Source: Nanobdellota archaeon (lineage in GTDB: Archaea; Nanobdellota; Nanobdellia; Pacearchaeales; GW2011-AR1). Taken from it: a stretch of 64,000 bases of DNA. Of this stretch, positions 1-64,000 are shown one piece after another. Position 1 is the first letter of the stretch. Each line of letters begins with the position of its first letter. Where the stretch lies: assembly GCA_038046005.1 (NCBI GenBank), contig JBBSXB010000009.1, positions 7,952 to 71,951 on the forward strand, written 5' to 3'. The position numbers and the translations under genes are program-made. The notes beneath the pieces are model-generated. The model made no database searches. It had not been told where the DNA came from and saw only the letters and a list, made by a program, of their open reading frames with translations.

Positions 1-207
1 CTCCTATGGGGTTAACAGACAAAATACTGCAAAAAATCATTAAGTGTGAAAGACTATTTACAATGAATTCTAAAGATGCAAGATTGTATGTAGAACAACC
101 AAGTATTAAAGGGCTAAATCCTACCAGCAGCATCCACAGAATAATTGATAACACAAACCGTTAAAATTAAACCTTAATCTTAAATACCTTTATTTCTTGA
201 ATGTATA

Positions 208-489
208 ATGAAAAAAATTAGTGGGATAGATATTTTAACAGATGTCATTGGGCCGGCAAATACTCCACATATCTTAAACGCCCAAAAAAGAGCTGAAAAA
301 AAATATAAATTAAAAAAAGTATCTGAATTTACACAAAGCTTTATTCTTCTCTTTTGTTGGGGAATATTTTTCTTAATTCTAGGAATATTTTCAGATTATC
401 TACCCTCATTGGTTTCTTACTCTATTGCGGGATTAATGTTTGTTATCATAATAATTTTGTATTTAATAAAAAAACCAAAAAAGAAATAA
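208..489 (+). CDS. hypothetical small membrane protein (hydrophobic C-terminal half, lysine-rich tail)
   Basis: ORF track; predicted TM segment (LILGIFSDYLPSLVSYSIAGLMFVIIIILYLI); no recognisable family. Confidence 0.3.
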   Translation: MKKISGIDILTDVIGPANTPHILNAQKRAEKKYKLKKVSEFTQSFILLFCWGIFFLILGIFSDYLPSLVSYSIAGLMFVIIIILYLIKKPKKK

Positions 490-497
490 AATAAAAA

Positions 498-2216
498 ATG
501 CACTACAAAAAGCTGGCTGAACTTTATGAAAGTCTTAATTCAACAACAAAAAGACTTGAGAAAATTACAATTTTAGCAAAGTTTCTAGAATATTTACATG
601 AAGATGACAAAGATGTTTTATATCTTTTATTAGGAGACATTTACCCAGAATATGACGAAAGAAAAATTGGAATAAGCACACAGCTAGCAATAAAGGCAAT
701 TTCAAAGGCAACAGGATCAACTTCAGAAAAAGTAACAAATGAATGGAAGAAAATAGGTGATTTGGGAGAGGTTTCAAAAAAATTAACTGAATCTAAAAAA
801 CAATCAACTCTAGCCTCACATATTTTAACAACTGAGAAAGTTCTTGAAAATTTAAGAAAACTTCCAGATCTTGTTGGAAAAGGAACAGTTGATAAAAAAA
901 TATCATTAATAACTGAGCTATTAACATCCGCAACTCCTATAGAAGCCCTCTATCTTGTTAGAACATTGTTGGCAGATTTAAGGATAGGAATAAAAGAAAG
1001 CACAATAAGAGAGGCAATGTCAGAAGCATTTTTCAAAAGGGATAAGGAAGCCTCTGAAAGAATACAGACAGCTGTAGACAACTCAAATGACATATCAAAA
1101 GTATTTGAGGCTGCAAAAAAAGGAAATTTCAAAAATCTAGATAAAATAGAAATAGAAGTTGGAAAGCCGTTGAAAGTAATGTTAGCTCAAAAAGCAACAA
1201 GCATAAAGGAAGGTTTTGAAAAAGTAGGAACACCTTGTGCTATAGAATACAAATATGATGGATTCAGGCTTTTAATCCATAAAAAGGGAGATGATATAAA
1301 ATTGTTCACAAGGCGTTTGGAAAATGTGACAAAACAATTTCCAGAAGTTGTTGGATTTATAAAAAAGTATGTTGAAGGCAATTCTTTCATCCTAGATTCA
1401 GAAGCAGTTGGATTTAATTCAAAAACAAAAGAGTATACCTCTTTTCAACAAATAAGCCAGAGAATAAGAAGAAAATATGATATAGAAAAACTGCAGGAAA
1501 GTCTTCCTGTTGAAGTAAATGTTTTTGACATTCTTTATTACAATGGAAAATCCTACATAAACGAGCCTTTCAAAAAAAGAACAGAATTAATAAGAAAAAT
1601 AATCAAAAGCCAGCCTTACAAAATTATCCATTCAAAGCAAATAATAACTGATAGTGAAAAAGAGGCAGAAAATTTCTACAAAAAAGCCTTGAAAGACAAC
1701 CAGGAAGGAATTATGTTCAAAAACCTCGATACATTTTACCAGCCAGGAAGTAGAGTAGGCCACATGCTAAAACTTAAACCCTCTGAAAAAGACCTTGACC
1801 TTGTAATAACCTCGGCAGAATACGGCACAGGAAAAAGATCAGGCTGGCTTTCTTCTTTCATTCTTTCTTGTAGGGGAGAAAAGGGATTTTTGGAAATAGG
1901 GAGAGTCGCAACAGGATTAAAAGAAAAAGCACAAGATGGAATATCTCTTGAAAATGTTTCATTTGATGAGTTAACTGAAAAACTAAAGCCATTGATAATA
2001 AAAGAAAAAGGAAAAATTGTAGAGGTTAAGCCAAAGATTGTTGTCTCTGTCACATACCAAGAAATCCAAAGATCTCCAAATTACAAATCAGGATTTGCAT
2101 TAAGATTTCCAAGATTCACAGCTTTAAGACCTGACAGACATGGCGAAGATATTGCAACATTAAAGGAAGTTGAAGAAGCCTTTGAGGCTCAGAAGAGGAA
2201 TTATAAGTATGGGTAA
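498..2216 (+). CDS. lig: ATP-dependent DNA ligase
   Basis: 572 aa; adenylation motif EYKYDGFRLLIHK (KxDG); overall archaeal/eukaryotic Lig layout with conserved C-terminal OB domain. Confidence 0.9.
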   Translation: MHYKKLAELYESLNSTTKRLEKITILAKFLEYLHEDDKDVLYLLLGDIYPEYDERKIGISTQLAIKAISKATGSTSEKVTNEWKKIGDLGEVSKKLTESKKQSTLASHILTTEKVLENLRKLPDLVGKGTVDKKISLITELLTSATPIEALYLVRTLLADLRIGIKESTIREAMSEAFFKRDKEASERIQTAVDNSNDISKVFEAAKKGNFKNLDKIEIEVGKPLKVMLAQKATSIKEGFEKVGTPCAIEYKYDGFRLLIHKKGDDIKLFTRRLENVTKQFPEVVGFIKKYVEGNSFILDSEAVGFNSKTKEYTSFQQISQRIRRKYDIEKLQESLPVEVNVFDILYYNGKSYINEPFKKRTELIRKIIKSQPYKIIHSKQIITDSEKEAENFYKKALKDNQEGIMFKNLDTFYQPGSRVGHMLKLKPSEKDLDLVITSAEYGTGKRSGWLSSFILSCRGEKGFLEIGRVATGLKEKAQDGISLENVSFDELTEKLKPLIIKEKGKIVEVKPKIVVSVTYQEIQRSPNYKSGFALRFPRFTALRPDRHGEDIATLKEVEEAFEAQKRNYKYG

Positions 2217-2219
2217 GAG

Positions 2220-2549
2220 TTATACTTTCTTTGGTTCAAACCCTGCAACATTTAAAGTAAAAATACTGCCATTCCAACTACACCTAGCTTTCACTTCTAA
2301 TTTGTTTTGGGAATTTAAACTAACAGTTGCACCATCTTGTATGCTACATAAAAGAGTTCTAGAAACAGGCCCTAAAGTTCCAGGCTTTCCAATGCAAATT
2401 AATTCTCCTTTTTTAAATTCATAAATTCCTTCGCCAGTATAAAAAACATCTTCGGGCAAAACAGCTAATAAAGGACAATTAAAAGGTTTATCTCCATCTA
2501 AACTCCTCAAATATTCTCGAAACTTTGAATAGTCATTAACTTCTTTCAT
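2220..2549 (-). CDS. hypothetical protein (~110 aa), start taken at internal Met because upstream part of the ORF is the tRNA gene
   Basis: ORF 2220..2711 minus; N-terminal 54 codons are the translated GC-rich tRNA, so the real start is probably MKEVNDY at 2549. Confidence 0.4.
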   Translation of the reverse strand: MKEVNDYSKFREYLRSLDGDKPFNCPLLAVLPEDVFYTGEGIYEFKKGELICIGKPGTLGPVSRTLLCSIQDGATVSLNSQNKLEVKARCSWNGSIFTLNVAGFEPKKV

Positions 2550-2608
2550 AAAAATTAAATTAGTTTTAAGTTTAAATTCATTATTATACTGCAGAATATT
2601 CAAAAAAA

Positions 2609-2746
2609 CGCCCCCACCAGGAGTCGAACCTGGATGCCCATAAGGCGCGGTGAACTCGGCTTCCTTCCGAAAAGGGAGAGGGTGTGAGGGAGAACCATAA
2701 GTTCTTCCCATTCGAGACCGCTACACTACCGTTGTGTGATGGAGGC
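2609..2746 (-). tRNA. tRNA-Ser(CGA) with 58-nt intron at canonical position 37/38
   Basis: GC-rich island in AT-rich DNA. Minus-strand read: acceptor GCCTCCA/TGGGGGC (one G-U), D-arm ACAC-AACGGTA-GTGT, anticodon stem GCGGT/ACCGC, loop CUCGAA|C, 13-nt variable arm, T-arm CCAGG-TTCGACT-CCTGG, discriminator G. Confidence 0.55.
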
Positions 2747-2796
2747 ACAAAAATCGAAATCAAAATCCTTATATATATTTATTCCTTTCAAAAAAG

Positions 2797-3180
2797 ATGA
2801 ACAAAGAAATTGTCTATTTTATTATTTCGTTCTTACTGCCATTTATTTATTATAGAACTCTTTTTCTTATTGCTTCAAGGGTTTTTGACAAACCAATACT
2901 AAGAGAAAAAACAGGCCTAAAAATCCACCATATTCATTATGGAATGATCTTAACACTAATATCAGCATTGGTATTGTTATTTGCAGGAAAAAATGTTTAT
3001 GTAGTAATTTTACTTGGTTTAGGTTTAGGATTTATGTATGATGAATTTATTCCAGCACTTCTCATGAAGTCGAAAAGATCTGATGAGCTCATAGTTTACA
3101 AAAAAGCATTCAAATCAACTTCAATTTTATTCTTAATAATTATCATTATAATTCTAGCAGTTAGTTTAATAATTTTATGA
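2797..3180 (+). CDS. hypothetical multi-pass membrane protein
   Basis: ORF track; several hydrophobic helices; no family recognised. Confidence 0.35.
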   Translation: MNKEIVYFIISFLLPFIYYRTLFLIASRVFDKPILREKTGLKIHHIHYGMILTLISALVLLFAGKNVYVVILLGLGLGFMYDEFIPALLMKSKRSDELIVYKKAFKSTSILFLIIIIIILAVSLIIL

Positions 3181-3225
3181 CCACAAACTATTTAAACATA
3201 TGAAAAATCATTCATATATCTCAAA

Positions 3226-3822
3226 ATGACACACGAATTACCAAAATTAGCATACAGTTACGATTCTTTAGAACCTTTCATAGATGCAAAGACCATGGAA
3301 GTACATTATAGCAAACACCATAAAACTTATGTTGACAAATTGAATGCTGCTTTAGAAAAACATCCTGAACTTCAAAAAAAGAAAGTTGAAGAGCTTTTGA
3401 TGGATTTAAATAAAGTTCCTGAAGATATAAAGACAGCTGTAAAAAATCATGGAGGCGGCCATTTTAATCATACTTTTTTCTGGCAGATTTTAAAGAAAGG
3501 TACAAAATGCAAAGCTGAAATTGAAAAAGCAATAATAAAAAAATTCGGAAGTTTTGATGAATTTAAAAAACAATTTTCAGATAAAGCAACAACATTATTC
3601 GGCAGTGGTTGGGTATGGTTAGTTTTAAACAAAAAAGAACTCGAGATTTTACAAACTTCAAACCAAGATTCTCCAATAAGCCAAAATAAAACCCCATTGA
3701 TAGCTCTAGATGTTTGGGAACATGCATATTATTTAAAATATCAAAACCGAAGAGCAGAATATATCGAAGCTTTCTTTAACGTAATTAATTGGGACAAGGT
3801 TAATGAATTCTTTAAAAAATAA
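3226..3822 (+). CDS. sod: Fe/Mn superoxide dismutase
   Basis: [10 protein letters not shown] and [15 protein letters not shown] motifs typical of the Fe/Mn SOD family. Confidence 0.9.
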
Positions 3823-5242
3823 ATCAGTTATAATGAAAAACTCTCAAGAAACAATTGATATAAATAGGGAAAGGTATGACCACTACAATCCAGAGGACCT
3901 TAAATTTAGGTCAAAACCCGGGATAAATGAAAATTTGATAAGAGAAATATCAAAAGACAAAAAAGAGCCAGAATGGATGTTAAAAAAAAGGTTAGAGGGA
4001 TTGAAACTTTTTAATGAAATAAAAATTCCAAACTGGGGCCCTGATCTTTCTGACCTGAATATTAATGAAATATCATTGTACATAAAACCAAATGCGAAAA
4101 GAAACTCTGAAAATTGGAATGATGTTCCTGAAGAAATAAAAAACACTTTTGAAAAGCTCGGAATCCCGCAAGCTGAAAGAGAAGTTTTGGCAGGAGTTGG
4201 AGCACAATATGAAAGTGAAGTTGTTTATCATAATCTGAAAAAAGAACTGAAAGACCAAGGAGTTATTTTCATAGATTGTGATGAGGCATTGAAAGAACAT
4301 GAAGAGCTTTTCAAAAAATATTTCATGACAACATGCATTCCTCCAAATTTGCATAAGTTCACAGCATTGCACGCAGCTGTATGGAGTGGAGGAACTTTTA
4401 TTTATATTCCAAAAGGAGTAAAATTAAAAGAACCACTGCACGCTTACTTCAGAATGAATGCAAAAAAAGCAGGCCAATTTGAACACACATTAATCATCGC
4501 TGATGAAGGCTCTGATCTTCATTATATTGAAGGATGTTCTGCCCCAGTATATTCTAAAAACTCACTTCATGCAGGAGGAGTCGAAATTCACGTATTAAAA
4601 GGAGCAAGAGTTCGTTATACTTCAATTGAAAACTGGAGTAAAAACACATATAATCTAAACACAAAAAGAGCAATTGTCCATGAAAACGGAATAATTGAAT
4701 GGGTAAATGGAAATTTAGGAAGTAAAGTAACAATGTTATATCCTTGCAGTGTTTTAATAGGAAAAAATTCAAAATCAGATTATATTGGGATAGCTTATGC
4801 TGGGCAAGGACAATATCAAGATACAGGATGCAAAGTGATTCATCTGGCTCCAAATACCTCATCAACAATTTTAAGCAAAGGGATAAGTAAAAATGGAGGA
4901 ATTAGTTCTTACAGAGGGCTAATAAAAATTCCAAAAGGATCAACAAACTCAAAATCAAGTGTAAGATGTGATGGACTGATGCTGGACAATTTAAGCAAGG
5001 CTTTAACATTTCCAAGCATGGAAGTTGGAGAAAATGAAGTTGAAGTTGCGCACGAAGCAGCAATTGGAAAAATAGGGGAAGAACAATTATTCTATTTGAT
5101 GTCAAGAGGTTTAAGTGAGCAAGATGCAATAAAAATAATTGTCTCAGGATTTATAGAGCCAGTAATAAAACTCTTGCCTTTGGAATATGCTGTTGAATTA
5201 AATAAATTAATAGAGTTGGAGATAGAAAACTCTGTATGTTAA
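3803..5242 (+). CDS. sufB: Fe-S cluster assembly protein SufB (alternative start MKNSQE at 3833)
   Basis: 479 aa; conserved SufB/SufD C-terminal beta-helix region ([45 protein letters not shown]). Confidence 0.85.
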
Positions 5243-5638
5243 ATGGAAAAATCACTTTACAAGGAAGAACTTCTTGAAATTTATTCTGAAAAACCAAACT
5301 ATGGAAAACTTAAAGGCAAAACTCATGAGCTAAAGCAAAGAAATCCAATTTGTGATGATGAAATAACTCTAGAATTAAAAATAAAAGACAATAAGATAAT
5401 TGACGCAAAGTTTCATGGAGTAAATTGTTTTGTGACAACTGTTTCATCATCTGTTTTAACTGAAAAAATAAAAGGAATGAAAATTGAACAGGCTTTAAAG
5501 TTGACAAAAAAAGATATTGATGAGTGGCTTGGAATAAAAATAACACCGGGAAGGATAAGATGTGAACTTTTAGCTTTGGATGCTTTAAAAAAATTAAAAA
5601 TAGATGTAAAAAACAATGCTAGAAATAAAAAATCTTAA
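5243..5638 (+). CDS. IscU/SufU-like Fe-S scaffold (NifU N-terminal domain)
   Basis: Three conserved Cys motifs: NPICDDE, GVNCFVTT, RIRCELLALDA (compare LHCSxLAEDA of IscU). Confidence 0.7.
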   Translation: MEKSLYKEELLEIYSEKPNYGKLKGKTHELKQRNPICDDEITLELKIKDNKIIDAKFHGVNCFVTTVSSSVLTEKIKGMKIEQALKLTKKDIDEWLGIKITPGRIRCELLALDALKKLKIDVKNNARNKKS

Positions 5639-6353
5639 AGTTGAAATAGAAGGAAAAGAAATTCTTAAAGGAATTAACTTAAAGCTTGAAGATGGAAAAA
5701 TACATGCATTAATGGGGCCAAATGGAAGTGGAAAAAGCACTCTTGCATTGGCTCTAATGAATCATCCTAAATACAAAATAACTTCAGGAAAAATTATTCT
5801 TAATGGAAAAGATATAACAAACCTCTCGCCAGATGAAAAAGCAAAAAAAGGATTATTTTTATCTTTCCAAAACCCCCAAGAAATTGATGGAGTAACAGTT
5901 TACAATTTTTTGAGACAAGCCTTAAATTCTGTAAGCAAAGAAAAAGTTTCAATTTTCGAATTCAGAAAATTAATTGAAAAAAAAGCAGAAGAGTTAGGAT
6001 TAGAAAAAGAATTTTTGCTGAGATACGTGAACGCAGGATTTTCTGGCGGAGAAAAAAAGAAATCAGAGATATTGCAGATGTTTGTACTTGATCCCAGCAT
6101 AGCTATACTTGACGAAACAGACTCTGGCCTTGACATTGACTCTCTAAAAACAATATCTGAAGGAATAAAAAAATTCACAAAAAAAGGAAAAATATCTCTG
6201 ATAATAACTCACTACAAAAGAATGTTGGAATATCTTAAGCCAGATAAAATATTCATAATGAGTGATGGAAAAATAGCCCTTGAAGGAGATAAAACCCTTG
6301 CAGATGAATTGGAAAAGAAAGGATATAAGGGTGTGCTGAGTGGGAAAGGTTAG
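5616..6353 (+). CDS. sufC: Fe-S cluster assembly ATPase SufC (ABC ATPase)
   Basis: Walker A LMGPNGSGKST, ABC signature FSGGEKKK, Walker B ILDETDSGLD. Confidence 0.9.
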   Translation: MLEIKNLKVEIEGKEILKGINLKLEDGKIHALMGPNGSGKSTLALALMNHPKYKITSGKIILNGKDITNLSPDEKAKKGLFLSFQNPQEIDGVTVYNFLRQALNSVSKEKVSIFEFRKLIEKKAEELGLEKEFLLRYVNAGFSGGEKKKSEILQMFVLDPSIAILDETDSGLDIDSLKTISEGIKKFTKKGKISLIITHYKRMLEYLKPDKIFIMSDGKIALEGDKTLADELEKKGYKGVLSGKG

Positions 6354-7507
6354 TTAGTCAAAAGTTCTTTTATAGAACTTAATCCAGTTTCAATATCTCT
6401 CTTCAATCTGTCTATATTTTCTCTTATATAATCACTAGCATTATCTATCTGTGTTAATTTAGTCTGAATATTCTTAAAGTCTAACAATTTCATTTGCAGT
6501 CCTTCGACTTGCTTTTGAATTTCATCTACAGGAATTGCTTTCTTGTTAACTTCTCCATTTCTCTCAACAAATAATCTTGCAACTCTATAAGCAAAGTAAA
6601 GACCATAATTATCGAAAGAGGTGATAATATAATTGTTAGTAATCTTCATTGGTGCTAAAGCCGTTGGAATTTGAGATTGAGACTTGAATAAAAATATACC
6701 AAACTTAGCGCTTCTGTTTTCTATTGCATCATTAATTTCATCAATGGTTTTTTTATGGGAGTAAGCTGAGCTATCTTTACACTCAATGATAACTCTTTTG
6801 TTTTCATCTCCATCAATATCAACAGCTATATCTCCTATTTTATTATTTTTACCCAAATTTTCTCCAACAAAAGCGATTATATCTTCGTACTCCGAACAAA
6901 AGTCCTCAATTGATTCAAGAACAACTTCTTCAAATTTGCTTCCCTTTAATGTTGTTTTTTCCATCATTTCCCCAGTAGCTTTTTCTTTTATTAATTCGTC
7001 TCTTAAATCTTGTATCTTTTTGAAAATCTCTTCTTTCAACTTATTAATAGGAGAGCCCTCTTCAAAAGGACTTAATAAATCGCTAATCTTACCTTTCCTT
7101 TTATCAAAATAATCTTCAAACAACACCCTCATTTTTCCTAAAGAACTGGAGTTGCTATCAACATCAAGTGTTTTTTCAATCATATTTTTAATGTCTTTTG
7201 ATTGATTTTCAGAACTCTTTAACAATTCTCTAAATTCTTTCTCAAGATTATTCTTAATATCTTTTGACTGACTCTCCAATCCCTTCAATACTTCTTTAAA
7301 CTCTTTCTCAATATAATCGACATTTTCAGTCAAGTAAAGATTTCTTAATCCTATCGCACCTATTATGATTGCTTTTTTAATAAAATCCTCTCTTTTATCC
7401 TCTTTAATGTCTTTTAGAATTTTGGAAGTATTTGAATCATTAATAATAAGATTGTTAATAAGTATGGATTCGTTCTCTACTTTAACTTTTTTGTCTTGCT
7501 CGTTCAT
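6350..7507 (-). CDS. coiled-coil protein with C-terminal PD-(D/E)xK nuclease-like domain (RmuC-like / DUF2130-like architecture)
   Basis: N-terminal ~250 aa heptad-rich repeats (KDIKNNLEKEFRELLKSSENQSKDIKNMIEK); C-terminal GDIAVDIDGDENKRVIIECKD matches the D...(D/E)xK nuclease core. Confidence 0.5.
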   Translation of the reverse strand: MNEQDKKVKVENESILINNLIINDSNTSKILKDIKEDKREDFIKKAIIIGAIGLRNLYLTENVDYIEKEFKEVLKGLESQSKDIKNNLEKEFRELLKSSENQSKDIKNMIEKTLDVDSNSSSLGKMRVLFEDYFDKRKGKISDLLSPFEEGSPINKLKEEIFKKIQDLRDELIKEKATGEMMEKTTLKGSKFEEVVLESIEDFCSEYEDIIAFVGENLGKNNKIGDIAVDIDGDENKRVIIECKDSSAYSHKKTIDEINDAIENRSAKFGIFLFKSQSQIPTALAPMKITNNYIITSFDNYGLYFAYRVARLFVERNGEVNKKAIPVDEIQKQVEGLQMKLLDFKNIQTKLTQIDNASDYIRENIDRLKRDIETGLSSIKELLTN

Positions 7508-7628
7508 AAAATACCCATTAAGAAAGGGCTTAAAAATTTATCTATTAAGTATCCATAATCCTCAAAAACCCCTTTAAAAAGCTTTATAAAGCATCTTCGA
7601 CATAATTTTATCATCTTAGAATAATAAA

Positions 7629-8195
7629 ATGTCATCTCAAAAATCCAAAAGCAACTATAAAATACAGAATATCGTTGCCACAACTTCTTTAGAAAAGCCA
7701 ATTCCTTTGACTAAATTAGCAAGGACACAGCCTAACACAGAATACAATCCAGAGACATTCCCAGGCCTTGTTTTAAGGGTTAAAGAGCCAAAATCAGCTG
7801 TTTTAGTCTTCTCTTCAGGTAATTTAGTGTGCACGGGGACAAAATCAATAGCACAAGTCAAAGAAGTAATACAGGCAGTAATAAAACAACTAAGAAAGAT
7901 AAATGTCAACATTACAATAAAGCCAAAAATAACTGTCCAAAACATAGTCGCTTCAGGCTCAATAGACCTAAAACTTAACCTTAATTTCTTAGGATTGGAA
8001 ATGGAAAACACAGAATACGAGCCAGAGCAATTTCCGGGCCTTGTTTACAAACTAGCAGAACCGAACGCAACATTCCTTTTATTTAGTAATGGAAAACTTG
8101 TATGCACAGGAACAAAAAATAGGCAGCAATTGGAAGATTCCATGGATCAGCTTTTAAGAAACGTAAAGGCTGCATTGAAGAATTACGAGAAATAA
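7629..8195 (+). CDS. tbp: TATA-box binding protein
   Basis: Two direct repeats with IQNIVAT/VQNIVAS, PGLV, LVCTGTK motifs; 188 aa. Confidence 0.9.
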   Translation: MSSQKSKSNYKIQNIVATTSLEKPIPLTKLARTQPNTEYNPETFPGLVLRVKEPKSAVLVFSSGNLVCTGTKSIAQVKEVIQAVIKQLRKINVNITIKPKITVQNIVASGSIDLKLNLNFLGLEMENTEYEPEQFPGLVYKLAEPNATFLLFSNGKLVCTGTKNRQQLEDSMDQLLRNVKAALKNYEK

Positions 8196-8220
8196 AAATA
8201 AAAAAGAAAAATTAAAATAA

Positions 8221-8814
8221 TTACAAGTTTAGCTTTATTCCTGTTGAGAATTCTGGTGGATTTTGCCAAGGATATTTTTCCCCTCTAACGACTACAGATA
8301 AATCTTTTGCAATCTTAAAAGATCCTTCCAATTCTCCACTTGGAGTAATTTTTCCACTTTTGTAGTCTAAATCCACCCATCCTTCTAAGCCAAGAGCCTT
8401 ATAATTCGTAGAAGCATAAATTCCTAATTGAGAACCAAGTTTTCTAGAAGTTTCAATTGGTGAGAATTTAGCATCTAAAAATATTGGACCAACTTGTTTT
8501 GTGTAAGATACTTGAGGCCTGAGAATATCTCTTACACCAATGCCTCCGTTATACTCAGCTCCTACGGCAAATCCTTTTCCAAAAGATTTTCTTACTCTAG
8601 CTTCTCCATACATAGACTCAAAGTCAAAGTTCTTATCTCCATAAAGGTTAAGGAACCCATAGGCATTCTTTGTCCCTCTCTGAAGCTTGACAGTTGAGGT
8701 ATTGTCAGTCTTGTAAGTAGCTGTAGCATTTTGCCATTGAGCACTAGCTAAAGTTGGAACAGCTGATAAAGCCAAAGCTATAACAACATTTCTTATTGTT
8801 TTGTTCATTTTCAT
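8221..8814 (-). CDS. secreted beta-barrel (outer-membrane-protein-like) protein with bacterial-type signal peptide
   Basis: N-terminus MKMNKTIRNVVIALALSAVPTLASA|QW; alternating amphipathic beta-strand pattern with Gly/Tyr-rich turns; gene appears GC-richer than its surroundings. Confidence 0.45.
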   Translation of the reverse strand: MKMNKTIRNVVIALALSAVPTLASAQWQNATATYKTDNTSTVKLQRGTKNAYGFLNLYGDKNFDFESMYGEARVRKSFGKGFAVGAEYNGGIGVRDILRPQVSYTKQVGPIFLDAKFSPIETSRKLGSQLGIYASTNYKALGLEGWVDLDYKSGKITPSGELEGSFKIAKDLSVVVRGEKYPWQNPPEFSTGIKLNL

Positions 8815-8957
8815 CTTATTTTTCTCCTTTGATTTATTTAAGTAAAAAACGACTATGTCGCTTTTGTATTTACTTAATAATAGTATCAGATTTAACTATA
8901 TAAATAATAACTCTCCTAAAAAAGAGAGTTTAAATACTATGGACTGTTCAGTGTATT

Positions 8958-9674
8958 ATGGACACAAGTGTTCTGGAAGAGATAGGGTTGAACAAAGGCG
9001 AAGCAAAAGTATATCTTGCTCTTTTAGAATTAGGTGAGTCAAAAGTAGGTCCAATAATAGACAAGTCAGGATTAGTAAGTTCTGTTGTTCATGTAAATAT
9101 AAACAAACTGGTTGAAAATGGGTTGGCCTCTTATATTAAAAAAGGTAAAATTAAATTTTATAAAGCTGTTTCTCCAAAACAGATTCTTGATTTTATAAAA
9201 GAAAAAGAAAAGAAACTCCTAGAGATTATTCCTTTTTTAGAGGAAAAACAGAAAAAATCAGAAGGCAAGGAAGAAGCAGAGATATTTGAAGGGATTAAAG
9301 GAATAACATCAATGCTAAATCTTATTATTGAAAATTCAAAAAAAGGTGAAGAATTTTTCCTTTTTGCAACAGATATGGAAGAAAAACAAAAAGAAATACA
9401 AGAATTCTGGGAAAAATATGACTTGAAAAGAAAAGAAAAAAGGCTTATAGTCAAAGGCATAGCCCCAAAAAAACTAAGACATTTGTTCGCAAAAAGAGAA
9501 GTATTAAAAATGAAGTACACAAACTCTCCTCTTTTATCAAGCATAACTATATTCCAAGACAAAGTTGCAACTATATCTTTTGGCGAAAAACCTGTGGGAT
9601 ATTTGATAAAATCAAAGCAAGTATCAGAAATGTACAAAAATTACTTTAGGAAAATGTGGAAATCAATAAAATAA
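8958..9674 (+). CDS. TrmB-family transcriptional regulator
   Basis: N-terminal wHTH GEAKVYLALLELGESKVGPIIDKSGLVSSVVHVNINKLVENGLASY typical of TrmB; paralog of 36483..37241. Confidence 0.65.
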   Translation: MDTSVLEEIGLNKGEAKVYLALLELGESKVGPIIDKSGLVSSVVHVNINKLVENGLASYIKKGKIKFYKAVSPKQILDFIKEKEKKLLEIIPFLEEKQKKSEGKEEAEIFEGIKGITSMLNLIIENSKKGEEFFLFATDMEEKQKEIQEFWEKYDLKRKEKRLIVKGIAPKKLRHLFAKREVLKMKYTNSPLLSSITIFQDKVATISFGEKPVGYLIKSKQVSEMYKNYFRKMWKSIK

Positions 9675-9709
9675 TCGTTCTCTACAACATATAATTTTAT
9701 AAATAATTA

Positions 9710-10198
9710 TTGATAATAAAAATCATGAAAACACTTCCAACAATTATTTTAGCAACAGGATTATCAATACTTCCTGCAACAAAACAAGGAAATGCTGGAG
9801 TTGGAATTCCGGGAAATGTTGGATATTCTAATACAAATTCTTCCTCATCAAATTTACTTTACGGAAAAACCGAATTCAAAGGAATAGTCCAAGAAGAATA
9901 TTTAGAACGTGTCTCTGGAGATAGCCTAAAAATTACTCATGATTATCTTATAACAGTCCAAAAAGGAGATAATTTATCCGTCATAGCTGATAGAATAAAC
10001 AGTTTAAACAGAATGAGAGCAGAGTATCCTTTTCCAAGCAAGATTTCATGGCCAGATGTTTATAACACCAACTATATTTATGGGTCAGATAATATTTCTG
10101 ATCCAGACAAAATTTATCCTGGGCAAAGGATATTTTTTAAAACTGAGCATGAAATCCCTGTTTTTCATCACTTTCAGGGATTACGGGTTGGATCTTAG
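9710..10198 (+). CDS. secreted protein with LysM-like domain
   Basis: Signal peptide/TM MKTLPTIILATGLSILPA; LysM-like ITVQKGDNLSVIADRI...IYPGQRIFF. Confidence 0.45.
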   Translation: MIIKIMKTLPTIILATGLSILPATKQGNAGVGIPGNVGYSNTNSSSSNLLYGKTEFKGIVQEEYLERVSGDSLKITHDYLITVQKGDNLSVIADRINSLNRMRAEYPFPSKISWPDVYNTNYIYGSDNISDPDKIYPGQRIFFKTEHEIPVFHHFQGLRVGS

Positions 10199-10227
10199 TA
10201 AAACATTCACCCTCTTTCAAGAATAAA

Positions 10228-10860
10228 CTAATAGTTATTAACTGAATCAGAAGAATCTTTTTTTCTAACTACCTCCACATTATCAGTAAACCAATTAGTT
10301 TTTTGGTTCAATCTGTAAATTCCCCAGAGATATGTTTTATAATTTACGTTTGCCTTAGTCATTATTGGATGCATATCGTTAAATCTAATTGCATCACTAA
10401 ATTCATTTTGTTGGAAAATAACCTCATCCACAGGTTTGTTATCATTTAAAGGTCTGCAAGAGTAAGATCTAAAGTCCAGAGGCCCATTAAGAACATCATC
10501 AAGAGTATAATTAGCTCTATATGGAACTTCCAAACAACCACAACCTTTATCGACATATTCATACAATTGTCCGTCCGCCCTCCTGACTTTTAGCGAGCAA
10601 TCGCAAGTAAAAGTATTTCTTTTAACACTAAATTCCGCTTCATCTTCTAAAAATTTTCCTTTAAAACCATATCTTTTCATTAAATCTACTTCCATGCGCT
10701 TATTACTCTGATACCATAAAGGAAGACTAAACCCCAGTGTTATGGCCACAGCCATGAGAAAGATATATCTAAATTTAGTCGTTTTTATTTCTTCATTATT
10801 TACTTTAGATTTCAAATTAGACGGAAAGACCCCATTCGGATCATATTCATATTGTTTCAT
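10228..10860 (-). CDS. hypothetical membrane-anchored Cys-rich protein
   Basis: Single N-terminal TM (FRYIFLMAVAITLGFSLPLWY) followed by an extracytoplasmic domain with CDC, CGC and C motifs. Confidence 0.35.
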   Translation of the reverse strand: MKQYEYDPNGVFPSNLKSKVNNEEIKTTKFRYIFLMAVAITLGFSLPLWYQSNKRMEVDLMKRYGFKGKFLEDEAEFSVKRNTFTCDCSLKVRRADGQLYEYVDKGCGCLEVPYRANYTLDDVLNGPLDFRSYSCRPLNDNKPVDEVIFQQNEFSDAIRFNDMHPIMTKANVNYKTYLWGIYRLNQKTNWFTDNVEVVRKKDSSDSVNNY

Positions 10861-10978
10861 TTTTTTGTCCTAATAATTTAAGGTAAAATTAAAGAATTGA
10901 AACAGTATAAGAAACTTTCTAGCATTTTTTCATTCAAATAGGTAATTTTAAATAGTTACTATTCCTTTTTGGCTTATA

Positions 10979-11941
10979 ATGACAGAATTAAAATCTATAG
11001 ACCGAAAAATATTATTTGAATTAGATTCAAATAGCAGGCAATCATTTAGAACCATTTCAAAAAAAGTTGGATTAAGTAAGGATGCTGTAATTTATAGGAT
11101 AAATAAATTAAAAGAAGAAGGAATAATAAAAGGATATCAAACAATACTAGACTTAGGTAAGTTAGGATTTATTTCATTTAGGCTTTACTTAAAATTTCAA
11201 AACACAACTCCAAAAAAAGAAGAAGAAATAATTGAATTTTTAAAAAGACAAAAAAACATCAGTTGGATAGTTTCTATAGAAGGAGAATATGATTTGGGAT
11301 TATGGTTTTTATGTAAAAAAAATAAAGAAATGGATTTATTCTGGAAAGAACTACTAAAAAAATATAGAGATTATATAGAAAAAAAATGGTTAACAATTCC
11401 AACGAACGTTATTTACTACTCTAGAAACTATTTATTAGAAGATAATAATCAAAAAATAGAGGAATTCAATTTTATTTCTGATTTAGAAGTAAAGATTGAT
11501 GATGTTGACTTAGAATTATTGAAAGTAATTTCTTCTAATGCTAGGCTTCCAGTTTTAGATATTTCAAAAATTATAAAATTAAATCCAAAAACAGTAATGT
11601 CTAGATTAAAAAGATTAGAAAAAGAAAAGATAATAATTGGATATCGATCAGTTTTTGACATTGATATGTTAGGATATCAGTACTTCAAAATACACTTTAA
11701 CCTTCATAATTTAACCAGTGAAAATGAAAAAAAATTAAAAAATTATATAAAAGAAAATGAGAATATAATATTCAATAATGAAATTTTAGGAGGAGATGAT
11801 TTAGAAATAGAAATCCAAGTTAGATCACTTCAGGACCTAAGAAAACAGATTGATGAAATAAAGAAGAATTTTTCTGGAATTATAAGGAATTATAAGTATA
11901 TGAACTTCTACAAAGAACACAAATGCCTATCTTTTCCTTAG
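10979..11941 (+). CDS. tandem Lrp/AsnC-type HTH transcriptional regulator (two HTH_AsnC-like repeats)
   Basis: IDRKILFELDSNSRQSFRTISKKVGLSKDAVIYRINKLKEEGII and DLELLKVISSNARLPVLDISKIIKLNPKTVMSRLKRLEKEKII. Confidence 0.6.
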   Translation: MTELKSIDRKILFELDSNSRQSFRTISKKVGLSKDAVIYRINKLKEEGIIKGYQTILDLGKLGFISFRLYLKFQNTTPKKEEEIIEFLKRQKNISWIVSIEGEYDLGLWFLCKKNKEMDLFWKELLKKYRDYIEKKWLTIPTNVIYYSRNYLLEDNNQKIEEFNFISDLEVKIDDVDLELLKVISSNARLPVLDISKIIKLNPKTVMSRLKRLEKEKIIIGYRSVFDIDMLGYQYFKIHFNLHNLTSENEKKLKNYIKENENIIFNNEILGGDDLEIEIQVRSLQDLRKQIDEIKKNFSGIIRNYKYMNFYKEHKCLSFP

Positions 11942-12030
11942 TAATTCACCCCTCTCAAATAACTCTTGCTCTATAAAATACTCCAAAATTCTACAATAAT
12001 AATTAAAAACTCCGTTTATATTGAAAAAAT

Positions 12031-14058
12031 ATGGAACAAGAGCAACAGAAACTGAAAAAAGAAGATTTGATACTTGAAGCAAAAAATTTCTTTGACGCCC
12101 ATAAGAGAGAGTTTGGAGAATCATTGAGGAAAGGTTCAAATGTCATTTATCTTGATTTCATGAAATTGACAGAATTTTCAAACGTCCTTTCAGATCAAAT
12201 AATAATAAATCCTGAAGAAACATTAGGCATCATAGAATTGGCTATAGAAGAGTCAGGTCTTGTAAGCAATGTAAGAGTCAGGCTGACTAACCTCCCAAAA
12301 AGCCAAGAGATGAAAGTGAGGAATATTCGTTCAAAAAATCTTGACCAGACAATAATTGTAGAAGGAATTGTAAGACAAACTTCAGATGTTAGACCACAGG
12401 TTGTAAATGCAAAATTCGAGTGCCCTAGCTGTGGGACAATTCTCGGGGTTCTCCAGATAGAAAAGAAATTCAGAGAACCTTCAAGATGTTCATGTGGAAG
12501 AAGAGGCGGTTTTAAATTGATAAGCAAAGATTTGGTCGACACTCAAAGGTTGGTAATTGAAGAAACACCTGAATCTTTGTCTGGAGGAGAACAACCGAAA
12601 AGAATTAATGTGTTCCTGAAAGAAGATCTCGTTGAGCCAAAAATGGAAGAGAAAACAACTCCTGGAAGCAGGGTAAAAATAATAGGCGTTCTAAAAGAAG
12701 TGCCAGTCCCTCTCCAGTCAGGAGGATTGTCAACAAGATTTGATTTGGCAGTAGAAGCAAACAACATAATTCCTTTGGAAGAAACTTTCGAAGAATTAGA
12801 CATCTCTGAAGAAGACGAAAAACAAATCCTTGAACTTTCCCAAGATCCAAGAGTTTTTGAAAAACTTGCAAGAAGTATAACCCCAAGTGTCTGGGGTTAT
12901 GAAGAGATAAAGAGATCATTAGTTTTACAATTATTCGGAGGAGTTCAAAAAGTCCACGCAGACGGCCAGAAAAGTAGAGGAGACATTCATATACTTCTTA
13001 TTGGAGATCCAGGAGTTGCAAAATCCGTAACATTAGACTTCATGGCAAAAATTTCCCCAAAGGGAAGGTATGTTGTAGGAAAATCTGCATCAGGTGCTGG
13101 TTTAACAGCAACAGTTGTAAGAGACGAATATTTAAGGGGTTGGAGTCTTGAAGCAGGAGCGATGGTTTTAGCCAATAAAGGATTAGTCTGTATTGATGAG
13201 CTAGAAAAAATGGATCCAAATGACAGGAGTGCAATGCATGAGGCAATGGAGCAGCAGACAATAACAATTTCAAAAGCAAATGTCCAGGCAACATTGAGGG
13301 CAGAAACTTCAGTATTGGCTGCAGCAAACCCAAAATTCGGAAGGTTCGACCCATATCAGTCAATCGCACAACAAATTGACCTTCCTCCAACTTTGATAAA
13401 CAGATTTGACGTTATTTTCACATTAAGAGATTTGCCAAACAGGGATAAAGATGAAAAAATAGCCTCCCATGTTTTGAGAGAGCACATAAAACAAGGAGAA
13501 GAAATGACAATTCCAAGAGATTTGTTTAGAAAGTACATTGCATATTCAAAGCAGAGAGTAAGACCTGTTCTTGGAGAAGAGGCAATAAACGAAATAAAAA
13601 AATTCTATGTTGAATTGAGAAACAAGCCTGTTTCTTCAGACAGCGCATTAAGGCCAATCCCGATTTCTGCAAGACAGCTTCAAGCTTTAATAAGAATGGC
13701 AGAAGCATCAGCAAAATTAAGGTTGAGTGAAGTGGTCTCTATAGAGGATGCCAAAGGCGCGATAGATATTATGAAATACTATTTGATGCAGGTGGGTTAT
13801 GACTACGAATCAAAAACTTTTGATATAGACAAAATCACGACTGGAATATCAACTTCAAAAAGATCAAAAATACTCGGAGTCCTTCACTCAATAACAGAAT
13901 TAGAGGATAAATTAGGAAAAATGATTCCTATGGAAGAGCTTGAAAAAGAACTTGAAGGAAAAATGGAAGTGTTTGAAATTGAAGAAGCAATAACAGAACT
14001 AAAAAAAAGAGGAGACCTTTATGAACCAAGAAAAGGTTATATTAGCAAAACTAGCTAA
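12031..14058 (+). CDS. mcm: MCM replicative helicase
   Basis: Zn finger CPSCG...CSCG, Walker A GDPGVAKS, Walker B CIDELEKM, arginine finger SRFD, C-terminal wHTH; 675 aa, no intein. Confidence 0.95.
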   Translation: MEQEQQKLKKEDLILEAKNFFDAHKREFGESLRKGSNVIYLDFMKLTEFSNVLSDQIIINPEETLGIIELAIEESGLVSNVRVRLTNLPKSQEMKVRNIRSKNLDQTIIVEGIVRQTSDVRPQVVNAKFECPSCGTILGVLQIEKKFREPSRCSCGRRGGFKLISKDLVDTQRLVIEETPESLSGGEQPKRINVFLKEDLVEPKMEEKTTPGSRVKIIGVLKEVPVPLQSGGLSTRFDLAVEANNIIPLEETFEELDISEEDEKQILELSQDPRVFEKLARSITPSVWGYEEIKRSLVLQLFGGVQKVHADGQKSRGDIHILLIGDPGVAKSVTLDFMAKISPKGRYVVGKSASGAGLTATVVRDEYLRGWSLEAGAMVLANKGLVCIDELEKMDPNDRSAMHEAMEQQTITISKANVQATLRAETSVLAAANPKFGRFDPYQSIAQQIDLPPTLINRFDVIFTLRDLPNRDKDEKIASHVLREHIKQGEEMTIPRDLFRKYIAYSKQRVRPVLGEEAINEIKKFYVELRNKPVSSDSALRPIPISARQLQALIRMAEASAKLRLSEVVSIEDAKGAIDIMKYYLMQVGYDYESKTFDIDKITTGISTSKRSKILGVLHSITELEDKLGKMIPMEELEKELEGKMEVFEIEEAITELKKRGDLYEPRKGYISKTS

Positions 14059-14101
14059 ATTTATCATAAATCTTTAAAAAGAAATAAAATTTTTAACTAA
14101 A

Positions 14102-14437
14102 ATGGCAATAAATAAAAAGTACAACAACCAAAGCATATATCATAAAAGAAAAGAAGGAAAAATAGTTTATTTTCAAGATCCAGAAACAGGCATTCTTCAT
14201 TTGAGTGGGGAATTTTTTAGTGGTTCTGAGATAGATGAATATAAATCACGAATTGATAATCAAAATCAAATGTTTCCATTGTCATGCCTAAACAGCTTAG
14301 TAACTCTTAAAGACGTAAAGGATGTGAAACCTCTTGTCCTAAACCCCAGACTAGAGCAAAAAATTATTGAAACCGAAGAAAAATTCGGTAGAGTAGATTA
14401 TACTCATGTAATTGGAGCAGGTAGCGACGGAACTTAA
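14102..14437 (+). CDS. hypothetical protein
   Basis: ORF track only. Confidence 0.3.
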   Translation: MAINKKYNNQSIYHKRKEGKIVYFQDPETGILHLSGEFFSGSEIDEYKSRIDNQNQMFPLSCLNSLVTLKDVKDVKPLVLNPRLEQKIIETEEKFGRVDYTHVIGAGSDGT

Positions 14438-14458
14438 ATTAAACAAATAAAATAAAAA

Positions 14459-15088
14459 ATGGCAGACCAAGAATTCAAAAGACACACAGCATACAAATTG
14501 AGAGTTGGAAATATTATTTTAGGAAAACCAGTGATGGACGGGGAAAGATTCTCATTTCTGGAACTTGGAAGCAAGAAAATAGTAAGGGTGAATATTATAG
14601 GAAATATCGTTGACAAATATGAAGGGGCAGGAGAGTCAAAATATCTTACATTTACCCTTGATGATGGTTCTGGCCAGACAAGGCTAAAAACTTTCGGAGA
14701 CGACACTTCAAGATTCATAAATTTCATGCAGGGGCAGACAGTTGTTGTCATAGGAACTCTAAGATTCTGGAACAACGAACTCTATATCTCCCCAGAAATA
14801 ATAAAAGAGCAGGATCCAAAATATCTCCTTATAAGAAAACTTGAATTGGAAAAAGAAAATTCAAAAAATGTTAAGGACGTATTGGGAAGGGAAGAGATAA
14901 TTGCCGTAAAAGACAGAATTTTAAGGGAAATAAAAAATTATGAAGAAGAAGGCGGAATAGAAAGAGACAAACTGATTATGAACTTAAAAGACATAACTCC
15001 CGTAATAATTGAAGATGAAGTGCAAAAATTCTTAGAAGAGGGAATAATATTTGAACCAAGGCCTGGGAAAGTTAGATACTTGGGATGA
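14459..15088 (+). CDS. OB-fold nucleic-acid-binding protein (RPA-like ssDNA-binding candidate)
   Basis: OB-fold-like beta-rich N-terminal half (RVNIIGNIVDKYEGAGESKYLTFTLDDGSGQTRLKTFGD...VVVIGTLRFWNNELYI), adjacent to mcm. Confidence 0.4.
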   Translation: MADQEFKRHTAYKLRVGNIILGKPVMDGERFSFLELGSKKIVRVNIIGNIVDKYEGAGESKYLTFTLDDGSGQTRLKTFGDDTSRFINFMQGQTVVVIGTLRFWNNELYISPEIIKEQDPKYLLIRKLELEKENSKNVKDVLGREEIIAVKDRILREIKNYEEEGGIERDKLIMNLKDITPVIIEDEVQKFLEEGIIFEPRPGKVRYLG

Positions 15089-15111
15089 AAAATAATCTAA
15101 TTTTTTGAGAA

Positions 15112-15396
15112 TTAAACAAGAATCACAACTCCAATAACAATAAGAATTATTCCTAAAATTAGATAAAAAATCATATAATTCATAGCTTTTTGTTTGGTTA
15201 AATTTTGTGTGAAATTTAAGAATTTAAAACCTTCATACTTGACTAATAAAATTCCATTAACTATCATTAAAATTCCCAATAGAATTAAAGAAACAGACAA
15301 TCCCTTCATATTTGGAGCAAGAGATTTAATTATAAAATTTAGGACAGCAAATCCTAGTGCCCACCAGAGCCAATTTTGTTTTCCTTTATCATTCAT
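15112..15396 (-). CDS. small membrane protein
   Basis: Three hydrophobic segments; ORF track. Confidence 0.3.
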   Translation of the reverse strand: MNDKGKQNWLWWALGFAVLNFIIKSLAPNMKGLSVSLILLGILMIVNGILLVKYEGFKFLNFTQNLTKQKAMNYMIFYLILGIILIVIGVVILV

Positions 15397-15731
15397 TTTA
15401 TGTGTTTAGGCCCCCATTTTCCTTTGGCTACAAGAACGAGAAAGATTCCCAAACCACCAAAGACAACAATATTTAGAATAAAGAGAATAACCATTGCGAG
15501 AGGAATTGGGGTGCCTTGAATACTTGGGAAAATTAAACTAATAATTAAAAATAACAAGCTTCCAATACCGATAAATGAAAAGAATATTCCTAAGACCCAT
15601 GAAAATATTATCAATGGTTTTGCTATTTTGCTTTCTTTCTTATAATAAAACTTATAGAATAAATATATTATAAAAATAAATAGGGAATATCCAACAATTT
15701 TAGCAATTAGTTGTGAGGTTTCACTTGCCAT
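15393..15731 (-). CDS. small membrane protein
   Basis: Multiple TM segments; overlaps the previous ORF by 4 nt, suggesting an operon. Confidence 0.3.
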   Translation of the reverse strand: MASETSQLIAKIVGYSLFIFIIYLFYKFYYKKESKIAKPLIIFSWVLGIFFSFIGIGSLLFLIISLIFPSIQGTPIPLAMVILFILNIVVFGGLGIFLVLVAKGKWGPKHIK

Positions 15732-15862
15732 GAATTATAGAATAAAACACGGTATATAATCTTTTCTAAACAGTCAGGTATTTGTTTATTTCTATTATTT
15801 CCCCTTATAATTATGCAGTAGCATGAGAAGTAGATTGTTTACTCAAAAAAGTAAGTTAAAAA

Positions 15863-16411
15863 CTAATGTTTTTTCTTCTTCCCACTTCTCTTACTCAAGA
15901 AATAAGCAAACCATATCAAAACTATTAATCCTGCCAGAGATAACAAAAACCTAACCCAATTTTCAGTGTAAGGCCAGTAAGCTCCGCTTCCGTAAATTAA
16001 TGTTCCAACTCCACCACCCATTAATCCAGCACCAACACTTTCCAATCCGAAAAAGAAAGCTCCGCCCGCAATCAACAAAATTCCCAGAGGCAATGCTATA
16101 AAGAAAACATTTCTCGATCTGGATTTCATTGCACTATCAAAATCTTGCATGCAATAATAATTAAGATCACAATATCCTGGAGGAAATCCCTTGACTGGAA
16201 CAGCTTCAACTGGAGCATTTCCGTAAGGAGGATTCCATTTTCCTTGGACAGCTTCGCATTGAACAGAAGTATTTATTTCTTGATAATAAGGCCTATCTTT
16301 GCAAAAAGAATTGTATTCAGGACTAGGAAAAAACATGTTTATTCCATAATAAGTCACAAAAATCGTGAGAATTATTATTGCAATGCCCATCAAAACATTT
16401 TTAAGATTCAT
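15863..16411 (-). CDS. membrane protein with Cys-rich extracytoplasmic loop
   Basis: TM-loop-TM topology; loop contains CKD, CEA, CDLNYYC. Confidence 0.35.
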   Translation of the reverse strand: MNLKNVLMGIAIIILTIFVTYYGINMFFPSPEYNSFCKDRPYYQEINTSVQCEAVQGKWNPPYGNAPVEAVPVKGFPPGYCDLNYYCMQDFDSAMKSRSRNVFFIALPLGILLIAGGAFFFGLESVGAGLMGGGVGTLIYGSGAYWPYTENWVRFLLSLAGLIVLIWFAYFLSKRSGKKKKH

Positions 16412-16491
16412 TAGAAGATTAAGGATAAAAGATTTATAAATGTTCTGAAAAATACAATAAAATTTATATATTATCTTTCCAAGAAAAATTT

Positions 16492-17664
16492 ATGAAAGAT
16501 TTAAGCCAAAATATTCTTAAAGGCCTATGGTTCTACGACACCCTTCTTGAGGATATCACAAATGAAATGTACTTGTCAGAAGAAGCATTTTCCAAAGCAA
16601 AAAAAGCATATAAAGAATGTGTAAGCAAATTTAGACTATCAAATAAATCTTTAGATGATTTTTTAATTCAAGATTTGTCATTAGAAAGAATAACTTTTAG
16701 AGATTTTATAAAACTCTTTGAAGATCAAAAGGCAACATCAGAATACCATTTATTAAAAAGAAGAAGTTGGGTTTCTGGAATAAGAAATGCAACAACTATA
16801 CTCATGGGCCCTGCAACAATAGACAGTCTTATAGATGAATCACCAAGAACATATGAGTATATCAAAGAAGGTCGTCTTCCATTTAATAATTTATTTTTTA
16901 ATCTTTTAGAACCATATAAAATAAAAGTTCCTTTTGAAAATAAAGAAAGTGAAATATTTGGAATTTGGTTTTATAGAAGAGGTGAGATTGATGAAAGCTA
17001 TGTTAAAACTGAAGAATCAAAAGAGTATGGATATAGGTTAATAGCATTTTCAAAAGAATATGAACAAGTTTCCAGCCCTCTAGAGCTCATTCTTAATCCA
17101 GAGTCTATGGGGAAGTTTTTTGGTCAAATAAATGACTATTCCTTTCTAATTGACACAAATCAAGGAACTGTGGATTTTACAAAATGGAGTAATAATTGGA
17201 AAGGTATTGAAACTAATGAATACGAAAGAAGAATAAAATTAACAAATATGTTAAATAGCCAGGAGTTTTTCAACATAGCTAACTTATCCACTAATATAAT
17301 CAACTACATCAACGCACACAATGTCACGTTTATAAAAAAAGAAAGAAAAGTTAAAGTACCAACAAAATTTCAAACTGTGAAAAAAAAGGCTTCATCAAAG
17401 CCATTCTATTTAGTAACTGTAAAAGATGAAATTGTCGAAACAGAGCCTGATCCAACTAAATCTTGGGAATTGCAATGGAAGGTGTATGTAAGGGGCCATG
17501 ATAGAAGATATAGAGATGAACAAGGAGAGATAACAAAAATTATTTGGATTGCCCCATACGTAAAAGGGCCTCCTGAAGCACCATGGAAAGAAAATCGCTA
17601 CGCTGTTTCGGCAGAAAAATTATTAAGAGAAAGAGAGTTAAACAAACATTTTGAAATAAATTAG
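16492..17664 (+). CDS. hypothetical protein (390 aa)
   Basis: ORF track; no recognisable motif. Confidence 0.35.
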   Translation: MKDLSQNILKGLWFYDTLLEDITNEMYLSEEAFSKAKKAYKECVSKFRLSNKSLDDFLIQDLSLERITFRDFIKLFEDQKATSEYHLLKRRSWVSGIRNATTILMGPATIDSLIDESPRTYEYIKEGRLPFNNLFFNLLEPYKIKVPFENKESEIFGIWFYRRGEIDESYVKTEESKEYGYRLIAFSKEYEQVSSPLELILNPESMGKFFGQINDYSFLIDTNQGTVDFTKWSNNWKGIETNEYERRIKLTNMLNSQEFFNIANLSTNIINYINAHNVTFIKKERKVKVPTKFQTVKKKASSKPFYLVTVKDEIVETEPDPTKSWELQWKVYVRGHDRRYRDEQGEITKIIWIAPYVKGPPEAPWKENRYAVSAEKLLRERELNKHFEIN

Positions 17665-17708
17665 TGTTCTATCAAAACCTTATTAAACCCGGTAAATGAC
17701 CTATTTCT

Positions 17709-18119
17709 ATGGAAACATACGAAAATCTTTTAGAAGGAATATACAAAAAAGTCAAGAAAGTGGAATCATCTAACGAAAGATTTGAAATTCCAAAAGTGGA
17801 AGGCCATTTTGAAGGGAAAAAAACAATATTGACTAATTTTATACAAATTGCATCATACATAAGAAGAACCCCAGTTCATTTTCAAAAATATCTTCTTAAA
17901 GAGTTGGCTGTTTCCGGCCAAACAGAAGGTGAAAGATTAGTTTTAAACATGAAAGTGCCGAGTGCAAAAATCACCCAAAAGATTGAAGACTATGCAAAAG
18001 AATTTGTAATATGCAAAGAATGTGGAAAACCCGACACAGAATTAATAAAAGAGGAAAGATTCATGTTCGTTAAATGTTTGGCATGCGGAGCAAAACACGC
18101 AGTTAGATCAAAAATCTAG
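17709..18119 (+). CDS. eif2b: translation initiation factor 2 subunit beta (aIF2-beta)
   Basis: YENLLEGIYKKV N-terminus and C-terminal zinc ribbon CKECGKPDTELIKEERFMFVKCLACGA. Confidence 0.85.
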   Translation: METYENLLEGIYKKVKKVESSNERFEIPKVEGHFEGKKTILTNFIQIASYIRRTPVHFQKYLLKELAVSGQTEGERLVLNMKVPSAKITQKIEDYAKEFVICKECGKPDTELIKEERFMFVKCLACGAKHAVRSKI

Positions 18120-18493
18120 GAAGCTCGTACTTTTTCCCTTTCCGATCTTTCTTCAATTATTTTTTCCGCCATTATTCTATAGTCAAATGCATCTACTTCA
18201 TGACCTATTTTTGAATTTACAGAGTCTGGAAAGACAAAATCCATTATAAATAGAGGTTTATTCCTGTCATTACCAATAACAACTTCTTTATATCTACTCT
18301 CAATAAAATTTGTTGCTCTTTTCAGTTCCTGAACAAGCACCTCCAAAGTTGTAGATTCTAAATAATTTCTACATCTCTGAATTTTAACTTCCGGATCATA
18401 ATCCCCAACAACGATAGAAATTTTAGATGCGGGAAACTGGTAATGGCTAGAATTTGCAAAATTCTGGAGAGTTTTTTTACGTTTCCAAAACAT
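18116..18493 (-). CDS. hypothetical protein
   Basis: ORF track; weak resemblance to RNase P Pop5-like (YDPE..RC) not sufficient. Confidence 0.3.
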   Translation of the reverse strand: MFWKRKKTLQNFANSSHYQFPASKISIVVGDYDPEVKIQRCRNYLESTTLEVLVQELKRATNFIESRYKEVVIGNDRNKPLFIMDFVFPDSVNSKIGHEVDAFDYRIMAEKIIEERSEREKVRAS

Positions 18494-18545
18494 AATTATA
18501 AGTGTGTGTTATTCTTTTTAATTATTTCTATACTAATTTAAAGAT

Positions 18546-18833
18546 TTAATTGAAAATAGAACCTCTTCTTTTTTCGATTATCAGCGCATCAAGTACGCCA
18601 ATATATTTAGGTTTGGGCCAACTATTGCCCTCTCTTTCAATTTTTGCGCCCTCTTCATCAACACGTAACTTTTCTACCATCAGATTGTACAAATCCAAAG
18701 AAGATAGATAAGCCATTATTTCACGGCTTAAAGCTCCTTCATTAACAGCATCCTCATACTCTTTTGAAGAACGAACAAGCTTCGGAATAGGAATAATACT
18801 CTGAAATTTATCGACACCTCTTTCCAATCCCAT
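18546..18833 (-). CDS. hypothetical small protein
   Basis: ORF track. Confidence 0.3.
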   Translation of the reverse strand: MGLERGVDKFQSIIPIPKLVRSSKEYEDAVNEGALSREIMAYLSSLDLYNLMVEKLRVDEEGAKIEREGNSWPKPKYIGVLDALIIEKRRGSIFN

Positions 18834-18943
18834 AGAATAAGCAAGGTGTTCAAATATTAAAACCTTTTTATAAGCAATTTATGCCTATCCAAATCTTTAT
18901 AAAACGAATTTTCGTAAGAAATTAAATAAACGGAGGAAAGAAA

Positions 18944-19138
18944 ATGGTTGAAGCTTATTGTGTTAAATGTAAGAAAAAAGGCGTTAAGATGCTGAATGCT
19001 GTGATATCTCAAACTGCTAGAGGCGGTTACATGGCAAAAGGAAAGTGTGGAGTCTGCGGAACTGTTATGTGTGCCATGATGTCAAAGGAAAAGGCAGATG
19101 CAGCTATAAAGTCTGGCGAAGCTAAAAAGGATTTTTAG
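18944..19138 (+). CDS. small zinc-ribbon protein (DUF5679-like)
   Basis: CVKCKKK...CGVCGT four-Cys ribbon in a 64-aa protein. Confidence 0.5.
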   Translation: MVEAYCVKCKKKGVKMLNAVISQTARGGYMAKGKCGVCGTVMCAMMSKEKADAAIKSGEAKKDF

Positions 19139-19149
19139 TTATTTGCAGA

Positions 19150-19446
19150 ATGTATATCAATATAATAAGAAGTTATAGAGATATAGTTGCGATTTGTGAT
19201 GCAGAACTACTTGGAAAATTTTTTGAAGAAGAAAATTTTCAGCTGGATGTCAAGGAAAGTTTCTACAAGGGTGAGAAAACGACAGAGGAAAAAGCCGTAA
19301 GTCTGATGAAAGACATGGCAATCGAAGACGCAACATTCAACATTGTTGGGGCAAAGTCTGTGAATGCCGCGCTAAAGGCGGGAGTAATAAACCAACATGG
19401 AGTGAATAAAATTCAAGGGATTCCGTTCGCATTGATATTGATGTAA
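19150..19446 (+). CDS. DUF424-family archaeal protein
   Basis: Pattern IVAICDAELLGKFFEEENFQLDVKESFYKGEK resembles the conserved archaeal DUF424 family. Confidence 0.4.
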   Translation: MYINIIRSYRDIVAICDAELLGKFFEEENFQLDVKESFYKGEKTTEEKAVSLMKDMAIEDATFNIVGAKSVNAALKAGVINQHGVNKIQGIPFALILM

Positions 19447-19491
19447 ATTTAATTCCATCACCTTTATAAAACCAATAATTCTAATTTTAAG

Positions 19492-19839
19492 ATGGTTGAA
19501 GAGTTCAAAGATATAAATGAAGAGCAAAACTCCGGCGAGAATGGAGAACAACAAGTTACGCGAGCAAGACTTCCTAGAGGAAAAGAAGTAATTGGAGTCA
19601 TAGAACAAAGGCTTGGAGGGAATAAGATGAATGTTGAATGCTTAGATGGGAAAACAAGAAACTGCAGGGTCCCTGGAAGATTGAAAAGAGCTTTGTGGTT
19701 AAGGCCAGGCGATGTTGTAATAATTGAGCCTTGGGAATTTGACCCAAACAAAGGAGATGTAATTTTTAAATACAGATCCAACCAGATTGAATGGCTGAAA
19801 AGAAACGGCTTTTTAAAAACGGAAAAGAATGAGTTTTAA
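19492..19839 (+). CDS. eif1a: translation initiation factor 1A (aIF-1A)
   Basis: S1-like OB domain GKTRNCRVPGRLKRALWLRPGDVVIIEPWEFDPNKGDVIFKY. Confidence 0.9.
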   Translation: MVEEFKDINEEQNSGENGEQQVTRARLPRGKEVIGVIEQRLGGNKMNVECLDGKTRNCRVPGRLKRALWLRPGDVVIIEPWEFDPNKGDVIFKYRSNQIEWLKRNGFLKTEKNEF

Positions 19840-20003
19840 AATGAAAAAAATTTACAAAATAATTCTTCTTGCAATAGTCATCTTACTTTTCATTGGAACA
19901 ATTCTTTTAATTGCCTTAGGAAATCCCTTGGTAAATAACATACTTCAAAAAACTCCATAACACAAATCAAAAATCTTATAATGCCAAATTTCTTAATAAC
20001 AAA

Positions 20004-20516
20004 ATGAAAAGATTAATGATTGATAAAACTTCAAGAATAATAAAAAATAAAAAAAAGCTTGAAGAAACCCTGAATGCCGCTATAAGCACTAAAGATAAAG
20101 AAGTGTTCATAGAAGCCACTCCTGAAGATGAATATGTTGCAGAAAAAGTTGTAGAGGCTTTAAATTTTGGATTTCCTTTTTCAGTAGCATTAACACTAAG
20201 AGAAGATGCTTTATTTGAAACAATGAGCATAAAAGATCACACTACAAAAAAAGACTTTGCAAGAATAAGGGCAAGAATAATAGGAAAAAATGGAAAAACT
20301 TTAAGGGCTCTTTCAGAGTTGACAAAATGCCATTTCGAGCTTAAAGGGAATGTAGTTGGGATTATTGGAGAACCCGAGTATATAAAAAATGCCCAAATGT
20401 CTGTCATCTCTTTGATAAAAGGTTCAAAACAAGCAAATGTTTATGCTTATCTTGAAAAGCATCAAGTTCAGCCAATTATTGATTTGGGATTGAAAGATAT
20501 GGGAAAGAAAAAGTAA
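20004..20516 (+). CDS. KH-domain RNA-binding protein
   Basis: KH GXXG-type motif IIGKNGKTLRALSELTKC and a second KH-like repeat. Confidence 0.65.
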   Translation: MKRLMIDKTSRIIKNKKKLEETLNAAISTKDKEVFIEATPEDEYVAEKVVEALNFGFPFSVALTLREDALFETMSIKDHTTKKDFARIRARIIGKNGKTLRALSELTKCHFELKGNVVGIIGEPEYIKNAQMSVISLIKGSKQANVYAYLEKHQVQPIIDLGLKDMGKKK

Positions 20517-20804
20517 TTAAAACACTTTTTCCATCTCAGTCATTGCTTGTTCTAAACTTAAATTTCTTCTTGGAGTATGACTATCTTTGATATCTTTTAC
20601 TCTCATATAAATGCCACACGTTGTTAAAATAGCTAATTGGGTTATTTTTCCCTTATCACCAAGTGCAGGACCAATTCTAACATTTGCGCCATGTAAGGCC
20701 AAAATCTTATTCATTGGATCATAACCTTCAGGACGAATTGTAGGCATAGTATTATCTACATAAAAAAAAGCTTTGTATTCATCTTTATAATTTACATTGC
20801 TCAT
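20517..20804 (-). CDS. hypothetical protein
   Basis: ORF track. Confidence 0.3.
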   Translation of the reverse strand: MSNVNYKDEYKAFFYVDNTMPTIRPEGYDPMNKILALHGANVRIGPALGDKGKITQLAILTTCGIYMRVKDIKDSHTPRRNLSLEQAMTEMEKVF

Positions 20805-20889
20805 GATAAAATAATATCTACACCCTTTATATTAATTATTGTACTCTATCAAACAATTATCGACTTGTGTTTAAAGAAAAAGTAAAGGG

Positions 20890-21205
20890 TTTTATTTAAT
20901 TTTTTCTAGAGGTTGTACAATCAACATATGAAGTCCCCTTTCTGCTATATATCTTCTCGTAATTCTTTGATGTGGTTTATAATCTATCTCCTTGCTATCA
21001 GATTTTGAAAAAACTGCAATTCCTTGATATTTAAAATTATCACCATTAGAATCTCTTATAGCCCCGCTAAAATACGTGCAGTAGGACTAATTTCTCTTGT
21101 TGGATATTCTAAATCCACTAAAGCAGGATTACCTTTAGTGATATATCCTTGAGATTTTATCTCAGACAAAGCCATGTCTTTAAAAAAACGATAATCTAAA
21201 GCCAT
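20890..21205 (-). pseudogene. frameshifted ORF remnant (~100 codons in two frames)
   Basis: Minus strand ATG at 21205 gives 49 codons (MALDYRFFKDMALSEIKSQGYITKGNPALVDLEYPTREISPTARILAGL*); a +2 shift continues ~55 codons (RDSNGDNFKYQGIAVFSKSD...QPLEKIK*). Sits in a ~500-nt region next to tRNA-Asn that otherwise lacks ORFs. Confidence 0.3.
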
Positions 21206-21310
21206 GTACTAGACACAACTGATATCTTTAAAAGTATTATTATAAACTAAAAGTATATTCAAAAATCCAAACAAAAACCTTTAAATAACAATTTCTGTTA
21301 AAAATTTCAT

Positions 21311-21433
21311 GTCCGGGTAGCTCAGTCGGTAGAGCGCACGGCTGTTACAACACGAACTGAAAAGTTCGTGGAGTCTGATAGCTCAGATAACGCAGAGACC
21401 GTGAAGTCGCAGGTTCGAGTCCTGCCCTGGACG
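21311..21433 (+). tRNA. tRNA-Asn(GTT) with 50-nt intron at 37/38
   Basis: GTCCGGG acceptor, D-arm GCTC-AGTCGGTA-GAGC, anticodon stem CACGG/CCGTG with loop CUGUUA|A, variable AAGTC, T-arm GCAGG-TTCGAGT-CCTGC, discriminator G. Confidence 0.55.
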
Positions 21434-21501
21434 TTAAATTTTAATGAACGACCTTAGCCAAATGAGAATCGTTTGAGCCTGGACGTTTTATTTTTAAGAT
21501 T

Positions 21502-21786
21502 ATGCGTTTTATTTTTAAACTCCTTCTTCCTAGTTTATTAATGGACCCAAAACTAAAAAAGATAATAATCATAATCCTAATACTAATATGCATTCTAGCA
21601 ATGGTTCTTATTTTAAAAAGATCTTTATATGAAAAAGGCAGTTTAACAGATTCTGAAAAAAACTGCGCAACATATTCAAAACAATGCACATGTTTAGGGT
21701 TTTTAGCGGAAGAACTCACTTACCCCTCAGCGTATAGTTGTGATGGAATAGAATTATGCAGAAATATCAATAAGGAAGTTTGCTAA
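21502..21786 (+). CDS. small membrane protein with Cys-rich tail
   Basis: TM segment KIIIIILILICILAMVLIL; C-terminal CATYSKQCTCLGF...CDGIELC. Confidence 0.3.
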   Translation: MRFIFKLLLPSLLMDPKLKKIIIIILILICILAMVLILKRSLYEKGSLTDSEKNCATYSKQCTCLGFLAEELTYPSAYSCDGIELCRNINKEVC

Positions 21787-22217
21787 AATTTTGCAACTAT
21801 TTTTATAAACCCATAGATGTTAAAAATAATATGAGATCAAATTATGAAATGAGCGATCTGGCACTAAAAGCAGCAATAGGGATTGGTCTAGATCTTCGCG
21901 GGGAAAATAATCCATATCTTAAAGCAATAAATGACCTATCAAAGGAATTATACGAATTTTCTCGAACTAGTGAAAAAAAAGCAAGTTCGACAAGTGAGCT
22001 AATGATACTAGCAGGAGTAATATGGCCAAACAAAGAAAATTGGAAGGGCAAAAAAGTTGAAGATGTTTTATTACAAACCTATCTTCTTGCAAAGAATTTA
22101 GAAACAATATCTATAGCAACAGAAAATGAGAAAGAATCTATTAAAAGTATCTGTCTAGATTTACAGGGTCAATTCTCACATTATATGGAACAATTTAGAA
22201 GAAGTCTAGTTGCTTAA
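21780..22217 (+). CDS. hypothetical protein
   Basis: ORF track. Confidence 0.3.
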   Translation: MLKFCNYFYKPIDVKNNMRSNYEMSDLALKAAIGIGLDLRGENNPYLKAINDLSKELYEFSRTSEKKASSTSELMILAGVIWPNKENWKGKKVEDVLLQTYLLAKNLETISIATENEKESIKSICLDLQGQFSHYMEQFRRSLVA

Positions 22218-22619
22218 TCACTTCTTCTTCTTAAACTCCAGTGAGCAAGAATTAACACAATATCTTTTTCCTGTTGGCTTTGGCCCGTCATTGAAAACAT
22301 GGCCTAAATGTCCACCACATTTTGCACAAATAACTTCTTTTTGAGGAATAATTAAAGAAAAATCATTTTGTAACTTAACAGCACCTTTTTCAGCATCATA
22401 AAAGCTAGGCCAGCCTGTTCCTGAATCAAATTTTGTCTTTGAACTAAAAACCAAGTTTCCGCATGCAGCACACCTATATCCTCCGTCCTTTTTGTTGTAA
22501 AGTAACTTTCCTGTTCCAGGCATCTCAGTTCCTTTTTCAAACAAAACATTATATTGTTCGGGAGTAAGCTTATCTTTCATTTTGTTTATTGATGGTTTTT
22601 TCATAAAAATACATACCAA
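22218..22619 (-). CDS. msrB: peptide-methionine (R)-S-oxide reductase MsrB
   Basis: Two CxxC zinc motifs (CAACGN..., [12 protein letters not shown]) and the GWPSF active-site region. Confidence 0.9.
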
Positions 22620-22653
22620 AAACCTTTTTAATTCTTATTAGGCTTGAGTTATA

Positions 22654-23916
22654 ATGAAACCTCAACCCAAAAAAATCCTTTTAGCAATGTCAGGAGGAGT
22701 TGATTCTAGCGTAGCAGCTTATTTGTTAAAAAAGCAAGGCTATGAAATTGTTGGTGCATTCATGAAAAACTGGGGCAACACAAAAAATGATTTTGGAGAG
22801 TGTGCTTGGAGAGGTGAAAGAAGATACGCATTGAAAATCGCGGCAATGCTTGAAATCCCATTAATAACTTTGGATTTTGAAAAAGAATACAAAAAATATG
22901 TTGTTGAAAAAATGTTCAAATTATACAAACAGGGAATAACTCCCAACCCTGATATTGACTGCAATGAAAAAATAAAATTTCCTTTGTTAATTAAAGCTGC
23001 AAAAAAACTTAACTGCGATTGCATTGCAACAGGTCATTATTCTAGAATAAAAAAATTGAAAGCTAGGGTGGGCGAGCGATTTCGCGGTGGAATTGGTAAA
23101 GATTTGGAAGCGGGGTCGCGAGTTGGTCGGAGAGATGGTAGTGGGACAAAATACCTCTTCGAACTCCACAGGGCAAAAGATGAATCAAAAGACCAATCAT
23201 ATTTCCTCTATAGATTAAAACAAAAAGAACTTGCCAAAGCTCTTTTCCCAATAGGAAATTTTTCAAAACAAGAGATAAGAGAAATCGCAAAAAAACAAAA
23301 CTTTCCAAATTACGATAAAAAAAGCACTGTTGGAATTTGCTTTATTGGAAAAATTAATTTGAAAAAATTCCTCCAGAAAAAAATAAAGCCAAAAAAAGGA
23401 ATAATTCTTGATCCAGATGGGAATAAAATAGGAGAGCATGATGGAATTTATTATTACACAATTGGCCAAAGAATAGGCCCAAGATTTGGAATTGAGGTTG
23501 AAAAACAAGAGATAATACAAAAAAGATGGTATGTTGCAAAAAAAGACAATAAAAAAAATATAATAACAGCAGCTCCAGAAGGCCATGATTTAAATTTCAG
23601 AAAAGAAATTTTTGTGAAGGATGCACACTGGATTAATAATAATAATAATAATAATAACTTTAGCCCTTCTTCAATTAAAACCAAATCAATTTCGAGCGAA
23701 GCGAGACTATCTGGGGGCTGGGTGGGTGGGAAAGAAATCAAAGTCCTCTCTAGAATACGTCAAGTTGGTGAACTTCTCCCAAGCAAAATAAAATTTGAAA
23801 ATAAAAATATCAAAGTCACATTAAACAAAGCGATAACAGGAGTTTCAGAAGGCCAGGCAATTGTATTATATCAAGAAACAAAATGCATTGGTGGTGGAGT
23901 CATAAGTTTTCACTAA
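22654..23916 (+). CDS. mnmA: tRNA-specific 2-thiouridylase MnmA (with lineage-specific insertions)
   Basis: PP-loop LLAMSGGVDSSVAAYLL, CIATGHYSRI, DQSYFLY motifs; carries two insertions not present in E. coli MnmA. Confidence 0.85.
   Translation: MKPQPKKILLAMSGGVDSSVAAYLLKKQGYEIVGAFMKNWGNTKNDFGECAWRGERRYALKIAAMLEIPLITLDFEKEYKKYVVEKMFKLYKQGITPNPDIDCNEKIKFPLLIKAAKKLNCDCIATGHYSRIKKLKARVGERFRGGIGKDLEAGSRVGRRDGSGTKYLFELHRAKDESKDQSYFLYRLKQKELAKALFPIGNFSKQEIREIAKKQNFPNYDKKSTVGICFIGKINLKKFLQKKIKPKKGIILDPDGNKIGEHDGIYYYTIGQRIGPRFGIEVEKQEIIQKRWYVAKKDNKKNIITAAPEGHDLNFRKEIFVKDAHWINNNNNNNNFSPSSIKTKSISSEARLSGGWVGGKEIKVLSRIRQVGELLPSKIKFENKNIKVTLNKAITGVSEGQAIVLYQETKCIGGGVISFH
23634..23657 (+). repeat. (AAT)n microsatellite inside mnmA coding for poly-Asn
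   Basis: taataataataataataataataa run translated as NNNNNNNN. Confidence 0.8.
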
Positions 23917-23948
23917 ATTTATAAAGAGAGAGAGAGAGTTAGTATTCT

Positions 23949-24386
23949 ATGGAAAAAATGAGCAAAGGTGAAATAGTCTTTGTTGTTATTGTTATATTAC
24001 TTATTGTAGCTGCAATGTGGGTAGCTCCTCTTTTTGTACAAGATAAGAATCTTAATCTAAAAAATCAAATATATGTAACAATTATTGGTTTATTTTTAAT
24101 TTTCTTTGTTGTAAAATATAAAAATCAAATAACTAAACCTAAAAATAAATTTGAACAATATACAGGTAAAGTAAGTGGATGGTATAGATTAATTTATTCT
24201 TATATATACTTAATCGGAGGGATAGTCTTTACTATTGCTGGAATATTAATGATTTTTAAAGAAAGCAAATATTGGTATCTTGGACTTCTTGCGATATTAG
24301 CTGGTTGTGGTATTATATATCTTTCAAGAAAAGTAAGAATCGTTGCAAAAGAGATTTTAGAAAAAACCAAAAGTGTTGCAAGATAA
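23949..24386 (+). CDS. hypothetical membrane protein
   Basis: Four predicted TM helices. Confidence 0.35.
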   Translation: MEKMSKGEIVFVVIVILLIVAAMWVAPLFVQDKNLNLKNQIYVTIIGLFLIFFVVKYKNQITKPKNKFEQYTGKVSGWYRLIYSYIYLIGGIVFTIAGILMIFKESKYWYLGLLAILAGCGIIYLSRKVRIVAKEILEKTKSVAR

Positions 24387-24428
24387 CTTTTCAATAACCT
24401 TTTTATAATCCTAATTCTTTAATAAACC

Positions 24429-24986
24429 ATGGATTTAGACCATGTAATTCATGCAAGAAGAAGCATTAGAGAATTCTCAACAGAAAAACCTGATTGGAGA
24501 TTAGTTATTGAAGCAATTGATGCGGCAAGATTTGCCCCCACATCAGGCAATAATTTCACAACAAAATTTCTTATGGTGTCTGACCCTGAGAAAATATCAG
24601 TTTTGGCAGAAGCAACTCAACAACATTTTGTTGGAAAAGCGAAGTGCATTGTCGTGGTTTGTTCCTCTCCTGCAAGAACCATAAATGCGTATGGCGAAGC
24701 TGGAAAAGCTTATGTAAGACAACAAGCCGGAGCAACCATTCAAAACTTTCTTTTAAAATTAACAGAGTTAGGGTTGGGAACTTGTTGGATTGGTTATTTT
24801 GCAGAGGAAATAATAAAAGAAACTCTAAAAATTCCTAAAGAAATCCAAGTAGAAGCTTTATTTCCTGTAGGTTTTATTTCAGAAAAAAATAAAGGAATAA
24901 AAAGCAGCATAGATTTAGATAATATATTATACTTTGAAGAATATGGAAATAAAAGAATGAAAAAAATAAACAAAATTGAGGTATAA
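24429..24986 (+). CDS. nitroreductase-family protein
   Basis: N-terminal RRSIREFSTEKPD...AARFAPTSGNNFTTKFLMV typical of the NADH oxidase/nitroreductase family. Confidence 0.8.
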   Translation: MDLDHVIHARRSIREFSTEKPDWRLVIEAIDAARFAPTSGNNFTTKFLMVSDPEKISVLAEATQQHFVGKAKCIVVVCSSPARTINAYGEAGKAYVRQQAGATIQNFLLKLTELGLGTCWIGYFAEEIIKETLKIPKEIQVEALFPVGFISEKNKGIKSSIDLDNILYFEEYGNKRMKKINKIEV

Positions 24987-24988
24987 AA

Positions 24989-25588
24989 ATGGGTGAAGAA
25001 AATTTATCGACACAGCCGGTTTCAACATATCTTCCAAAATCCAATACAGAAGATGTGCCGCAAAAGAAAAATGTATTTCTAGCATTTATTCTTACAGTAA
25101 TAACTTTATGTGTGTACACCCCATTATGGTACTTAAAAAGAACACGACAATTTTATAATCTCGGCACAACAAAAAGATTAGTCAGGATTCTTCCATCCTT
25201 GCTTTTATTCTTCCAAATAATATTAATAGTTTGTGTTGTTGCTTTCGTAACCACTCTGTCTTCTAGCATGGGCACATTTTTTCAGAACGTCACAACTTTA
25301 CAGGCCGCTCTTTTATTTTTGATACTGGTCTCAGCAATAATAACCTTCCTATTGACAATAATAACTGCATTCTATTCCAGAACAATAATGAACCAGGCTC
25401 TAGAAAATAAAGGGGTTAAGAAAAAGCTCTCAATTTTCCATACTTTAATTTTTGGCCATTTATACCTTCAATACGAAATTAATAGAATAATGAACGACAA
25501 CGAAGAAAAACCAAGAATTGCTCCGTTAGTTGTTTTGTTATTGATATTATTGGCTGTAGGAATTGGAATGTACTTATTGCTCAAGTGA
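24989..25588 (+). CDS. hypothetical membrane protein
   Basis: Several TM helices; ORF track. Confidence 0.35.
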   Translation: MGEENLSTQPVSTYLPKSNTEDVPQKKNVFLAFILTVITLCVYTPLWYLKRTRQFYNLGTTKRLVRILPSLLLFFQIILIVCVVAFVTTLSSSMGTFFQNVTTLQAALLFLILVSAIITFLLTIITAFYSRTIMNQALENKGVKKKLSIFHTLIFGHLYLQYEINRIMNDNEEKPRIAPLVVLLLILLAVGIGMYLLLK

Positions 25589-25933
25589 AACTTCTAAAAA
25601 TTTCCAATCCATATGTTGTATCTTAATATCTTTTTCCTTAATTCTTAAAATTTTACAGACTTCATCATAACTTTTTTCCAAAATCAAACTAACTGGAAGA
25701 AAATTTGAATCTAAAGAAGCATGAAAATCCAAAACTCTTTTTTCAACAGGACTTCTTTGTTGAGGTGTTCCATAAAAAAAATCCTCATGCCATTGAGTAA
25801 AACTCCCATTATCTGCTAGAGTATATTGCGACGCGACAGCAAATTCAACTCCCCTAATTTTAGATAAAGAATATTGAACTACTTTTGTTGCTTTTCCATC
25901 AAAATAATGAATTTCCGGGTTTTGAAATTTCAT
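25574..25933 (-). CDS. hypothetical protein
   Basis: ORF track. Confidence 0.3.
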   Translation of the reverse strand: MKFQNPEIHYFDGKATKVVQYSLSKIRGVEFAVASQYTLADNGSFTQWHEDFFYGTPQQRSPVEKRVLDFHASLDSNFLPVSLILEKSYDEVCKILRIKEKDIKIQHMDWKFLEVSLEQ

Positions 25934-26025
25934 TAAAAAATCATCTAAAATAAGTTTAAAAAACTATGCAAAAGAAAAAAAGAAAAAACCTCGGGAAACC
26001 CCGAGGCGTAAAATCAAATTATGAT

Positions 26026-27102
26026 TTAACCGTAAATTTCTATGCCAAGATCAGACATCTCTCTACGTGCTGGCTTGCTGTCTTCATAGCCCTTTCCAAG
26101 TACATAAGGAGACTTAACACCAGTCATTATGGTGATAACTCTAACCTTTCCGACAAAGTCTTTGCTGATTCTCGCTCCAATAATAACCTGTGCATCTGGG
26201 CTTAAGTTTTCAGAAACAATTCTACCGATAAGATCGAATTCTTCCAGCTTAAGATCAGGTCCGCAAGTTATGTGTATCAAAGCACCAGTAGCTCCTTGGT
26301 AGTCAACATCCAATAAAGGGTGTGTAAGAGCCTGCTTTACAGCTTCATTAACTCTATCTTGCGTGTCTGCTTCTCCAATTCCAATAACAGCAACTCCGCC
26401 GTCTTTCATTATTGCTGAAACGTCTGCATAGTCTAGATTAATCAAGCTAGGCAATGTTATAGTCTCAACAATACCCTTTATCATTGTACTAACTAGTTCG
26501 TTAGCGACAGCAAAGGCTTGTTCAATTGGCAACTGGCCGGCAATGTCTACTAGTCTGTTATTATCCAAAACAATACATGTGTTGGACATTTCTCTAAGCT
26601 CCTGAAGTCCGAATTCAGCTTTGTCAACTCTTGCTCTTTCAGCTTCAAAAGGCATAGTTACAACACCAATAACAACAGCACCAGTTTCTTTAGCAAGTTG
26701 AGCAATGACAGGAGCAGCACCAGTTCCGGTTCCACCACCCATTCCAGCAATTACGAACACCATGTCTGCATTAGCAACAGCTTTTTTCAAGTCAACAAGT
26801 GCTTCTTTAGCAGCTTCTCTTCCTCTTTGAGGCATTCCTCCGCATCCAAGACCTCTTGTTAATTCCTTACCAATAAGAATCTTGTCGTCAGATTTTGAAA
26901 CGCTCAAATGCAAAGCATCTGTATTTGCAGCAAAAATAGTGGCACCATTTATTCCTTTGTTGTAAAGCCAGGTTACAGCATTGCAACCCATTCCACCGAC
27001 ACCAATAACCTTGATGTTAGCTTTTCCAGCTTTCAACTCATCGAAATTAATACTGTGAGTCTCTGTCTTGTCTATGGCTTCTTTTGCAAAATCTAATACC
27101 AT
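26026..27102 (-). CDS. ftsZ: cell division GTPase FtsZ
   Basis: Tubulin signature GGGTGTG, NTD, and T7-loop NLDYADV regions. Confidence 0.95.
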   Translation of the reverse strand: MVLDFAKEAIDKTETHSINFDELKAGKANIKVIGVGGMGCNAVTWLYNKGINGATIFAANTDALHLSVSKSDDKILIGKELTRGLGCGGMPQRGREAAKEALVDLKKAVANADMVFVIAGMGGGTGTGAAPVIAQLAKETGAVVIGVVTMPFEAERARVDKAEFGLQELREMSNTCIVLDNNRLVDIAGQLPIEQAFAVANELVSTMIKGIVETITLPSLINLDYADVSAIMKDGGVAVIGIGEADTQDRVNEAVKQALTHPLLDVDYQGATGALIHITCGPDLKLEEFDLIGRIVSENLSPDAQVIIGARISKDFVGKVRVITIMTGVKSPYVLGKGYEDSKPARREMSDLGIEIYG

Positions 27103-27108
27103 TTTTTT

Positions 27109-27113
27109 CCTCC
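27109..27113 (-). promoter_or_regulatory. Shine-Dalgarno (GGAGG) 6 nt upstream of ftsZ ATG
   Basis: Minus strand reads GAAAGGAGGAAAAAAATG. Confidence 0.5.
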
Positions 27114-27193
27114 TTTCAATTATTTTTGTTTTAGTTCTTCGTTTTCAAAACGATTTGGGCGAAAACTTTTAATTTTCAGCCTGATTAGTTGTT

Positions 27194-27222
27194 TTTTCGT
27201 CTATGACGAAAAGTTTATATAG
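27194..27222 (-). promoter_or_regulatory. ftsZ promoter: TATA-like box (minus strand CTATATAAA) followed by perfect 19-bp palindrome TTTTCGTC-TAT-GACGAAAA (operator-like)
   Basis: Palindrome at 27194..27212 lies between the TATA-like box (27214..27222) and the expected TSS, ~90-115 nt upstream of ftsZ. Confidence 0.35.
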
Positions 27223-27276
27223 TTATTACACTGTCAACTAATAGAGAATGAGGAATCGCCTCTGCATGCAAAGGTA

Positions 27277-27298
27277 TTAATTGACGGCAATCAATTAA
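27277..27298. promoter_or_regulatory. inverted repeat TTAATTGA-CGGCAA-TCAATTAA
   Basis: 8-bp perfect arms with 6-nt spacer in the intergenic region between the small gene (27409..27648) and the ftsZ promoter. Confidence 0.3.
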
Positions 27299-27408
27299 TA
27301 TAATGAAAGGAACAGAGGATTGTTCTATTTAAACTTTTTTATTTTCCAAAACATGCTTTTGAAAATGGATTTTTGAAATAATTTTAAGAATTATCCAAAT
27401 TTTTTAGA

Positions 27409-27648
27409 TTAATTCGTTCTAAACCCGTGTTTCTCCAGATAATCTCTAAGAGAACTGTCGTGTCCATCATTGATTATGACAGTTCCTCCCTGAACAACAA
27501 CACTTCCAATGATGAGTTTGTGTAAATTTTCACCAGAGTAACATTCAACTGTCGTGGTTTCCCCTTCATGCACAAGACTAAACCTATAATAGGGATGTGC
27601 GAAACTAAATGCAGTACACACATCCAAGATTTTTGTTAATGTTGTCAT
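27409..27648 (-). CDS. hypothetical small protein (79 aa)
   Basis: ORF track; 5 nt downstream of the DHH gene. Confidence 0.3.
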   Translation of the reverse strand: MTTLTKILDVCTAFSFAHPYYRFSLVHEGETTTVECYSGENLHKLIIGSVVVQGGTVIINDGHDSSLRDYLEKHGFRTN

Positions 27649-27653
27649 AAAAA

Positions 27654-28718
27654 TCAGTTCAATATGTTTCTTTTAAACCTTTCTAAATCTTTTTTTAAAA
27701 AACTTCCACCAGATGCTTTTTTATGCCCGCCAGCTAAAGCATCTTCAAGACCATTTATAGATTTTTGCAGTAAAAGATTTACATCAACATCTCCAGACTG
27801 GCTTCTTGCCGAAACCTTGCATTTTCCAGGTTCTCTTTGAGAGTCAGAAACAAAGACAATTGTTTTGCCCGGGATTTCAATAGAAAGAGTTGTGCATATT
27901 GCAGAGGTGATTCCAAATTTAGGGGCCCCATAAAAGAAAAGCAATTTTTTATTTTCATAAAATTCAGCGTTTTTTTTAAACTTGTCAATCCATTTTTTAA
28001 ATTCTTTATCAATTTCTCTTCTTGCTTTTTCCATGGATTTAATGTCTTTTTCCTTCAAAAGATTATAAACACCTTTTAAATCATCATTATAGTATATTAT
28101 CGCAGCCCCGATTGTTTGCATTAACTCCCCTGGAACTGAATCCATGATGTTATCTTCAGTAATTGAATGGTATTTTTTCTGAAGCAATTTTAAATTTTCT
28201 TCAGCAAAGTAAGACCTGTCCGCTATCAGTGTGGCTTCTAAGAGCCAATCAAGATTAGAGACGTCAAAATAATGTTTGGCTAAACCATAAATTATCAAAG
28301 CGGCACAAAAAGGGGTTTCTGCTTTTATTATGTTTTTTATATTTTTAATTTTGGAATTTATTGGATGGTGATCAATCACAAACAAATCAAAATCACTAAA
28401 GGCATCAATCAAAAAATTTATATCATCTCTTCCGTCAGCATATATATCACTCATCAAAATTTTTTTTATGCCTTCCTTTTTACATTTGCTAAAACAATTT
28501 TCTAATTCACCATAGTTGATAAGCTCTACAAATTTTGGTTTTATTCTTTTAAAATCAAGTATTTTTTCAAGAAAAAAAGCGCTCGCAAGCCCATCTAGAT
28601 CATTGTGACTTATTATTGCAACATCATCCTCTTTTGTTATCGAATCGACAAAATTCCAGAAATCTTTTTCCTGCCCCATTAAAAATTTCATCTTATTCCT
28701 TTTCCAAAACCAAAACAT
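27654..28718 (-). CDS. DHH/DHHA1-family phosphoesterase (NrnA-like nanoRNase / pAp phosphatase candidate)
   Basis: DHH motifs ISHNDLDGLASA, VIDHHP; DHHA1 motif GGHKKASGG. Confidence 0.75.
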   Translation of the reverse strand: MFWFWKRNKMKFLMGQEKDFWNFVDSITKEDDVAIISHNDLDGLASAFFLEKILDFKRIKPKFVELINYGELENCFSKCKKEGIKKILMSDIYADGRDDINFLIDAFSDFDLFVIDHHPINSKIKNIKNIIKAETPFCAALIIYGLAKHYFDVSNLDWLLEATLIADRSYFAEENLKLLQKKYHSITEDNIMDSVPGELMQTIGAAIIYYNDDLKGVYNLLKEKDIKSMEKARREIDKEFKKWIDKFKKNAEFYENKKLLFFYGAPKFGITSAICTTLSIEIPGKTIVFVSDSQREPGKCKVSARSQSGDVDVNLLLQKSINGLEDALAGGHKKASGGSFLKKDLERFKRNILN

Positions 28719-29358
28719 TTATTCCGGCTTCATGGCAAAGCCCTGAAAACTCCTTGGCATCATCATCGCTACCAACAATGCTTCCCCAATGCATAGGAAT
28801 TACAATTGAAGGTTTTATTATTTTAGCGGCCTCTGCAGCCTCTTCAGCACCCATTGTAAATCGCCCACCTATGGGGAGCAAAGCAACAAAAGTTTTGCCC
28901 TGCTGCTTGAATCCCGTAAGTTTTTTCATTTCTGGAATTAAATCACAATCTCCGCTATGATAGACAATAACCTCATTCATTTTTATTATATATCCAACCC
29001 AGCCTTCATCTTTAGGATGAAAATGTTTCCCGATATTATACGCAGGAACAGTGACAATTTTAACCTCCCCTAAATCAAGTTCTTGTCCTGCCTCTACAAG
29101 TTCCATTTTTATAGGAATGTCAAACTTTGTGACACTGCTTTGGCAGTCAGCAGTCATAATAATTTTTGTCCCTTCTTTTGCAACTTTTTTCAAGTCAGCA
29201 AAACTGCAATGGTCATAATGGCTGTGGGTTATGAGAATTATATCTGCTTTAGGCAGTCCGTCTTTTATGTTGTAAGGGTCAATATAAATTGTCTTGGAAT
29301 TCTGAATAAGAAAACCAGAATGCCCCAGCCATTTTAGTTCAATATCTTCAATTTTCAT
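28693..29358 (-). CDS. MBL-fold metallo-hydrolase
   Basis: ILITHSHYDHC zinc-binding motif (HxHxDH). Confidence 0.8.
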   Translation of the reverse strand: MKIEDIELKWLGHSGFLIQNSKTIYIDPYNIKDGLPKADIILITHSHYDHCSFADLKKVAKEGTKIIMTADCQSSVTKFDIPIKMELVEAGQELDLGEVKIVTVPAYNIGKHFHPKDEGWVGYIIKMNEVIVYHSGDCDLIPEMKKLTGFKQQGKTFVALLPIGGRFTMGAEEAAEAAKIIKPSIVIPMHWGSIVGSDDDAKEFSGLCHEAGINVLVLEKE

Positions 29359-29762
29359 TTTATATCTCCTTGTTCTATCAAAAATTTTATATTAGGGGCT
29401 ATTTTATATTTTTCTTTCTTGATTTCCGATATATTTATCCACTTAATTTCTTTTATTGGTGCAATAGCTCTAATTTTATCTTTATTTTTCAGTTTGGCTA
29501 AATAATGAATTAAAACAATTGTCATTTTTTCTCCGCTTTGAGGATTTTTATAAATAATCAGAGGATTTAAAGGTTTAATTATTTCAATCTCAGCATTAAT
29601 TTCTTCTCTTACTTCCCTTATACAAGCATCGTAAAGAGAATCTCCTTCTTCAACAGTTCCTCCTGGAAGTTTATAAAAGTCATCTTTATCACCCCTATTC
29701 ACTAATAATTTTCCGCCTTCAATTATTACAGGGCCTGAAGTGACAATAAATCTCATTTTCAT
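29355..29762 (-). CDS. NUDIX hydrolase
   Basis: Nudix box GGTVEEGDSLYDACIREVREEINAEI. Confidence 0.85.
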   Translation of the reverse strand: MKMRFIVTSGPVIIEGGKLLVNRGDKDDFYKLPGGTVEEGDSLYDACIREVREEINAEIEIIKPLNPLIIYKNPQSGEKMTIVLIHYLAKLKNKDKIRAIAPIKEIKWINISEIKKEKYKIAPNIKFLIEQGDIK

Positions 29763-29780
29763 AGAAAATCATTTTAGTTT

Positions 29781-30896
29781 TTAAGAGTTTTGATATTTTC
29801 CAAAGGGCATTTTATAGACCAAAGAATTGATATTCGGGCCACCTGCTCCAATAGCAGTAATAACAACATTATCTCCAGCATCTAAGGAATGATTGTTTAA
29901 CTCACCTCTGAATAAAAGGTCCAGCACTGTAGGACAAGTTGCCACAGAATTGTTTGCTAGCCAAGAAATTATCATAGGCATGATATTTTTAATTTGGTCT
30001 GGTGTGGGATTTGTCCCATACAACTTGAATAATCTTTTCACAACAGAATGGTCTAATCTCTCATTTGCCTGATGAATAGCTATTTTGGTAATGTCTTCTA
30101 GTTCTAGTCCTGCCTTGTCAATACTTTCTTTTATAACTCCAGGCATATATTTTACTGCATACTCAAAAACATCATGCCCTGTCCTCATTTTAAAATATAA
30201 TCTCCCATCTTTGTTTGGGCCATAGCTTTCCCCCATTCCCATGGCATCAACACAACTTGAATCGCCACAATCAACAGCATAGGACAAAATACCAACTGGA
30301 GTTTCACTTGCTACACGTTCAAGCACAACAGCTCCTGCACCGTCAGAATATATCATGCTGTCTCTATCATGCGAATCAGCCACTCTTGACAGAGTTTCAG
30401 CACCAATGACAATGGCCCTTTTTCCATCTCCACTTTGAAAAAATCTATGAGCAACAATGAGCCCCTGAACCCAGCCAGGACATCCAAACGGAATGTCATA
30501 AGATTCAGTTTTTCTATTTTTAATGCCCAATTTCTTTTTCACCCTTGTAGCAAGATTCGGGACTTGATTAGTCCTCATGTATTTTGGATCTATGTCTCCA
30601 AAATTTTGTGCAAAAATAATATAATCAAGAGTCTCAGAATCTATCTTAGAATTGTCCAAAGCTTTTACAGCAGCTTTCCTGCCTAAATCAGAAGCAAGTT
30701 CATTATCTTCAGCATATCTTCTTTCTTCTATTTTAGTAATATCTGAACATTTGTCTATAGCTTCTTGGTTTGGAGTGTCACTTTTATTTCCGTTACTATC
30801 ATAAAACTCGCTGTTTAAAAAATAAGAATTAGGAATCACACTTGATGGAATATAAGAGCCAGTTCCAGTTATAATAGTGAATAGATTTCTTGGCAT
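29781..30896 (-). CDS. thiolase-fold condensing enzyme, 3-oxoacyl-ACP synthase III (FabH)-like
   Basis: IITGTGSYIP N-terminus, FGCPGWVQGL active-site Cys region, C-terminal AIGAGGPN. Confidence 0.55.
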   Translation of the reverse strand: MPRNLFTIITGTGSYIPSSVIPNSYFLNSEFYDSNGNKSDTPNQEAIDKCSDITKIEERRYAEDNELASDLGRKAAVKALDNSKIDSETLDYIIFAQNFGDIDPKYMRTNQVPNLATRVKKKLGIKNRKTESYDIPFGCPGWVQGLIVAHRFFQSGDGKRAIVIGAETLSRVADSHDRDSMIYSDGAGAVVLERVASETPVGILSYAVDCGDSSCVDAMGMGESYGPNKDGRLYFKMRTGHDVFEYAVKYMPGVIKESIDKAGLELEDITKIAIHQANERLDHSVVKRLFKLYGTNPTPDQIKNIMPMIISWLANNSVATCPTVLDLLFRGELNNHSLDAGDNVVITAIGAGGPNINSLVYKMPFGKYQNS

Positions 30897-30960
30897 TGAT
30901 TTATTTAATAAGCTAATCTTTTAAATTTTTATATTCTATTTTTCAACCCGTAAAAAATAA

Positions 30961-31458
30961 TTATTTCTTTACTTTAATCTTAAAAAGAAGTTGATTATAT
31001 TCTATAGACATTTTATCCCTAACATAAGTCCGTATTATTTCTCCACTACAAGGGGCCTTAATTTTGAACATATGATTTAAATATTCATAATAACCTAGTA
31101 TGTCTCCTACTCCAATATGACGTCTCCTTTTTAAAAAACTTCTTAAAGTGTCTCTCAAGGGGTATGCCACCTCTGATTTATCTTCACGCCAGTAAAAAGT
31201 TGCAACTTCCGGAGATTTTAATGTAACACGTCCGTGGCTTTCTTTAACAATTATGAATTTAGGTTCAACAGAAACAGAAGGCTCTGGTTTTCTCTCTGCT
31301 ATTTGAGCCAAGTGTTCAATAGTTTTTTGAGAATCCCTCCTATTTTCTATTTTCAGAGTATTAATCTTTAATCCAAAAGGAGAAAACGAATATTCAAAAC
31401 TGTCAACATCAGATTCTTCAACAAGTTTTACTAATCTCCTTACATAGCTAATACGCAT
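30961..31458 (-). CDS. hypothetical protein with biotin/lipoyl-like hybrid-barrel C-terminus lacking the modified Lys
   Basis: VGDILGYYEYLNHMFKIKAPCSGEI resembles the G-D-x-L...E-A-M-K-M...AP-x-SG pattern but with no AMKM. Confidence 0.3.
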   Translation of the reverse strand: MRISYVRRLVKLVEESDVDSFEYSFSPFGLKINTLKIENRRDSQKTIEHLAQIAERKPEPSVSVEPKFIIVKESHGRVTLKSPEVATFYWREDKSEVAYPLRDTLRSFLKRRRHIGVGDILGYYEYLNHMFKIKAPCSGEIIRTYVRDKMSIEYNQLLFKIKVKK

Positions 31459-31505
31459 AAAAAATCAAGCCGTAGCAAGATTAAAAGATTAATTGTGGTG
31501 GAGTT

Positions 31506-32309
31506 TTAGATGTCAATTGCTACATAATCTCCATTAAATCCAACATTATAAACTTCAGATTTTCCAATCCTTGTTTTTCCTTTTCCCTCATGAATGTGTC
31601 CGCAAAAAACATATTTTGGTTGATATTTTTTTATGTAATCTAAAATTACTTTGCTTCCAGCATGTTTTCCGTGCCAGTGTTTTGGGGCACCAAATTTTCC
31701 AGTTACTTCATCAAGGTAACCATATGGAGGTTGATGACATACTAAAATGTCTAAACTTCCAAATCTCTTTAAAATTCTTCTAGCTTTGTCTGTAGCTTTT
31801 TTAGCCTTTTGTAATTTCTTCTTGTAATCTGAAGGCTTAAAATCCTGCACCCAATTTGTATCAACAAAATATTCCAAAAAACCAATTCTCAATCCACCAA
31901 TAGTTTTTACACTATTTTTAACAAGATAAAAATCTTTCATTGAATTAATCTTTTCACGAGTAGAAGGAAGATTCAATCCATATTTTTTCTTTTCTTTTTT
32001 TATTTGAGGAGTGGAAGGAATTCCAACATTCCCTTGCAAAGAATAAACAGGAGCAATTTTACTGAGATATTTTAGCACTTCAATTGTTGAGTTATGGATT
32101 TCCATGTGAACATCTTTTTGATGTTTCGCAGTTTCTTCCAATTCTGGCAAACCTTCTTTTTTTCGGTTAATATTTTCAAAATGTCTTTTTCTAGCCAAAT
32201 CAGCCTTACCAATATCTCCAGTTAAAAGAATTAAATCAATACCTTTTGAAGAAACTTTTCTAACATTTTCAATTGCACCATGCGGGTCTCCAACCACTAA
32301 TATTTTCAT
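31506..32309 (-). CDS. calcineurin-like metallophosphoesterase
   Basis: KILVVGDPHG, GDIG, GHIHEG motifs. Confidence 0.75.
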   Translation of the reverse strand: MKILVVGDPHGAIENVRKVSSKGIDLILLTGDIGKADLARKRHFENINRKKEGLPELEETAKHQKDVHMEIHNSTIEVLKYLSKIAPVYSLQGNVGIPSTPQIKKEKKKYGLNLPSTREKINSMKDFYLVKNSVKTIGGLRIGFLEYFVDTNWVQDFKPSDYKKKLQKAKKATDKARRILKRFGSLDILVCHQPPYGYLDEVTGKFGAPKHWHGKHAGSKVILDYIKKYQPKYVFCGHIHEGKGKTRIGKSEVYNVGFNGDYVAIDI

Positions 32310-32313
32310 TTTC

Positions 32314-33639
32314 TCACGGCTTCCATCTCGTCATTGTTCTTGGAAAAGGAATTGCATCTTTGATAGTTTCTAAACCACATATCCATGAGATAACTCTTTC
32401 TGTTCCCATTCCAAACCCACCATGAGGAATACTTCCATATCTTCTAGTATCAAGATAAAATTCATAATTTGCAGGATCTTCACCCATATCAACAAGATTT
32501 TCTTTTATTTTTTTAATATCAGATTCCCTTTCAGAACCCCCAATAATTTCTCCATAACCTTCGGGTGCAATAAAGTCAACGCCATGAACAACTTTCTTGT
32601 CTTCGGGAGCCTCTTTCATGTAAAATGCCTTTACAATCTTTGGATAATTTGTAATCATGATAGGAACATCAAACATGGCACTCAACTTGTCTTCTTCAAC
32701 TGTCCTCAAATCTTTTCCCCACTCAACATTCATGTGGGCTTTTTCTTTAAGAAGTTTCAATGCCTCAGTGTAAGTTATTCTGACAAACTTTTTCTTTATG
32801 ACAGGTTCCAACTTTTTCACATCTCTCTCAAGAATTTGCAACTCTTCTTTATTTTCATCCAAAACTTTTTTAACAATATGTTTTATGAGTCCTTCTCCAT
32901 AACTCAAGATATCATCGAAACTCGCCCACGCAACTTCCATCTCTGCATGCCAATATTCTGTCAAGTGTCTGGAAGTTTTTGATTTCTCGGCCCTGAATGA
33001 AGGAGCAATTGTATAAATTTTTTCCAAACTAAAAATTGCAGGTTCTGCATACAACTGCCAAGATTGAGATAAGAAAACTCCTTTCTGTCCAAAATAGGGA
33101 ATAGAAAACAATGTTGATCCCCCTTCTGACTGAACGCTCTGAAAAATAGGACTTTGATATTCATAAAATCCTTCCCCCCTAAAATAATCGTGAATAGCGC
33201 CAAACACAGTGCTTCTAATCTTTAAAATAGAAGTCATCTTCCTGCTTCTCAACCATAAATGTCTTCTATCTCCTAAAAGTTCTTCATTCAAATCTTTGTT
33301 GATTGGAAAATCCTCTGCAATCTGTATAATGTTTATTTTTTCGGCAGAAATCTCAAATCCTGTCGGTGCTCTCTTGTCTTCTTTTATTGCTCCTTCAATC
33401 TCAACACTGCTTTCAATTTTTATTTTGTCTATCTCATCCCACTGCTTTTCAAATTTGCCCCTGTCCAAAACACACTGAATTATATCACTTGCATCTCTCA
33501 ACACAAGGAATTTCATCTTGTTGCTTCCTCTCTCTCTGTGTATCCATCCACGCACAGCTACTTTTCCGCTGCCTTTCTTCATGGCCTCTTTTATTGAAAG
33601 GAATTTTGTGGATGCCATGGTTTTACTAAACAACAACAT
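32314..33639 (-). CDS. asnS: class IIb aminoacyl-tRNA synthetase, probably asparaginyl-tRNA synthetase
   Basis: N-terminal OB anticodon-binding domain; motif 2 FRAEKSKTSRHLTEYWHAEME; LSQSWQLYAE instead of the AspRS QSPQ. Confidence 0.55.
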   Translation of the reverse strand: MLLFSKTMASTKFLSIKEAMKKGSGKVAVRGWIHRERGSNKMKFLVLRDASDIIQCVLDRGKFEKQWDEIDKIKIESSVEIEGAIKEDKRAPTGFEISAEKINIIQIAEDFPINKDLNEELLGDRRHLWLRSRKMTSILKIRSTVFGAIHDYFRGEGFYEYQSPIFQSVQSEGGSTLFSIPYFGQKGVFLSQSWQLYAEPAIFSLEKIYTIAPSFRAEKSKTSRHLTEYWHAEMEVAWASFDDILSYGEGLIKHIVKKVLDENKEELQILERDVKKLEPVIKKKFVRITYTEALKLLKEKAHMNVEWGKDLRTVEEDKLSAMFDVPIMITNYPKIVKAFYMKEAPEDKKVVHGVDFIAPEGYGEIIGGSERESDIKKIKENLVDMGEDPANYEFYLDTRRYGSIPHGGFGMGTERVISWICGLETIKDAIPFPRTMTRWKP

Positions 33640-33668
33640 TTTTTAAAGTTATTTGAATTACAAGAGTC

Positions 33669-34070
33669 ATGAAAAATTTTTATACCAAAATAGACAAAAC
33701 GCTAAAAAAAGCTCCAAAAAGAGTTATAGGAATGTATAATAATTTGATAGCCGGAATAATAGGAGGAACTATAATTTATTACCTATTAATCTTAAAAACT
33801 CTTGAGAATATAATTCTAGGATTTTTTTATGTATTGATTCTAATGATTCTAGGATTTCTTATTTTATTGAATATTTTAAAAAATATAAGAAGCAAAAAAT
33901 CAAAAAAAGATGAACTAAAAAATTATATCTGGAATGTGCTAATGGCTTTATTAGGGGGTTTTTATTTATTACTAGTATTTAATTTAGGATTAAACAAAAT
34001 TTTGTCAGGATTAATTCTTTTAGTTTTATTCATACTGATCAGTTATTTTAGAAATAAATATAACTTCTAA
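33669..34070 (+). CDS. hypothetical membrane protein
   Basis: Four TM helices. Confidence 0.35.
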   Translation: MKNFYTKIDKTLKKAPKRVIGMYNNLIAGIIGGTIIYYLLILKTLENIILGFFYVLILMILGFLILLNILKNIRSKKSKKDELKNYIWNVLMALLGGFYLLLVFNLGLNKILSGLILLVLFILISYFRNKYNF

Positions 34071-34113
34071 GGAGTCAACCTCATTCTATCTTTAGGAAAT
34101 AATGTAGCTTCTC

Positions 34114-34968
34114 TTATGTTAAACCTTTCTTAACTAGAAACTCCTTAAGAATTTTTTGTTTTCTGTCTATTGTAAAACCAACTAGCGAATAAAACAATAA
34201 AATAGAATTCTTATCATGAATCCTTAAAACATATTTTTGAGAAGTGTTTGGTCTTAAATCCTTCTTTTTTATTATAGTAGATCTTATCTTCAAAAAAGAA
34301 AGCAAATCTTGAACCTCTTTTAAGCCACCAAAATTCATAGAAACTGCTCCAACTCTACCAATCTTTCTGTCTATTTCACCCTCAGAGTCAAAGAAACCCA
34401 TTATGAAAGAGGATTTTATATTGCCATCACTAGTTTTGATAATTTCTGGAACTTTCCATTTATCTTTACCAAAATTTCCAAATTCTAAGATAAAATCACA
34501 AGCTTCTTTAGAACACAATCTGGTCACATATTGATCGCGCCAATTACTATTCCTTGATTTTCTGAATTCTGTAGTTGGATTTATTTTAAAGTAATTTCTT
34601 AAAACATTTCTAAACTTATCAACAAACTCTTTATCAGTAGCTGATAAAACAATATGGTATCTTCTTAATTTTTTATTGCAGCTAATGCACCCATCTCCAC
34701 ATAAAACTCCAAAAATATAAGATAAGTCTTCACTTATTATTAAATCACTAGGAATATTATGTTTCTTTATTTTGATTCTTCCAGATTTAACACCTTCTTT
34801 TGCAGCCGAACTCTTGTTTCTTCTTTCAATGTTTAGTCTTTTCATATGATGGAGAATTGTAGAGTGTTGAATGTTAAACCTTTTAGCAATTTCCCAAGTT
34901 GACAAACCAGAGCCATATAAAGAAGAAATAGACAGAATATTACTATTTGTTAACTTTCTTGTTACCAT
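34114..34968 (-). CDS. free-standing LAGLIDADG homing endonuclease with N-terminal HTH
   Basis: Two LAGLIDADG motifs (LSYIFGVLCGDGCIS and FIMGFFDSEGEI); N-terminal sigma-70 region-4-like HTH GLSTWEIAKRFNIQHSTILHHMKRL. Confidence 0.75.
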   Translation of the reverse strand: MVTRKLTNSNILSISSLYGSGLSTWEIAKRFNIQHSTILHHMKRLNIERRNKSSAAKEGVKSGRIKIKKHNIPSDLIISEDLSYIFGVLCGDGCISCNKKLRRYHIVLSATDKEFVDKFRNVLRNYFKINPTTEFRKSRNSNWRDQYVTRLCSKEACDFILEFGNFGKDKWKVPEIIKTSDGNIKSSFIMGFFDSEGEIDRKIGRVGAVSMNFGGLKEVQDLLSFLKIRSTIIKKKDLRPNTSQKYVLRIHDKNSILLFYSLVGFTIDRKQKILKEFLVKKGLT

Positions 34969-35095
34969 CTTTTTTTATAGTTATTTCAACTAGCTCTCCT
35001 TTCTTCAATTTGAATTTTTCTATAATAGAATAAGGAATTGTTACAACAATAGCATTTCCAGTTTTCCACAATTTAGCATCGAATTGTCTCTTCAT
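34943..35095 (-). CDS. AbrB/SpoVT-family small DNA-binding protein (50 aa), overlapping the HEG start by 26 nt in a different frame
   Basis: Not in the ORF track (<60 aa). MKRQFDAKLWKTGNAIVVTIPYSIIEKFKLKKGELVEITIKKDGNKKVNK matches the swapped-hairpin AbrB/MazE pattern. Confidence 0.45.
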   Translation of the reverse strand: MKRQFDAKLWKTGNAIVVTIPYSIIEKFKLKKGELVEITIKKDGNKKVNK

Positions 35096-35162
35096 TTTGT
35101 ATTTACAATGTAAATACATAGAGATATATAAAGTTTAATATTATCTAAAAAGTAGTTAATAA

Positions 35163-36443
35163 TTAAGGAGTTAATCTATTTCTATCACGAGGAAAAAGAG
35201 TTGCCTCACGAATGTTAGGAAGACTCAGCATAGTTTGCGTCAAACGCTCTAAACCTATTGACCATCCACTGTGAATAGGACTACCATACCTGAAAGAATC
35301 AATATACCATTTGAAATTTTCTGGCTTCAAACCTTTTGCCTTCAGATTTTTTATCAAAATATCAGGAACATGAATTCTTTGTCCACCAGAAGAAATTTCT
35401 ATTCCCCCATAAAGTGCATCAAATCCTCCAGAAACTCCAGTCTTCTCATCTTTAGGCCAAATATAAAAAGGTTTTATCTTAGAAGGCCACTCATATGTAA
35501 AAACAATGCAGTTAGGGAACAACCCACAAAGTTTTCTCTCGGCTTCAGGCTCAAAATCATCTCCATCTTTCATTTTTATTCCATGTTTGTTCATCAAATC
35601 CAAAGCTTCTTTATATTTCAAATATTTAACATCAGGAACTTTTAATTTAACTCCTAACAAATCCAGCTCAGTTTTGCATGTATCAATAACTTTCTTAAAG
35701 ATATATTTAACAACTTCTTCAAGATGTTTCATAATCCCAATGTCATCCTCAAAAGCCATTTCAATATCCATTTGTCTTATCTCATTGATGTGCTTTGAAG
35801 TATCGTGCTTCTCAGCCCTCCAAACGGGAGTTATAAGAAAAACTCTTTCCATTGAAATTGCCATAAGCTGTTTGTATAATTGGGGGCTTTGAGCAAGATA
35901 AGCAGGCTTGTCAAAATAATTTATCTTAAACAAATCGGTTCCCCCTTCTGTTGAAGTTCCAATAATTGCGGGAGTTTGTATCTCTATAAAATTTTTGTTT
36001 GCAAAAAATTCTCTGAATGAATTTGCGATCACAGATTGAATCTTGAAAATTGCCATCACTTTCGGTTTTCTGACATCTAAGCTCCTATAATCAAGCCTTG
36101 AAGGCAGTTCAGCACTGACAGCTTTTTCATTGACTTGTATTGGTAATTTTTCAGCCTTGGCCAAAACAACTAAATTTTCAACTTCAACTTCAGCGTCTTT
36201 CCTTGCCAAATCATTTTTGACATCAGCTTTCTTTACTTTTCCCTGAATCTCAATAACACTTTCCAAAGTAAGTGAAGGAATCTCTTTCAGGATTTTTTCA
36301 TCTTTTATAATACACTGCACAATTCCAGAATTATCTCTTAAAAGGATAAATGCCATCTTTGACATGATTCTAAGCTCATGACACCATCCCTTCAACAAAA
36401 CTTCCTGCCCTATTTTTACTTCCTTGATAAAAGAGCGTTGCAT
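35163..36443 (-). CDS. aspS: aspartyl-tRNA synthetase (archaeal/eukaryotic type)
   Basis: YLAQSPQLYKQ motif, motif 2 WRAEKHDTSKHINEIRQMDIEMAF, motif 3 GGIEISSGGQRIH. Confidence 0.75.
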   Translation of the reverse strand: MQRSFIKEVKIGQEVLLKGWCHELRIMSKMAFILLRDNSGIVQCIIKDEKILKEIPSLTLESVIEIQGKVKKADVKNDLARKDAEVEVENLVVLAKAEKLPIQVNEKAVSAELPSRLDYRSLDVRKPKVMAIFKIQSVIANSFREFFANKNFIEIQTPAIIGTSTEGGTDLFKINYFDKPAYLAQSPQLYKQLMAISMERVFLITPVWRAEKHDTSKHINEIRQMDIEMAFEDDIGIMKHLEEVVKYIFKKVIDTCKTELDLLGVKLKVPDVKYLKYKEALDLMNKHGIKMKDGDDFEPEAERKLCGLFPNCIVFTYEWPSKIKPFYIWPKDEKTGVSGGFDALYGGIEISSGGQRIHVPDILIKNLKAKGLKPENFKWYIDSFRYGSPIHSGWSIGLERLTQTMLSLPNIREATLFPRDRNRLTP

Positions 36444-36482
36444 AAAATGAATAGAAGAAAGGTATTTATTAAATTGTTGGTT

Positions 36483-37241
36483 TTATTTTACACTCTTCCA
36501 AACTTCATTAAAGTAATTTCTTAGGTTATTTGCAATACTTTCAGATTTTATTAGTATTCCAACAACGGATGGCCTCCAAGAAACAATGAAAACCATGTCT
36601 TTTATTATGTCTATGTTACCCGGAATTGGGTATTTTACAAATTTAAGATTAGACTTCATTTTTTTCGCCTTTTTTGCGAACCAAGAATTTTCATATTTTT
36701 TGTTTGCAATGCCTTTGATATTGAATTTTCTTGTTATTTCCCACATAGAATGATAAAATTGGTCTGACTCTTCAGCATATTCATCATCATGCAAGTAAAA
36801 AAACAAAGCTTCATCTTTTTTTGTTAAACTTTGAAACAATTTTTCATAAGCACTTCTAAGTCCTTTTAAACCGACAAAAACCTCTGCTTCTTGAATATTC
36901 TTTTTTTCTCTTAATCTCTCAAGTTGAGGTATGATTTTCTTTAAAGATTCTTTATTTTCCAAAATTTCACTTTGTTTTTTATTAAGATATTCTAAGAGGT
37001 TTATTGGAGAAGTGGCAGAAAAATGCTTTGTCTTTTCTTTTATAACAAAGCTTACAAGACCTTTTTTAATGAGTCTATTTAAAATATCATAAACATTAGA
37101 GTAAGCAACTCCAGAAAGTTTAACAATTGGTCCAACAGTGCTACTTCCGATCTCACTTAAAGCCAAATAAACTTTTGCTTCTCCATCAGTCAAGCCAACT
37201 TTTAACAATTCAGAATATTCCTCGTTTACCATTATCAACAT
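36483..37241 (-). CDS. TrmB-family transcriptional regulator (paralog of 8958..9674)
   Basis: GEAKVYLALSEIGSSTVGPIVKLSGVAYSNVYDILNRLIKKGLVSF; shared C-terminal ...YFNEVWKSVK vs ...YFRKMWKSIK. Confidence 0.65.
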   Translation of the reverse strand: MLIMVNEEYSELLKVGLTDGEAKVYLALSEIGSSTVGPIVKLSGVAYSNVYDILNRLIKKGLVSFVIKEKTKHFSATSPINLLEYLNKKQSEILENKESLKKIIPQLERLREKKNIQEAEVFVGLKGLRSAYEKLFQSLTKKDEALFFYLHDDEYAEESDQFYHSMWEITRKFNIKGIANKKYENSWFAKKAKKMKSNLKFVKYPIPGNIDIIKDMVFIVSWRPSVVGILIKSESIANNLRNYFNEVWKSVK

Positions 37242-37326
37242 AATAACCTAAGCTATAAAAATTTAACTGTTATATACCCTGTACAGAATAAATAAGTTTT
37301 ATAAAAAGCCATTAATACTTGAAAAA

Positions 37327-37935
37327 ATGAAGTCAGAGCAAGAATTAATTAACCACATAGAAAAACATGAAAATTCTTCTTTAGTAAGAGCTGTGCTAGC
37401 TGGGAACACAACTTTCAAACGAGAAGCACGAAGGTTTTATGATTTAGAAGTGCGTATAATAGCTGGAAGAGGAATGGCTGGAAAATTATTCAATTTTAAA
37501 AAGGAGAGTACACTAAAATTAAACCAGAATCCTACGGAATTAATAGAGTTACTTCAGCCATTTAGTGATGAACCTATAGATAAAAATAAATTGGATTATG
37601 AGAAAGTAAGAGAAGATTACAAAAGGTGGCACTCGGGATTAAGAAAGCTAAAAATAGTTGGAATAAATATTGGAAAATTAAGTATACTTATAGGATCAGC
37701 CTTTATTACAGCAAACAACCTAGATAATTTATTGCTAGCAGTTCCTTCAGGAGCAATAACTGTTGTTGGTTCTTTTTTATACAATAAAATACTTCCTACA
37801 AACAAACCTCCAAAAAACACAAACTACGAGTTTATAGAATATATGAAAATAGATGACGCTGTTTATGAAGCTGATGGTTTTATGGATAAACAATATAGAA
37901 AATATTTTGTGGGAAAAAATCTCAAAACTAAGTAA
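37327..37935 (+). CDS. hypothetical protein
   Basis: ORF track. Confidence 0.3.
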   Translation: MKSEQELINHIEKHENSSLVRAVLAGNTTFKREARRFYDLEVRIIAGRGMAGKLFNFKKESTLKLNQNPTELIELLQPFSDEPIDKNKLDYEKVREDYKRWHSGLRKLKIVGINIGKLSILIGSAFITANNLDNLLLAVPSGAITVVGSFLYNKILPTNKPPKNTNYEFIEYMKIDDAVYEADGFMDKQYRKYFVGKNLKTK

Positions 37936-39376
37936 ATCTCTTAAACTCATTTGTATGTTTTTTGATTATTTCCATTGCTTCGCTGCCGGAAATCTTGCCT
38001 TTATATTTCTGCATGACCAACCCCATGTAAGCATTTGCATTTAATCCAGGGTTAGATTTTATTAAATTTAAAATTCCCTCTTCAATTTCACCATAATCAA
38101 TTTTTGCAGTCGCCTCTTCAAAACTCATTCCTTCAACAAGCCTGTCAAGAACTCCCTTAACATCCCCCTCATTTATTTTTCCTTTTTTGACTAGTTCTAA
38201 AACACTAGGGATCTGGTCTTCAAGTTTTTCCAAAACACTTTCAAAACTAAGCTTCTTTTTTGAAGCAATCTCTTTAGTAAAAACCAAAAGCGTTTTCGCG
38301 ACAAATTGTGGCCTGTTTAAAATAATTAGAAGTTCTTTAAATTCTTCGAGTTTTCTTTCCTTAAACAAAATAGAAATCATTTCCTCAGAAAGTCCTTGTT
38401 TTCTTAATTCATTTTCAGTTTCTTCTCTTAGTTTAGGAAGATTTTTTTTAGACACATTTATCATATCCCTTGAAATTTTCAATAAAGGCAAATCAGTTTC
38501 TGGATACATCCTCGCTGCACCAGATATTGGCCTTAGAATAACGGAGCTTCCATCTTCAAGAACATTCCTTACCTCTTTATCATTTTTTAAACCTCTATTG
38601 ACAAAATTAAGCTGCCTCTCAACTTCTTTTTCAATTGTCCTTATCATAAGTTTCGGGTCTTGAAATCCTTTAAGCTCAACTCTATTGCTCCCTTTAACTG
38701 AAATGTTAATATCCTGTCTTATTGTCCCAATTCCTCTTTTAACCTGGCACGCTCTCAATATTTCGCCAATCTTCAGCGCAGTTTCTTTCGCCTGCTCTGC
38801 ATTTTTTACGTCCGGCATTGTGGAAATTTCAACAAGTGGAATTCCCAGCCTGTCTAATCTGTAAATTACCTCACCATCTTTCTTGCTGACAAGTCTGGCA
38901 GAATCCTCCTCCAAAAAAATTCCACTTATTCCAACTCTCCCAAAACTAGTGTCAACAAATCCATCTCTAGCTATCATGACTGTCCTTTGAAATCCAGAAG
39001 TGTTGCTTCCATTGATGACCGTTTTTCTCATAATCTGTGTTATCGGAATTATTGTGGCGTTAAGCAAAGCAGAAATTTGCAAGACTATTCCTAAAGCGTC
39101 TTTATTAATTTCGTGAGGGGGCTCTTCATCCAATTCAACGAGACAGTTAGTGTTGTAAACTTGATAGACAAATTCCTCTCCCAAAGAGGCCTCATGCTCT
39201 GCAGCCATGTCAATTTCTCCAGCCTCTCCGGCTACAACATGGAGCCTTCTTCTGACAACTATCTCAGGATCATCACTCCTAAAAATGCTAGGGCAATTGC
39301 AGAAAAGTTTTCTAGTATCAAGTTGCTGATGAATTTCCAATCCAGCTTTAAAGCCTATTTTAGTGTAATCAAACAT
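37928..39376 (-). CDS. gatE: Glu-tRNA(Gln) amidotransferase subunit E (compact GatE; GatB/E family)
   Basis: N-terminus GFKAGLEIHQQLDTRKLFCNCPS (GatE-type EIHQQL); C-terminal GatB/YqeY-like helical domain; gatD present 2.7 kb away. Confidence 0.7.
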   Translation of the reverse strand: MFDYTKIGFKAGLEIHQQLDTRKLFCNCPSIFRSDDPEIVVRRRLHVVAGEAGEIDMAAEHEASLGEEFVYQVYNTNCLVELDEEPPHEINKDALGIVLQISALLNATIIPITQIMRKTVINGSNTSGFQRTVMIARDGFVDTSFGRVGISGIFLEEDSARLVSKKDGEVIYRLDRLGIPLVEISTMPDVKNAEQAKETALKIGEILRACQVKRGIGTIRQDINISVKGSNRVELKGFQDPKLMIRTIEKEVERQLNFVNRGLKNDKEVRNVLEDGSSVILRPISGAARMYPETDLPLLKISRDMINVSKKNLPKLREETENELRKQGLSEEMISILFKERKLEEFKELLIILNRPQFVAKTLLVFTKEIASKKKLSFESVLEKLEDQIPSVLELVKKGKINEGDVKGVLDRLVEGMSFEEATAKIDYGEIEEGILNLIKSNPGLNANAYMGLVMQKYKGKISGSEAMEIIKKHTNEFKRFT

Positions 39377-39407
39377 AGATTGAATAATAAAAAAGAGTTA
39401 ATAAAGT

Positions 39408-40187
39408 TTATACTTTTAAGTCTCCAAGAATGTTATCAAGTGCGCTGTTTACTTTACTAGCACAGTAATCAAAGAAAGGTTTTAGTTCATCTCTAGATTC
39501 TTCGCCATACGAAGGAAGAATCTTCCTTAGTAAACCGTGATAATAAGTTCCCTCCCCTGCATGTATTTGCACAGGAGGAAGCCCACAGCTGTGTAAAATT
39601 CTATTTTGCACAAGCCTAGCAGTTCTTTTATTCCCCTCTACAAATGGCTGAATTGCTGCAATACCCAAATGTGCCTCTATTGCTGATTCAAGAGGATCAG
39701 AAACATATTTGCCCTTTACAAGACCAATTAGAGTATGAATTTTCTCTGGCACTCTTTCCCAACTAGGAGGGGTATATCTTGGAATATTTAATGTAACATC
39801 ATTTGTTCTAAATTGACCAGACCCATATTCTTCCGGAACAACAAGCTTGTTAGTTCTTTTGATTAATTCCTCATCTAAAATGTTAATAAAGGATTCTGTA
39901 ACAGCCCCCTTATTCTGGAGAAAATACCATGCATTTTTTATATTATGAATCCCCTTTCTTGCCAATTTTTTAATAGTCTCAGGAGATTTTTTGTCTAGCA
40001 AAAGTTCTCTTCTAAGGCCAGGATTTTCTATCCAAAAAGAATAGATATCGCCAAGAGTCTTAAGAGATCTAGCAATAGTTTTTTGTCTGGCATTATAATA
40101 GGCTGAATCACCATCTATTTTTTCCAGTTTCTCTTGAACTTCCCTTCTTATTATGGGATTTATCATAGTAGACTCCATATTCCACAA
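39408..40187 (-). CDS. Fic/Doc-family protein with degenerate active-site motif
   Basis: Motif QPFVEGNKRTAR (39615..39650) in place of canonical HPFx(D/E)GNGRxxR: His replaced by Gln and GNGR by GNKR. Confidence 0.7.
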   Translation of the reverse strand: MWNMESTMINPIIRREVQEKLEKIDGDSAYYNARQKTIARSLKTLGDIYSFWIENPGLRRELLLDKKSPETIKKLARKGIHNIKNAWYFLQNKGAVTESFINILDEELIKRTNKLVVPEEYGSGQFRTNDVTLNIPRYTPPSWERVPEKIHTLIGLVKGKYVSDPLESAIEAHLGIAAIQPFVEGNKRTARLVQNRILHSCGLPPVQIHAGEGTYYHGLLRKILPSYGEESRDELKPFFDYCASKVNSALDNILGDLKV

Positions 40188-40284
40188 ACTATTTTTCCAT
40201 ATTTAAACCTTTCTATTTGTAACCTCTTAGGAGTTACAACTAACACGTTAAAAAACTTTATAATTTCCCATTCCATAAAAGAGC

Positions 40285-40689
40285 ATGGTAAAAGAGGCAA
40301 AAATACAGGCAAAACCAGAACATCCTGTGCTAAGGGCTCCAAAAACCTTCGGCCAAAAATCAGCAGATTTATTGACAAAAATTGTCGGGAGTTGGGGATT
40401 TATAATCATGTTAGTAATCATGATGATTATATGGATACTCTTAAATGGGTATTATTTGATAAAACAAACAGGAAATTCTTTTGATCCTTTTCCATTCATA
40501 CTTCTTAATCTTGCTCTGTCCTGCCTTGCAGTAATTCAGGCGCCAATAATTTTAATGAGTCAGAACAGGCAAGAACAAAAAGACAGGCTTAGGTCAGAAT
40601 ATGACTATGCTGTCAATAGAAAAGCTGAGAAAGAAATTCAAGAGATAAGAAAACAGCTTGATAGGATTGAGGGAAAAGTCAGAAGATAA
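40285..40689 (+). CDS. DUF1003-family membrane protein
   Basis: GSWGFIIMLVIMMIIWILLN...FDPFPFILLNLALSCLAVIQAPIILMSQNRQ matches the conserved DUF1003 core. Confidence 0.6.
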   Translation: MVKEAKIQAKPEHPVLRAPKTFGQKSADLLTKIVGSWGFIIMLVIMMIIWILLNGYYLIKQTGNSFDPFPFILLNLALSCLAVIQAPIILMSQNRQEQKDRLRSEYDYAVNRKAEKEIQEIRKQLDRIEGKVRR

Positions 40690-40730
40690 AAATTATTTGT
40701 ATATTTCTTCTAATTTCCCCAATCCAAAGT

Positions 40731-41060
40731 TTAATCTTTAAGTGCTAATTGTTGATACTCTACCACTAGATCATCCATTTCTGAAAGGTGTAGCCTATTT
40801 TCATAAGTCTCTTTCACTAAACTGTTTCTAAGTTCTCTTTCTAAGCTAGTGTGTCCGTTGAATGCTGATAAAGCTCCACCATTTCCAACCGGCTTGTAGT
40901 ATTGCATTGCTATTGATCTAGCTAACTCTTTACGAATCGTGGGTGTATTATCTGTAATTCCAAAATACATAAGTGATCCAACTAGAGAAATTACAGCAGC
41001 TGGAAAAACGAAGGGTTTCAAACAATCGCTTATATTTTTTGACAATTTCTTTGTGTTCAT
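40731..41060 (-). CDS. hypothetical secreted/membrane-anchored protein
   Basis: N-terminal TM; ORF track. Confidence 0.3.
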   Translation of the reverse strand: MNTKKLSKNISDCLKPFVFPAAVISLVGSLMYFGITDNTPTIRKELARSIAMQYYKPVGNGGALSAFNGHTSLERELRNSLVKETYENRLHLSEMDDLVVEYQQLALKD

Positions 41061-41173
41061 TTTTATTCTCCCGTTATTTAGTTAAAATATGATATTCATA
41101 ATAAGTAATATATACTTGGTTCAATAATAATTAAACCAAAAGGTTTAAATAAAGAATTAATCTATTAAGTTTA

Positions 41174-42031
41174 ATGACAATAGATATAGCTCTTCCATTT
41201 GTAAAGAAGGGAAATGTAGATGACTTAGTGTTCACTATATTAACTAAAGAGTATCCTTTAAGAGTTATTGACTTGATGAACCTCATAAGAAAAAGATATG
41301 GGAAAAGTGTGACCTTTCAAGCTGTGAGAAAAGCAGTTCTACAACTTATGGAAAAAGAAGTTTTAGTGGCGCAAGAGAGTAGATATTCGATAAATAAAGA
41401 GTGGGTTCTAAAGAGCAAGGAATTAGTTGATTCTCTTTATGAAGAATTAAACAAGGCAAAAACTTCTCCAAAAAGTATGGAATCAATTAAAGGAGAAATT
41501 ACAGTATTCAGTTTTGATTCCTTAAATGATCTTATGAAATTCTGGCAAAATTTGATAAATGATTGGTTTAAAAAGTTCAAGAAAGGAGATTATGGAGTAA
41601 ATTATTATCAATCTGCTCATGCTTGGGAAGGATTGTTACATCCAGACATAGAAAAATCAACTATGCATCAATTAAAGCAGAAAGGAATAAAATGTTATAT
41701 TATTACTACAGGAAATACTCCTCTGGATCGACAAATAGCTAAATTTTATTCAAAATTAGGAATTACAACCCAAGCGATTCCATCTTCATCCACATTTGAT
41801 AAGAGTTATTATGTCGGAACTTATGGTGATCTAGTTATTCAAACACAATATCCTCAGTTAATTGTAAAATTGTTAGATGCTTTTTTTAAAAAGACAAAAT
41901 CTCTCACAGATGTAGATTTAGTAGAATTATCTAATATTGTCAATAGAAGAATTCTGATTAAATTAACAATAATAAAAGATCTAGCAATGGCAAAACAAAT
42001 TAACAAATCGATCCATTCTTATATAGAATAA
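41174..42031 (+). CDS. hypothetical protein with N-terminal winged-helix-like region
   Basis: LRVIDLMNLIRKRYGKSVTFQAVRKAVLQLMEKEVLV. Confidence 0.35.
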   Translation: MTIDIALPFVKKGNVDDLVFTILTKEYPLRVIDLMNLIRKRYGKSVTFQAVRKAVLQLMEKEVLVAQESRYSINKEWVLKSKELVDSLYEELNKAKTSPKSMESIKGEITVFSFDSLNDLMKFWQNLINDWFKKFKKGDYGVNYYQSAHAWEGLLHPDIEKSTMHQLKQKGIKCYIITTGNTPLDRQIAKFYSKLGITTQAIPSSSTFDKSYYVGTYGDLVIQTQYPQLIVKLLDAFFKKTKSLTDVDLVELSNIVNRRILIKLTIIKDLAMAKQINKSIHSYIE

Positions 42032-42035
42032 AATT

Positions 42036-43343
42036 TCACTCCTCCAGCCTATTATTAAACTCATGGCTAATATTTGAAAGCATTATTTCTTTAATTTTCT
42101 CCTTGTCCTTTGCCCAATCATCATGGCCCAAAACCCAACCTAACTTTACAAAAGCCGTTTCAGACAGCATGTCTTCAAGAAAAACAGCCCCAGTGTCATT
42201 CAAAGCCCTGAGATTAGAATAGACATAAGGGTCGACTCTTCCATAAATGCATTGTGTTGTTATTCCCACAAAAATTCCTTTTGCAATAATTCTCTTCAAT
42301 GTTGGAATCCATGAATTTTTGGAAGTGAGAGCCGGAACATGTCCCAGACCAGTTGCCTCAATTATTAGTCCTTTATATCCTCGCTTAGCATAATAGTCTA
42401 AAATTTCAGGATTTTGACCAGGATAAATTTTTAATAAAGCAACTTGGCCTTCAAACTTTGTATCAACTTTGACTTTCTCTTTTCCAACAACATTATAAGG
42501 AGATAAAATTTCAAGAACGCTGGAAGATATTTTTGCAATTGGCTTTGAATTAACAACCTTAAATGTGTCTCTTCTTGTGGAATGTAATTTCCTGACTTTC
42601 GTGCCAGGCATTGCATAACAAAAATCATCATTTGTAGAGGCATGGCCAACAATCATGACTTCTGCAATGTCTGAAATAGCCGCAAGTGCAGCACATTTTA
42701 AATTCAAAGCAGCATCGCTAGAAGCCCTGTCAGAACTTCTCTGGCTGTAAGTTAAAACGATTGGTTTATTCAAATTCTTTATAAAAAAAGACAAAGCAGA
42801 TGAAGTGTAATGCAAAGTGTCCGTTCCATGTGTTATGACAATTCCCTTGATATTTGTATCATTCAAAAAAGGCTCAAGAGTCTTTGCAATTTTCTGCCAG
42901 TCTTTATAATCCATATCTTCGCTAGCTTTCATAAAAGGCATTTCAATTTTCACAACATTTACAATATCAAAAATCTCTGGGTAAAACTTGAATAATTCTT
43001 CTGGAGAACTCAAAGGCGCAACAGCACCAGTTCTTGAGTCATAACGATTTGCAATTGTCCCTCCAGTAATTATCATAGCAATATTTGGCTTTTTAGAATC
43101 TTTTTTAATCTCTATTTTTTCTGTTTTCTTTTCAGATTTTTCCAAAACATTAATTTCAAGAACATCTTTTTTGTTTAATCCTATATTATAACCAGAATCC
43201 AGCTTCAAAAGTATGATTCCTTTCTCGTCTTCAGGAGTTGCAAGAAAAATCCCTTCATAAACAACTTTCCCAAAATGCACCTCGACATAATCTCCAGGTT
43301 CTGGCTTGGAATGTATTGACTTTTCAGGTTTCTTTGGTTTCAT
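42036..43343 (-). CDS. gatD: Glu-tRNA(Gln) amidotransferase subunit D (asparaginase-like)
   Basis: GatD N-terminal domain (GDYVEVHF...LKLDSGYNIGL) plus asparaginase motifs ITGGTIA and VITHGTDTL. Confidence 0.85.
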   Translation of the reverse strand: MKPKKPEKSIHSKPEPGDYVEVHFGKVVYEGIFLATPEDEKGIILLKLDSGYNIGLNKKDVLEINVLEKSEKKTEKIEIKKDSKKPNIAMIITGGTIANRYDSRTGAVAPLSSPEELFKFYPEIFDIVNVVKIEMPFMKASEDMDYKDWQKIAKTLEPFLNDTNIKGIVITHGTDTLHYTSSALSFFIKNLNKPIVLTYSQRSSDRASSDAALNLKCAALAAISDIAEVMIVGHASTNDDFCYAMPGTKVRKLHSTRRDTFKVVNSKPIAKISSSVLEILSPYNVVGKEKVKVDTKFEGQVALLKIYPGQNPEILDYYAKRGYKGLIIEATGLGHVPALTSKNSWIPTLKRIIAKGIFVGITTQCIYGRVDPYVYSNLRALNDTGAVFLEDMLSETAFVKLGWVLGHDDWAKDKEKIKEIMLSNISHEFNNRLEE

Positions 43344-43348
43344 TTTAT

Positions 43349-44026
43349 TTACTCTAATTGAACGAAAACCATATTCTTAAATTTAATTTCATTAGATATT
43401 TCAGGAAAAATTTTCTTCTTTTGAATTTTATCAACTAATTCAGATACTTTTGTGTTAACAGGATATGGGTGGCAACTATATTCTATTCCATTGCAACTAA
43501 ATGAGCTTAAAATTTGAGGTAACTCATCAAGCACATAGCTAGCAAGCTTCTCAATTTCAAGTTCATCTAGCTTAAGAGTAATAGTATTTTTAACAACATC
43601 TAAAACTGATTTCTTAAAATTCTTGTCTTGATTAAATTTTTTATGGAAAAATTCTCTACGTTTTTTATACTCAAAATTTTCTAAAAGTTCTTTTCTTGCA
43701 ATATTGATAAATTTCTTCCTTTCATTTAGTAATTCATTAATAATCTCATCAATTATTATTAAAATTCTGTCTCCTTCTTTTAAGGCTCTTTTTAGTGCAT
43801 TTTCAGGACTTTGATTATTTTTAACTTCATAATTTATAGCATGGATTTTATCAGCAATCCAAATAAGCACTTTTTCTTTAGTATTTTTTAAAGCCCATCC
43901 AATATACTCTTTAAGATGTTCTTTAGTAAACCACTTATTTCCAAGACTTATTCCAATAAAAATATTATGCTTTCTAGACAAAACATCTTCTTTCTTTCCT
44001 CCCTTAACATTTATTATCTTTAACAT
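43349..44026 (-). CDS. cyclodipeptide synthase (CDPS)-like protein
   Basis: 225 aa. NIFIGISLGNKWFT parallels the CDPS signature (AlbC ...IGISAGNSYFS, catalytic Ser). SYVLDELP parallels YVLAEAP (Tyr/Glu catalytic pair). A downstream YP pair fits. 5 bp upstream of gatD on the same strand. Confidence 0.55.
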   Translation of the reverse strand: MLKIINVKGGKKEDVLSRKHNIFIGISLGNKWFTKEHLKEYIGWALKNTKEKVLIWIADKIHAINYEVKNNQSPENALKRALKEGDRILIIIDEIINELLNERKKFINIARKELLENFEYKKRREFFHKKFNQDKNFKKSVLDVVKNTITLKLDELEIEKLASYVLDELPQILSSFSCNGIEYSCHPYPVNTKVSELVDKIQKKKIFPEISNEIKFKNMVFVQLE

Positions 44027-44125
44027 TTTAAGAACTATTACTCCATAAAATAAACAAATAAGTTAAATATAAAAAACTATTCCCAACCACATAAATCTTT
44101 TTAAACAAAAAAAGTAGTAAAAGGT

Positions 44126-44515
44126 ATGAGAAGAAATTTAATTGCAGGATATGTTTTGGGAGGATTACTCACAATTGGAGGTGTGCTGACAGGAGAATAT
44201 GAAAGAATTAATGGGAAAGAAATTTTAAAAAGTAATCCCAGTTATGCGGAATACATTCAGCTAAATGATCAAATAGAAAATTTAAATCAGCTTTATGATA
44301 TGACCTCTCATTATAAAGAATTGAGATTATATAAAGAATTGAGATTACATGAAAGAGATAGTTTAAAATCCAAAAGAGATAGCTTAGAAAGTCTTGCCTC
44401 AACACAAAAAGGAATAAAAGAAGCGGAAAATAACGATTCAGCAGATTTTGCTTCTTTTGTTTTGTTTACGCTGGGTTTATCTTTACTTGGGGCAACAGCA
44501 ATTAATCATAAATGA
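44126..44515 (+). CDS. hypothetical N-terminally membrane-anchored protein with internal tandem repeats
   Basis: YKELRLYKELRLHERDSLKSKRDSLESL encoded by an 18-bp tandem duplication. Confidence 0.35.
   Translation: MRRNLIAGYVLGGLLTIGGVLTGEYERINGKEILKSNPSYAEYIQLNDQIENLNQLYDMTSHYKELRLYKELRLHERDSLKSKRDSLESLASTQKGIKEAENNDSADFASFVLFTLGLSLLGATAINHK
44312..44347 (+). repeat. 18-bp perfect tandem duplication (tataaagaattgagatta x2) inside CDS
   Basis: Direct reading of the sequence. Confidence 0.8.
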
Positions 44516-44624
44516 GCCTACTAGGAATCGAACCTAGATCAACGGGGTTTTTCAAAAGTAATCCACATAATAAAGCAAACGACTTTTCCGAAACCCGCCG
44601 TTCTATCCATTAAACTATAGGCCC
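44513..44624 (-). tRNA. tRNA-Arg(TCG) with 40-nt intron at 37/38
   Basis: Minus-strand read: GGGCCTA acceptor, D-arm GTTT-AATGGATA-GAAC, anticodon stem GCGGG/CCCGT with loop UUUCGG|C, T-arm CTAGG-TTCGATT-CCTAG, discriminator A. Confidence 0.5.
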
Positions 44625-44769
44625 ACGAATGACAGCTTGCTGGCGTTCGTTCACGAAAACCTTTAGGGTTTTCAGTGTTTAAAAAACAAGATTTTGAGGT
44701 TTATTTAATTATTTGCTATACGCCAAAAATTCCTTAATTTTAAAAAGCCTTTTAACTAAATAATACAGA

Positions 44770-45684
44770 ATGGCAACATACAAAAAGAGAAATAATTTCC
44801 AGACAGATGCTCCTGTCCAGCACATAGTCTTGAAAAGACATCATAAGATTGTAATTGGAAGTTTCACAACTATAGTCATTGTTTATATGATTATTACTGC
44901 CATACTTCTAAACGGACTAATTGTAAAGCAAAGTATCAACAATAAAGATTTGACAAATAAAATAAACAGTCTCCAAGCAGACACACAAAGCAAGTTAAAT
45001 GAAGTAACTTCAGGATTGATGAAAACAAATGAACAAGTATCCTCGTTAGGCTCTCAAGTAGGTTCAATAGACAAAGAATTTTCTTCATTAAAAGCTTCTG
45101 TAAGCGAAGATTTTTCAGGAATAATTGAGCAGTTGATTCCTTCCGTCGTAACAATAAGAACAAACATAGGCCAGGGAACAGGTTTTGTAATAACAGATGA
45201 CGGATATGTAGTAACAAATGCCCACGTCCTTTCAGGAGGAAATTTTGTCCAGGCAATAAATTACAAGCAAGAAATCATTGAAGCAAATTTAGTAGGTTAC
45301 TATGAAAATTACGACATAGCTCTTTTGAAAATTAACGGAAGTTATACCCCATTAAAATTAGCAAATTCAAACAATGTGCAGATTGGAGAAAAAGTCATAG
45401 CAATTGGAAATCCTTTAGGTTTGCAATTTTCTGTCTCTCAAGGAATTGTTTCAGGAGTCCACAGATCAGGCCCAAATAATTTGTTAGCATACATCCAAAC
45501 AGATGCTGCATTAAATCCTGGAAACTCCGGCGGCCCTTTAATAGACAAAAATGGAGAAGTTGTTGGAATAAATAATTTCAAAATCGGTTCAGGAGAAAGC
45601 TTAGGATTTGCACTAGAGAGTAATTTCATAAAAGATTCTGTGAATCAAATAGCTTACAAAAACTTGAATCAAACTTTGATTTAA
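44770..45684 (+). CDS. HtrA/DegP-like trypsin-family serine protease (membrane-anchored, no PDZ)
   Basis: N-terminal TM and coiled coil; catalytic-triad context GFVITDDGYVVTNAHV, YDIALLKI, GNSGGPLID. Confidence 0.8.
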   Translation: MATYKKRNNFQTDAPVQHIVLKRHHKIVIGSFTTIVIVYMIITAILLNGLIVKQSINNKDLTNKINSLQADTQSKLNEVTSGLMKTNEQVSSLGSQVGSIDKEFSSLKASVSEDFSGIIEQLIPSVVTIRTNIGQGTGFVITDDGYVVTNAHVLSGGNFVQAINYKQEIIEANLVGYYENYDIALLKINGSYTPLKLANSNNVQIGEKVIAIGNPLGLQFSVSQGIVSGVHRSGPNNLLAYIQTDAALNPGNSGGPLIDKNGEVVGINNFKIGSGESLGFALESNFIKDSVNQIAYKNLNQTLI

Positions 45685-45731
45685 CATTCTCAAAACCTTA
45701 ATTTAATAAACCCCAATCAATTTATACTAAA

Positions 45732-47186
45732 ATGCAGGAAAAACAGAACAAAGAAGGATTAACAGTCAAGAAAGATGAGAATTTCTCAGAATGGTATTCA
45801 CAAATTGTCCAGAAATGCGAGCTGGCAGACCTCAGATACAATGTCAAAGGTTTTTTAGTTTTTCAGCCATGGTCTGTCCTTTCTATGGAAAAAATGTACT
45901 ATTATCTTGAAAAAGTATTGCGAAGAAAAAAACACAAACCATATTTTTACCCAACAGTTATTCCAGAAAGCAATTTCAAAAAAGAATCTTCTCATGTCAA
46001 AGGTTTTACGCCGGAAGTTTTTTGGGTTACACACGGCGGAACAAAAGAACTGGAAGAGAGACTTGCTTTAAGACCAACTTCAGAAACTGCGTTTTACCAG
46101 ATGTTTGCATTATGGATAAGAAGCTACAAAGACCTTCCATTTAAGACGTATCAAAGAGCTCAAGTTTTTAGATATGAAACAAAAGCCACAAGACCTTTCC
46201 TAAGAAGCAGAGAATTTCACTGGATAGAAACCCATTGTGTTCACGCAACAGAAAAAGACGCTTTGACCCAGGTTAATGAAGACATGGAAACGACTGAGGA
46301 AGTTTTACATCAAATTTTTGGGTTGCCATTCATGTTTTTTGAAAGACCTTCTTGGGATAAATTTGCAGGAGCATACAGAACATTCGCAGCAGATGTTTTG
46401 AATCCAGATGGAAAAGTTGTCCAACAACCTTCAACCCACATACTCTCTCCTAGTTTTGCAAAAGCATTTGGCATAAAATACAAAGACAAAGACGGCAAAG
46501 ACAAAGGAGTCTATACAACATGCTACGGCCCAGCTGTTTCTAGGATAATGGCAAGTGTTGCAATAGTCCACGGAGATGATAAAGGATTAAAATTCCCCTG
46601 GGAAATTGCCCCAGTCCAAGTTGTAATAGTCCCCATAGGTGAAGAAAAAGAAGTAATTGAAAAAGCGAAAGTCCTTGAAAGTAAAATAAGTGAATTAGCC
46701 TCGGTAGAGATAGACGAAACAAACAAAAGACCGGGAGAAAAATTCAACTATTGGGAAATGAAGGGAGTCCCTTTAAGAATTGATATGGGAATGAATGATA
46801 TAAAGAAAAAACAATTAACAATATTTAGAAGAGATTTAGACAAAAAAGAAACCATTCAAGAAAAAAACATTTTAAGCTACATAGAAGAAACTTCAAAAGA
46901 AATAACAAAAAATCTCAGAGAAAAAGCTGACAAGATTTTTAACAACAGAATAAAACTAGCAAAATCCAAAGAAGAAATGAAAAAAATAATAGAGCAAGGT
47001 GGAATAGTTCAATGCAATTTTTGCTCTGTAGAAAAAGAAGGAATAAAATGTGCAGAAGTCATAGAAAAAGAAATTGGTGCTGATGTTAGAGGAACCAGAT
47101 TAGATGAAACAAAAAAACCTTCAGGAAATTGTGCAATATGCAATAAAAAGGCAAACCATGTTGTTTACATCGCCAGAAGCTACTGA
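45732..47186 (+). CDS. proS: prolyl-tRNA synthetase (archaeal/eukaryotic type)
   Basis: Class IIa motifs (RPTSETAFYQMF, FRYE); C-terminal zinc-binding domain ending ...CAICNKKANHVVYIARSY. Confidence 0.9.
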   Translation: MQEKQNKEGLTVKKDENFSEWYSQIVQKCELADLRYNVKGFLVFQPWSVLSMEKMYYYLEKVLRRKKHKPYFYPTVIPESNFKKESSHVKGFTPEVFWVTHGGTKELEERLALRPTSETAFYQMFALWIRSYKDLPFKTYQRAQVFRYETKATRPFLRSREFHWIETHCVHATEKDALTQVNEDMETTEEVLHQIFGLPFMFFERPSWDKFAGAYRTFAADVLNPDGKVVQQPSTHILSPSFAKAFGIKYKDKDGKDKGVYTTCYGPAVSRIMASVAIVHGDDKGLKFPWEIAPVQVVIVPIGEEKEVIEKAKVLESKISELASVEIDETNKRPGEKFNYWEMKGVPLRIDMGMNDIKKKQLTIFRRDLDKKETIQEKNILSYIEETSKEITKNLREKADKIFNNRIKLAKSKEEMKKIIEQGGIVQCNFCSVEKEGIKCAEVIEKEIGADVRGTRLDETKKPSGNCAICNKKANHVVYIARSY

Positions 47187-47483
47187 ATATCTACAGCTAT
47201 TTGTTTTAGCTCATCTTCTAATCTTAAGGTCAGGCTAATCAATGACTCAAACTCTTTCTGCAAATATTCTATTTCCTTATCTTCTTTTTCCATTTTATTT
47301 GATCAGAAAATTTCCCTGAATTAACTAAGAACTAACTCCTTAATCTAATCCAGCAAAAACTCTGAATTAAATTAAAGTGACTTTTTACATTTGATATTAA
47401 GAGCTATAGCTAGAAAAATATTCAAATCTGTATCTTCCAGCCTATCCATAATAAATTAAGTTATATCTGATATTTATATTTAT

Positions 47484-48524
47484 CTATACTAAAGTTTTGA
47501 TTTTATCAACAAATTTTTCCAAACTGTCTGCACTCATCTGTCCGCCAACAGCATCTTTATGGCCACCGCCCGTCGCACCATCAATCCCCTCAAGAGCTTC
47601 CAAAAATTTCTCCCTAATATTGCTTCCCCTAAGAGAGATATTAACCTTGCTGCCTTTAAGATAGGCAACAACCACTATCTTGTCAGGAAAAAGATATTTG
47701 ACATTATTCGCCAACTCTCCGCTGACACTCAAATCTCCGCCGTATTTAAAAAATAAAACCCGGCCATTTTTTTTATAAACTTTTTTAGCCTTTTCTAAAA
47801 GCTGAACGTATTTTTTTCTAATCTCTAATGACTTCTTGTGCATATTGCGATTTTTTCCATTTTCTTCCAGAATGTCATAAGGCGATTTCACCTTTACCAG
47901 ATATCTGAGCATATTAACCACATTAGTTGTTGAGTCCTTAAGTCCATTGCTCATTATAAATGCAACTTCTCCTATCTTAGACTCATAAAGAACTTTAAAT
48001 GGATCCTTAGTCTCTACTGCAAGTTCTGGAAATTTCTCCTTAAAATTATCATAAAAACCAGGGAGATAGCTGTCAGAAACAGAACCTATTAATGCTATCC
48101 ACTCATCCTCTTTTTTTTTAGTGGCATAATAACACAAAACAGTTGTCGGCTCATTTGATTTGGGATTATTAAAAATAGGATTGTAATAGGAAACAAACTC
48201 TGGAATTTCCTCCCCATCAATCTCATGATGGTCAATCCAAACAATAGGAATATTAACTTCTTTAGCTCTCTCAAAAAATCCTTTAGACACAACCGGTTTA
48301 TCTAGGATAAAGATGTAATCTCCATTCAACTCTTGCACTTTTCTAAAATAATTCTCATCCAGAGCAGGAAAAGATTTTATTACCACCCCTTTCCCTCGGC
48401 CAATATACCTTTGAAGGATCAGAAAAGCGCACAATCCATCAGGATCATTATCAAAAAAGAAAACAGGATTTTGGGCTTTTTCCAGATGTTCTCTGATTTC
48501 TTTGATTTGTACATCATTCAACAT
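47484..48524 (-). CDS. DHH/DHHA1-family phosphoesterase (second paralog)
   Basis: DNDPDGLCA, WIDHHE, DHHA1 GGGHKDAVGG. Confidence 0.75.
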   Translation of the reverse strand: MLNDVQIKEIREHLEKAQNPVFFFDNDPDGLCAFLILQRYIGRGKGVVIKSFPALDENYFRKVQELNGDYIFILDKPVVSKGFFERAKEVNIPIVWIDHHEIDGEEIPEFVSYYNPIFNNPKSNEPTTVLCYYATKKKEDEWIALIGSVSDSYLPGFYDNFKEKFPELAVETKDPFKVLYESKIGEVAFIMSNGLKDSTTNVVNMLRYLVKVKSPYDILEENGKNRNMHKKSLEIRKKYVQLLEKAKKVYKKNGRVLFFKYGGDLSVSGELANNVKYLFPDKIVVVAYLKGSKVNISLRGSNIREKFLEALEGIDGATGGGHKDAVGGQMSADSLEKFVDKIKTLV

Positions 48525-48581
48525 TGCAGAAAAACGTTAGAGGCCTTTAAGAGGTTTTTCCTATTATATTTTTCAAAGCTC

Positions 48582-48596
48582 GGACGCTACGCGTCC
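48582..48596 (-). other. GC-rich hairpin GGACGC-TAC-GCGTCC spanning the stop codon of 48587..49330
   Basis: Perfect 6-bp GC-rich inverted repeat in an otherwise AT-rich spacer between two co-oriented genes. Confidence 0.3.
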
Positions 48597-49330
48597 TCGC
48601 ACACCCCAAAAGCATAGCCGTTGTTGTCACCAAACCAGCCGTCGCCATCGACATCCAACCTGTTGCGACCAAAGTCTCTGTCGGAGTAAAGACTAGCAAC
48701 TCTTAAAGCAGGTTCTTTAGACTTATCAAAATTAAAAACATTAACTCCTTTCTTGTAAAATTTAGGTGAAGAAATTTCTCTAAGCTTTTCAGCAGTTTTG
48801 TTTTCAATATGTTCTAATATTCTTGCTAATCCGCCTTCACAGAAACTATCACAATCTTGAGTTCCTTGTCTGAATGTTTCGTAAGGTGCAAATCCAAAAT
48901 CATTGTCTAAAAGATAAATCCCGTTTACTTTTCTGTCTGAAGTTAAAAATACTTTAAGAACATTTTCATCAGTTATTGGATTTCCTTGAGCACCTTTTGG
49001 AGGATTTGCAAAAACTCCCTCGCTTGTTCTTACAATGTATCCTAGCTGAAGCCATCTCGGGTCAAAAATCTGCGGTTTAGCTAAATTCCCAAAATCATAA
49101 GCAGCAGCTGAAACTGATTCAGAAGTTGTTGGAGCTTTAAAATTAATCTCTTTTCCTGTTTGTGGATGAGAATAATCTTTTTTCATTTCAGAAATATTTA
49201 TACTAAAATAATTTGACCCAAAAGCCGGATGAGAAACAACCAATCCTTTATTTTTATGAGGAACTACAAGTAAATCTCTTAGCTCATATTCGGACCTTTT
49301 TGCCGTGATTATTCCATATTGCGTTTCCAT
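48587..49330 (-). CDS. conserved hypothetical protein (247 aa) between DisA-like cyclase and the DHH phosphoesterase
   Basis: ORF track; no motif recognised; C-terminal GC-rich Gly/Asp-rich tail DVDGDGWFGDNNGYAFGVCEDA. Confidence 0.4.
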   Translation of the reverse strand: METQYGIITAKRSEYELRDLLVVPHKNKGLVVSHPAFGSNYFSINISEMKKDYSHPQTGKEINFKAPTTSESVSAAAYDFGNLAKPQIFDPRWLQLGYIVRTSEGVFANPPKGAQGNPITDENVLKVFLTSDRKVNGIYLLDNDFGFAPYETFRQGTQDCDSFCEGGLARILEHIENKTAEKLREISSPKFYKKGVNVFNFDKSKEPALRVASLYSDRDFGRNRLDVDGDGWFGDNNGYAFGVCEDA

Positions 49331-49375
49331 GGTTTTCCTATTAACTCGGACTTTTTAAACTTTATTGTGCAGAAA

Positions 49376-50530
49376 TCAAATCTTCTTCCCTTCCAATATC
49401 TTTTCCTTCAAAGATTCCAGATTCCTCTTCAAAGACTCGGCAACAGATTGCTTACCGAGCACAGTCACCAAAACCTGGTCACTTGCCCCAAATAGCTTTC
49501 CCAAAGACTTAAAGTGATTCATCAAAATTCTAAGGTCTTTGTCCAAAAACCCTGTCTTCCTCAAAATTCTAAAACCCCTAGGAAAAACAGATTTATCATG
49601 CAATTCTTCAAAAATAAGTCTAAGCAAATTAGAAGTTTCTATAAGAAAATCATAATTCATTGATCTTAGTATAATGTCAATTTTTGAATGAGATGAACCA
49701 AAATAGTCTCTAAGTATCAATTCTCTTTCATTGTCAAGATTCCTTGTCAACTCCTTGACCCTCATGCTGACTATCAGCCCTTCTTTTCCAAGCTCAATAA
49801 GATATCTCTTTATTGTATCTGTGATTCTCCTTATCATTTCTTTCCTCTGCAAAACATTGCAAACATCACTTGTTGAGACCAGATCAGTAATTTCCAGAAC
49901 ATTCAGGTGCACAATTATGTCATCTAAGACCTCTTTTTGTTTCTCAAGAATCTGCAGGCTTTCTGTAGCCCTTCTCAAGATCTCAGAACTATTCTCTAGA
50001 ACCTGCCTATGCTCTCCCCAATACAAAGATATTTTATTTCTTCTTTCGGAAACAGCAACAACGATTGTCCCAAGCTGTTTGGCAGTTCTCTCGGCAGCTT
50101 TGTGCCTTGTCCCAGTCTCACTTGTCTTGAATGAATCTTTAGGAACAAGCAATGTATTTGCATAAAGAATTTTTTTCAAATCCTTGGAAAGTACAATAGC
50201 TCCATCCATTTTCGCAAGCTCCACAAGTTTTTGGGCGCTGAACCTGCAATTAATTCTGAACCCACCATCAATGATTTTAGACATCCCCTCTTTTTCAACA
50301 ACAATCAACGCCCCCATTCTTGCCCGCATAATATCATCTAAAGCAGTCCTCATAGCAGTTCCAGGAGAAAATATTTTCATTATCTCTAAAAAGTTTGAGT
50401 CATTCTTTTCTTGATTCTTTTGAAGTAATTTGTCCTTTGTATGTTCACCCACAGGCAAGTTAACTAAAGGTTTTGTCTCCTGAATTTTTTCAGGAATCTT
50501 CTCTTTTTTTTCTAAGATTACAGAGTCCAT
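49376..50530 (-). CDS. DisA-like diadenylate cyclase (DAC domain + helical linker + HhH-like C-terminus)
   Basis: DAC signatures DGAIVLS and TGTRHKAAERTAKQLGTIVVAVSE (RHxxA); C-terminal LGKLFGASDQVLVTVLGKQSVAESL HhH-like. Confidence 0.75.
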   Translation of the reverse strand: MDSVILEKKEKIPEKIQETKPLVNLPVGEHTKDKLLQKNQEKNDSNFLEIMKIFSPGTAMRTALDDIMRARMGALIVVEKEGMSKIIDGGFRINCRFSAQKLVELAKMDGAIVLSKDLKKILYANTLLVPKDSFKTSETGTRHKAAERTAKQLGTIVVAVSERRNKISLYWGEHRQVLENSSEILRRATESLQILEKQKEVLDDIIVHLNVLEITDLVSTSDVCNVLQRKEMIRRITDTIKRYLIELGKEGLIVSMRVKELTRNLDNERELILRDYFGSSHSKIDIILRSMNYDFLIETSNLLRLIFEELHDKSVFPRGFRILRKTGFLDKDLRILMNHFKSLGKLFGASDQVLVTVLGKQSVAESLKRNLESLKEKILEGKKI

Positions 50531-50649
50531 GCTTATTTTAACTACTCCATATATATAAAACTTTACAGAAATTTTTTAAATCTTTCTTTTTTGTTTTTAT
50601 TATTTTAAAGAGACACAATGGAAAACTTCTTAAATGAAAAAACCTCACT

Positions 50650-51645
50650 TTGAGAATGGTTGACATAAAAAAAGCGCTTGAAAAAGCAAGAAAAGAAGTT
50701 TTCAAAAAGTCAAAAGAAGTAAAAGGAACAGAAATAAGAGGTCCGGACTTTAACAAAGAGATGTCTCTAAATGAATTAATAAATTCTTACAAAAATATTG
50801 GATTCCAGGCATCAAACCTCCATAAAGCTATAGAAATAATAAAAAAAATGCGAGAAGATAATGCAAAAATATTTCTAGCTTACACATCAGGGATAGTCAG
50901 CTCAGGATTAAGAGACATTGTAAAATATTTGGCCGAAAAAAAATTAGTGGATGTTTTGATAACAACAACTGGGGGAATTGAAGAAGATATAATAAAAACA
51001 TTAAAGCCTTTTGTGCTTGGAAAATTTGACGCAGATGGAAAAGAATTAAGAGAGCGAGGAATTAACAGAATAGGAAATATTTTTGTCCCTAATGATAGGT
51101 ATGTTCTTTTTGAGGATTGGATAAATCCCCAATTAGAAGAGTTATTAAAATTGCAGAAAAAAGGAACTAACCTGACTCCTTCAAAGATTATAGATTTTCT
51201 TGGAGATAAAATAAACAATAAAGAATCAATTTATTATTGGGCTTCAAAAAATAAAATTCCAGTGTTTACGCCAGCCCCTTTAGATGGTTCTTTAGGAGAT
51301 ATGGTCTACTTTTTTAAACAGTCAAACCCAGAGTTTAGAATAGATGTGACTGAAGACCTAAAAAAATTAATTGATATATCAATAAATTCTGAGAAAGTTG
51401 GAATAATAATTTTGGGGGCTGGAATTGTAAAGCATGTGGCATGTAATGCAAACTTGTTCAGAGGCGGAGCTGATTATGCTGTTTACATAAATGCTGCCCA
51501 AGAGTTTGATGGAAGCGATGCTGGAGCAACTCCTGATGAAGCCGTCTCATGGGGAAAAATCAAAGGAGAAGAATCAAACTCTGTGAAAGTTTTCTCAGAT
51601 GCTACGTTGGTTTTCCCATTAATAGTGGCAGAAGCCTTCAAGTAA
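50650..51645 (+). CDS. dys: deoxyhypusine synthase
   Basis: Near-collinear with eukaryotic/archaeal DHS: TTTGGIEEDIIKT, NRIGNIFVPNDRY, PAPLDGSLGDM, GADYAVYINAAQEFDGSDAGATPDEAVSWGKI. Confidence 0.95.
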   Translation: MRMVDIKKALEKARKEVFKKSKEVKGTEIRGPDFNKEMSLNELINSYKNIGFQASNLHKAIEIIKKMREDNAKIFLAYTSGIVSSGLRDIVKYLAEKKLVDVLITTTGGIEEDIIKTLKPFVLGKFDADGKELRERGINRIGNIFVPNDRYVLFEDWINPQLEELLKLQKKGTNLTPSKIIDFLGDKINNKESIYYWASKNKIPVFTPAPLDGSLGDMVYFFKQSNPEFRIDVTEDLKKLIDISINSEKVGIIILGAGIVKHVACNANLFRGGADYAVYINAAQEFDGSDAGATPDEAVSWGKIKGEESNSVKVFSDATLVFPLIVAEAFK

Positions 51646-51701
51646 AGCATATTTTCAAAAACGAAAATCTTTTTAAATGAAGGTTTCATTAAAAATTTAC
51701 A

Positions 51702-51917
51702 ATGAACAAATGGAGTGAACTTTTGCTGGGCCTTATCCTTTTCATAGGAATTATTTTACTAGCTTGGTTCTCGTCAGCAAATGGTTGGGCAATATTCGGA
51801 AAAAATCTTAATCTTTTAACTTCTGCATGGATTGTGTTAAAAGGATTTTTGTTCTGGATGATTTTCTTTGTAGGTTTGCTTTTGATAATTCTGGGAATAA
51901 ACGATTTGAGAAACTAA
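51702..51917 (+). CDS. small membrane protein
   Basis: Two TM helices. Confidence 0.3.
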   Translation: MNKWSELLLGLILFIGIILLAWFSSANGWAIFGKNLNLLTSAWIVLKGFLFWMIFFVGLLLIILGINDLRN

Positions 51918-52561
51918 CCGACAAAAATTATTAGAGTTGTCTCGATTATTGCAGCAATGACCAAAAGAGGAAACACTATCAATAAGAATATTCTTAATGA
52001 ATTAATCAGCCATTCTTTAAAGGAACTTTTTTTTCCATGTATGAAAAGATAAGATCCTAACTTAATTCCAAGCCCCAGGGAAATAAAGACAGCAGGAAGT
52101 TCAAAAATTCCGTGAGGCAAGATTTTCCATAAGATGCCTATCCCACTTACTTTCACACTTATGGCTGCAACAAACCCCAAGATATACCCGTTAAGTAATA
52201 TTGATATAAGAGGGAAAAGCCCAAAGAAAATTCCAAAAGCTAATCCAAAAAAACTGCTTTGGATATTGTTAAAGAATATAAAACCAAGAAGCTGAAGATA
52301 ATTCATTCCTTCTGTCCGTATAATCAAATTTTCCAAATATACTAAAAGTTGTGAATTAAGATCAATTTTAAATAAAGATTTAAACAACAATTGAAGAATA
52401 TCTTGGAAGAAAAATCCTATAACCCCAAAAATAAAGAAAAGTAAAATTGTAGCATAAATAAAATCTCGGGATTCTTTTAAAAATGAAAAACATCTTCGGT
52501 ATTCAGAAATTATTGAAAAATGTTTTTTTCTGAAAGAAACCTTCACTCTTTTTTTCGGCAT
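51914..52561 (-). CDS. SpoIIM-like (DUF95) integral membrane protein
   Basis: HGIFELPAVFISLGLG motif characteristic of the stage II sporulation protein M family. Confidence 0.45.
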   Translation of the reverse strand: MPKKRVKVSFRKKHFSIISEYRRCFSFLKESRDFIYATILLFFIFGVIGFFFQDILQLLFKSLFKIDLNSQLLVYLENLIIRTEGMNYLQLLGFIFFNNIQSSFFGLAFGIFFGLFPLISILLNGYILGFVAAISVKVSGIGILWKILPHGIFELPAVFISLGLGIKLGSYLFIHGKKSSFKEWLINSLRIFLLIVFPLLVIAAIIETTLIIFVG

Positions 52562-52591
52562 TGAAGAAAAAAGTTAACACATTATAAAAAC

Positions 52592-53257
52592 TTAACTAAA
52601 AGCCTGACTGATGTAAAGAGTCTTCTTTTTGTATTTCTTCTTGAGATAAAGACCATAAAAAATACCAAGAATAAATCCTCCAAGATGTGCAGTATTACCT
52701 ATCGAAACATTTCCAGCAATAGAAATCAGCCACAAAACAATCAACATTCCTGGCGCAGCATATTTCATTTTTATAGGGATTGGGATGAACATCAAGTAAA
52801 CTGGAAGATTTGGAGTTAACAGCATTAACAACCCTAGAAGCCCAAATATTGCCCCAGATGCTCCAACAGCATATGCACTAAGTTCTCCAGGCAATATAAA
52901 AGCGGAAACTACAAATAATAAGCCAGCAAAAAGTCCTGCAGCCAAATAAAAGTAAAGATATCTTTTAGACCCTAAAATCCTTTCAATTAAACCCCCTATA
53001 AAAAATAAGGAAAGCATATTTGCAAAAATGTGGAAAAAATTTGCATGCATAAACATACTTGTTAAAAAAGTCCAGAGATATTGTCCGTGAATTATATTGT
53101 CAGGTTTTAATGCTATAAAGTCTATAAATTTGGGATTAAGTGAAAGAAGTATAGAAAACAAAATAAAAGCAGCTACATTAATCAGCACTATTATCAAGGT
53201 TACGCTCAGACTAGAGAGAAAACTTTTTCTTTTTGGAACAGCATAAACCTGGGCCAT
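52592..53257 (-). CDS. rhomboid-family intramembrane serine protease
   Basis: GASGAIFGLLG (catalytic Ser) and downstream AHLGGFILG (catalytic His). Confidence 0.85.
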   Translation of the reverse strand: MAQVYAVPKRKSFLSSLSVTLIIVLINVAAFILFSILLSLNPKFIDFIALKPDNIIHGQYLWTFLTSMFMHANFFHIFANMLSLFFIGGLIERILGSKRYLYFYLAAGLFAGLLFVVSAFILPGELSAYAVGASGAIFGLLGLLMLLTPNLPVYLMFIPIPIKMKYAAPGMLIVLWLISIAGNVSIGNTAHLGGFILGIFYGLYLKKKYKKKTLYISQAFS

Positions 53258-53964
53258 TATCTTTTTTTCTTAGGTTTTATTTTTTTAGAATTATTTTTAG
53301 GCTTCTTACTTACTTTTTTATTGGCCTTAAACAATTTTTTCTTTTTTGTTTTAACAAATTTATGAGATTTATTTTTCTTTATTTTTGTTTTTCCAAGTTT
53401 TGCCTCTTTCTTTTTTGGCTTTTTAACAATCGACAATTTTTCATTTTCAGTTTTAATTTCCTGGTCAACTTCATTAAGTTCTACCTGTAATTTGCTAAGT
53501 CCTTTTTTTAGATCATTAAGTATGGGAACATTATCTAATAGAACAAAAATATTCCCGCATTCTTGACAAGTAAAGTCTTTGAGTAATGCATTTTCTTCAT
53601 TAATTTCCACATGGCACAAAGGACAATAATAGAATTGTCTCGCCTCCCTATTCTTTACTTGATTATTCATTTGAGAAATTTTATTCAGTAGCTCATTTCT
53701 ATAAAATTCCATTGCTTTCACAGGTTCTATCTTCCAAAAATAAGTGTACCATCCTTTTTTCTTATCCTTCTTCCTGACGAAGCTTACAAGACCGCGATCA
53801 GAAATTTTGTACAAAATATTTCTAGTTTGGTTTATAGTTATATTTAATTTCTTTGCTATCAAAAATTCATTGACATGTTGATTGCTGTCTAACAACTCAA
53901 CAATGCCCTCGGCCGGTTTTCCAGCAATTATCACTACTACTTCTCTAAGAATTTTTTTAAGCAT
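53257..53964 (-). CDS. tfe: transcription factor E (TFE, TFIIE-alpha homolog) with Lys-rich C-terminal tail
   Basis: N-terminal winged helix (IAKKLNITINQTRNILYKISDRGLVSF...YTYFWKIE) and zinc ribbon CPLCHVEIN...CQECGN. Confidence 0.8.
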   Translation of the reverse strand: MLKKILREVVVIIAGKPAEGIVELLDSNQHVNEFLIAKKLNITINQTRNILYKISDRGLVSFVRKKDKKKGWYTYFWKIEPVKAMEFYRNELLNKISQMNNQVKNREARQFYYCPLCHVEINEENALLKDFTCQECGNIFVLLDNVPILNDLKKGLSKLQVELNEVDQEIKTENEKLSIVKKPKKKEAKLGKTKIKKNKSHKFVKTKKKKLFKANKKVSKKPKNNSKKIKPKKKR

Positions 53965-54107
53965 TAACTCAATAAAAAAAATCAGAATAAATACCTTTCG
54001 GTTGTTGGTTGATTATAAAATTTATAAGAACGCTTAAAAAATAAAGATTTTTAAACCTATATTGTCTCTTATATATATTAAAATAAGTATATTAGACTAT
54101 ATCAAAA

Positions 54108-54842
54108 ATGGGTTGGTTCAATAAAAAAGAGGAGGTAAAAAGAGATTCTAGTAAGATGAGTCTTCCAGATTTTCCGAGGCTACCAGAACTTCCCGAGTTG
54201 CCACCTTTGTCATTGTCAAAACCAAAAGAGCCATTACCTCAGCTTCCTAGCTTTCCAACAAATCCTTTAGGTGAAAAATTTTCTCAGAATATTATCAAAG
54301 ATGCAATAGCTGGAAAACCAGATTTCAAATTTAGTCCATATCCTGAGGTGAAAAAGAGTGAGAGGACATTCGAAGCAAATGACTTTGCCACATCTAAACA
54401 GGAAATGCAAACGATGCAGAGACCTCTAAAACAACAAAGCAGAGAGTTTGAAATGCCAAAAGTAAAGGAAGTAGAGCCTGAGGAAGAAAATTTCGAAGAT
54501 TTTGAAGTTGAAGATGCAGGAGATGAGGAAGAAACAAAAGAGTATAATGAAACCTATCAAGAGGAACAAGAAGGACCTAGATTTGAATATAAACCGGAAT
54601 TTAGATCATCAAAGTCAAAGAAAAACGAACCTGTATTTATTAGAATAGACAAATTCGAAGAGAGCATGAAGGCGTTTGAAAAGGCCAAAAAAGAAGTTTT
54701 AGAGATAGAAAGAATGTTAAAAGACATTATGAAGGTCAAAGAAGAGGAAGAAAAACAATTAGACTCTTGGGCAAAAGATATTTTGAGAATTAAGGAACAA
54801 ATAGATAAAGTTGACAAAGATATTTTTTCTAAATTAGAATGA
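54108..54842 (+). CDS. hypothetical acidic coiled-coil protein with Pro-rich N-terminus
   Basis: PDFPRLPELPELPPLSLSKPKEPLPQLPSFP repeats; C-terminal coiled coil. Confidence 0.35.
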   Translation: MGWFNKKEEVKRDSSKMSLPDFPRLPELPELPPLSLSKPKEPLPQLPSFPTNPLGEKFSQNIIKDAIAGKPDFKFSPYPEVKKSERTFEANDFATSKQEMQTMQRPLKQQSREFEMPKVKEVEPEEENFEDFEVEDAGDEEETKEYNETYQEEQEGPRFEYKPEFRSSKSKKNEPVFIRIDKFEESMKAFEKAKKEVLEIERMLKDIMKVKEEEEKQLDSWAKDILRIKEQIDKVDKDIFSKLE

Positions 54843-55237
54843 AAACAAAAAACGACAGCTTGATACATGTTAAGCTAGAATACGAAGAAGCTTTGCAATC
54901 AAAAAGAGACATCTTACTTACAGAAAGTGAACTAATAAAAACGGCTCAGGCAATACGGAAATACAAAGAGTTAAGGATGAAAGAGATTGCAATGAAGCTT
55001 GAACTCATAAAGAGAATAAGGGATTTTAAGACGCAATGGCGAAACACGTTGCATCTCTTGCCGCCTTTGGAGCTGCCAAAAATAATCGAAGATATTGAAG
55101 AGGAAAGACACAAAAAAGAACATCATAAAGATAATAAAAAAGCTCACCACGAAAAAAAGGAAAAAACAGAAAAACACCACGATAATCTTGAAGCTCAATT
55201 AAAAGACATACAAGAAAAATTGAATAGACTTGGATAG
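54839..55237 (+). CDS. hypothetical coiled-coil protein with His/Lys-rich segment
   Basis: HKKEHHKDNKKAHHEKKEKTEKHHDN; start overlaps the previous stop by 4 nt. Confidence 0.35.
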   Translation: MKTKNDSLIHVKLEYEEALQSKRDILLTESELIKTAQAIRKYKELRMKEIAMKLELIKRIRDFKTQWRNTLHLLPPLELPKIIEDIEEERHKKEHHKDNKKAHHEKKEKTEKHHDNLEAQLKDIQEKLNRLG

Positions 55238-55273
55238 CAAATAACTTTTAAACTTGGAGTTCTTATTGTTCTT

Positions 55274-57352
55274 ATGAATCGCATACAGCTTATAAAATCA
55301 TACATTGATTTTTTTAAATCAAAAGGCCACAAAGAAATAGAAAATTCCTCTTTAATTCCAAAAGAAGATCCAACTGTTTTATTTACCACAGCAGGTATGC
55401 ATCCTTTAGTCCCATATCTCTTAGGCCAAAAGCATCCTCTTGGGAAAAAACTTTGTAATGTTCAAAGATGTTTAAGAACAGATGATATAGATGAAGTTGG
55501 AGACGAATTCCACCACACTTTTTTTGAAATGTTGGGAAATTGGAGCCTGGGAGACTACTGGAAAAAAGAAGTAATAGAAATGAGTTTTGAATTCTTAACA
55601 CAAGTTTTGAAAATTCCAAAAGAAAAAATAGAAGTAACTTGTTTTGTAGGAGATAAAGATGCTGAAAAAGATAGTGAAGCTGCAGAAGTTTGGAAAAAGT
55701 TGGGAATAAAAAAAATAAAATTCTTGGAAAAAAAAGATAATTGGTGGGGTCCTGCAGGAAAAACAGGTCCTTGCGGGCCAGACACAGAGATGTTTGTCAA
55801 TGGCTGTGAAATATGGAATGATGTTTTCATGCAGTATAAGAGAGATAAAAGAGTAATATTAGTTGATGGAATGCACTGCTTATATGATGATAAGTTTGGT
55901 ATTAATAAAGAATTATTAGAAATAATAAACAACTTGAACAGCCATTGCATACTAACTGTTAATGGATTTAGAGAAAAGGGGTTTAATTTAATAAAAAATC
56001 ACAACCCCAACAAAAATACTAATTGGCAAGCTTTTTCGTTAGAAGAACATGGAATTAAAAAAGATAATCCAGAATATTTTAAAAGACTATTAGCAACATT
56101 TGGTTTAGACTCAAAAGAAACTATTTATTTTGATCATGATAAGAATAATGTAAAAACAGCCGAAAAATTAGGGATACTCTCTAAACATTATAACTCTAAT
56201 AAAGAAATAAAAAAATTCATTGAAGATGATCTGTATAGCACAATCCCAGCAAAACAAAAAAATGTAGACACAGGAATGGGGGTTGAGAGGACTCTTGCAA
56301 TAATAAATGGATTGAATGACAACTATCTTACAGATTCATTTAAACCAATAATAGATGAAATAGAGCATCTTTCTGGAAAAGAATATTCTGGCAAAAACAA
56401 AAAAATAATGAGAATTATTGCAGATCACATAAAAGCTTCTGTTTTTATAATTGCAGAAGGAATAACTCCAGGCAACAAAGAGCAAGGATATGTCTTAAGA
56501 AGATTATTAAGAAGAACAATAATAAATTTGAGAAAGCTCGGATTTATGGGAACTGACTTGATAAACCCAATTGCAGACAAAGTCTATGAAATATACCTAG
56601 ATTATAAAATCCTTCACGAAAAAAGAGAATTTATTTATGAAACAATAAAAAAAGAAGAAGAAAAATTCGAGGAAACTCTTGAAAAAGGCCTCAATCTGCT
56701 TGATAGATTAACAAAAGATAAGAAGAATATATCTGGAAAAGATTCTTTCTTGCTTTTTCAGTCATACGGATTTCCTATTGAAATGACTCTTGAGCTAGCA
56801 AAAGAAAAAAATATTAAGGTCAGCCTAGAAGAATTCAAAGAAGAACTAAAAAAACATCAGGAACTTTCAAGAACAGCGGCAGAAGGAAAATTTAAGTCAG
56901 GTTTAGCAGACCATTCTGAATCAACAACTAGACTTCACACAACCACCCATCTTTTACTTTCAGCATTAAGAAAAGTTCTCAAAGACGAAAAAATAATACA
57001 AAAAGGCTCAAACATAACTCCAGAGAGATTAAGGTTTGATTTTTCTTTTGATAGAAAACTTACTGATGAAGAGATAAAAAAGGCAGAAGCGCTTGTCAAT
57101 GAACAGATAAAGAAAAAAATAAATGTTGTCAGAGAAGAAATGTCGTTAGAACAGGCAAGAAAATCAGGAGCCCTTGGAATCTTCGGAGAAAAATATGGAG
57201 AAAGAGTTTCTGTTTACACAATTGGTAATTTTTCAAAAGAAATCTGCACTGGACCACACGTCAAGAACACTGCAGATATTGGAAATTTCAAAATAGTGAA
57301 AGAAGAGTCATCTTCATCCGGAGTGAGAAGAATTAAAGCTGTGGTTGAGTAA
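55274..57352 (+). CDS. alaS: alanyl-tRNA synthetase, compact form: catalytic + tRNA-recognition + editing domains, no C-Ala domain, with ~135-aa insertion
   Basis: FTTAGMHPL, QRCLRTDD, HHTFFEMLGNWSLGDY, GPCGPDTE, EIWNDVFMQY, DTGMGVERT; editing HTTTHLL and CTGPHV; ends after the editing domain. Confidence 0.9.
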   Translation: MNRIQLIKSYIDFFKSKGHKEIENSSLIPKEDPTVLFTTAGMHPLVPYLLGQKHPLGKKLCNVQRCLRTDDIDEVGDEFHHTFFEMLGNWSLGDYWKKEVIEMSFEFLTQVLKIPKEKIEVTCFVGDKDAEKDSEAAEVWKKLGIKKIKFLEKKDNWWGPAGKTGPCGPDTEMFVNGCEIWNDVFMQYKRDKRVILVDGMHCLYDDKFGINKELLEIINNLNSHCILTVNGFREKGFNLIKNHNPNKNTNWQAFSLEEHGIKKDNPEYFKRLLATFGLDSKETIYFDHDKNNVKTAEKLGILSKHYNSNKEIKKFIEDDLYSTIPAKQKNVDTGMGVERTLAIINGLNDNYLTDSFKPIIDEIEHLSGKEYSGKNKKIMRIIADHIKASVFIIAEGITPGNKEQGYVLRRLLRRTIINLRKLGFMGTDLINPIADKVYEIYLDYKILHEKREFIYETIKKEEEKFEETLEKGLNLLDRLTKDKKNISGKDSFLLFQSYGFPIEMTLELAKEKNIKVSLEEFKEELKKHQELSRTAAEGKFKSGLADHSESTTRLHTTTHLLLSALRKVLKDEKIIQKGSNITPERLRFDFSFDRKLTDEEIKKAEALVNEQIKKKINVVREEMSLEQARKSGALGIFGEKYGERVSVYTIGNFSKEICTGPHVKNTADIGNFKIVKEESSSSGVRRIKAVVE

Positions 57353-57995
57353 AATGCATTTTAAACTTATTGAGTATATTTCCAAGATAAACAAATCCAG
57401 AATTCTTTACAAAAGCAAGATAACAACCATAGATAGATTATCAGAAAAAACAATTTTAAAGATTATTCCAAAAAAAGTAACCCCTAACCATGTCACAACT
57501 TTTAGGTTTATCACAATTCCAATACTAATAACATTGCTCGTGTTTGAATATTACAAGCTAGGAGCCCTGTTGTTTATTATTTCTGCATTTTCAGATGTGA
57601 TAGATGGGGCTCTTGCCAGAACCAAAAATAAAATAACGACTTGGGGGGCAGTATATGACCCAATAGCAGATAAATTATTAATTGGAAGTGTATCAGTAAT
57701 ACTAATTTCTAAATTAATTTCACCGTATCTCAGCCTATTAATAATTGTAATTGAAATAATGATCATCTTGTTGGCATTATATTGCTTCAAAGGAGAAATG
57801 CCTCCAGCCAAGATATTTGGCAAGTTAAAAGGAATTTGTTATACAACAGGGATTTTCTTGTTAATAATTTATTCGCTTAGAAACTTTCAAGTGCTATTGG
57901 GGGTTTCAAAAGTTTTTGTGTATCTTGGGTTGTTGTTTGCAATATTAAGTCCAACATTGTATTACGAGATGTTAAAGAAAAGGTATAAACATTAA
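57345..57995 (+). CDS. CDP-alcohol phosphatidyltransferase-family membrane enzyme
   Basis: DVIDGALARTKNKITTWGAVYDPIADKL matches D-x2-DG-x2-AR...G-x3-D-x3-D. Confidence 0.8.
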   Translation: MSKMHFKLIEYISKINKSRILYKSKITTIDRLSEKTILKIIPKKVTPNHVTTFRFITIPILITLLVFEYYKLGALLFIISAFSDVIDGALARTKNKITTWGAVYDPIADKLLIGSVSVILISKLISPYLSLLIIVIEIMIILLALYCFKGEMPPAKIFGKLKGICYTTGIFLLIIYSLRNFQVLLGVSKVFVYLGLLFAILSPTLYYEMLKKRYKH

Positions 57996-58109
57996 AAACT
58001 GATTTCTCGTCGGGAAAAATATTCTTTCTAAGACTCAAAAATGTACAACTGATTAGATATGGTCTAAAAAAATAAAGTTTTATAAACTGAAAAGTCTTTT
58101 CGATCATGT

Positions 58110-60350
58110 ATGAATGAAGAAGAGGTGAACTTAGAATCTATTCCTAAAGATCCAAAAATATGTTTTCTTAGTAATTACCCTCCAAAAGAATGCGGAATAG
58201 CAACATTTACAAAAGATTTGGTCACATCTATGAACAGGAGATTTAACCCAAAACTAAGATCAAGAGTAATTGCATTGAACGACCCAGCAACGCACTACAA
58301 TTATGACAAAAGAGTAATTCTTGAGATAAATAAAGAAAATCCAGAAAATTATAAACAGATGGCCCAGGTAGTAAATAATTCTCCAGACTTGAGACTTGTC
58401 TGTATTCAACATGAATTCGGTATATTTGGAGGAGAATATGGAGAAAATATCCTACCATTTCTGGAGGAAATTCAAAAACCAGTTGTCGTGACATTCCATA
58501 GTGTTTTGCCTAACCCAGATGAGAAAAGAAAAAGAATTGTAAGAGAAATCGCAGCAAAATCAGCAGGTATAGTCGTCATGGCAAAAACAGCAGCAGACAT
58601 ATTAAATAAAGATTATGGAATCGAGAAAAGTAAAGTCTACCTTATACATCACGGAATACCAAACGCAAAATCAACATCCTCAGAACAGTTCAAAAAAAAG
58701 CTTAATTTAGAGAATAAAACAGTAATCCTAACTTTCGGGTTATTAAGTAGAGGAAAAGGAATAGAATACATGATAAAGGCTCTTCCAAACCTTGTTAAAA
58801 AATATCCTAACCTACTTTATTTAGTTCTTGGTGAGACTCATCCAAATGTGAGAAAAGAAGAAGGAGAAAAATATAGAAACGAGCTCCTAGAGCTTGTAAA
58901 AAACCTTGGTCTTGAGAACAATGTGAAATTCCAGAACAAATATGTAACGCTAAAAGAACTTGTTGAGTACATTCTAGCCTGTGACATATATGCTTTCACA
59001 AATCTTGAAAAAGCCCAAATAACAAGTGGAACACTCGCTTACGCAATGGGTTGTGGAAAGCCAGTAATAGCAACTCCAGTAAGATATGCAGAAGAACTTC
59101 TAGAACAAGATAAGGGAATAGTGTTAAAAGAATTCAAGAATCCAAAACTTTTCGAAGAAGCAATATACAAACTAATTTCAGATAAAGAAGCCATGAAAAA
59201 CATGTCTGAGGCAGCTTATGCATTCGGGAGAAAAATGACCTGGTCAAATGTTGCTGCAGAATATTTAAGAGTCTTTAATAAAGCCGTAAAGCTAAGGGAA
59301 GAAATCACAAAGAAATATCCTGCTATAAAACTAGAACACTTAAAAAAACTAACTGACAAAACTGGATGCATACAATTCGCTCAAGGATCAACTCCAGACA
59401 AAAGCTCAGGTTACACAGTAGACGACAATTCAAGAGCTTTAATAGCCTCTGTGCTACATCACTCTTTAACAGCATCAAGGATCTCACACAATCTTTCTAA
59501 GACCTACTTAAATTTCCTAGAATACTCACAAGAAAAAGACGGCAGCTTTATAAATAATTTCAAAAACGCAAATGTAGAAACCGAAGCGTATAGTGAAGAC
59601 GCAATTGGAAGAGCAATCTGGTCTTTAGGCTATACAATAAGAAAAAGTAAAAGCAAAAAGATAAGCGAGATGGCTGAAAAATTGTTTAACAAAGCGAAAA
59701 GAACAATAGAAGGGCTAGGGAGTTTAAGGGCAAAATCCTATATAATAATAGGATTGTACCATCACTACAAAAAGTTTAGTGAAGGAGCAGACGAACAAAA
59801 AATAATAAAATTGGCAAATTCAATAATCAGCCATTATAAAAAACATTCCAGCCCAGAATGGTATTGGTTTGAAGACAAACTCACATATGACAATGCAAGA
59901 ATTCCAGAATCGTTATTTTTAGCTTATGAAATAACTGGAAAAGAAGAATATTTGGATGTGGCAGAAAAGACAATAAATTTCCTTTCAGACATTGTTTTTG
60001 AAAATGATGAATTAATGCCTATAGGGCAAAATGGGTGGTTCGACAAAGAAGGCAAAAGAGCAATGTTCGATCAGCAACCAATAGATGCATGTTCAATGGT
60101 ATTAGCTTACTTAACTGCATACAGAACCACAAAAAACAGAAGATATTATGAAAAGGCAGTTCTAGCTTTCAATTGGTTTTTGGGAAGAAATCATTTAAAA
60201 CAAATGCTTTATGATGAAGCATCAGGTGGTTGTTTTGACGGCTTGGGAAAACACGCAGTTAACTTGAACCAAGGAGCAGAATCAACAATTTCATATTTAA
60301 TGCCTAGATTAATGTTAGAGGAAATGAAGAGAGATTATCCTAGCATCTAA
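58110..60350 (+). CDS. GT4-family glycosyltransferase fused to a C-terminal (alpha/alpha)6 glycoside-hydrolase-like domain
   Basis: N-terminal GT-B/GT4 features (...GETHPNVRKEEGEKYRNELL..., E-x7-E region ...TSGTLAYAMGCGKPVIAT...); C-terminal ~350 aa helical-repeat domain. Confidence 0.6.
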   Translation: MNEEEVNLESIPKDPKICFLSNYPPKECGIATFTKDLVTSMNRRFNPKLRSRVIALNDPATHYNYDKRVILEINKENPENYKQMAQVVNNSPDLRLVCIQHEFGIFGGEYGENILPFLEEIQKPVVVTFHSVLPNPDEKRKRIVREIAAKSAGIVVMAKTAADILNKDYGIEKSKVYLIHHGIPNAKSTSSEQFKKKLNLENKTVILTFGLLSRGKGIEYMIKALPNLVKKYPNLLYLVLGETHPNVRKEEGEKYRNELLELVKNLGLENNVKFQNKYVTLKELVEYILACDIYAFTNLEKAQITSGTLAYAMGCGKPVIATPVRYAEELLEQDKGIVLKEFKNPKLFEEAIYKLISDKEAMKNMSEAAYAFGRKMTWSNVAAEYLRVFNKAVKLREEITKKYPAIKLEHLKKLTDKTGCIQFAQGSTPDKSSGYTVDDNSRALIASVLHHSLTASRISHNLSKTYLNFLEYSQEKDGSFINNFKNANVETEAYSEDAIGRAIWSLGYTIRKSKSKKISEMAEKLFNKAKRTIEGLGSLRAKSYIIIGLYHHYKKFSEGADEQKIIKLANSIISHYKKHSSPEWYWFEDKLTYDNARIPESLFLAYEITGKEEYLDVAEKTINFLSDIVFENDELMPIGQNGWFDKEGKRAMFDQQPIDACSMVLAYLTAYRTTKNRRYYEKAVLAFNWFLGRNHLKQMLYDEASGGCFDGLGKHAVNLNQGAESTISYLMPRLMLEEMKRDYPSI

Positions 60351-61216
60351 AGCCACTTCAAACCTTCAAAGTCAAACTTAAAGTCAATAACGCTTCTTCC
60401 AAATTTTTTCTTTAAAGAATTTTTGTTCCCGAAGAATAAAACACTGCCACCATTGCCACTGCCGCATATTTTAGCTGCAGTTGCGCCGTTGCTTAATCCA
60501 TCTTTTATCATGTTCTCGACATTTCTTGGCAAAGTGCTTGAGTGAAGTTTTCTTCTGTTTTCAGTCTCTTCATTTAAAAGTTCTGCAAAAGAATTAAGAT
60601 CTTTTTTCTGCAATGCTATTTTCATCTCTTTTGCAATATCTCTAATTCTCAAAAGTTCTTTTATATTTTTCCCTTTCTTAAAGTTCTCAATCATATTTTT
60701 GTTAGAACTTCCTGCAAAATGTGGTTTCCCAGTGTAAACAAGGACAAGTTTATTCTCAAGTTCTCTAACAAAATCCTTAGGTAACTTTAATTGTTCAACT
60801 TTAACTTTTCCATTTTTAAATTCAAGGTAATTTATTCCCCCAAAAGCTCCGGCATACTGATCTTGTTTTCCCCCAACAATTCCCAAACTTTGTTCAAGTT
60901 TGTAAACTCCTTCTGCAAGTTCCTCTCTTTTTTTAAAGTTTATTCCATTTTTTTTGTGTAATTTTACTTGAGAAATCAAAGCAAGCCAAACTAGATTCAT
61001 AACACCGCTAGTTCCCAAACCGCTTGAAGTTGGAGTATGCCCAGTATACTCAAGATGAACGTTTTTATCTGTTTTTATTATTTTTCCAACAACATATCTG
61101 TTAATCCCGCAATTCAAAACAGCCCCACCATATTTGTCTGCAAATACAGATATATCTGTAGTTCCTCCTGCAAAATCAACTCTTACAGGTGCTCTGACTT
61201 TTTTTATTTCTTTCAT
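60347..61216 (-). CDS. GHMP-family sugar kinase
   Basis: VRVDFAGGTTDI N-terminus and GHMP motif PTSSGLGTSGV. Confidence 0.7.
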   Translation of the reverse strand: MKEIKKVRAPVRVDFAGGTTDISVFADKYGGAVLNCGINRYVVGKIIKTDKNVHLEYTGHTPTSSGLGTSGVMNLVWLALISQVKLHKKNGINFKKREELAEGVYKLEQSLGIVGGKQDQYAGAFGGINYLEFKNGKVKVEQLKLPKDFVRELENKLVLVYTGKPHFAGSSNKNMIENFKKGKNIKELLRIRDIAKEMKIALQKKDLNSFAELLNEETENRRKLHSSTLPRNVENMIKDGLSNGATAAKICGSGNGGSVLFFGNKNSLKKKFGRSVIDFKFDFEGLKWL

Positions 61217-61554
61217 TTTTTATTTTTTTTAGGTTTTATTTTTTTATATAAGAAAGATACTAAACAAATTATTAAATACCAAAAAATACCATCAATAATT
61301 AAATAAAATAAAGAAAAATTTGCTGTCCTGACCCCACAATCATACACAAGTTCGGAGCTAAGAAGACTGGGGCCAGACACTATCTCTTCTAAAAATTTAA
61401 ATGGACTACCCGCAGATCTAAGGCATGGACAAGGATCACAAAGAGCAAGGAAATAAAATCCTATAAAAAACATTAATAAGAATATTAATATTAAGAAAAT
61501 GAATTTACCCCTCGTAGGCTTAAAAAATTCTTTTGTGTTATTTTTCTTTATCAT
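61213..61554 (-). CDS. small membrane protein
   Basis: TM helices; 4-nt overlaps with both flanking genes. Confidence 0.3.
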   Translation of the reverse strand: MIKKNNTKEFFKPTRGKFIFLILIFLLMFFIGFYFLALCDPCPCLRSAGSPFKFLEEIVSGPSLLSSELVYDCGVRTANFSLFYLIIDGIFWYLIICLVSFLYKKIKPKKNKK

Positions 61555-62366
61555 CTTACCAGCAAACTTGCCCCCAAAAGTCCAGGATGTTCAATCTTGC
61601 TCCATTCTATAGGTGTTTTTTTAGGAAGAACGCTATATTTCCATGCTTTCTTTCTTATCATATTCAAAAAAACATTTCCACTCTCTCTAGCCCCACCCAT
61701 TAAAACAACAACTTCCGGATCAAAAACATTTATCATGCTTCCAATTCCTTCTCCAAGATAAAGCGTCACATCATCCAAAATCTTCTTAGCTCTTTTATCT
61801 TTCATTTCTAAAAGCTCTTTTATAAGCAAAACTTTTCCAAAATGTTTTATTGATTCTTTTTTATGCATTTTCCACATACTCTCAAAATCTTTTCCATTAT
61901 TTAGAATAATATGCCCCATCTCGCCTGCAAATCCCCCTCCCTTATACAATTTTCCATTTATTATTATTCCTCCTCCAATTCCTGTCCCAAAAGTTAAAAT
62001 TATAAAATTTTTCTTCCTCACACCATAATACATCTCAGACAAAGCAACACACTTTGCATCATTTTCAACCTCAACTCTAACTTTAAACTTCTTTTTCAAA
62101 TAGTCCTTAAGATCAAAATTTCTCAAGGGTAAATTTGGGGGGTTTTTTATCACGCCATTTAACAATGGACCCGGACTCCCAACACAAATTGCTTTAACCC
62201 CTTTCCCCATCAAACCTGAAACAGAATCAAAAATAGCCTTAATCAACGCCTTGCCAGTTTTAGGAGTTGGAACTCTTGTATAGTCTATAATCTTTCCATT
62301 AGTAACAATAGCGGTTCTCAAATTTGTTCCTCCCAAATCAACAGCAATGACTTTATTTCCGACCAT
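61551..62366 (-). CDS. ROK-family sugar kinase (glucokinase-like)
   Basis: VIAVDLGGTNLRTAIV, GTGIGGGIIINGKLYKGGGFAGEMGH. Confidence 0.85.
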   Translation of the reverse strand: MVGNKVIAVDLGGTNLRTAIVTNGKIIDYTRVPTPKTGKALIKAIFDSVSGLMGKGVKAICVGSPGPLLNGVIKNPPNLPLRNFDLKDYLKKKFKVRVEVENDAKCVALSEMYYGVRKKNFIILTFGTGIGGGIIINGKLYKGGGFAGEMGHIILNNGKDFESMWKMHKKESIKHFGKVLLIKELLEMKDKRAKKILDDVTLYLGEGIGSMINVFDPEVVVLMGGARESGNVFLNMIRKKAWKYSVLPKKTPIEWSKIEHPGLLGASLLVR

Positions 62367-62685
62367 ACTTATCCTCCAATCTTATAATATCATTTTCATC
62401 AAAATCACCATATGAAACTTCAAGAACTCTAACTCTTTTTGGTCCAGCAATAATTCTATGTTTTGTTTTCCTTGGAACTTTAACAAAATCTCCTTCTTTG
62501 ACCTTGAACTTTCTATTGCCAACAACTGCAAATCCTGACTCAAGAAAATACCAATTCTCCTCTCTTTTGTTATGGTATTGCAAACTAAACTCCTGTCCAG
62601 GCTTCACTTCAAGAATCTTAATAGTACATTTTTTGTTTTTTGCAAACCCCTTGAAATTCCCCCAAGGACGAATCACCTTTTTCAT
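62353..62685 (-). CDS. cupin-domain protein (type II phosphomannose isomerase-like cupin)
   Basis: RPWG...G..FSLQYHNKREE.WY.L.G motif typical of MPI-type cupins. Confidence 0.7.
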   Translation of the reverse strand: MKKVIRPWGNFKGFAKNKKCTIKILEVKPGQEFSLQYHNKREENWYFLESGFAVVGNRKFKVKEGDFVKVPRKTKHRIIAGPKRVRVLEVSYGDFDENDIIRLEDKYGRK

Positions 62686-62721
62686 AAGAACATTAGATAA
62701 ATTTAACTTAAATACTTTATC

Positions 62722-63633
62722 TTAAGAACCTTCATTGGGAAACTGCCCTTTTGCAACTAAATTAAGCGAGGGAATGTGAGCCGAAGTTGTAAACACATAA
62801 TTTACTGCTTCACCGACTGAAGTTGGAGGTGCTAAAGTAATTTGCTTTCTCCAAATTCCATTATATTCGTCAGAAATAACTTTAACAGCTTCTTGAACAG
62901 AAAGATTATCATACATTCCCGTATCTACAGCTCCTGGTCTGATTGTTGTTAAAAAAATATTATCTTTATAATTACTTAACATTGCACTATTAGCATATCT
63001 GTCTATTGCCCCCTTAGCCGCACAATGTGTGCCACCATAGGAATATCCTCTTATTGCACTCATCGAACTTACTATAGCAATCCTCGACTCTCTTTGTTTT
63101 CTAAATAAGGGAAGTAAGTTCTGCATCATCAAATGTGTGGATCTCAAAACAGTATTAGACTCGTTTTCAAGTAAGTCTAAAGGTATTTGATCTAGAGGTA
63201 AGTAAGGATTATCATCTTTTAATTTATAACTTCCCGCACCTAATCCAACAGACTGAACCCAGTACAGATTTTTATCTTTAGGAAGACTTTCAACAAACTT
63301 CTTAACTTGAGCCCCATCCAACAGATCCAAAGCAGAATATTCTATTAAACCGCTTCCAACATCTTTCTCAAGTGCATCTTTGATGTTTTGTAATTTATCT
63401 TCAGAAGTTGAAACCATATGAACAATAGCACCATTTCTAGCTAAAAATCCTGCTACTGCTGTGCCAATGTTTGCTTTCATCTTTTTATGATCAATAGAGA
63501 TATAATCTGCACTATCTTCTCCAGATACAATATCTCTAAAAGTGTTGGTAGCTGGCTTATATCCACATCCAGTTACAACTATTCTTTTCCCATTTAGTCT
63601 TCTTGATTTCGCAATATCTTCTAGTCTTTTCAT
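62722..63633 (-). CDS. Rossmann-fold short-chain dehydrogenase/reductase-like oxidoreductase
   Basis: GKRIVVTGCG; cofactor-binding NIGTAVAGFLARNGAIVHMV; YGGTHCAAKGAID active-site region. Confidence 0.5.
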   Translation of the reverse strand: MKRLEDIAKSRRLNGKRIVVTGCGYKPATNTFRDIVSGEDSADYISIDHKKMKANIGTAVAGFLARNGAIVHMVSTSEDKLQNIKDALEKDVGSGLIEYSALDLLDGAQVKKFVESLPKDKNLYWVQSVGLGAGSYKLKDDNPYLPLDQIPLDLLENESNTVLRSTHLMMQNLLPLFRKQRESRIAIVSSMSAIRGYSYGGTHCAAKGAIDRYANSAMLSNYKDNIFLTTIRPGAVDTGMYDNLSVQEAVKVISDEYNGIWRKQITLAPPTSVGEAVNYVFTTSAHIPSLNLVAKGQFPNEGS

Positions 63634-63700
63634 TTAAAATTTAGTAATTTTAATTACTAAAAAATAGTAGCATCGTGTTTTAACTAAATTTACCCGACAA

Positions 63701-64000
63701 TTATCGGTAATTTAAGAAGTGGCTTATTATTTTGTTTTCCGCTTTTCTAAGGTTTTCCTGAAAAGTTGAATAGGATTTTTTTATCGATGACGCCAATACA
63801 GGCAGAGTTAAATTTCTAGGATAGTTATAATATCCATTCTTGTAGGCTAATTTAATAGCTTCAAGCTGTTTATCAGTTACATCTGGAGCAATATTAACTG
63901 TAGAAATGGTTTTTATTTTCTCATTATTTATTGAAAAAAGCTCACCATGATAATGTTTCAAAGCAGAATTAATTAATTTGTTTAAAGATTCTCTAAGAAC
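63701..64000 (-). CDS. HTH_10 (Bat-type) DNA-binding domain protein, 5' end beyond window
   Basis: C-terminal LTDKQLEAIKLAYKNGYYNYPRNLTLPVLASSIKKSYSTFQENLRKAENKII; reading frame stays open to the window edge. Confidence 0.5.
   Translation of the reverse strand, partial: VLRESLNKLINSALKHYHGELFSINNEKIKTISTVNIAPDVTDKQLEAIKLAYKNGYYNYPRNLTLPVLASSIKKSYSTFQENLRKAENKIISHFLNYR

Follow-up and report, generated by a model that had tools for sequence, protein, structure and literature searches.

We identified a gene for an exported protein that is predicted with high confidence to fold into a 12-stranded beta-barrel, and which is paired with a divergent gene for a TrmB-family regulator. The family to which it belongs may be the first outer-membrane-type beta-barrel family native to Archaea, with a Sec signal, a beta-signal-like C-terminus and a long-kept Woesearchaeota two-gene cassette that includes its own TrmB repressor, a claim that we advance tentatively. 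Transmembrane beta-barrels are regarded as a hallmark of bacterial outer membranes and derived organelles. They are taken to be a speciality of bacteria and organelles, and one in an archaeon comes as a surprise.

An exported protein with a conserved Sec signal

The gene lies at 8221..8814 on the minus strand of the 64,000-nucleotide stretch of DNA that was analysed (the window). Beginning with ATG, it encodes a 197-aa protein and consists of signal-peptide codons (8740..8814, minus strand), mature-protein codons (8224..8739, minus strand) and a stop codon (8221..8223, minus strand). The start at 8814 is supported because a Shine-Dalgarno motif recognized in the sequence, GGAG (8824..8827, minus strand), is located 9 nt before the first ATG, and because homologues of the protein likewise begin with MK(I/M). 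In relatives the motif is GGAG (L004) or GGAT (L001). The open reading frame is a real gene, and its product is identical to an NCBI record titled 'MAG: hypothetical protein AABW51_04700 [Nanoarchaeota archaeon]'.

An earlier note, made from the DNA letters, had read the N-terminus as a Sec signal with an A-x-A cleavage site. This reading was confirmed: the N-terminus is MKMNKTIRNVVIALALSAVPTLASA followed directly by QW, with a basic n-region, a hydrophobic h-region (KD 1.58 over a 19-aa window) and an A-S-A c-region. Every family member (n=46) has the same N-terminal signal pattern, and the predicted cleavage site is followed by a conserved Trp; in the AlphaFold2 model the signal region is a detached low-confidence N-terminal helix. 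The mature chain has 172 residues (Gly 11.6%, Tyr 5.8%, Asn 5.2%, no Cys) and strong beta-type amphipathic periodicity, in agreement with the alternating amphipathic strands and the turns rich in Gly, Tyr and Asn that had been described.

Two models predict a 12-stranded barrel closest to small specific porins

With the 46-sequence alignment as input, AlphaFold2 modelled the window protein (pLDDT 91.4, pTM 0.80) as a helix at residues 5-17 and 12 antiparallel meander strands, joined by connections of 2-9 residues. A second target, a 33%-identical family member, again gave 12 strands (pLDDT 92.4, pTM 0.82). Both models have an even strand number and an all-next-neighbour meander, with barrel closure predicted. 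The 12-strand barrel fold can be predicted with high confidence. A single chain makes up the whole 12-strand barrel in the AlphaFold2 models and there is no soluble domain, which is not the architecture of an oligomeric beta-PFT.

Foldseek searches against the PDB at E<1e-3 returned 53 matches for the window protein model and 83 for the model of the 33%-identical member. The best 50 of 53 and the best 50 of 83 were all outer-membrane or designed transmembrane barrels, and no lipocalin, avidin or FABP-type barrel was among the PDB matches listed. Among the matches listed, KdgM was the best with matching size (TMt 0.65-0.69, rmsd 3.9-4.4 A), followed by VhGalP, NanC, PcoB, OMPLA, Tsx and intimin/invasin; the TM-scores of the models to solved 12-strand barrels were 0.55-0.69. 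A structure search of BFVD matched phage DUF481 and OMP-like barrels. The predicted fold comes nearest to that of small specific porins of the KdgM/NanC class, and the models and their listed structural matches support the OMP-like beta-barrel that the earlier note had proposed.

The models and the family alignment have features of a membrane barrel

All 12 strands alternate between a hydrophobic face (KD +1.42, 6% charged) and a polar face (KD -1.40, 31% charged; family means). The polar face holds 22 of the 32 most conserved strand columns, and its conserved residues include R43, E45, D56, E71, R73, E87, R99, K116, D148, E161 and R179. A polar lumen is favoured because the conserved charged residues sit on this face, suggesting that the hydrophobic face points outward and the polar face lines the lumen. 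The contrast in conservation between the faces, measured as entropy, is a trend only (Mann-Whitney p=0.09), and aromatic enrichment at strand ends is weak (0.18 vs 0.13). By DSSP, the termini-side turns of the model are 3, 3, 2, 2 and 4 residues long and the opposite-side loops 4, 5, 2, 9, 2 and 7. The predicted barrel obeys the OMP rule of short turns at the termini side and longer loops opposite.

The beta-signal consensus is G-x-x-Hy-x-Hy with a terminal aromatic residue, usually Phe. The window protein ends in STGIKLNL, which fits this pattern with Leu where Phe is usual. At the extreme C-terminus the pattern was found in 25 of 46 family members and in 1 of 83 window ORFs; when up to two trailing residues (<=2) were allowed, the counts were 34/46 and 5/83, respectively. 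A terminal Phe is present in 27 of the 46 members. Judged by this pattern, the C-terminus appears to be beta-signal-like, in the sense described for OMPs (PMC8292188).

The barrel gene shares its promoter region with a TrmB-family regulator

The regulator gene (8958..9674, plus strand; 238 aa) is divergent from the barrel gene, and its product matches PF01978 over residues 6-74 (E 6.3e-11), exceeding the gathering score; 10 of 10 syntenic partners match as well. On the other side, the barrel gene adjoins a TBP gene (7629..8195, plus strand; PF00352, E 2e-57), so that both neighbours had been named correctly in the earlier note. A profile of the 10 syntenic partners aligns full-length with TrmBL2 (5bpd/5box; E 1.6e-6), and with P. 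furiosus TrmB (3qph) over the DNA-binding domain only, residues 5-109. In this profile alignment the partner is without the classical TrmB/TrmBL1 sugar-binding domain and has a short TrmBL2-like architecture; TrmBL2 is also without the sugar-binding part (PMC4158304). A TrmB-like gene is divergent from, and adjoins upstream, the barrel gene in 14 of 15 lineages, over barrel identities of 25-74%.

A TATA-like box was recognized for each of the two genes from sequence. The box of the barrel gene, TTTATATA (8897..8904, minus strand), is invariant in three close relatives, and analogous barrel-side boxes are present in L008, L010, L012, L015, L016, L018, L022 and L023. Its spacing suggests that the barrel transcript starts near 8874, with a leader of ~60 nt. 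The box of the TrmB gene, TTTAAATA (8929..8936, plus strand), is kept in relatives. Its centre is ~26 nt before the ATG, and the TrmB transcript would therefore be leaderless or nearly so. A hairpin is predicted in the 5' leader of the barrel mRNA (8840..8875, minus strand), with the core palindrome CGAC-TAT-GTCG at 8850..8860. In the alignment the core differs yet stays palindromic (CGAC/GTCG in the window, CTCAC/GTGAG in L001, GTGCT/AGCAC in L004), and RNA folding of the leader hairpin gave z = -2.7, -3.9 and -3.4. The inverted repeat was picked up by a further analysis as well.

A TACT-N7-AGTA palindrome at 8871..8885 is a candidate TrmB operator, located between the barrel TATA box and the predicted start and overlapping that start. 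The TrmB operators known from the literature have the form TACTN3AGTA or TACT-N7-8-GAGTA, and a TrmB site downstream of the TATA box signifies repression (PMC4158304). The palindrome lies downstream of the barrel TATA box and therefore in the position of a repressor site. Exact copies were found in the TrmB-barrel intergenic region of six lineages, the window and five others that have it at the equivalent position. Beyond the barrel promoters, ~190 kb of loci contained one more copy, upstream of a second TrmB gene. The window has only two exact copies, the second of which precedes a sugar operon, and this count is not significant (2 found vs 0.75 expected; 18 of 100 shuffles reach 2).

Between the divergent TATA boxes lies a second candidate regulator site, the perfect inverted repeat AACTCTC-N8-GAGAGTT (8909..8930), which is unique within the window. 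CTCTC...GAGAG is present at the same promoter position in L001, L004, L008 and L012. Lineages with a more divergent TrmB have CCCCC...GGGGG in its place (L010, L015/L017 and L016), while L018, L022 and L023 have other palindromes there. From these sequences, the promoter palindrome appears to change along with TrmB across lineages. We propose that the TrmB partner represses the barrel gene. A sigma-70 promoter scan was uninformative for an archaeon, and the 'terminator' that it reported was the CTCTC/GAGAG palindrome. Small ORFs between the TrmB and barrel genes in L008, L012 and L021 were considered as a third component and rejected, being mutually non-homologous and absent elsewhere.

The family is rare and native to DPANN archaea

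The family comprises ~40 genuine clusters among 1.84 billion representatives, after exclusion of the matches P0018 (1188 aa) and P0025 (432 aa) as repeat or low-complexity artefacts. A 14-sequence subset used as the search pattern returned only three loci in GTDB genomes and three in metagenomes; the distribution of the family is probably under-sampled. The GTDB matches are titled Woesearchaeota or 'uncultured archaeon', contigs with homologues carry the archaeal markers aEF1A, L15e, L35Ae, aEF-1beta and archease, and every informative genomic context is archaeal. No bacterial homologue at E<1e-3 was found among the 1.84 billion representatives where context could be checked. With these results, we conclude that the barrel family is native to Woesearchaeota-type DPANN archaea.

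The window protein had no significant match in Pfam or NCBIfam, with PF06178 absent from its Pfam matches at E<=1, and the nine Pfam families that one or more of the 46 members matched at E<=0.1 did not include PF06178 either. Sub-threshold Pfam matches of the 46 members were to PF24653 (four members, best E 8e-4), PF13505 (E 0.057) and PF16946 (E 0.094), and none of the members significantly matched the profile of a curated OMP family. Searches of the PDB by sequence and by profile with the barrel protein returned nothing relevant. PHROG and PADLOC scans gave no matches, and a reading as a defence-system or phage gene was rejected on the lack of library matches and the housekeeping context. 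A search of the literature on porins and beta-barrels of DPANN archaea or Woesearchaeota turned up no account of the family.

Besides TBP, the window encodes MCM. A gene for a LysM exported protein adjoins the barrel-TrmB pair in the window, and in L001 an Amidase_2 gene is two genes from the pair. The barrel gene is a single copy, with no paralogue in the window, and no other OMP-type, insertase or envelope-biogenesis genes were seen in the neighbourhoods examined.

Base composition and assembly are those of a resident gene

The earlier note had described the GC content of the gene as clearly above its surroundings, which holds weakly. The GC of the gene is 0.364, or 3.7 points above the mean of the 71 window ORFs (0.327, sd 0.036; z = +1.0); its GC3 is typical (0.239 vs 0.251, sd 0.048), and TBP (0.360) and MCM (0.372) are comparable. 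Codon position 1 is ordinary, and the GC of codon position 2, 0.416, is the highest of the 71 ORFs. The excess at position 2 therefore comes from the amino-acid composition of the protein. An ordinary GC is thus found here together with a predicted barrel rather than a non-barrel fold, and the identification of a beta-barrel gene stands.

In 13 homologues, gene GC follows contig GC over 28-56% (r=0.98), with the gene offset by +2 to +6 points. The gene order TBP, barrel, TrmB, LysM recurs in 12 assembled contigs, which come from several samples; the longest of those listed has 199,934 bases. The earlier note had considered both horizontal acquisition and a chimeric assembly. Neither a recent transfer nor a chimera is supported, because the order recurs in 12 contigs, GC3 is typical, gene GC tracks contig GC, and the TrmB pairing is conserved on contigs with archaeal markers. 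It is possible that the fold came from bacteria or phages in the distant past.

A proposed channel at the interface with a host cell

Our preferred reading, which we put forward with reserve, is that the protein is a TrmB-repressed, Sec-exported, lipid-embedded barrel channel, most likely in the membrane of a host at the contact site. Sec would export the chain and the signal peptide would be cleaved between ASA and QW, leaving a mature chain of 172 residues made almost wholly of strands and tight turns. Because its outer face would be hydrophobic and variable and its lumen charged and conserved, the barrel would have to sit in lipid, where it would most likely form a narrow solute channel. 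The TrmB-like regulator would bind the shared promoter at TACT-N7-AGTA and at the lineage-specific palindrome between the TATA boxes, and would keep the barrel gene repressed until a signal arrives, possibly one linked to sugars or nutrients. The barrel would be placed at the partner-cell interface, outside the archaeon's own cytoplasmic membrane and most likely in that of the host at the contact site, which would give a metabolically poor symbiont access to small solutes. Lipid embedding, channel function and target membrane are what we infer in this scheme. An episymbiotic life has been proposed for small Woesearchaeota and Pacearchaeota, with bacteria as the hosts of some (PMC8204110), and OMPs refold better in thinned or perturbed bilayers (PMC8292188).

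As regards the path of such a protein, there is no obvious way for a fully hydrophobic monomeric barrel to pass from the Sec pore into the membrane of another cell, and the nearest bilayer is the archaeon's own. No BAM/Omp85 insertases are known from Archaea.

Alternative locations and functions

Alternatively, the archaeon may have an outer membrane of its own with this protein as a substrate-specific porin, which we consider unlikely. Some Woesearchaeota would then be diderm, a state reported for ARMAN, SM1/Altiarchaeum and Ignicoccus, and the porin would be induced via the local TrmB, paralleling KdgM/KdgR or NanC/NanR in bacteria. Such a location would account for the full OMP grammar of the protein (signal peptide, even strand number, short termini-side turns and beta-signal-like C-terminus) and for specific porins being the closest fold class, and the dedicated regulator and the second TACT-N7-AGTA before the sugar operon would fit the logic of a specific porin. 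It also draws support from the double membranes documented in a few archaea, including the DPANN-type ARMAN, all of which interact closely with other organisms (PMC4243693). However, an outer membrane of the archaeon's own fits poorly with the rarity of the family (~40 clusters, with three GTDB species genomes under one pattern), with the single copy in the window, and with the lack of other OMP-type or insertase genes in the neighbourhoods examined. Our literature search found no report of a Woesearchaeota outer membrane, and a recent preprint holds that only Ignicoccus is firmly known to possess two membranes.

Because the cytoplasmic membrane is the nearest bilayer to the Sec exit, the chain might fold into it after export and act there as a channel or an anchor, an explanation that we regard as improbable. 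A symbiont that has little proton-motive metabolism, or none, might tolerate it as a passive uptake channel, and leakage would be limited by tight local repression. As an anchor or receptor it would have no open pore, like OmpX, OMPLA or the intimin beta-domain; the conserved acidic and basic residues of the lumen could be joined by salt bridges into a closed network instead of lining a pore, and the non-porin 12-strand barrels OMPLA, intimin/invasin and PcoB score equal to porins. However, beta-barrels are essentially unknown in energy-transducing cytoplasmic membranes, and the protein has no extra adhesion or catalysis domains, since the whole mature chain is barrel.

The alternation of the strands alone cannot tell which face points inward. 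The protein might thus be a secreted carrier of lipids or other hydrophobic ligands, with a hydrophobic lumen and a polar exterior, a soluble barrel that ferries host lipids to the symbiont. DPANN archaea are commonly without lipid synthesis and take lipids from their hosts (PMC6349945), and porin-like proteins that enclose lipid exist, for example the PopA superfamily (PMC12228718). We nevertheless find this quite improbable, because conservation lies mostly on the polar face, with about a dozen near-invariant charged residues, whereas a soluble barrel would show the reverse. In addition, the structural neighbours listed are membrane barrels without lipocalin, avidin or FABP types, and on geometric reasoning side chains by themselves could not fill the lumen of a 12-strand barrel.

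Finally, recent acquisition of the gene from a bacterium or phage, or chimeric joining of bacterial DNA to an archaeal contig during assembly, would suit the bacterial-type fold, the slightly raised GC, the sub-threshold PF24653 phage OMP matches and the phage barrels in BFVD, but is extremely improbable given a typical GC3 with a GC excess at codon position 2, homologues that show the same offset, the identical locus in 12 contigs, synteny with an archaeal-type regulator and archaeal TATA-box promoters in 14/15 lineages, and the lack of PHROG, PADLOC and, among context-checkable representatives, bacterial matches.

Comparison with known barrels and TrmB systems

The KdgM/NanC porins (PDB 4fqe, 4pr7, 2wjr, 8xua) are 12-stranded, monomeric, acidic-sugar-specific proteins of the Gram-negative outer membrane. 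The archaeal protein is predicted to resemble them in its size class (~170-210 residues), 12 antiparallel strands, very short loops and Sec signal and, by analogy, in expression under a dedicated local or pathway regulator. In contrast, identity is only 7-16% and there is no PF06178 match. The pore of KdgM is lined by basic tracks for acidic sugars; the conserved polar-face residues of the archaeal barrel are a mix of Arg/Lys and Asp/Glu, which may be arranged differently, and its owner is an archaeon without a demonstrated outer membrane or known BAM machinery. OMPLA, PcoB, Tsx, the intimin/invasin beta-domain and FapF have the fold class in common with the barrel (TMq 0.5-0.61), although it has no catalytic or passenger domains.

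The fold class is also common to phage barrels (PF24653 Phage_OMP; a DUF481 protein in BFVD), from which it is evident that barrels of this type can have genes outside the chromosomes of diderm bacteria and can be delivered to the envelope of a host. In contrast to these, the archaeal gene has a housekeeping chromosome context and no PHROG match. The archaeal outer-membrane proteins described to date are represented by Ihomp1/Imp1227, the pore protein of the outer cellular membrane of Ignicoccus. This archaeon, which has a partner organism, is bounded by a second lipid membrane on the outside, and its pore protein is a small alpha-helical oligomer and not a beta-barrel.

A channel in a host membrane would recall PopA, an OMP-type protein of the predator Bdellovibrio, which lives at the expense of other cells. 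PopA reportedly inserts into the membranes of the prey, and its superfamily of lipid-trapping, porin-like proteins has a possible distal relative in Ca. Altiarchaeales (PMC12228718). That relative is the only published hint that we found of an OMP-like barrel in a DPANN-associated archaeon. However, proteins of the PopA type are much larger (549 aa in Altiarchaeales) and form oligomeric bowls, whereas the archaeal barrel is a 172-residue predicted closed monomer of a different lineage.

The proposed regulation resembles that of TrmB systems in Thermococcales and Halobacterium (TrmB/malE TM operon; VNG1451C) in the PF01978 wHTH and in the TACT-based palindrome downstream of a TATA box. As in those systems, the partner is linked to a predicted solute-passage gene, and autoregulation from the shared promoter is plausible. 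It differs in that the partner is a short, 238-aa TrmBL2-like protein and the putatively controlled gene encodes a predicted beta-barrel rather than an ABC transporter.

Significance for DPANN archaea

If the barrel is truly in lipid, then some DPANN archaea either have a porin-bearing outer membrane or plant a preformed channel in the membrane of a host. Either way, assembly would occur without any known BAM/Omp85 machinery. How DPANN archaea and their hosts exchange material is an open question for which no candidate pore protein is known. The 172-residue barrel is a concrete small protein for expression, reconstitution and localisation, and through the conserved candidate TrmB operator a regulatory circuit that is simple and open to testing becomes available in a lineage not yet cultivated. 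Work on the barrel would bear on whether some ultrasmall archaea are diderm, on how episymbionts tap their hosts, and on whether OMP-type assembly can proceed without BAM.

A native archaeal gene encodes the predicted barrel protein

The gene at 8221..8814 (-) was described in an earlier note on this DNA as an outer-membrane-protein (OMP)-like gene of higher GC, encoding either a horizontally acquired secreted protein or an S-layer-associated component, or else the sign of a chimeric assembly. We found the ORF to be present, with a product of 197 amino acids and, as read from sequence, a GGAG 9 nt upstream of the first ATG. Its position between tbp and a TrmB regulator was as described: the TBP gene (7629..8195) lies tail-to-tail with it, and the TrmB-family gene (8958..9674 (+)) head-to-head. 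At the N-terminus of the product (MKMNKTIRNVVIALALSAVPTLASA, followed by QW), all three regions of a Sec signal peptide can be recognised. Gly, Tyr and Asn are abundant in the mature part, Cys is absent, and the periodicity is amphipathic and of the beta type. Both observations bear out the Sec signal and strand pattern noted earlier.

The raised GC was upheld in part. The GC content of the gene (0.364) is weakly above that of the 71 window ORFs (0.327 ± 0.036; z about +1), but its GC3 is typical (0.239 compared with 0.251 ± 0.048). The excess is confined to codon position 2, where the GC of 0.416 is the window maximum, and therefore reflects amino acid composition. Gene GC correlates with contig GC (r = 0.98) among 13 homologues, whose contigs range from 28 to 56% GC, and it exceeds contig GC by a common offset of +2 to +6 points. 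The gene order TBP, barrel, TrmB, LysM is common to 12 contigs, the longest among those listed having 199,934 bases; the several samples behind them include 0.1-μm groundwater fractions and independent Logan assemblies. An identical protein from a 'Nanoarchaeota archaeon' MAG was already in the databases, annotated as hypothetical, and archaeal genes of the window include TBP, MCM and Lrp/AsnC. Composition, contigs and conserved synteny contradict a recent transfer or misassembly. We conclude that the barrel gene is native to its archaeal genome, and neither chimeric nor recently transferred.

Upstream of the locus, 3803..6353 (+) holds an iron-sulfur assembly cluster (SufB/D, NifU-like and the ABC ATPase SufC). 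The same genes flank a distant family member (locus L008), and the shared Suf-type flanks may be remnant synteny. The gene at 6350..7507 (-) encodes a 385-aa protein whose N-terminal half is long and coiled-coil-like and whose C-terminal half matches the restriction-endonuclease-like domains HSDR_N_2 and Mrr_cat weakly, below threshold; it had no PADLOC match. At 10979..11941 (+) lies the gene for a 320-aa regulator with two AsnC-type HTH domains and a Lrp/AsnC ligand-binding domain (a duplicated Lrp/AsnC architecture). The GC of this gene is unusually low at 0.238, and among the 71 window ORFs only 33669..34070 is lower.

The product is predicted to form a 12-stranded membrane barrel

The AlphaFold2 model of the window protein, built from a 46-sequence alignment (pLDDT 91.4, pTM 0.80), shows the signal peptide as a helix detached from the rest at the N-terminus, followed by 12 strands with connections of 2-9 residues. 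Foldseek gave 53 matches to the PDB at E<1e-3; those listed are all barrels, either of bacterial outer membranes or of designed transmembrane type. Of the 12-stranded structures of matching size among them, KdgM ranks best (TMt 0.65, rmsd 4.4 Å), and further ones are NanC, PcoB, OMPLA, the intimin/invasin beta-domain and FapF. A viral structure library gave matches to phage proteins, one of them a DUF481 protein and the others further OMP-like barrels. As a robustness check, a family member of 33% identity (P0013) was modelled separately and again gave 12 strands (pLDDT 92.4, pTM 0.82), with KdgM (TMt 0.69, rmsd 3.9 Å) and the Vibrio oligogalacturonate porin VhGalP as top Foldseek matches among those listed. 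Both models thus agree with the OMP-like barrel of the earlier note.

Only five close relatives, at 62-100% identity, came from a word-indexed search. When 1.84 billion cluster representatives were searched exhaustively with HMMER, 45 proteins matched at E<=1e-3. Two of these were repeat artefacts and a few were fragments; the remaining members are about 190-235 aa long, and all have a signal peptide. The family is absent from every curated library searched. Contigs of distant members carry the archaeal markers aEF1A, L15e, L35Ae, aEF-1beta and archease/RtcB, and the three loci obtained from GTDB with a single peptide pattern are all titled Woesearchaeota or 'uncultured archaeon'. P0046 (E 3e-4; L020 907..3641), on a contig of 52% GC, is the most marginal of the members. 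Beside it are genes for a DsbA/thioredoxin-like protein, an unknown protein of 221 aa and a trypsin-like (Trypsin_2) protease. These neighbours are of the envelope quality-control type, and this contig could represent a different, possibly bacterial, branch of the family.

Hydrophobic and polar faces alternate in all 12 strands (family mean KD +1.42 with 6% charged residues, and -1.40 with 31%). Alternation by itself is silent on which face points outward. The most conserved strand columns lie on the polar face (22/32), including about a dozen near-invariant charged residues, and the hydrophobic face exchanges freely among aliphatic residues. Such conservation is expected of a barrel whose outside meets lipid and whose lumen is functional; in a soluble barrel, where the core is conserved, the pattern would be reversed. 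Overall, the two faces differ in entropy only as a trend (p=0.09), and enrichment of aromatic residues at strand ends is weak. In the AlphaFold2 model, turns on the side of the termini have 2-4 residues and longer loops (9 and 7 residues) lie opposite, as in OMPs. The C-termini of OMPs follow the beta-signal pattern G-x-x-Hy-x-Hy, which was found at the C-terminus of 25 of 46 family members (34 of 46 with up to two trailing residues) and in 1 of 83 background ORFs. A terminal Phe is present in 27 of 46, and the window protein ends in GIKLNL, which fits the pattern. Signal peptide, even-stranded meander, turn/loop asymmetry and beta-signal-like end all agree with the OMP class; profile homology gave no membership in the curated OMP families searched. 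Finally, the mature chain of 172 residues is wholly taken up by the modelled barrel, so that nothing is left to plug or fill a lumen this wide, and the barrel would therefore need lipid around or inside it.

A TrmB-family regulator is paired with the barrel gene

Of the 15 distinct lineages (barrel identity 25-74%), 14 carry a divergent TrmB-family gene immediately upstream of the barrel gene, and P0046 is the sole exception. Since the other neighbourhood genes vary from lineage to lineage, we regard the pair as a two-gene cassette. The partner proteins can be aligned over their full length, and their profile matches TrmBL2 end to end and sugar-sensing TrmB only in the DNA-binding domain; from sequence, we class the partner as a TrmB-family member of a short, TrmBL2-like type. 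A second TrmB-family paralogue occurs near the cassette in L010 (8249..8989), L016 (6..383) and L021 (2366..3094). In L021 the two TrmB genes are adjacent, and one encodes 392 aa. Paralogues like these suggest that the carrier genomes, small though they are, have an enlarged set of TrmB genes. Small ORFs between the TrmB and barrel genes in L008 (9649..10011, 120 aa), L012 (7748..8008, 86 aa) and L021 (4323..4784, 153 aa) each overlap the start of the barrel gene. Being mutually non-homologous and absent from other loci, they were rejected as a conserved third component and may be spurious calls.

The intergenic region of the cassette spans 143 nt, with 84% identity among three relatives. It contains a TATA-like box for the TrmB gene (8929..8936), which implies a leaderless or near-leaderless transcript, and one for the barrel gene (8897..8904 (-)). 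Between the boxes lies AACTCTC-N8-GAGAGTT (8909..8930), a perfect palindrome with no second copy in the window. Its position is constant among loci and its sequence shifts together with TrmB: a CTCTC/GAGAG version is found where TrmB is 46-100% identical (window, L001, L004, L008 and L012), a CCCCC/GGGGG version in L010, L015/L017 and L016, and other palindromes in L018, L022 and L023. On the barrel side, a TACT-N7-AGTA palindrome (8871..8885) follows the TATA box and reaches the predicted transcription start, which it overlaps. Six lineages have the exact motif within the cassette intergenic region; elsewhere in about 190 kb of fetched loci it occurs once, upstream of the second TrmB gene of L021. 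TrmB operators in the literature are TACTN3AGTA and TACT-N7-8-GAGTA, and repression is the rule where the operator overlaps the start, downstream of TATA (PMC4158304). From this rule and the placement of the motif, we infer that the partner represses the barrel gene; it would probably also autoregulate.

The only other exact TACT-N7-AGTA in the window (63655..63669) is 22 nt upstream of a (-) operon, 61551..63633, with genes for a short-chain dehydrogenase (62722..63633), a mannose-6-phosphate isomerase-type cupin (62353..62685) and a ROK sugar kinase (61551..62366). The count of two compared with 0.75 expected is not significant. The operon may be a second target of a TrmB-type regulator, which hints at a sugar-related regulon shared with the barrel gene.

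The predicted leader of the barrel mRNA has a small 5'-end hairpin (8840..8875 (-); L001 3262..3300; L004 3769..3790) with fold z-scores of -2.7 to -3.9. The stems differ in sequence among these three close relatives with complementarity kept (CGAC/GTCG, CTCAC/GTGAG and GTGCT/AGCAC). The hairpin may serve to stabilise the mRNA or to regulate it, or may be one more palindrome bound by a protein.

Proposed function and location of the barrel

The best-supported reading is a small solute channel. The protein would leave the cell via Sec and embed in lipid as a 12-strand barrel, and the local TrmB-like repressor would keep its gene off. In predicted shape and inferred working it is like the KdgM/NanC-type small porins, but it is not a sequence member of that family or of any curated OMP family.

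As its location we favour the contact with a partner cell, and there most likely the membrane of the host, because of the presumed episymbiosis of the carriers, the rare accessory cassette, its LysM/Amidase_2 neighbours (the Amidase_2 gene lies close by in L001) and the precedent of PopA. For archaea of this kind an episymbiotic life has been proposed, in some cases on bacteria (PMC8204110), and PopA, an OMP of a predator, has been reported to enter prey membranes (PMC12228718). A serious alternative is a porin of the archaeon's own outer membrane. Double membranes are reported for the archaea ARMAN, SM1 and Ignicoccus (PMC4243693), but the barrel gene is rare and single-copy, and no other envelope machinery is among the genes in view. 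A further alternative is a barrel within the archaeon's own cytoplasmic membrane. Last, a lipid carrier with a hydrophobic lumen is opposed by the conservation of the strand faces and by the structural neighbours, which among those listed are membrane barrels only.

The LysM signal-peptide protein gene adjoining the cassette (9710..10198 (+); PF01476, E 5e-6) also has a weak endolysin PHROG match. Beyond it, 10228..10860 (-) encodes an exported 210-aa protein with an N-terminal membrane anchor, several Cys and no family match. Both genes are confined to the version of the locus that this genome carries. That a DPANN archaeon encodes a LysM domain agrees with the published proposal that some such organisms live attached to partners with peptidoglycan.

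We found no published description of OMP-type barrels from any DPANN archaeon, Woesearchaeota included; the closest hint is a one-line remark on a possible distant PopA relative in Altiarchaeales (PMC12228718). The fold and the membrane grammar of the barrel are known, and what is new is the family, its unexpected domain of life and its regulatory pairing, with relevance to archaeal envelopes, DPANN symbiosis and barrel biogenesis.

Follow-up and report, generated by a model that had tools for sequence, protein, structure and literature searches.

The 3' end of the aspS gene of a DPANN archaeon, located in the window analysed here (the whole stretch of 64,000 nucleotides), is occupied by a cassette of ~1.1 kb, which is likely to represent a selfish homing unit that uses neither an intron nor an intein and is specific for the aspS 3' end. 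It is also probable that a replacement aspS tail, a TATA box, a palindrome, a small abrB gene and a LAGLIDADG endonuclease gene are all parts of this cassette. The arrangement is best read as an autoregulated homing element akin to the "mORFs" of fungal mitochondria.

Organization of the locus

On the minus strand, aspS is followed by abrB and the LAGLIDADG gene, and asnS lies beyond these two genes (Table 1). As the original prediction stated, the abrB-nuclease pair sits between two aminoacyl-tRNA synthetase genes: the matches of their products to NF003483 (503 bits vs. the cut-off of 353; AspRS of the Asp-tRNA(Asn) type) and NF003037 (489.5 bits vs. the cut-off of 414; AsnRS) are above the respective cut-offs. 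Since 13 independently assembled contigs carry exactly the same nuclease protein within an identical gene order, an assembly artefact can be excluded. The nuclease, AbrB and the palindrome each occur only once in the window, and the Rfam search revealed no intron in the cassette region. Elsewhere in the window, two intron-containing tRNAs, unrelated to the cassette, are predicted by Rfam and none by ARAGORN.

Table 1. Features of the aspS-asnS region (positions within the window)
Feature	Position	Strand	Remarks
aspS, host and target gene	35163..36443	-	archaeal non-discriminating-type AspRS, 426 aa; NF003483 5.8e-151
Predicted foreign replacement tract of aspS (class II motif 3 and C-terminal tail)	35163..35300	-	last ~125-140 nt of aspS; boundary approximate
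Left repeat, resident functional aspS tail (...NIREATLFPRDRNRLTP, stop)	35164..35217	-	CGT Arg codon; repeat search, alignment, codon table
Archaeal TATA-box-like element TTTATATA of the putative cassette promoter	35125..35132	-	promoter function inferred
Perfect 21-bp palindrome TGTATTTACA-N-TGTAAATACA	35098..35118	.	between TATA box and abrB ATG; putative AbrB operator
abrB mini-gene, predicted SpoVT/AbrB swapped-hairpin DNA binder	34943..35095	-	50 codons; PF04014 7.9e-6
Free-standing LAGLIDADG endonuclease gene	34114..34968	-	284 aa; Pfam LAGLIDADG_3 4e-16, two stretches
Nuclease N-terminal HTH	34825..34959	-	aa 4-48; HTH_38 3.2e-5, aa 4-44
LAGLIDADG motif 1, YIFGVLCGDG	34690..34719	-	
LAGLIDADG motif 2, FIMGFFDSEG	34378..34407	-	
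Right repeat, displaced native aspS-tail remnant (NIREATLFPKDRMRLTP, stop)	34067..34120	-	out of frame with nuclease ORF, overlaps nuclease stop
Membrane-protein ORF	33669..34070	+	133 aa; convergent with aspS-tail remnant; cassette membership uncertain

The LAGLIDADG endonuclease

The presence of both LAGLIDADG motifs and of an N-terminal HTH domain in the nuclease, proposed originally from its sequence, was confirmed by the domain search (Table 1), and both motifs could be aligned in 22 orthologs. In motif 1 (GVLCGDG), the residues G91-D92-G93 are invariant. In motif 2 (GFFDSEG), D194-S195 are invariant, and residue 196 is E in 20 of the 22 proteins and D in the other two. Both predicted catalytic acidic residues (D92 and E196) are conserved, and the active site together with the whole ORF has been maintained over the long term, across 40-77% identity.

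The AlphaFold2 model of the nuclease (pLDDT 91.6) has helices and strands in the order expected for the alpha-beta-beta-alpha-beta-beta-alpha fold repeated twice. A Foldseek search with this model indicated the TliVMA intein endonuclease as the best match (3.9e-12), with PI-PfuI and, at TM 0.74-0.76, I-DmoI also among the top matches, and with e-values to archaeal intein endonucleases and I-DmoI ranging from 4e-12 to 1e-9; WhiA (3hyi) appeared as a weak match at rank 46. By its sequence, its predicted fold and its presence or absence at a single site, the protein is of the monomeric, two-motif LAGLIDADG type. It is encoded neither by an intron nor by an intein, in agreement with the original prediction: the gene is free-standing, because it has its own start, its product gave no match to Hint, intein or splicing-block domains in the domain search, and the upstream aspS has its own stop.

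Proteins of this nuclease family contain one or two HTH domains, and relatives of 27-36% identity (L123-L168) have an HTH-LAGLIDADG-HTH layout. Certain orthologs are longer (327-343 aa), and we considered them as possible AbrB-nuclease fusions or frameshift products; the additional ~45 aa turned out to be a second, C-terminal HTH. One copy of the nuclease gene (locus L133) is frameshifted. A viral vector was also considered and rejected, a search of IMG/VR having returned a single distant match (31%).

Duplication of the aspS tail and the mosaic structure of aspS

The decisive feature of the locus, which was absent from the original prediction, is that the aspS 3' end is repeated directly, in diverged form, on both sides of the cassette. 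The repeat search revealed two copies of 54 nt, with 72% nucleotide identity and a spacing of 1096. Their products are identical in 15 of 17 residues (88% amino-acid identity), the differences being mainly synonymous, and the downstream copy is recognized by tblastn as 88% identical to AspRS residues 410-426. A Met codon in the context ATG AGG TTG, otherwise unique, is common to the remnant in the window and the functional tail of the closely related locus L009. The aspS genes of the window and L009 share 80-92% nucleotide identity over nt 1-1140 and 62-70% in the last ~140 nt, and this last part of the window gene is closest to that of locus L010 (78-83%). These comparisons show that aspS now ends in a tail of foreign origin, its native tail having been displaced downstream.

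Similar duplications of the aspS tail around the nuclease gene are present in other loci (L001, L005, L007, L089-L103, L111, and L130). For instance, the L091 remnant and the aspS tail of the empty sister L065 share 93% identity, compared with 85% for the gene bodies. Arginine codons of the CGN type occur in the resident tails of 14 of 15 occupied alleles vs. 18 of 75 empty alleles (Fisher p = 6e-7, phylogeny being ignored). The length of the remnant varies by locus (21, 44, 54, 75, and 87 nt), a range that may reflect lineage-specific insertion points or trimming of the remnants. Long remnants, such as that of 75 nt in L090, would include any target situated within the last ~50 nt of aspS, which counts against the homing model. 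In ~13 loci, the nuclease ORF continues in frame into the aspS tail. That asnS could be the target was considered and rejected: the asnS tail (IPFPRTMTRWKP) is different, and none of the nuclease genes lay behind an asnS.

The abrB gene and its putative operator

The original prediction included an unannotated ORF of 50 codons coding for an AbrB-type protein and overlapping the nuclease start by 26 nt (34943..34968). Our results support it, as the match to PF04014 (26.2 bits) exceeds the cut-off of 24.7. A mechanical ORF call gives a product of 58 aa from the ATG at 35119. The true start is at 35095, as indicated by the arrangement of the promoter and by orthologs found in more than 20 loci. 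These orthologs are 48-51 aa long and 69-83% identical; an AbrB domain forms their conserved part, and the short tail behind it is variable and rich in Lys/Glu. The median dN/dS of abrB is 0.10 at dS 1.2. Among solved structures, those closest to the profile of 18 AbrB orthologs are 5itm and 2l66 (3-4e-4), which represent stand-alone archaeal AbrB regulators.

The TATA-like element is present at equal spacing 5' of abrB in 22 loci. Between this element and abrB lies the palindrome (Table 1), which occurs once in the window, the chance expectation being 0. It is near-invariant in all abrB-bearing loci having upstream sequence, and was not found in any abrB-less nuclease locus or in the rest of the ~170 loci; the co-occurrence of abrB, the TATA box and the palindrome across loci is strict. 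This pattern suggests that the palindrome is probably the AbrB operator, and it lends indirect support to the prediction that AbrB forms a dimeric swapped-hairpin barrel capable of DNA binding. An RNA hairpin or a terminator of aspS is not favoured, considering that the palindrome lies 3' of a conserved TATA box, has rare variants with uncompensated single changes, and is missing in abrB-less elements. As a target of the nuclease it was rejected, since nucleases of abrB-less loci do without it. Such abrB-less nucleases of the family, located directly after aspS, are encoded in L006, L098, L109, L113, L114, L118-L122, and L125. The pairing of AbrB with the nuclease is limited to one subclade of the nuclease family.

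Distribution of occupied and empty sites

The suggestion that the pair is a recently mobilised element is supported by the empty site in the closest relative, the mosaic 3' end of aspS, the scattered occupancy and the displaced downstream tail. In L009, the AspRS of which is 92% identical to that of the window, inspection of aspS for an empty homing site, as recommended in the original prediction, revealed such a site, with the aspS stop overlapping the asnS start as ccATGA. The same ATGA overlap is present in the occupied L090, where aspS is followed by abrB, the nuclease gene fused to the remnant, and asnS. The membrane-protein ORF of the window is missing from both L009 and L090; in L010, a homologous ORF follows the remnant (69% over 207 nt).

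Other empty alleles among close relatives include L062, L065, and L015. In the occupied L111 and the empty L062, the flanks are 96.9% identical, and the two differ by a 1343-nt insert with a 21-nt duplication, the native last 21 nt of aspS being kept downstream of the insert. Among 80 GTDB species representatives with a related aspS, one (L038) carries the nuclease and 79 are empty, although these counts are biased by locus sampling. In the AspRS tree, occupied tips are scattered beside empty sisters. In 221 of 325 pairs, identity is higher between the nucleases than between the AspRS proteins; the trees, all of which are simple neighbour-joining ones, are incongruent. Similarly, nuclease identity reaches 65-66% while that of the adjacent GatB is only 54-57%.

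All nuclease homologs of at least ~37% identity with available upstream sequence follow an aspS gene. The host aspS types share only 30-43% identity, and relationships among the nucleases cut across three or more strongly divergent types. The pair resides within a conserved gatB-aspS-...-gatC-gatA neighbourhood. A syntenic and invariant locus, which the original prediction named as an argument against mobility, was not what we observed: the pair constantly follows aspS, yet its occupancy is patchy, and we attribute the constant adjacency to target-site specificity and not to vertical invariance. Intact cassettes are also located behind bacterial-type aspS genes that do not contain the presumed target (L005 and L103), which fits persistence without homing. 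The slot flanking aspS can be filled without this nuclease, since L010 and L012 carry VapBC there, with the same tail duplication. The cargos of this slot comprise abrB with the nuclease gene, the nuclease gene alone, the nuclease gene with ORFs of 99-105 aa, VapBC, and a ParE-like pair. Homologous recombination between the conserved flanks could move the cassette as well.

Proposed mechanism of homing

In the proposed model, the monomeric nuclease, aided by its HTH domain, would cut an unoccupied aspS within its last ~20-125 nt, i.e., in the region coding for motif 3 and FPRDRDRLTP. Repair of the double-strand break would then copy the cassette from an occupied allele, and co-conversion of the upstream flank would bring in a recoded tail, with CGN in place of AGR arginine codons, so that AspRS would stay intact. 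The recoded resident tail probably cannot be cut by the nuclease. The native aspS tail would be displaced downstream, and in many loci, where it forms in frame the end of the nuclease ORF, it would keep a stop that overlaps the asnS start, as in the native arrangement. In the subclade represented in the window, a dimer of the 50-aa AbrB may bind the 21-bp palindrome over the transcription start and repress its own bicistronic operon, which would keep nuclease levels low.

A more far-reaching version, to which we give little credence, is that the cassette drives the exchange of aspS alleles among DPANN archaea, with AbrB as its controller, and forms a new self-regulated class of archaeal homing elements. 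Homing co-conversion would then repeatedly overwrite the motif 3 and tail region of an essential synthetase and may have contributed to the presence of three or more strongly divergent aspS types at one locus. An archaeal tail remnant is in fact still present behind the cassette next to a bacterial-type aspS. Read-through of the nuclease ORF into the native tail would have been selected as restoring the ATGA translational coupling to asnS, and AbrB would serve as a dedicated 'controller' making a chromosomal homing endonuclease tolerable.

Alternative explanations

The original prediction also mentioned a domesticated endonuclease or regulator pair. In such a case, the LAGLIDADG/HTH protein with AbrB as a co-regulator would control the aspS-asnS/gatCAB (Asn-tRNA) cluster, by analogy to bacterial WhiA. 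The invariable position beside aspS in the gat neighbourhood, the one or two HTH domains, the intact copies behind bacterial-type aspS genes and the presence of WhiA among structural matches are all compatible with it. However, synteny by itself cannot be taken as a sign of domestication here, as the AspRS-based genome scan gave empty sites in 79 of the 80 relatives, and near-isogenic genomes also do without the pair. Moreover, both acidic residues are kept, unlike in WhiA, active homing endonucleases head the list of structural matches, the palindrome lies at the promoter of abrB itself and not at those of aspS, asnS or gat genes, and the duplicated, recoded tail and mosaic aspS have no place in a regulator model. 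We therefore consider domestication highly improbable. That the nuclease is inactive or irrelevant and moves as passive cargo, by homologous recombination via the conserved aspS and downstream genes into a permissive landing pad, would explain the diversity of cargos at one place and the frameshifted copy in L133. This also has a low probability, since the active-site residues and the whole nuclease ORF are conserved, the linkage to aspS is exclusive across aspS types with little DNA homology, and the resident tails are systematically recoded.

Somewhat less improbable, but still unlikely, is an AspRS intein remnant, i.e., an element that lost its splicing domain and in which the endonuclease became a separate gene, the in-frame tail being the former C-extein. 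This possibility concerns the origin of the cassette and not its present function. It agrees with the closest sequence and structure matches, which are archaeal intein endonucleases, and with the loci where the aspS tail is an in-frame continuation of the nuclease ORF. It does not agree with the lack of Hint or splicing-block matches, the N-terminal HTH, the own start and, in this clade, the own putative promoter of the nuclease, or with the complete upstream aspS with its own tail and stop; furthermore, the two tails differ as native and foreign copies, not as parts of a split extein. As regards the previously noted likeness to toxin-antitoxin systems, it holds for the architecture only. A type II module with AbrB as an antitoxin and the nuclease as a toxin, maintained by post-segregational killing instead of homing, would be in line with a small AbrB/MazE-type gene located upstream of the nuclease gene and overlapping it, with a palindromic putative operator at the promoter, and with a true VapBC pair and a ParE-like pair in the same slot (L010 and L012). 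Additionally, if the cassette were lost by recombination of its flanking repeats, the tail would become cleavable again, with an addiction-like effect. On the other hand, AbrB is nearly a DNA-binding domain alone and resembles stand-alone archaeal regulators, and many aspS-linked nucleases of the family have neither AbrB nor any other partner, which indicates that the nuclease is tolerated alone; neither a toxin-neutralising region in the predicted AbrB proteins nor obligate pairing was found. The tail duplication and the empty/occupied pattern point to site-specific insertion, which is foreign to such modules by themselves, and an addiction module seems to us improbable.

Comparison with known systems

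Free-standing LAGLIDADG or GIY-YIG genes in the 3' part of conserved genes have been described as fungal mitochondrial mORFs, which form 'gene hybrids' with a C-terminal duplication, e.g., in atp6 of Allomyces macrogynus and in atp6, atp9, cox2, and nad3 of Glomus; the two copies of Glomus atp6 are 63.5% identical in nucleotides and 91% in amino acids (PMC3630166). As in gene hybrids, the 3' coding segment of the host gene in the window occurs twice around an endonuclease gene, and the alignments identify the copy in use as foreign and the C-terminus left downstream as native. The copies likewise differ mainly at synonymous sites (72% nucleotide vs. 88% amino-acid identity), and close relatives are devoid of the insert. 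Unlike mORFs, the element in the window resides in an archaeal (DPANN) chromosome and targets a gene for an aminoacyl-tRNA synthetase; its replacement tail has its own stop, so that the nuclease is encoded by a separate gene instead of a fusion with the host gene. Nucleases of the window family additionally contain extra HTH domains, and one subclade has a putative TATA promoter, a palindromic putative operator and AbrB. Our literature search identified the spare-tail design only in fungal mitochondria and in no archaeal or other prokaryotic chromosome, and revealed no archaeal or DPANN aspS-linked homing endonuclease.

The Seg and Mob proteins of T-even phages are free-standing homing endonucleases responsible for 'intronless homing' (PMC2790892, PMC2988022). 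The cassette resembles these systems in an endonuclease gene standing alone between conserved genes or at their edge and, presumably, in the spread by double-strand-break repair, flanking co-conversion and protection of the donor by differences in the target. In contrast, Seg and Mob are GIY-YIG or HNH enzymes that function in mixed phage infection, and they are associated neither with a duplication of the target-gene end nor with a dedicated AbrB repressor.

The monomeric double-LAGLIDADG fold predicted for the nuclease and its catalytic Asp/Glu pair are shared with I-DmoI, PI-PfuI and TliVMA. Unlike those of the latter, the gene in the window lies outside any intron or intein, host neutrality would be achieved via a spare gene tail and not via splicing, and the enzyme contains an additional N-terminal HTH, with a C-terminal HTH also present in its relatives. 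WhiA similarly combines a LAGLIDADG scaffold with an HTH domain. WhiA no longer has the catalytic residues, is present in nearly all members of its lineages and is inherited vertically, whereas the protein of the window keeps both acidic residues and has a patchy distribution.

The ~50-aa swapped-hairpin domain (PF04014) of AbrB is of the kind found in archaeal AbrB regulators (5itm, 5itj, and 2l66), MazE and VapB. Its gene comes first in what is predicted to be an operon of two genes, and the promoter contains a palindrome, an arrangement shared with autoregulated toxin-antitoxin systems and controllers of restriction-modification systems. Unlike MazE and VapB, AbrB of the window has no toxin-binding extension, and its partner is a predicted homing endonuclease and not a member of a known toxin family.

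Significance

Archaeal homing endonucleases are known from rRNA introns and from inteins, where splicing hides the insertion. The cassette appears to represent a third route to harmlessness for the same class of enzymes, namely, the provision of a spare end for the interrupted gene. Its presumed target is in the end of an essential aminoacyl-tRNA synthetase gene that encodes part of the catalytic core, and thus the element would rewrite a part of the translation apparatus. This would provide a concrete mechanism for the emergence of mosaic, horizontally exchanged aminoacyl-tRNA synthetase genes in DPANN archaea. The module of AbrB, the TATA box and the palindrome is a compact and testable candidate for a regulator dedicated to a homing endonuclease, and the nuclease could prove to be a new rare-cutting enzyme of natural origin, the target of which (~20 bp) can be predicted.

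Our results also have consequences for genome annotation. The AbrB gene of 50 codons is genuine, and annotations usually overlook it or give it a wrong start; the 'LAGLIDADG family' protein encoded at this locus should not be taken for an intein fragment. The C-terminal ...FPRDRDRLTP extensions of nuclease relatives are displaced pieces of AspRS.

Nuclease and AbrB genes

The nuclease and AbrB genes of the window probably belong to a homing cassette at the 3' end of aspS, which also comprises a replacement aspS tail, a TATA box and a palindrome. Our comparisons revealed the anatomy of this cassette, a foreign and a native aspS tail, empty alleles, scattered occupancy and incongruent trees. As originally predicted, the pair is flanked by asnS and aspS.

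Features of the aspS-asnS region of the window
Feature	Position	Strand	Description
asnS	32314..33639		AsnRS; family match
Membrane-protein ORF (predicted)	33669..34070	+	133 aa; between remnant and asnS
aspS tail remnant	34067..34120	-	encodes NIREATLFPKDRMRLTP, then stop; just past nuclease stop, out of frame
LAGLIDADG nuclease gene	34114..34968	-	284 aa; LAGLIDADG_3 and N-terminal HTH
abrB mini-gene	34943..35095	-	50 codons; PF04014 (MazE/AbrB)
Perfect palindrome	35098..35118		between TATA box and abrB ATG
TATA box of cassette promoter (predicted)	35125..35132		TTTATATA
Resident aspS tail	35164..35217	-	encodes NIREATLFPRDRNRLTP, then stop
aspS	35163..36443	-	Asp-tRNA(Asn)-type AspRS; family match
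GatB-like amidotransferase subunit	37928-39376

The proposed combination of a helix-turn-helix domain (aa 4-44; Pfam HTH_38, 3.2e-5) with two LAGLIDADG motifs was confirmed: LAGLIDADG_3 matches the nuclease in two stretches (Pfam, 4e-16), and both motifs align in 22 orthologs, GDG of motif 1 (D92) being unchanged in all and position E196 of motif 2 (DSEG) being E in 20 and D in two. The confident AlphaFold2 model (pLDDT 91.6) has as its top PDB matches the archaeal intein endonucleases TliVMA (3.9e-12) and PI-PfuI, with the intron enzyme I-DmoI also among the best (TM 0.74-0.76) and WhiA only at rank 46. By sequence, PI-PfuI is nearest to the core (1.6e-7), and the HTH is similar to 2lvs. The ancestral architecture of the family is HTH-LAGLIDADG-HTH, and the C-terminal HTH was lost in the subclade of the window. 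The family is modest (216 clusters at E <= 1e-30 among 1.84 billion representatives; ~58 full-length homologs of 42-77% identity, few copies of each) and essentially absent from IMG/VR. The exact protein of the window occurs on 13 independently assembled contigs with unchanged gene order. In one copy (L133:526-1319) the nuclease gene behind aspS is broken by a frameshift around nt 1030, passing from frame 1 into frame 3, which is either a decaying copy, fitting decay after fixation, or a sequencing error. Metagenomes contain many further free-standing proteins of HTH-LAGLIDADG-HTH architecture, with 27-36% identity to the window nuclease (L123-L168; L008:4974-5888), and that of L008 adjoins MCM and TnpB/Cas12f-like genes.

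The unannotated 50-codon AbrB gene of the original prediction, overlapping the nuclease start by 26 nt, also proved real, with 26.2 bits against PF04014 (curated threshold 24.7). Mechanical calling gives an ORF of 58 codons from 35119; since orthologs at more than 20 other loci all start MKR(K/Q)FDAKLWKTGNA, the 50-codon gene is the true one. These orthologs (48-51 aa, 69-83% identical) are more conserved than the nuclease, with a median dN/dS of 0.10 at dS 1.2, and their profile matches the stand-alone archaeal AbrB regulators 5itm and 2l66 (3-4e-4). At 22 loci the order upstream of abrB is TTTATATA, 6-7 nt, the perfect palindrome TGTATTTACA(A/T)TGTAAATACA, 1-4 nt and ATG. The palindrome is present at every abrB-bearing locus with upstream sequence, and none was found in abrB-less nuclease loci, the rest of the ~170 loci or the rest of the window. 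The few variants of it differ by single changes without compensation, the pattern that a protein-binding site, but not an RNA stem, would give. Its place between TATA box and start codon is one at which archaeal repressors act, and AbrB probably represses its own bicistronic operon, keeping the nuclease scarce. Most abrB-less nuclease relatives lie directly behind aspS (gap 30-100 nt), presumably co-transcribed with it, which argues that AbrB and its promoter were gained by one subclade. In two abrB-less cassettes, small ORFs between aspS and nuclease (L111:3653-3970, 105 aa; L038:5375-5674, 99 aa), without a match in Pfam, are candidates for alternative partners or regulators.

Duplicated and recoded aspS tail

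The C-terminal end of several nuclease homologs, NIREATMFPRDRDRLTP, is also the C-terminus of AspRS. In the window, remnant and resident tail form a 54-nt direct repeat with a spacing of 1096 nt. The copies share 72% of DNA positions and 15 of 17 residues, and their differences are nearly all synonymous, which rules out a recent tandem duplication and indicates that they evolved as working aspS tails in separate lineages and were joined later. As a Met codon seen nowhere else (DRMRLTP; ATG AGG TTG) is common to the remnant and the functional tail of L009, the closest relative, the remnant is the native tail and the resident tail arrived with the cassette. At many other loci, too, a remnant comes after the nuclease, with lengths from 21 to 87 nt; in L091 it matches the tail of the empty sister L065 at 93% identity (gene body 85%), and that of L130 has an internal stop. 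The peptide FPRDRDRLTP is kept in remnant tails despite many synonymous changes. Remnants are in the nuclease reading frame at ~13 loci vs ~5 out of frame, with at least 10 different junctions; a possible reason is that reading through in frame to the native stop preserves the ATGA link to asnS, which L090 illustrates.

Where aspS is of the same type as in the window, the FPRDRxR arginines of the resident tail include at least one CGN codon in 14 of 15 occupied alleles; empty alleles and remnants have AGA or AGG, 57 of 75 empty alleles being without CGN (Fisher p = 6e-7, with no correction for phylogeny). Such recoding is consistent with a replacement tail travelling with the cassette, and may make the donor allele uncuttable.

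Empty sites, mosaic aspS and incongruence

Our scan of the window AspRS against 185,579 species-representative genomes, with the best 80 loci kept (AspRS 47-92% identical), found a nuclease homolog behind aspS at only one (L038); a scan of metagenomes with the nuclease alignment added 80 loci. An empty site of the kind that the original prediction advised seeking in aspS and asnS is seen in L009 (AspRS 92%, GatB 93%), where the stop codon of aspS and the start codon of asnS share nucleotides (ccATGA) with nothing between; the ATGA overlap recurs in relatives. Nucleotides 1-1140 of window aspS are 80-92% identical to L009, vs 62-70% for the last ~140 nt, which are closest to another lineage, L010 (78-83%); the breakpoint lies just ahead of class II motif 3. 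The pure occupied state is represented by L090: aspS and abrB precede a nuclease whose reading frame continues into the native tail, and asnS begins at the same ATGA. Over 3.6 kb of flanking sequence L111 and L062 agree at 96.9% of positions; what separates them is a 1343-nt insert, which carries the 105-aa ORF and a nuclease of 334 aa and has a duplicated 21-nt piece of the aspS end at its boundaries. A neighbour-joining tree of 106 AspRS sequences places each occupied allele as a lone tip next to empty sisters, scattered across the tree.

All homologs of at least ~37% identity with upstream sequence lie behind an aspS. The host aspS genes are of at least four types, mutually just 30-43% identical, one of them encoding a bacterial-type AspRS (NF001750, 2e-205), and hosts of different types are intermixed in the abrB-bearing nuclease clade. 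In 221 of 325 pairs the nucleases share more identity than the AspRS proteins do (r = 0.38); between the window and L003/L005, nuclease is 65-66%, AbrB 73-76%, neighbouring GatB 54-57% and AspRS 30-38% identical. Bacterial-type AspRS without the GAD insertion holds the gatB-aspS position in some Nanoarchaeota, and intact cassettes stand behind such genes, which lack the presumed target, in L005 (3379-5935), L092 and L103. Either displacement of aspS in situ followed the arrival of the cassette, or the target is not always needed for entry. Behind these three cassettes up to 29 aa of an archaeal-type aspS tail persist, a sequence trace pointing to displacement of the essential archaeal aspS in situ by a bacterial synthetase gene.

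Origin of the cassette

In every homolog contig examined the nuclease gene is directly behind aspS, often within a gatB-aspS-...-gatC-gatA neighbourhood, and an overlapping AbrB gene of 49-51 aa is usual beside it. This constant linkage gave the first impression of a conserved domesticated pair in a syntenic, invariant locus, which was to count against mobility; the duplicated tail, the empty and mosaic aspS alleles and the incongruence overturned it. Thus, of the readings offered originally, the mobile element stands, and the domesticated pair and the classical toxin-antitoxin pair do not. In homing, the nuclease would cut an unoccupied aspS near its 3' end, and an occupied allele would serve as the template from which repair copies the cassette. 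The recoded tail would be installed by co-conversion of 15-140 nt, the native tail would be displaced downstream, and AbrB would autoregulate.

The nearest known parallel comes from fungal mitochondria, the mORF "gene hybrid" (Allomyces atp6; Glomus atp6, atp9, cox2 and nad3), in which a LAGLIDADG or GIY-YIG ORF brings a foreign C-terminal segment and the native one is left downstream; the Glomus atp6 copies share 63.5% DNA and 91% protein identity (PMC3630166). Intron-less homing logic is also common to phage Seg and Mob enzymes. Set against these systems, the window cassette differs in residing in an archaeal chromosome, in its aminoacyl-tRNA synthetase target, in a nuclease gene that is separate and lies behind aspS's own stop, in the additional HTH domains, and in a module of AbrB and putative operator of its own. 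In the literature searched we found no description of an archaeal aspS-linked homing cassette of such design.

Other cargo and flanking genes

In two relatives with AspRS 76-78% identical to that of the window (L010:2582-3201, L012:1678-2931), the post-aspS slot holds a VapB-like gene and a PIN/VapC gene (PF01850, 1.5e-13), together with a CGT-recoded tail and an aspS tail remnant; in L012 a DUF2683 and ParE-like pair lies just past it. The aspS 3' flank therefore serves as a general landing pad for selfish modules, where cargo may be swapped. The membrane-protein ORF of the window, without a family match, runs towards the remnant from the opposite side and covers the stop of the remnant; L010 has a homolog after its own remnant, and none is present in L009 or L090.

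The window has genes for AsnRS, non-discriminating-type AspRS and a GatB-like subunit in close proximity, so Asn-tRNA may be made by both the direct and the tRNA-dependent route. The host is a low-GC DPANN archaeon (Nanoarchaeota according to one source) with intron-containing tRNAs, two genes of which (112-123 nt; 21311-21433, plus strand, and 44513-44624, minus strand) were found in the window by Rfam (58 and 56 bits) and missed by ARAGORN.

Follow-up and report, generated by a model that had tools for sequence, protein, structure and literature searches.

Background

The fold of tRNA-dependent cyclodipeptide synthases (CDPSs) is Rossmann-type and related to the catalytic domains of class-Ic aminoacyl-tRNA synthetases (aaRSs), and the HIGH and KMSKS ATP motifs are expected to be absent from CDPSs. 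The clusters containing AlbC and YvmC also carry tailoring enzymes (cyclodipeptide oxidase, P450). In the subfamily of CDPSs from small CPR and DPANN genomes ParcuCDPS is the only characterised member that we found, and no archaeal one was found. ParcuCDPS was assigned to the XYP subfamily and produces cyclo(His-Pro) and cyclo(His-Glu), Glu-tRNA being used for one of them; mutagenesis showed that S26, D58, Y167 and E171 are needed, and histidine is selected by the P1 residues Y55, E174 and Y189 (PMC7613923).

Here we analyze a CDPS gene of a tiny groundwater archaeon that is followed by gatD. The window, i.e. the whole stretch of DNA that was analyzed, comprises 64,000 nucleotides.

The locus and its genes

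The features of the locus, with positions in the window, are as follows.

37928..39376, minus strand: gatE, 482 aa, short form (NF003107 466.6 bits, cutoff 456)
42036..43343, minus strand: gatD, Glu-tRNA(Gln) amidotransferase subunit D, 435 aa
43344..43348, minus strand: CDPS-gatD spacer of 5 nt, ATAAA, read from the sequence
43349..44026, minus strand: CDPS gene, 225 aa
44126..44515, plus strand: lineage-specific 129-aa ORF between tRNA-Arg and the CDPS gene
44513..44624, minus strand: tRNA-Arg(UCG) with a 40-nt intron (Rfam tRNA 55.7 bits)
44770..45684, plus strand: HtrA-type protease (NCBIfam)
45732..47186, plus strand: ProRS (NCBIfam)

The stop codon of the CDPS gene (TAA) lies at 43351-43349 and the ATG of gatD at 43343, in agreement with the coordinates, sequence features and 5 bp gap given in a preliminary description of this DNA. 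The gatD product matched NF003217 with 456 bits (cutoff 310) and TIGR02153 with 443 bits (cutoff 324) and showed the Pfam domains GatD_N, Asparaginase and Asparaginase_C; judged by these matches the gatD call is genuine. The match of gatE to NF003107, a profile of 630 positions, was split into two stretches, and Pfam assigned only GatB_N and GatB_Yqey to this protein. The preliminary description regarded gatE as unlinked, a view that does not hold since gatE is found on the same strand 2.7 kb downstream of gatD and the neighbourhood recurs in relatives in the order gatD ... DUF1003 ... gatE, with an intervening Fic gene in the window and in locus L069.

The tRNA-Arg(UCG) gene was missed by ARAGORN in default mode and was found with Rfam and with the intron mode of ARAGORN, which called tRNA-Arg(tcg). 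The same tRNA gene is located upstream of the CDPS gene or of gatD in L004, L005, L069, L126, L127, L131 and L133, and is the conserved upstream boundary of a variable slot that contains the CDPS gene. The 129-aa ORF gave no Pfam or NCBIfam match; it is present only in the same-genome copies L001-L003 and absent from L004, L005, L069 and L126. The HtrA-ProRS order was also observed in L004, L005, L126, L127 and L129, so that these two divergent genes are synteny anchors common to relatives with and without the CDPS gene.

Identification of the CDPS

The translated ORF (N-terminus MLKIINVKG) contains the motifs IGISLGNKWF (S27), SYVLDELP (Y164...E168) and HPYPV (Y188-P189). The search with PF16715 that the preliminary description had proposed gave 68.8 bits (Pfam cutoff 27), and TIGR04539 gave 77.9 bits (cutoff 45). 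The top relative of solved structure was ParcuCDPS (7QB8; E 5.4e-34, approximately 32% identity across residues 5-215), and AlbC was matched with an E value of 1e-6. Alignment of 36 homologues showed S27, G29, Y164, E168, Y188 and P189 to be invariant and N30 and D59 to be kept in at least 90% of the sequences, the latter two being invariant in a 19-sequence alignment of the clade. S27, within ISLGN, pairs with S26 of ParcuCDPS, and Y164, E168 and Y188 align to its Y167, E171 and Y191. The Y188-P189 pair, the mark of the XYP subfamily (Tyr-Pro at AlbC 202-203), is invariant across the subfamily. Since the residues are invariant in homologues and the HMM scores are well above the curated cutoffs, the motifs are not a chance resemblance.

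The AlphaFold (AF2) model of the protein had a pLDDT of 94.6 and a pTM of 0.89. The best 50 matches of this model in a Foldseek search against the PDB were all CDPSs (50/50), with a TM score of 0.83 to 7QB8 and of 0.63-0.78 to AlbC and YvmC, the two enzymes against which a fold comparison had been suggested. By its sequence and its modelled structure, ORF 43349..44026 is a bona fide tRNA-dependent CDPS of the XYP subfamily, which bears out both the catalytic Ser/Tyr/Glu set and the XYP resemblance put forward in the preliminary description. An identical protein from a Nanoarchaeota MAG is already named tRNA-dependent CDPS at NCBI.

The preliminary description also suggested that the protein could be aaRS-like, with a class-I Rossmann fold, and moonlight with GatD. 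In a fuller form of this idea it would be no active CDPS, having decayed or been repurposed to bind tRNA as an accessory of GatD. This suggestion and the adjacency of gatD speak for an inactive CDPS, and nothing else does. On the other hand, the protein is neither truncated nor disrupted, its catalytic residues are conserved in the 36 homologues, its fold is confidently that of a CDPS with HMM scores exceeding curated cutoffs, and no HIGH or KMSKS string was found in its translation, as should be the case in CDPSs. An ordinary CDPS sequence and fold lead us to reject the moonlighting aaRS-like protein, and we regard an inactive CDPS as extremely unlikely.

By analogy, we infer that the enzyme would form a 2,5-diketopiperazine from two aminoacyl-tRNAs. 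Homology suggests that these would be consumed in a ping-pong reaction in which Ser27, positioned by Asp59, would receive the first aminoacyl group, Tyr164 and Glu168 would assist the attack of the second aminoacyl-tRNA, and Tyr188 would aid cyclisation. The P1 pocket consists of W56/Q171/H186 as opposed to Y55/E174/Y189 in ParcuCDPS, suggesting that the substrate choice is probably different. The P1 positions are also variable within the clade, where E, Q, I, M or L occurs at the site of ParcuCDPS E174. Prediction of the product from pocket residues was dropped, since 3/3 of the P1 determinants of ParcuCDPS differ and vary within the clade. The proximity of ProRS as a hint at a Pro product was likewise rejected, because ProRS and HtrA flank gatD also in relatives lacking the CDPS gene. 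Weak "ProRS" matches in L039 and L067 (24% identity, approximately 4-5 kb from the CDPS gene) probably represent another class II synthetase.

Distribution of the CDPS-gatD arrangement

The six loci of a narrow clade, in which CDPS identity is 57% or more, all have the order tRNA-Arg(UCG), CDPS, gatD. The distance between the CDPS gene and gatD in the relatives is 4 nt in L005, 30 nt in L004 and 34 nt in L069, and the two genes overlap by 4 nt in L131 and L133; a spacer of at most 5 nt or a 4-nt stop/start overlap thus occurs in 4/6 clade lineages. Such tight spacing, kept over approximately 40% CDPS divergence, resembles that of translationally coupled operon partners and counts against an accessory role of the CDPS gene.

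Outside the clade GatD was found near the CDPS gene at none of 108 family loci, of which 84 have at least 1.5 kb of downstream sequence; 13 of the 108 come from archaea and have good flanks. Synteny is also kept without a CDPS gene around the gatD of L126, L127 and L129 (89%, 73% and 73% GatD identity, respectively). The question raised in the preliminary description, whether homologues in related genomes also sit next to gatD, is therefore answered positively within the clade and negatively for the 108 other family loci. In L126, HtrA and tRNA-Arg are followed by gatD after 40 bp, and neither a CDPS gene nor a remnant of one is present. The CDPS status of the GatD sister pairs was present/absent, present/absent and present/present in a gain/loss history based on seven GatD loci and identity matrices.

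The GC content of the CDPS gene is 25.7% (GC3 18%), compared with 35.2% (27.5%) for gatD and a window mean of 32.6%. When the surroundings of the CDPS gene were searched for copies of the tRNA 3' end in direct orientation, only short two-copy matches emerged, such as a 16-mer at 44223 and 44549. Neither an att-like duplication nor an integrase was found, which gives no support to a classical integrative element.

The constant presence of tRNA-Arg(UCG) upstream of the CDPS gene on the same strand (6/6 clade loci), at distances of 6 nt in L005, 19 nt in L133, 58 nt in L004 and 75 nt in L131, could indicate that the CDPS gene is co-transcribed with this rare-codon tRNA of a 33% GC genome and that Arg-tRNA(UCG) is its dedicated substrate. 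We consider this very improbable. The tRNA-Arg gene is adjacent to gatD without a CDPS gene in L126 and L127, which indicates that the tRNA is backbone and not cargo. Moreover, the tRNA and CDPS genes are separated by an opposite-strand ORF and approximately 490 nt in the window and by a permease gene in L069. Variable regions are commonly bounded by tRNA genes.

Promoters and transcription

An initial scan for sigma-70 promoters and intrinsic terminators was discarded because the model is inapplicable to an archaeon, and was replaced by a promoter-box PWM; the two terminator-like matches of that scan, both inside gatD, equal the number expected by chance. The PWM was trained on 58 genes of the window that are preceded by a gap of 29 nt or more; 41 of the 58 have an AAaTTTAWAWA box whose first base lies 30-35 nt ahead of the ATG. 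Two matches near the CDPS gene are relevant here.

44068..44079, minus strand: TAGTTTTTTATA, highest-scoring BRE/TATA-like match ahead of the CDPS gene (PWM 5.2 bits)
43373..43384, minus strand: AAATTTAAGAAT, weak box-like string in the 3' end of the CDPS gene (PWM 6.0 bits)

The string TAGTTTTTTATA begins 53 nt before the ATG of the CDPS gene, a position that implies a short CDPS leader. L004 and L069 also have the string TTTTTTATA(T/C), as found in the window, ahead of their CDPS genes. A canonical box at -32 of gatD is present in L004, L069 and L126, and in L004 and L069 it lies inside the 30-34 nt CDPS-gatD spacer. No canonical -32 box was found before gatD in the window, where the 6.0-bit match was the only one and was off position. 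This string, AAATTTAAGAAT, precedes the gatD ATG by 41 nt, a distance 9 nt greater than usual. Its score corresponds approximately to the 90th percentile among random 40-mers of coding sequence, and it doubles as the conserved KFKNM codons. It is a possible candidate for an internal gatD promoter. With the spacer collapsed to 5 nt, transcripts from the CDPS promoter probably read through into gatD and account for at least part of its transcription, and co-transcription of the two genes in this genome is plausible as far as the sequence goes. The weak box at -41 and the canonical gatD boxes of L004 and L069 point the other way.

Discussion

The main question is why the CDPS gene abuts gatD. A functional module would involve deliberate co-expression, the CDPS drawing on or regulating the Glu-tRNA(Gln)/Gln-tRNA(Gln) pool of GatDE, for example to form a Glu/Gln cyclodipeptide. 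The two genes share a strand and a 5-nt spacer, the order CDPS-gatD is kept in 6/6 clade members with a 4-nt overlap in two of them, ProRS and gatE are also close by, and the nearest characterised enzyme, ParcuCDPS, also yields cyclo(His-Glu) (PMC7613923). Since ParcuCDPS uses Glu-tRNA and the substrate of GatDE is Glu-tRNA(Gln), a link at the substrate level is not absurd. However, GatD is nearby in 0/108 of the other family loci, and the synteny persists in the absence of a CDPS gene in L126, the closest GatD relative at 89% identity, and in two others, which indicates that GatD does not need the CDPS. In L004 and L069 gatD has its own canonical box. The P1 residues vary among clade members, arguing against a single shared GatD-related substrate, and ProRS, HtrA and gatE are backbone synteny present also in CDPS-less relatives. 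No precedent for a CDPS with GatD was found in the literature: searches for CDPSs together with GatD or an amidotransferase, with archaea or Woesearchaeota, or with a SET domain returned nothing relevant.

We therefore regard a functional module as unlikely, and the novel aminoacyl-tRNA-consuming CDPS-GatD pathway envisaged in the preliminary description is unsupported by the 108 other loci and the three CDPS-less GatD relatives. The stronger proposal, that the CDPS gene has reached fixation at the head of a tRNA-Arg-CDPS-gatD transcription unit and that its enzyme taps mischarged Glu-tRNA(Gln) or Gln-tRNA(Gln) for a Glu/Gln cyclodipeptide, is in our view very improbable; if true, the state of indirect tRNA aminoacylation in this host-dependent archaeon would be linked to a small molecule that can diffuse. 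Use of GatDE-related aminoacyl-tRNAs by the CDPS would be a novel connection of secondary metabolism with indirect aminoacylation; comparative evidence argues against such use.

The reading that we prefer, and consider likely, is that of an accessory XYP CDPS in a variable slot between tRNA-Arg and gatD, coupled to gatD by genome compaction and sharing no pathway with it. The CDPS gene would be an accessory AT-rich gene occupying the slot from tRNA-Arg(UCG) to gatD, inherited patchily within one small Nanoarchaeota (Pacearchaeota-like) lineage, and would abut gatD because an optional gene became lodged there in that lineage. Transcriptional coupling of the two genes would then stem from compaction of the genome. 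Co-transcription by read-through is what we infer from this arrangement, and functional coupling between CDPS and GatD would be absent. If this is correct, an accessory natural-product gene can drive or share the transcription of an essential translation gene in ultra-compact genomes. The finding of the CDPS itself matters little, as it is publicly annotated already and its adjacency to gatD would be explained by local gene-order history.

Comparison with known CDPSs

DPANN archaea and CPR bacteria fairly often carry a CDPS gene. Archaeal labels were assigned to 15 of 63 species-level genome loci of the CPR/DPANN CDPS subfamily; the earlier statement that CDPSs are rare in archaea is thus true of the characterised literature and not of this subfamily. 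The CDPSs of L007 (Pacearchaeota), L009 (Woesearchaeota) and L006 (Patescibacteria) have 39-45% identity to the one described here, equal length and the same invariant residues. Subfamily members outside the clade differ in having no gatD in the retrieved flanks of 5-6 kb.

The recurrent partners of the subfamily are small SET-domain proteins and GNATs. A small SET-domain protein adjoins the CDPS gene at 10 loci of the genome scan and at 5 metagenome loci (tblastn), with 2 fusions, and a GNAT was found beside the CDPS gene at 6 genome-scan loci. Both kinds of partner are absent from the whole window. No description of SET-domain proteins or GNATs as CDPS partners was found in the searchable literature, and they are possible new partners of CDPSs with a tailoring or regulatory role.

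AlbC of Streptomyces noursei and YvmC of Bacillus are the founding CDPSs of the NYH type and have the family and fold in common with the CDPS described here. The Ser/Tyr/Glu/Tyr catalytic residues of AlbC (S37, Y178/E182, Y202) are also shared. AlbC and YvmC are NYH enzymes (His at AlbC 203), whereas the present protein has Y-P and is therefore assigned to XYP, even though an Asn of it aligns with AlbC residue 40. No tailoring gene, be it for a methyltransferase, a prenyltransferase, a P450 or an oxidase, and no other CDPS-cluster gene adjoins the CDPS gene, its neighbours being gatD, the 129-aa ORF, tRNA-Arg and HtrA.

ParcuCDPS (locus L050) belongs to the same small-genome CPR/DPANN subfamily as the CDPS described here and has the same catalytic set, S26/D58/Y167/E171/Y191-P192 corresponding to S27/D59/Y164/E168/Y188-P189. 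Unlike ParcuCDPS, the present CDPS has an archaeal host and is encoded directly upstream of gatD.

Identity of the CDPS gene

The preliminary description had proposed an XYP-type cyclodipeptide synthase (CDPS) with the Ser/Tyr/Glu set, encoded immediately ahead of gatD:

43349..44026, minus strand: CDPS ORF, 225 aa, intact (ORF reading)
between TAA 43351-43349 and ATG 43343, minus strand: spacer of 5 nt, ATAAA, from the CDPS stop to the gatD start (sequence read directly)

The 225-aa ORF contained all three motifs IGISLGNKWF, SYVLDELP and HPYP, and the proposed profile search was positive, with 68.8 bits for PF16715 of Pfam (cutoff 27, E 7e-19) and 77.9 bits for TIGR04539 of NCBIfam, "tRNA-dependent cyclodipeptide synthase" (cutoff 45). 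The top match among solved structures was the CDPS of Parcubacteria bacterium RAAC4_OD1_1 (ParcuCDPS; 7QB8 and its mutants; E 5.4e-34, residues 5-215), followed by the CDPSs of Porphyromonas, Streptomyces (AlbC, E 1e-6), Bacillus (YvmC, BtCDPS) and Mycobacterium (Rv2275). The AlphaFold2 model, built from a 36-sequence alignment, was very confident (pLDDT 94.6, pTM 0.89). Its top 50 Foldseek matches in the PDB were CDPS structures only, with a TM of 0.83 to 7QB8 and of 0.63-0.78 to AlbC and YvmC, bearing out the expected CDPS fold.

Residues S27, G29, Y164, E168, Y188 and P189 were invariant in the 36-sequence alignment; D59 and N30 were nearly invariant there and invariant in a 19-sequence alignment of the clade (homologues at least 57% identical to the window CDPS). 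In the HMMER alignment S27, D59, Y164, E168 and Y188-P189 correspond to S26, D58, Y167, E171 and Y191-P192 of ParcuCDPS, an XYP-subfamily enzyme whose activity requires S26, D58, Y167 and E171, as determined by mutagenesis (PMC7613923). The 225-aa ORF is therefore a cyclodipeptide synthase by every test run and, given the invariant catalytic set and the match to ParcuCDPS, was correctly assigned to the XYP type. With catalytic residues and fold both intact, the alternative of an aaRS-like protein that is inactive and moonlights is improbable. The annotation is not new, since an identical protein is already public at NCBI as [quoted passage not shown].

Neighbourhood in the window

42036..43343, minus strand: gatD, 435 aa (NF003217, 456 bits vs 310; GatD_N plus asparaginase N and C domains)
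37928..39376, minus strand: gatE, 482 aa
39408-40187, minus strand: Fic/DOC-domain protein gene
44126-44515, plus strand: family-less ORF, 129 aa, between tRNA-Arg and the CDPS gene
44513..44624, minus strand (as the CDPS gene): tRNA-Arg(UCG), with an intron

Described earlier as unlinked, gatE in fact lies 2.7 kb beyond gatD on the same strand, the interval holding the Fic-domain gene, a DUF1003 gene and two family-less ORFs. A Fic/DOC-domain gene occupies the same interval in the related locus L069 (4109-4894). The 630-position GatE profile matched the window GatE in two stretches, and Pfam found GatB_N and GatB_Yqey without the middle insertion domain; GatE is similarly short (474-484 aa) in the related loci L004, L069, L126, L127 and L129, suggesting a GatE of GatB size in these archaea. 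In L003, an independent assembly of the window's genome (Logan SRR32696686), gatD is frameshifted into pieces of 137 and 298 aa (2455-3761), which may reflect strain variation or misassembly.

Upstream of the CDPS gene are a 99-nt intergenic region, the 129-aa ORF, tRNA-Arg(UCG) and divergent HtrA and ProRS genes. The 129-aa ORF runs 3 nt into the 3' end of the opposite-strand tRNA gene, carries a perfect 18-nt tandem duplication (44312-44347; YKELRL twice) and had no counterpart in any relative examined. The tRNA gene has an intron of 40-43 nt in the window, L004 (gene at 3791-3905) and L133 (1825-1936) and is intronless in L005 (5923-5994), L069, L126 (5887-5960), L127 and L131; in L004, L129 and L133 the tRNA is closely preceded by a free-standing LAGLIDADG ORF. 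Elsewhere in the window, a tRNA-Asn(GUU) with a 50-nt intron (21310-21434, plus strand), missed by ARAGORN in default mode, was confirmed by Rfam (58 bits). For a tRNA-Ser(CGA) with a 58-nt intron (2608-2747, minus strand), the only call came from ARAGORN intron mode; it had no Rfam support at the gathering score and overlaps ORF 2220-2711.

Distribution of the CDPS-gatD pair

In all CDPS homologues at 57-67% identity on informative contigs the order was tRNA-Arg(UCG), CDPS, gatD, as follows:

L004 (P0007): CDPS-gatD spacer of 30 nt
L005 (P0005): spacing of 4 nt
L069 (P0008): spacing of 34 nt; permease gene between tRNA and CDPS gene
L131 (P0002): 4-nt overlap
L133 (P0006): 4-nt overlap

Outside this clade, loci at 28-49% identity were collected from species-representative genomes (63) and metagenomes (56); 108 had a substantial CDPS match, 84 had at least 1.5 kb downstream, and 13 with good flanks were labelled archaeal (Woesearchaeota, Pacearchaeota, Nanoarchaeota). 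None of the 108 had a GatD match at E < 1e-4 near the CDPS gene. The expected adjacency to gatD in related genomes thus held within the narrow clade but not beyond it.

The closest GatD proteins were also searched and their contigs retrieved (L126, L127 and L129). L126, with the nearest GatD (89% identical), has the window's backbone of ProRS, HtrA, tRNA-Arg(UCG), gatD, DUF1003 and gatE, with gatD starting 40 bp past the tRNA and neither a CDPS gene nor a remnant between them. In L127 (GatD 73%) a NUDIX gene and an amino-acid permease gene separate tRNA and gatD, and in L129 (GatD 73%) a LAGLIDADG ORF and a tRNA precede gatD. The slot permease gene (Aa_trans / Trp_Tyr_perm) immediately precedes the CDPS gene in L069 (376-1497) and gatD in CDPS-less L127 (4839-5969). 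These gene orders show that gatD does not need the CDPS gene. They also contradict a CDPS dedicated to the adjoining tRNA-Arg, as tRNA and gatD are adjacent without it.

In the identity matrix the GatD sister pairs window/L126, L005/L129 and L004/L069 were +/-, +/- and +/+ for CDPS, indicating that the gene is patchily present in a slot whose cargo differs among relatives. A single ancestral insertion with repeated later losses would account for this pattern, the alternative being repeated gain. The CDPS gene has a GC content of 25.7% (GC3 18%), against 35.2% (27.5%) for gatD, 34-37% for HtrA, ProRS and gatE, and 32.6% for the whole window, a distinctness typical of accessory genes.

Transcription

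A bacterial promoter and terminator scan was uninformative because the host is an archaeon, and a promoter pattern was therefore learned from the 58 window genes whose upstream gap is 29 nt or longer. An AAaTTTAWAWA box began 30-35 nt before the ATG in 41 of them, which implies that mRNAs are probably mostly leaderless, with one promoter per gene even in gaps of 30-45 nt. The gatE box, at -32, scored 8.2 bits. Two further matches concern the pair:

43373..43384, minus strand: AAATTTAAGAAT, best gatD box match, at -41 (6.0 bits)
44068..44079, minus strand: TAGTTTTTTATA, CDPS gene box, at -53 (window-learned pattern)

With this pattern no box was found at the usual position of the window gatD, and AAATTTAAGAAT scored near the 90th percentile of random coding 40-mers and doubles as conserved KFKNM codons. 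In L004 and L069, too, the TAGTTTTTTATA string precedes the CDPS gene. A canonical TTTT(T)ATA box is present at about -32 of gatD in L004, L069 and L126, in the first two within the spacer after the CDPS gene, pointing to a promoter of gatD's own in these three. The proposed co-transcription is thus favoured for the window genome, with transcription probably running on from the CDPS promoter into gatD, but the boxes in L004 and L069 indicate that such coupling would not be a fixed property of the clade.

Recurrent CDPS neighbours in the subfamily

Two neighbours recurred when all ORFs of the 63 genome loci were clustered. A small SET-domain protein (about 150 aa, PF00856) recurs in 10 loci, in bacterial and archaeal MAGs alike, in most directly downstream of the CDPS gene and often overlapping its stop; a GNAT acetyltransferase (about 142 aa) directly adjoins the CDPS gene in 6 species-level loci.

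SET-domain genes: L006 6686-7141; L008 3197-3685; L015 2664-3140; L017 6642-7034; L024 6698-7171; L027 4718-5215; L034 6705-7157; L045 7069-7587; L016 3813-4250 (upstream of the CDPS gene)
GNAT genes: L020 5579-6007; L025 6681-7112; L042 6753-7178; L044 6747-7202; L047 3852-4289; L048 6679-7107

By tblastn with one representative of each, SET adjoined the CDPS gene in five metagenome loci (L074, L086, L087, L088, L097), a GNAT match was near it in three (L078, L093, L121), and neither partner was found in the window. Two database homologues, P0026 and P0058, are SET-CDPS fusions. No paper on a CDPS paired with a SET-domain protein came up in a full-text search, and the SET-domain protein could be a novel partner of CDPSs in tailoring or regulation.

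Substrate pocket and origin of the arrangement

Within the clade, the position equivalent to ParcuCDPS E174 holds E, Q, I, M or L and that of Y189 holds H or Y. Even the clade thus has no single shared pocket, and the product of the window CDPS is not predictable from its pocket residues.

In one form of the GatD-coupled pathway raised initially, the CDPS and GatD would be a true module tapping Glu-tRNA(Gln) or Gln-tRNA(Gln); this reading is contradicted by the absence of GatD from the 108 non-clade loci, by the close GatD relatives lacking CDPS and by the variable P1 pocket; no paper connecting a CDPS with GatD turned up in a literature search. A functional role for the tightly packed tRNA-Arg-CDPS-gatD unit is, in our view, very improbable. 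On the comparative evidence, the link would be a lineage-specific positional accident. Most economically, an ordinary XYP-type CDPS, of a subfamily common to CPR bacteria and DPANN archaea, would have been inserted into the tRNA-Arg(UCG)/gatD slot in the ancestor of a small Pacearchaeota-like lineage and later lost from several descendants, the spacer in some survivors having shrunk to a few nucleotides, which is common in such compact genomes.

In ParcuCDPS, which makes cyclo(His-Pro) and cyclo(His-Glu), histidine is selected by the three P1 residues Y55, E174 and Y189 (PMC7613923), whereas the window CDPS has W56, Q171 and H186 at these positions.
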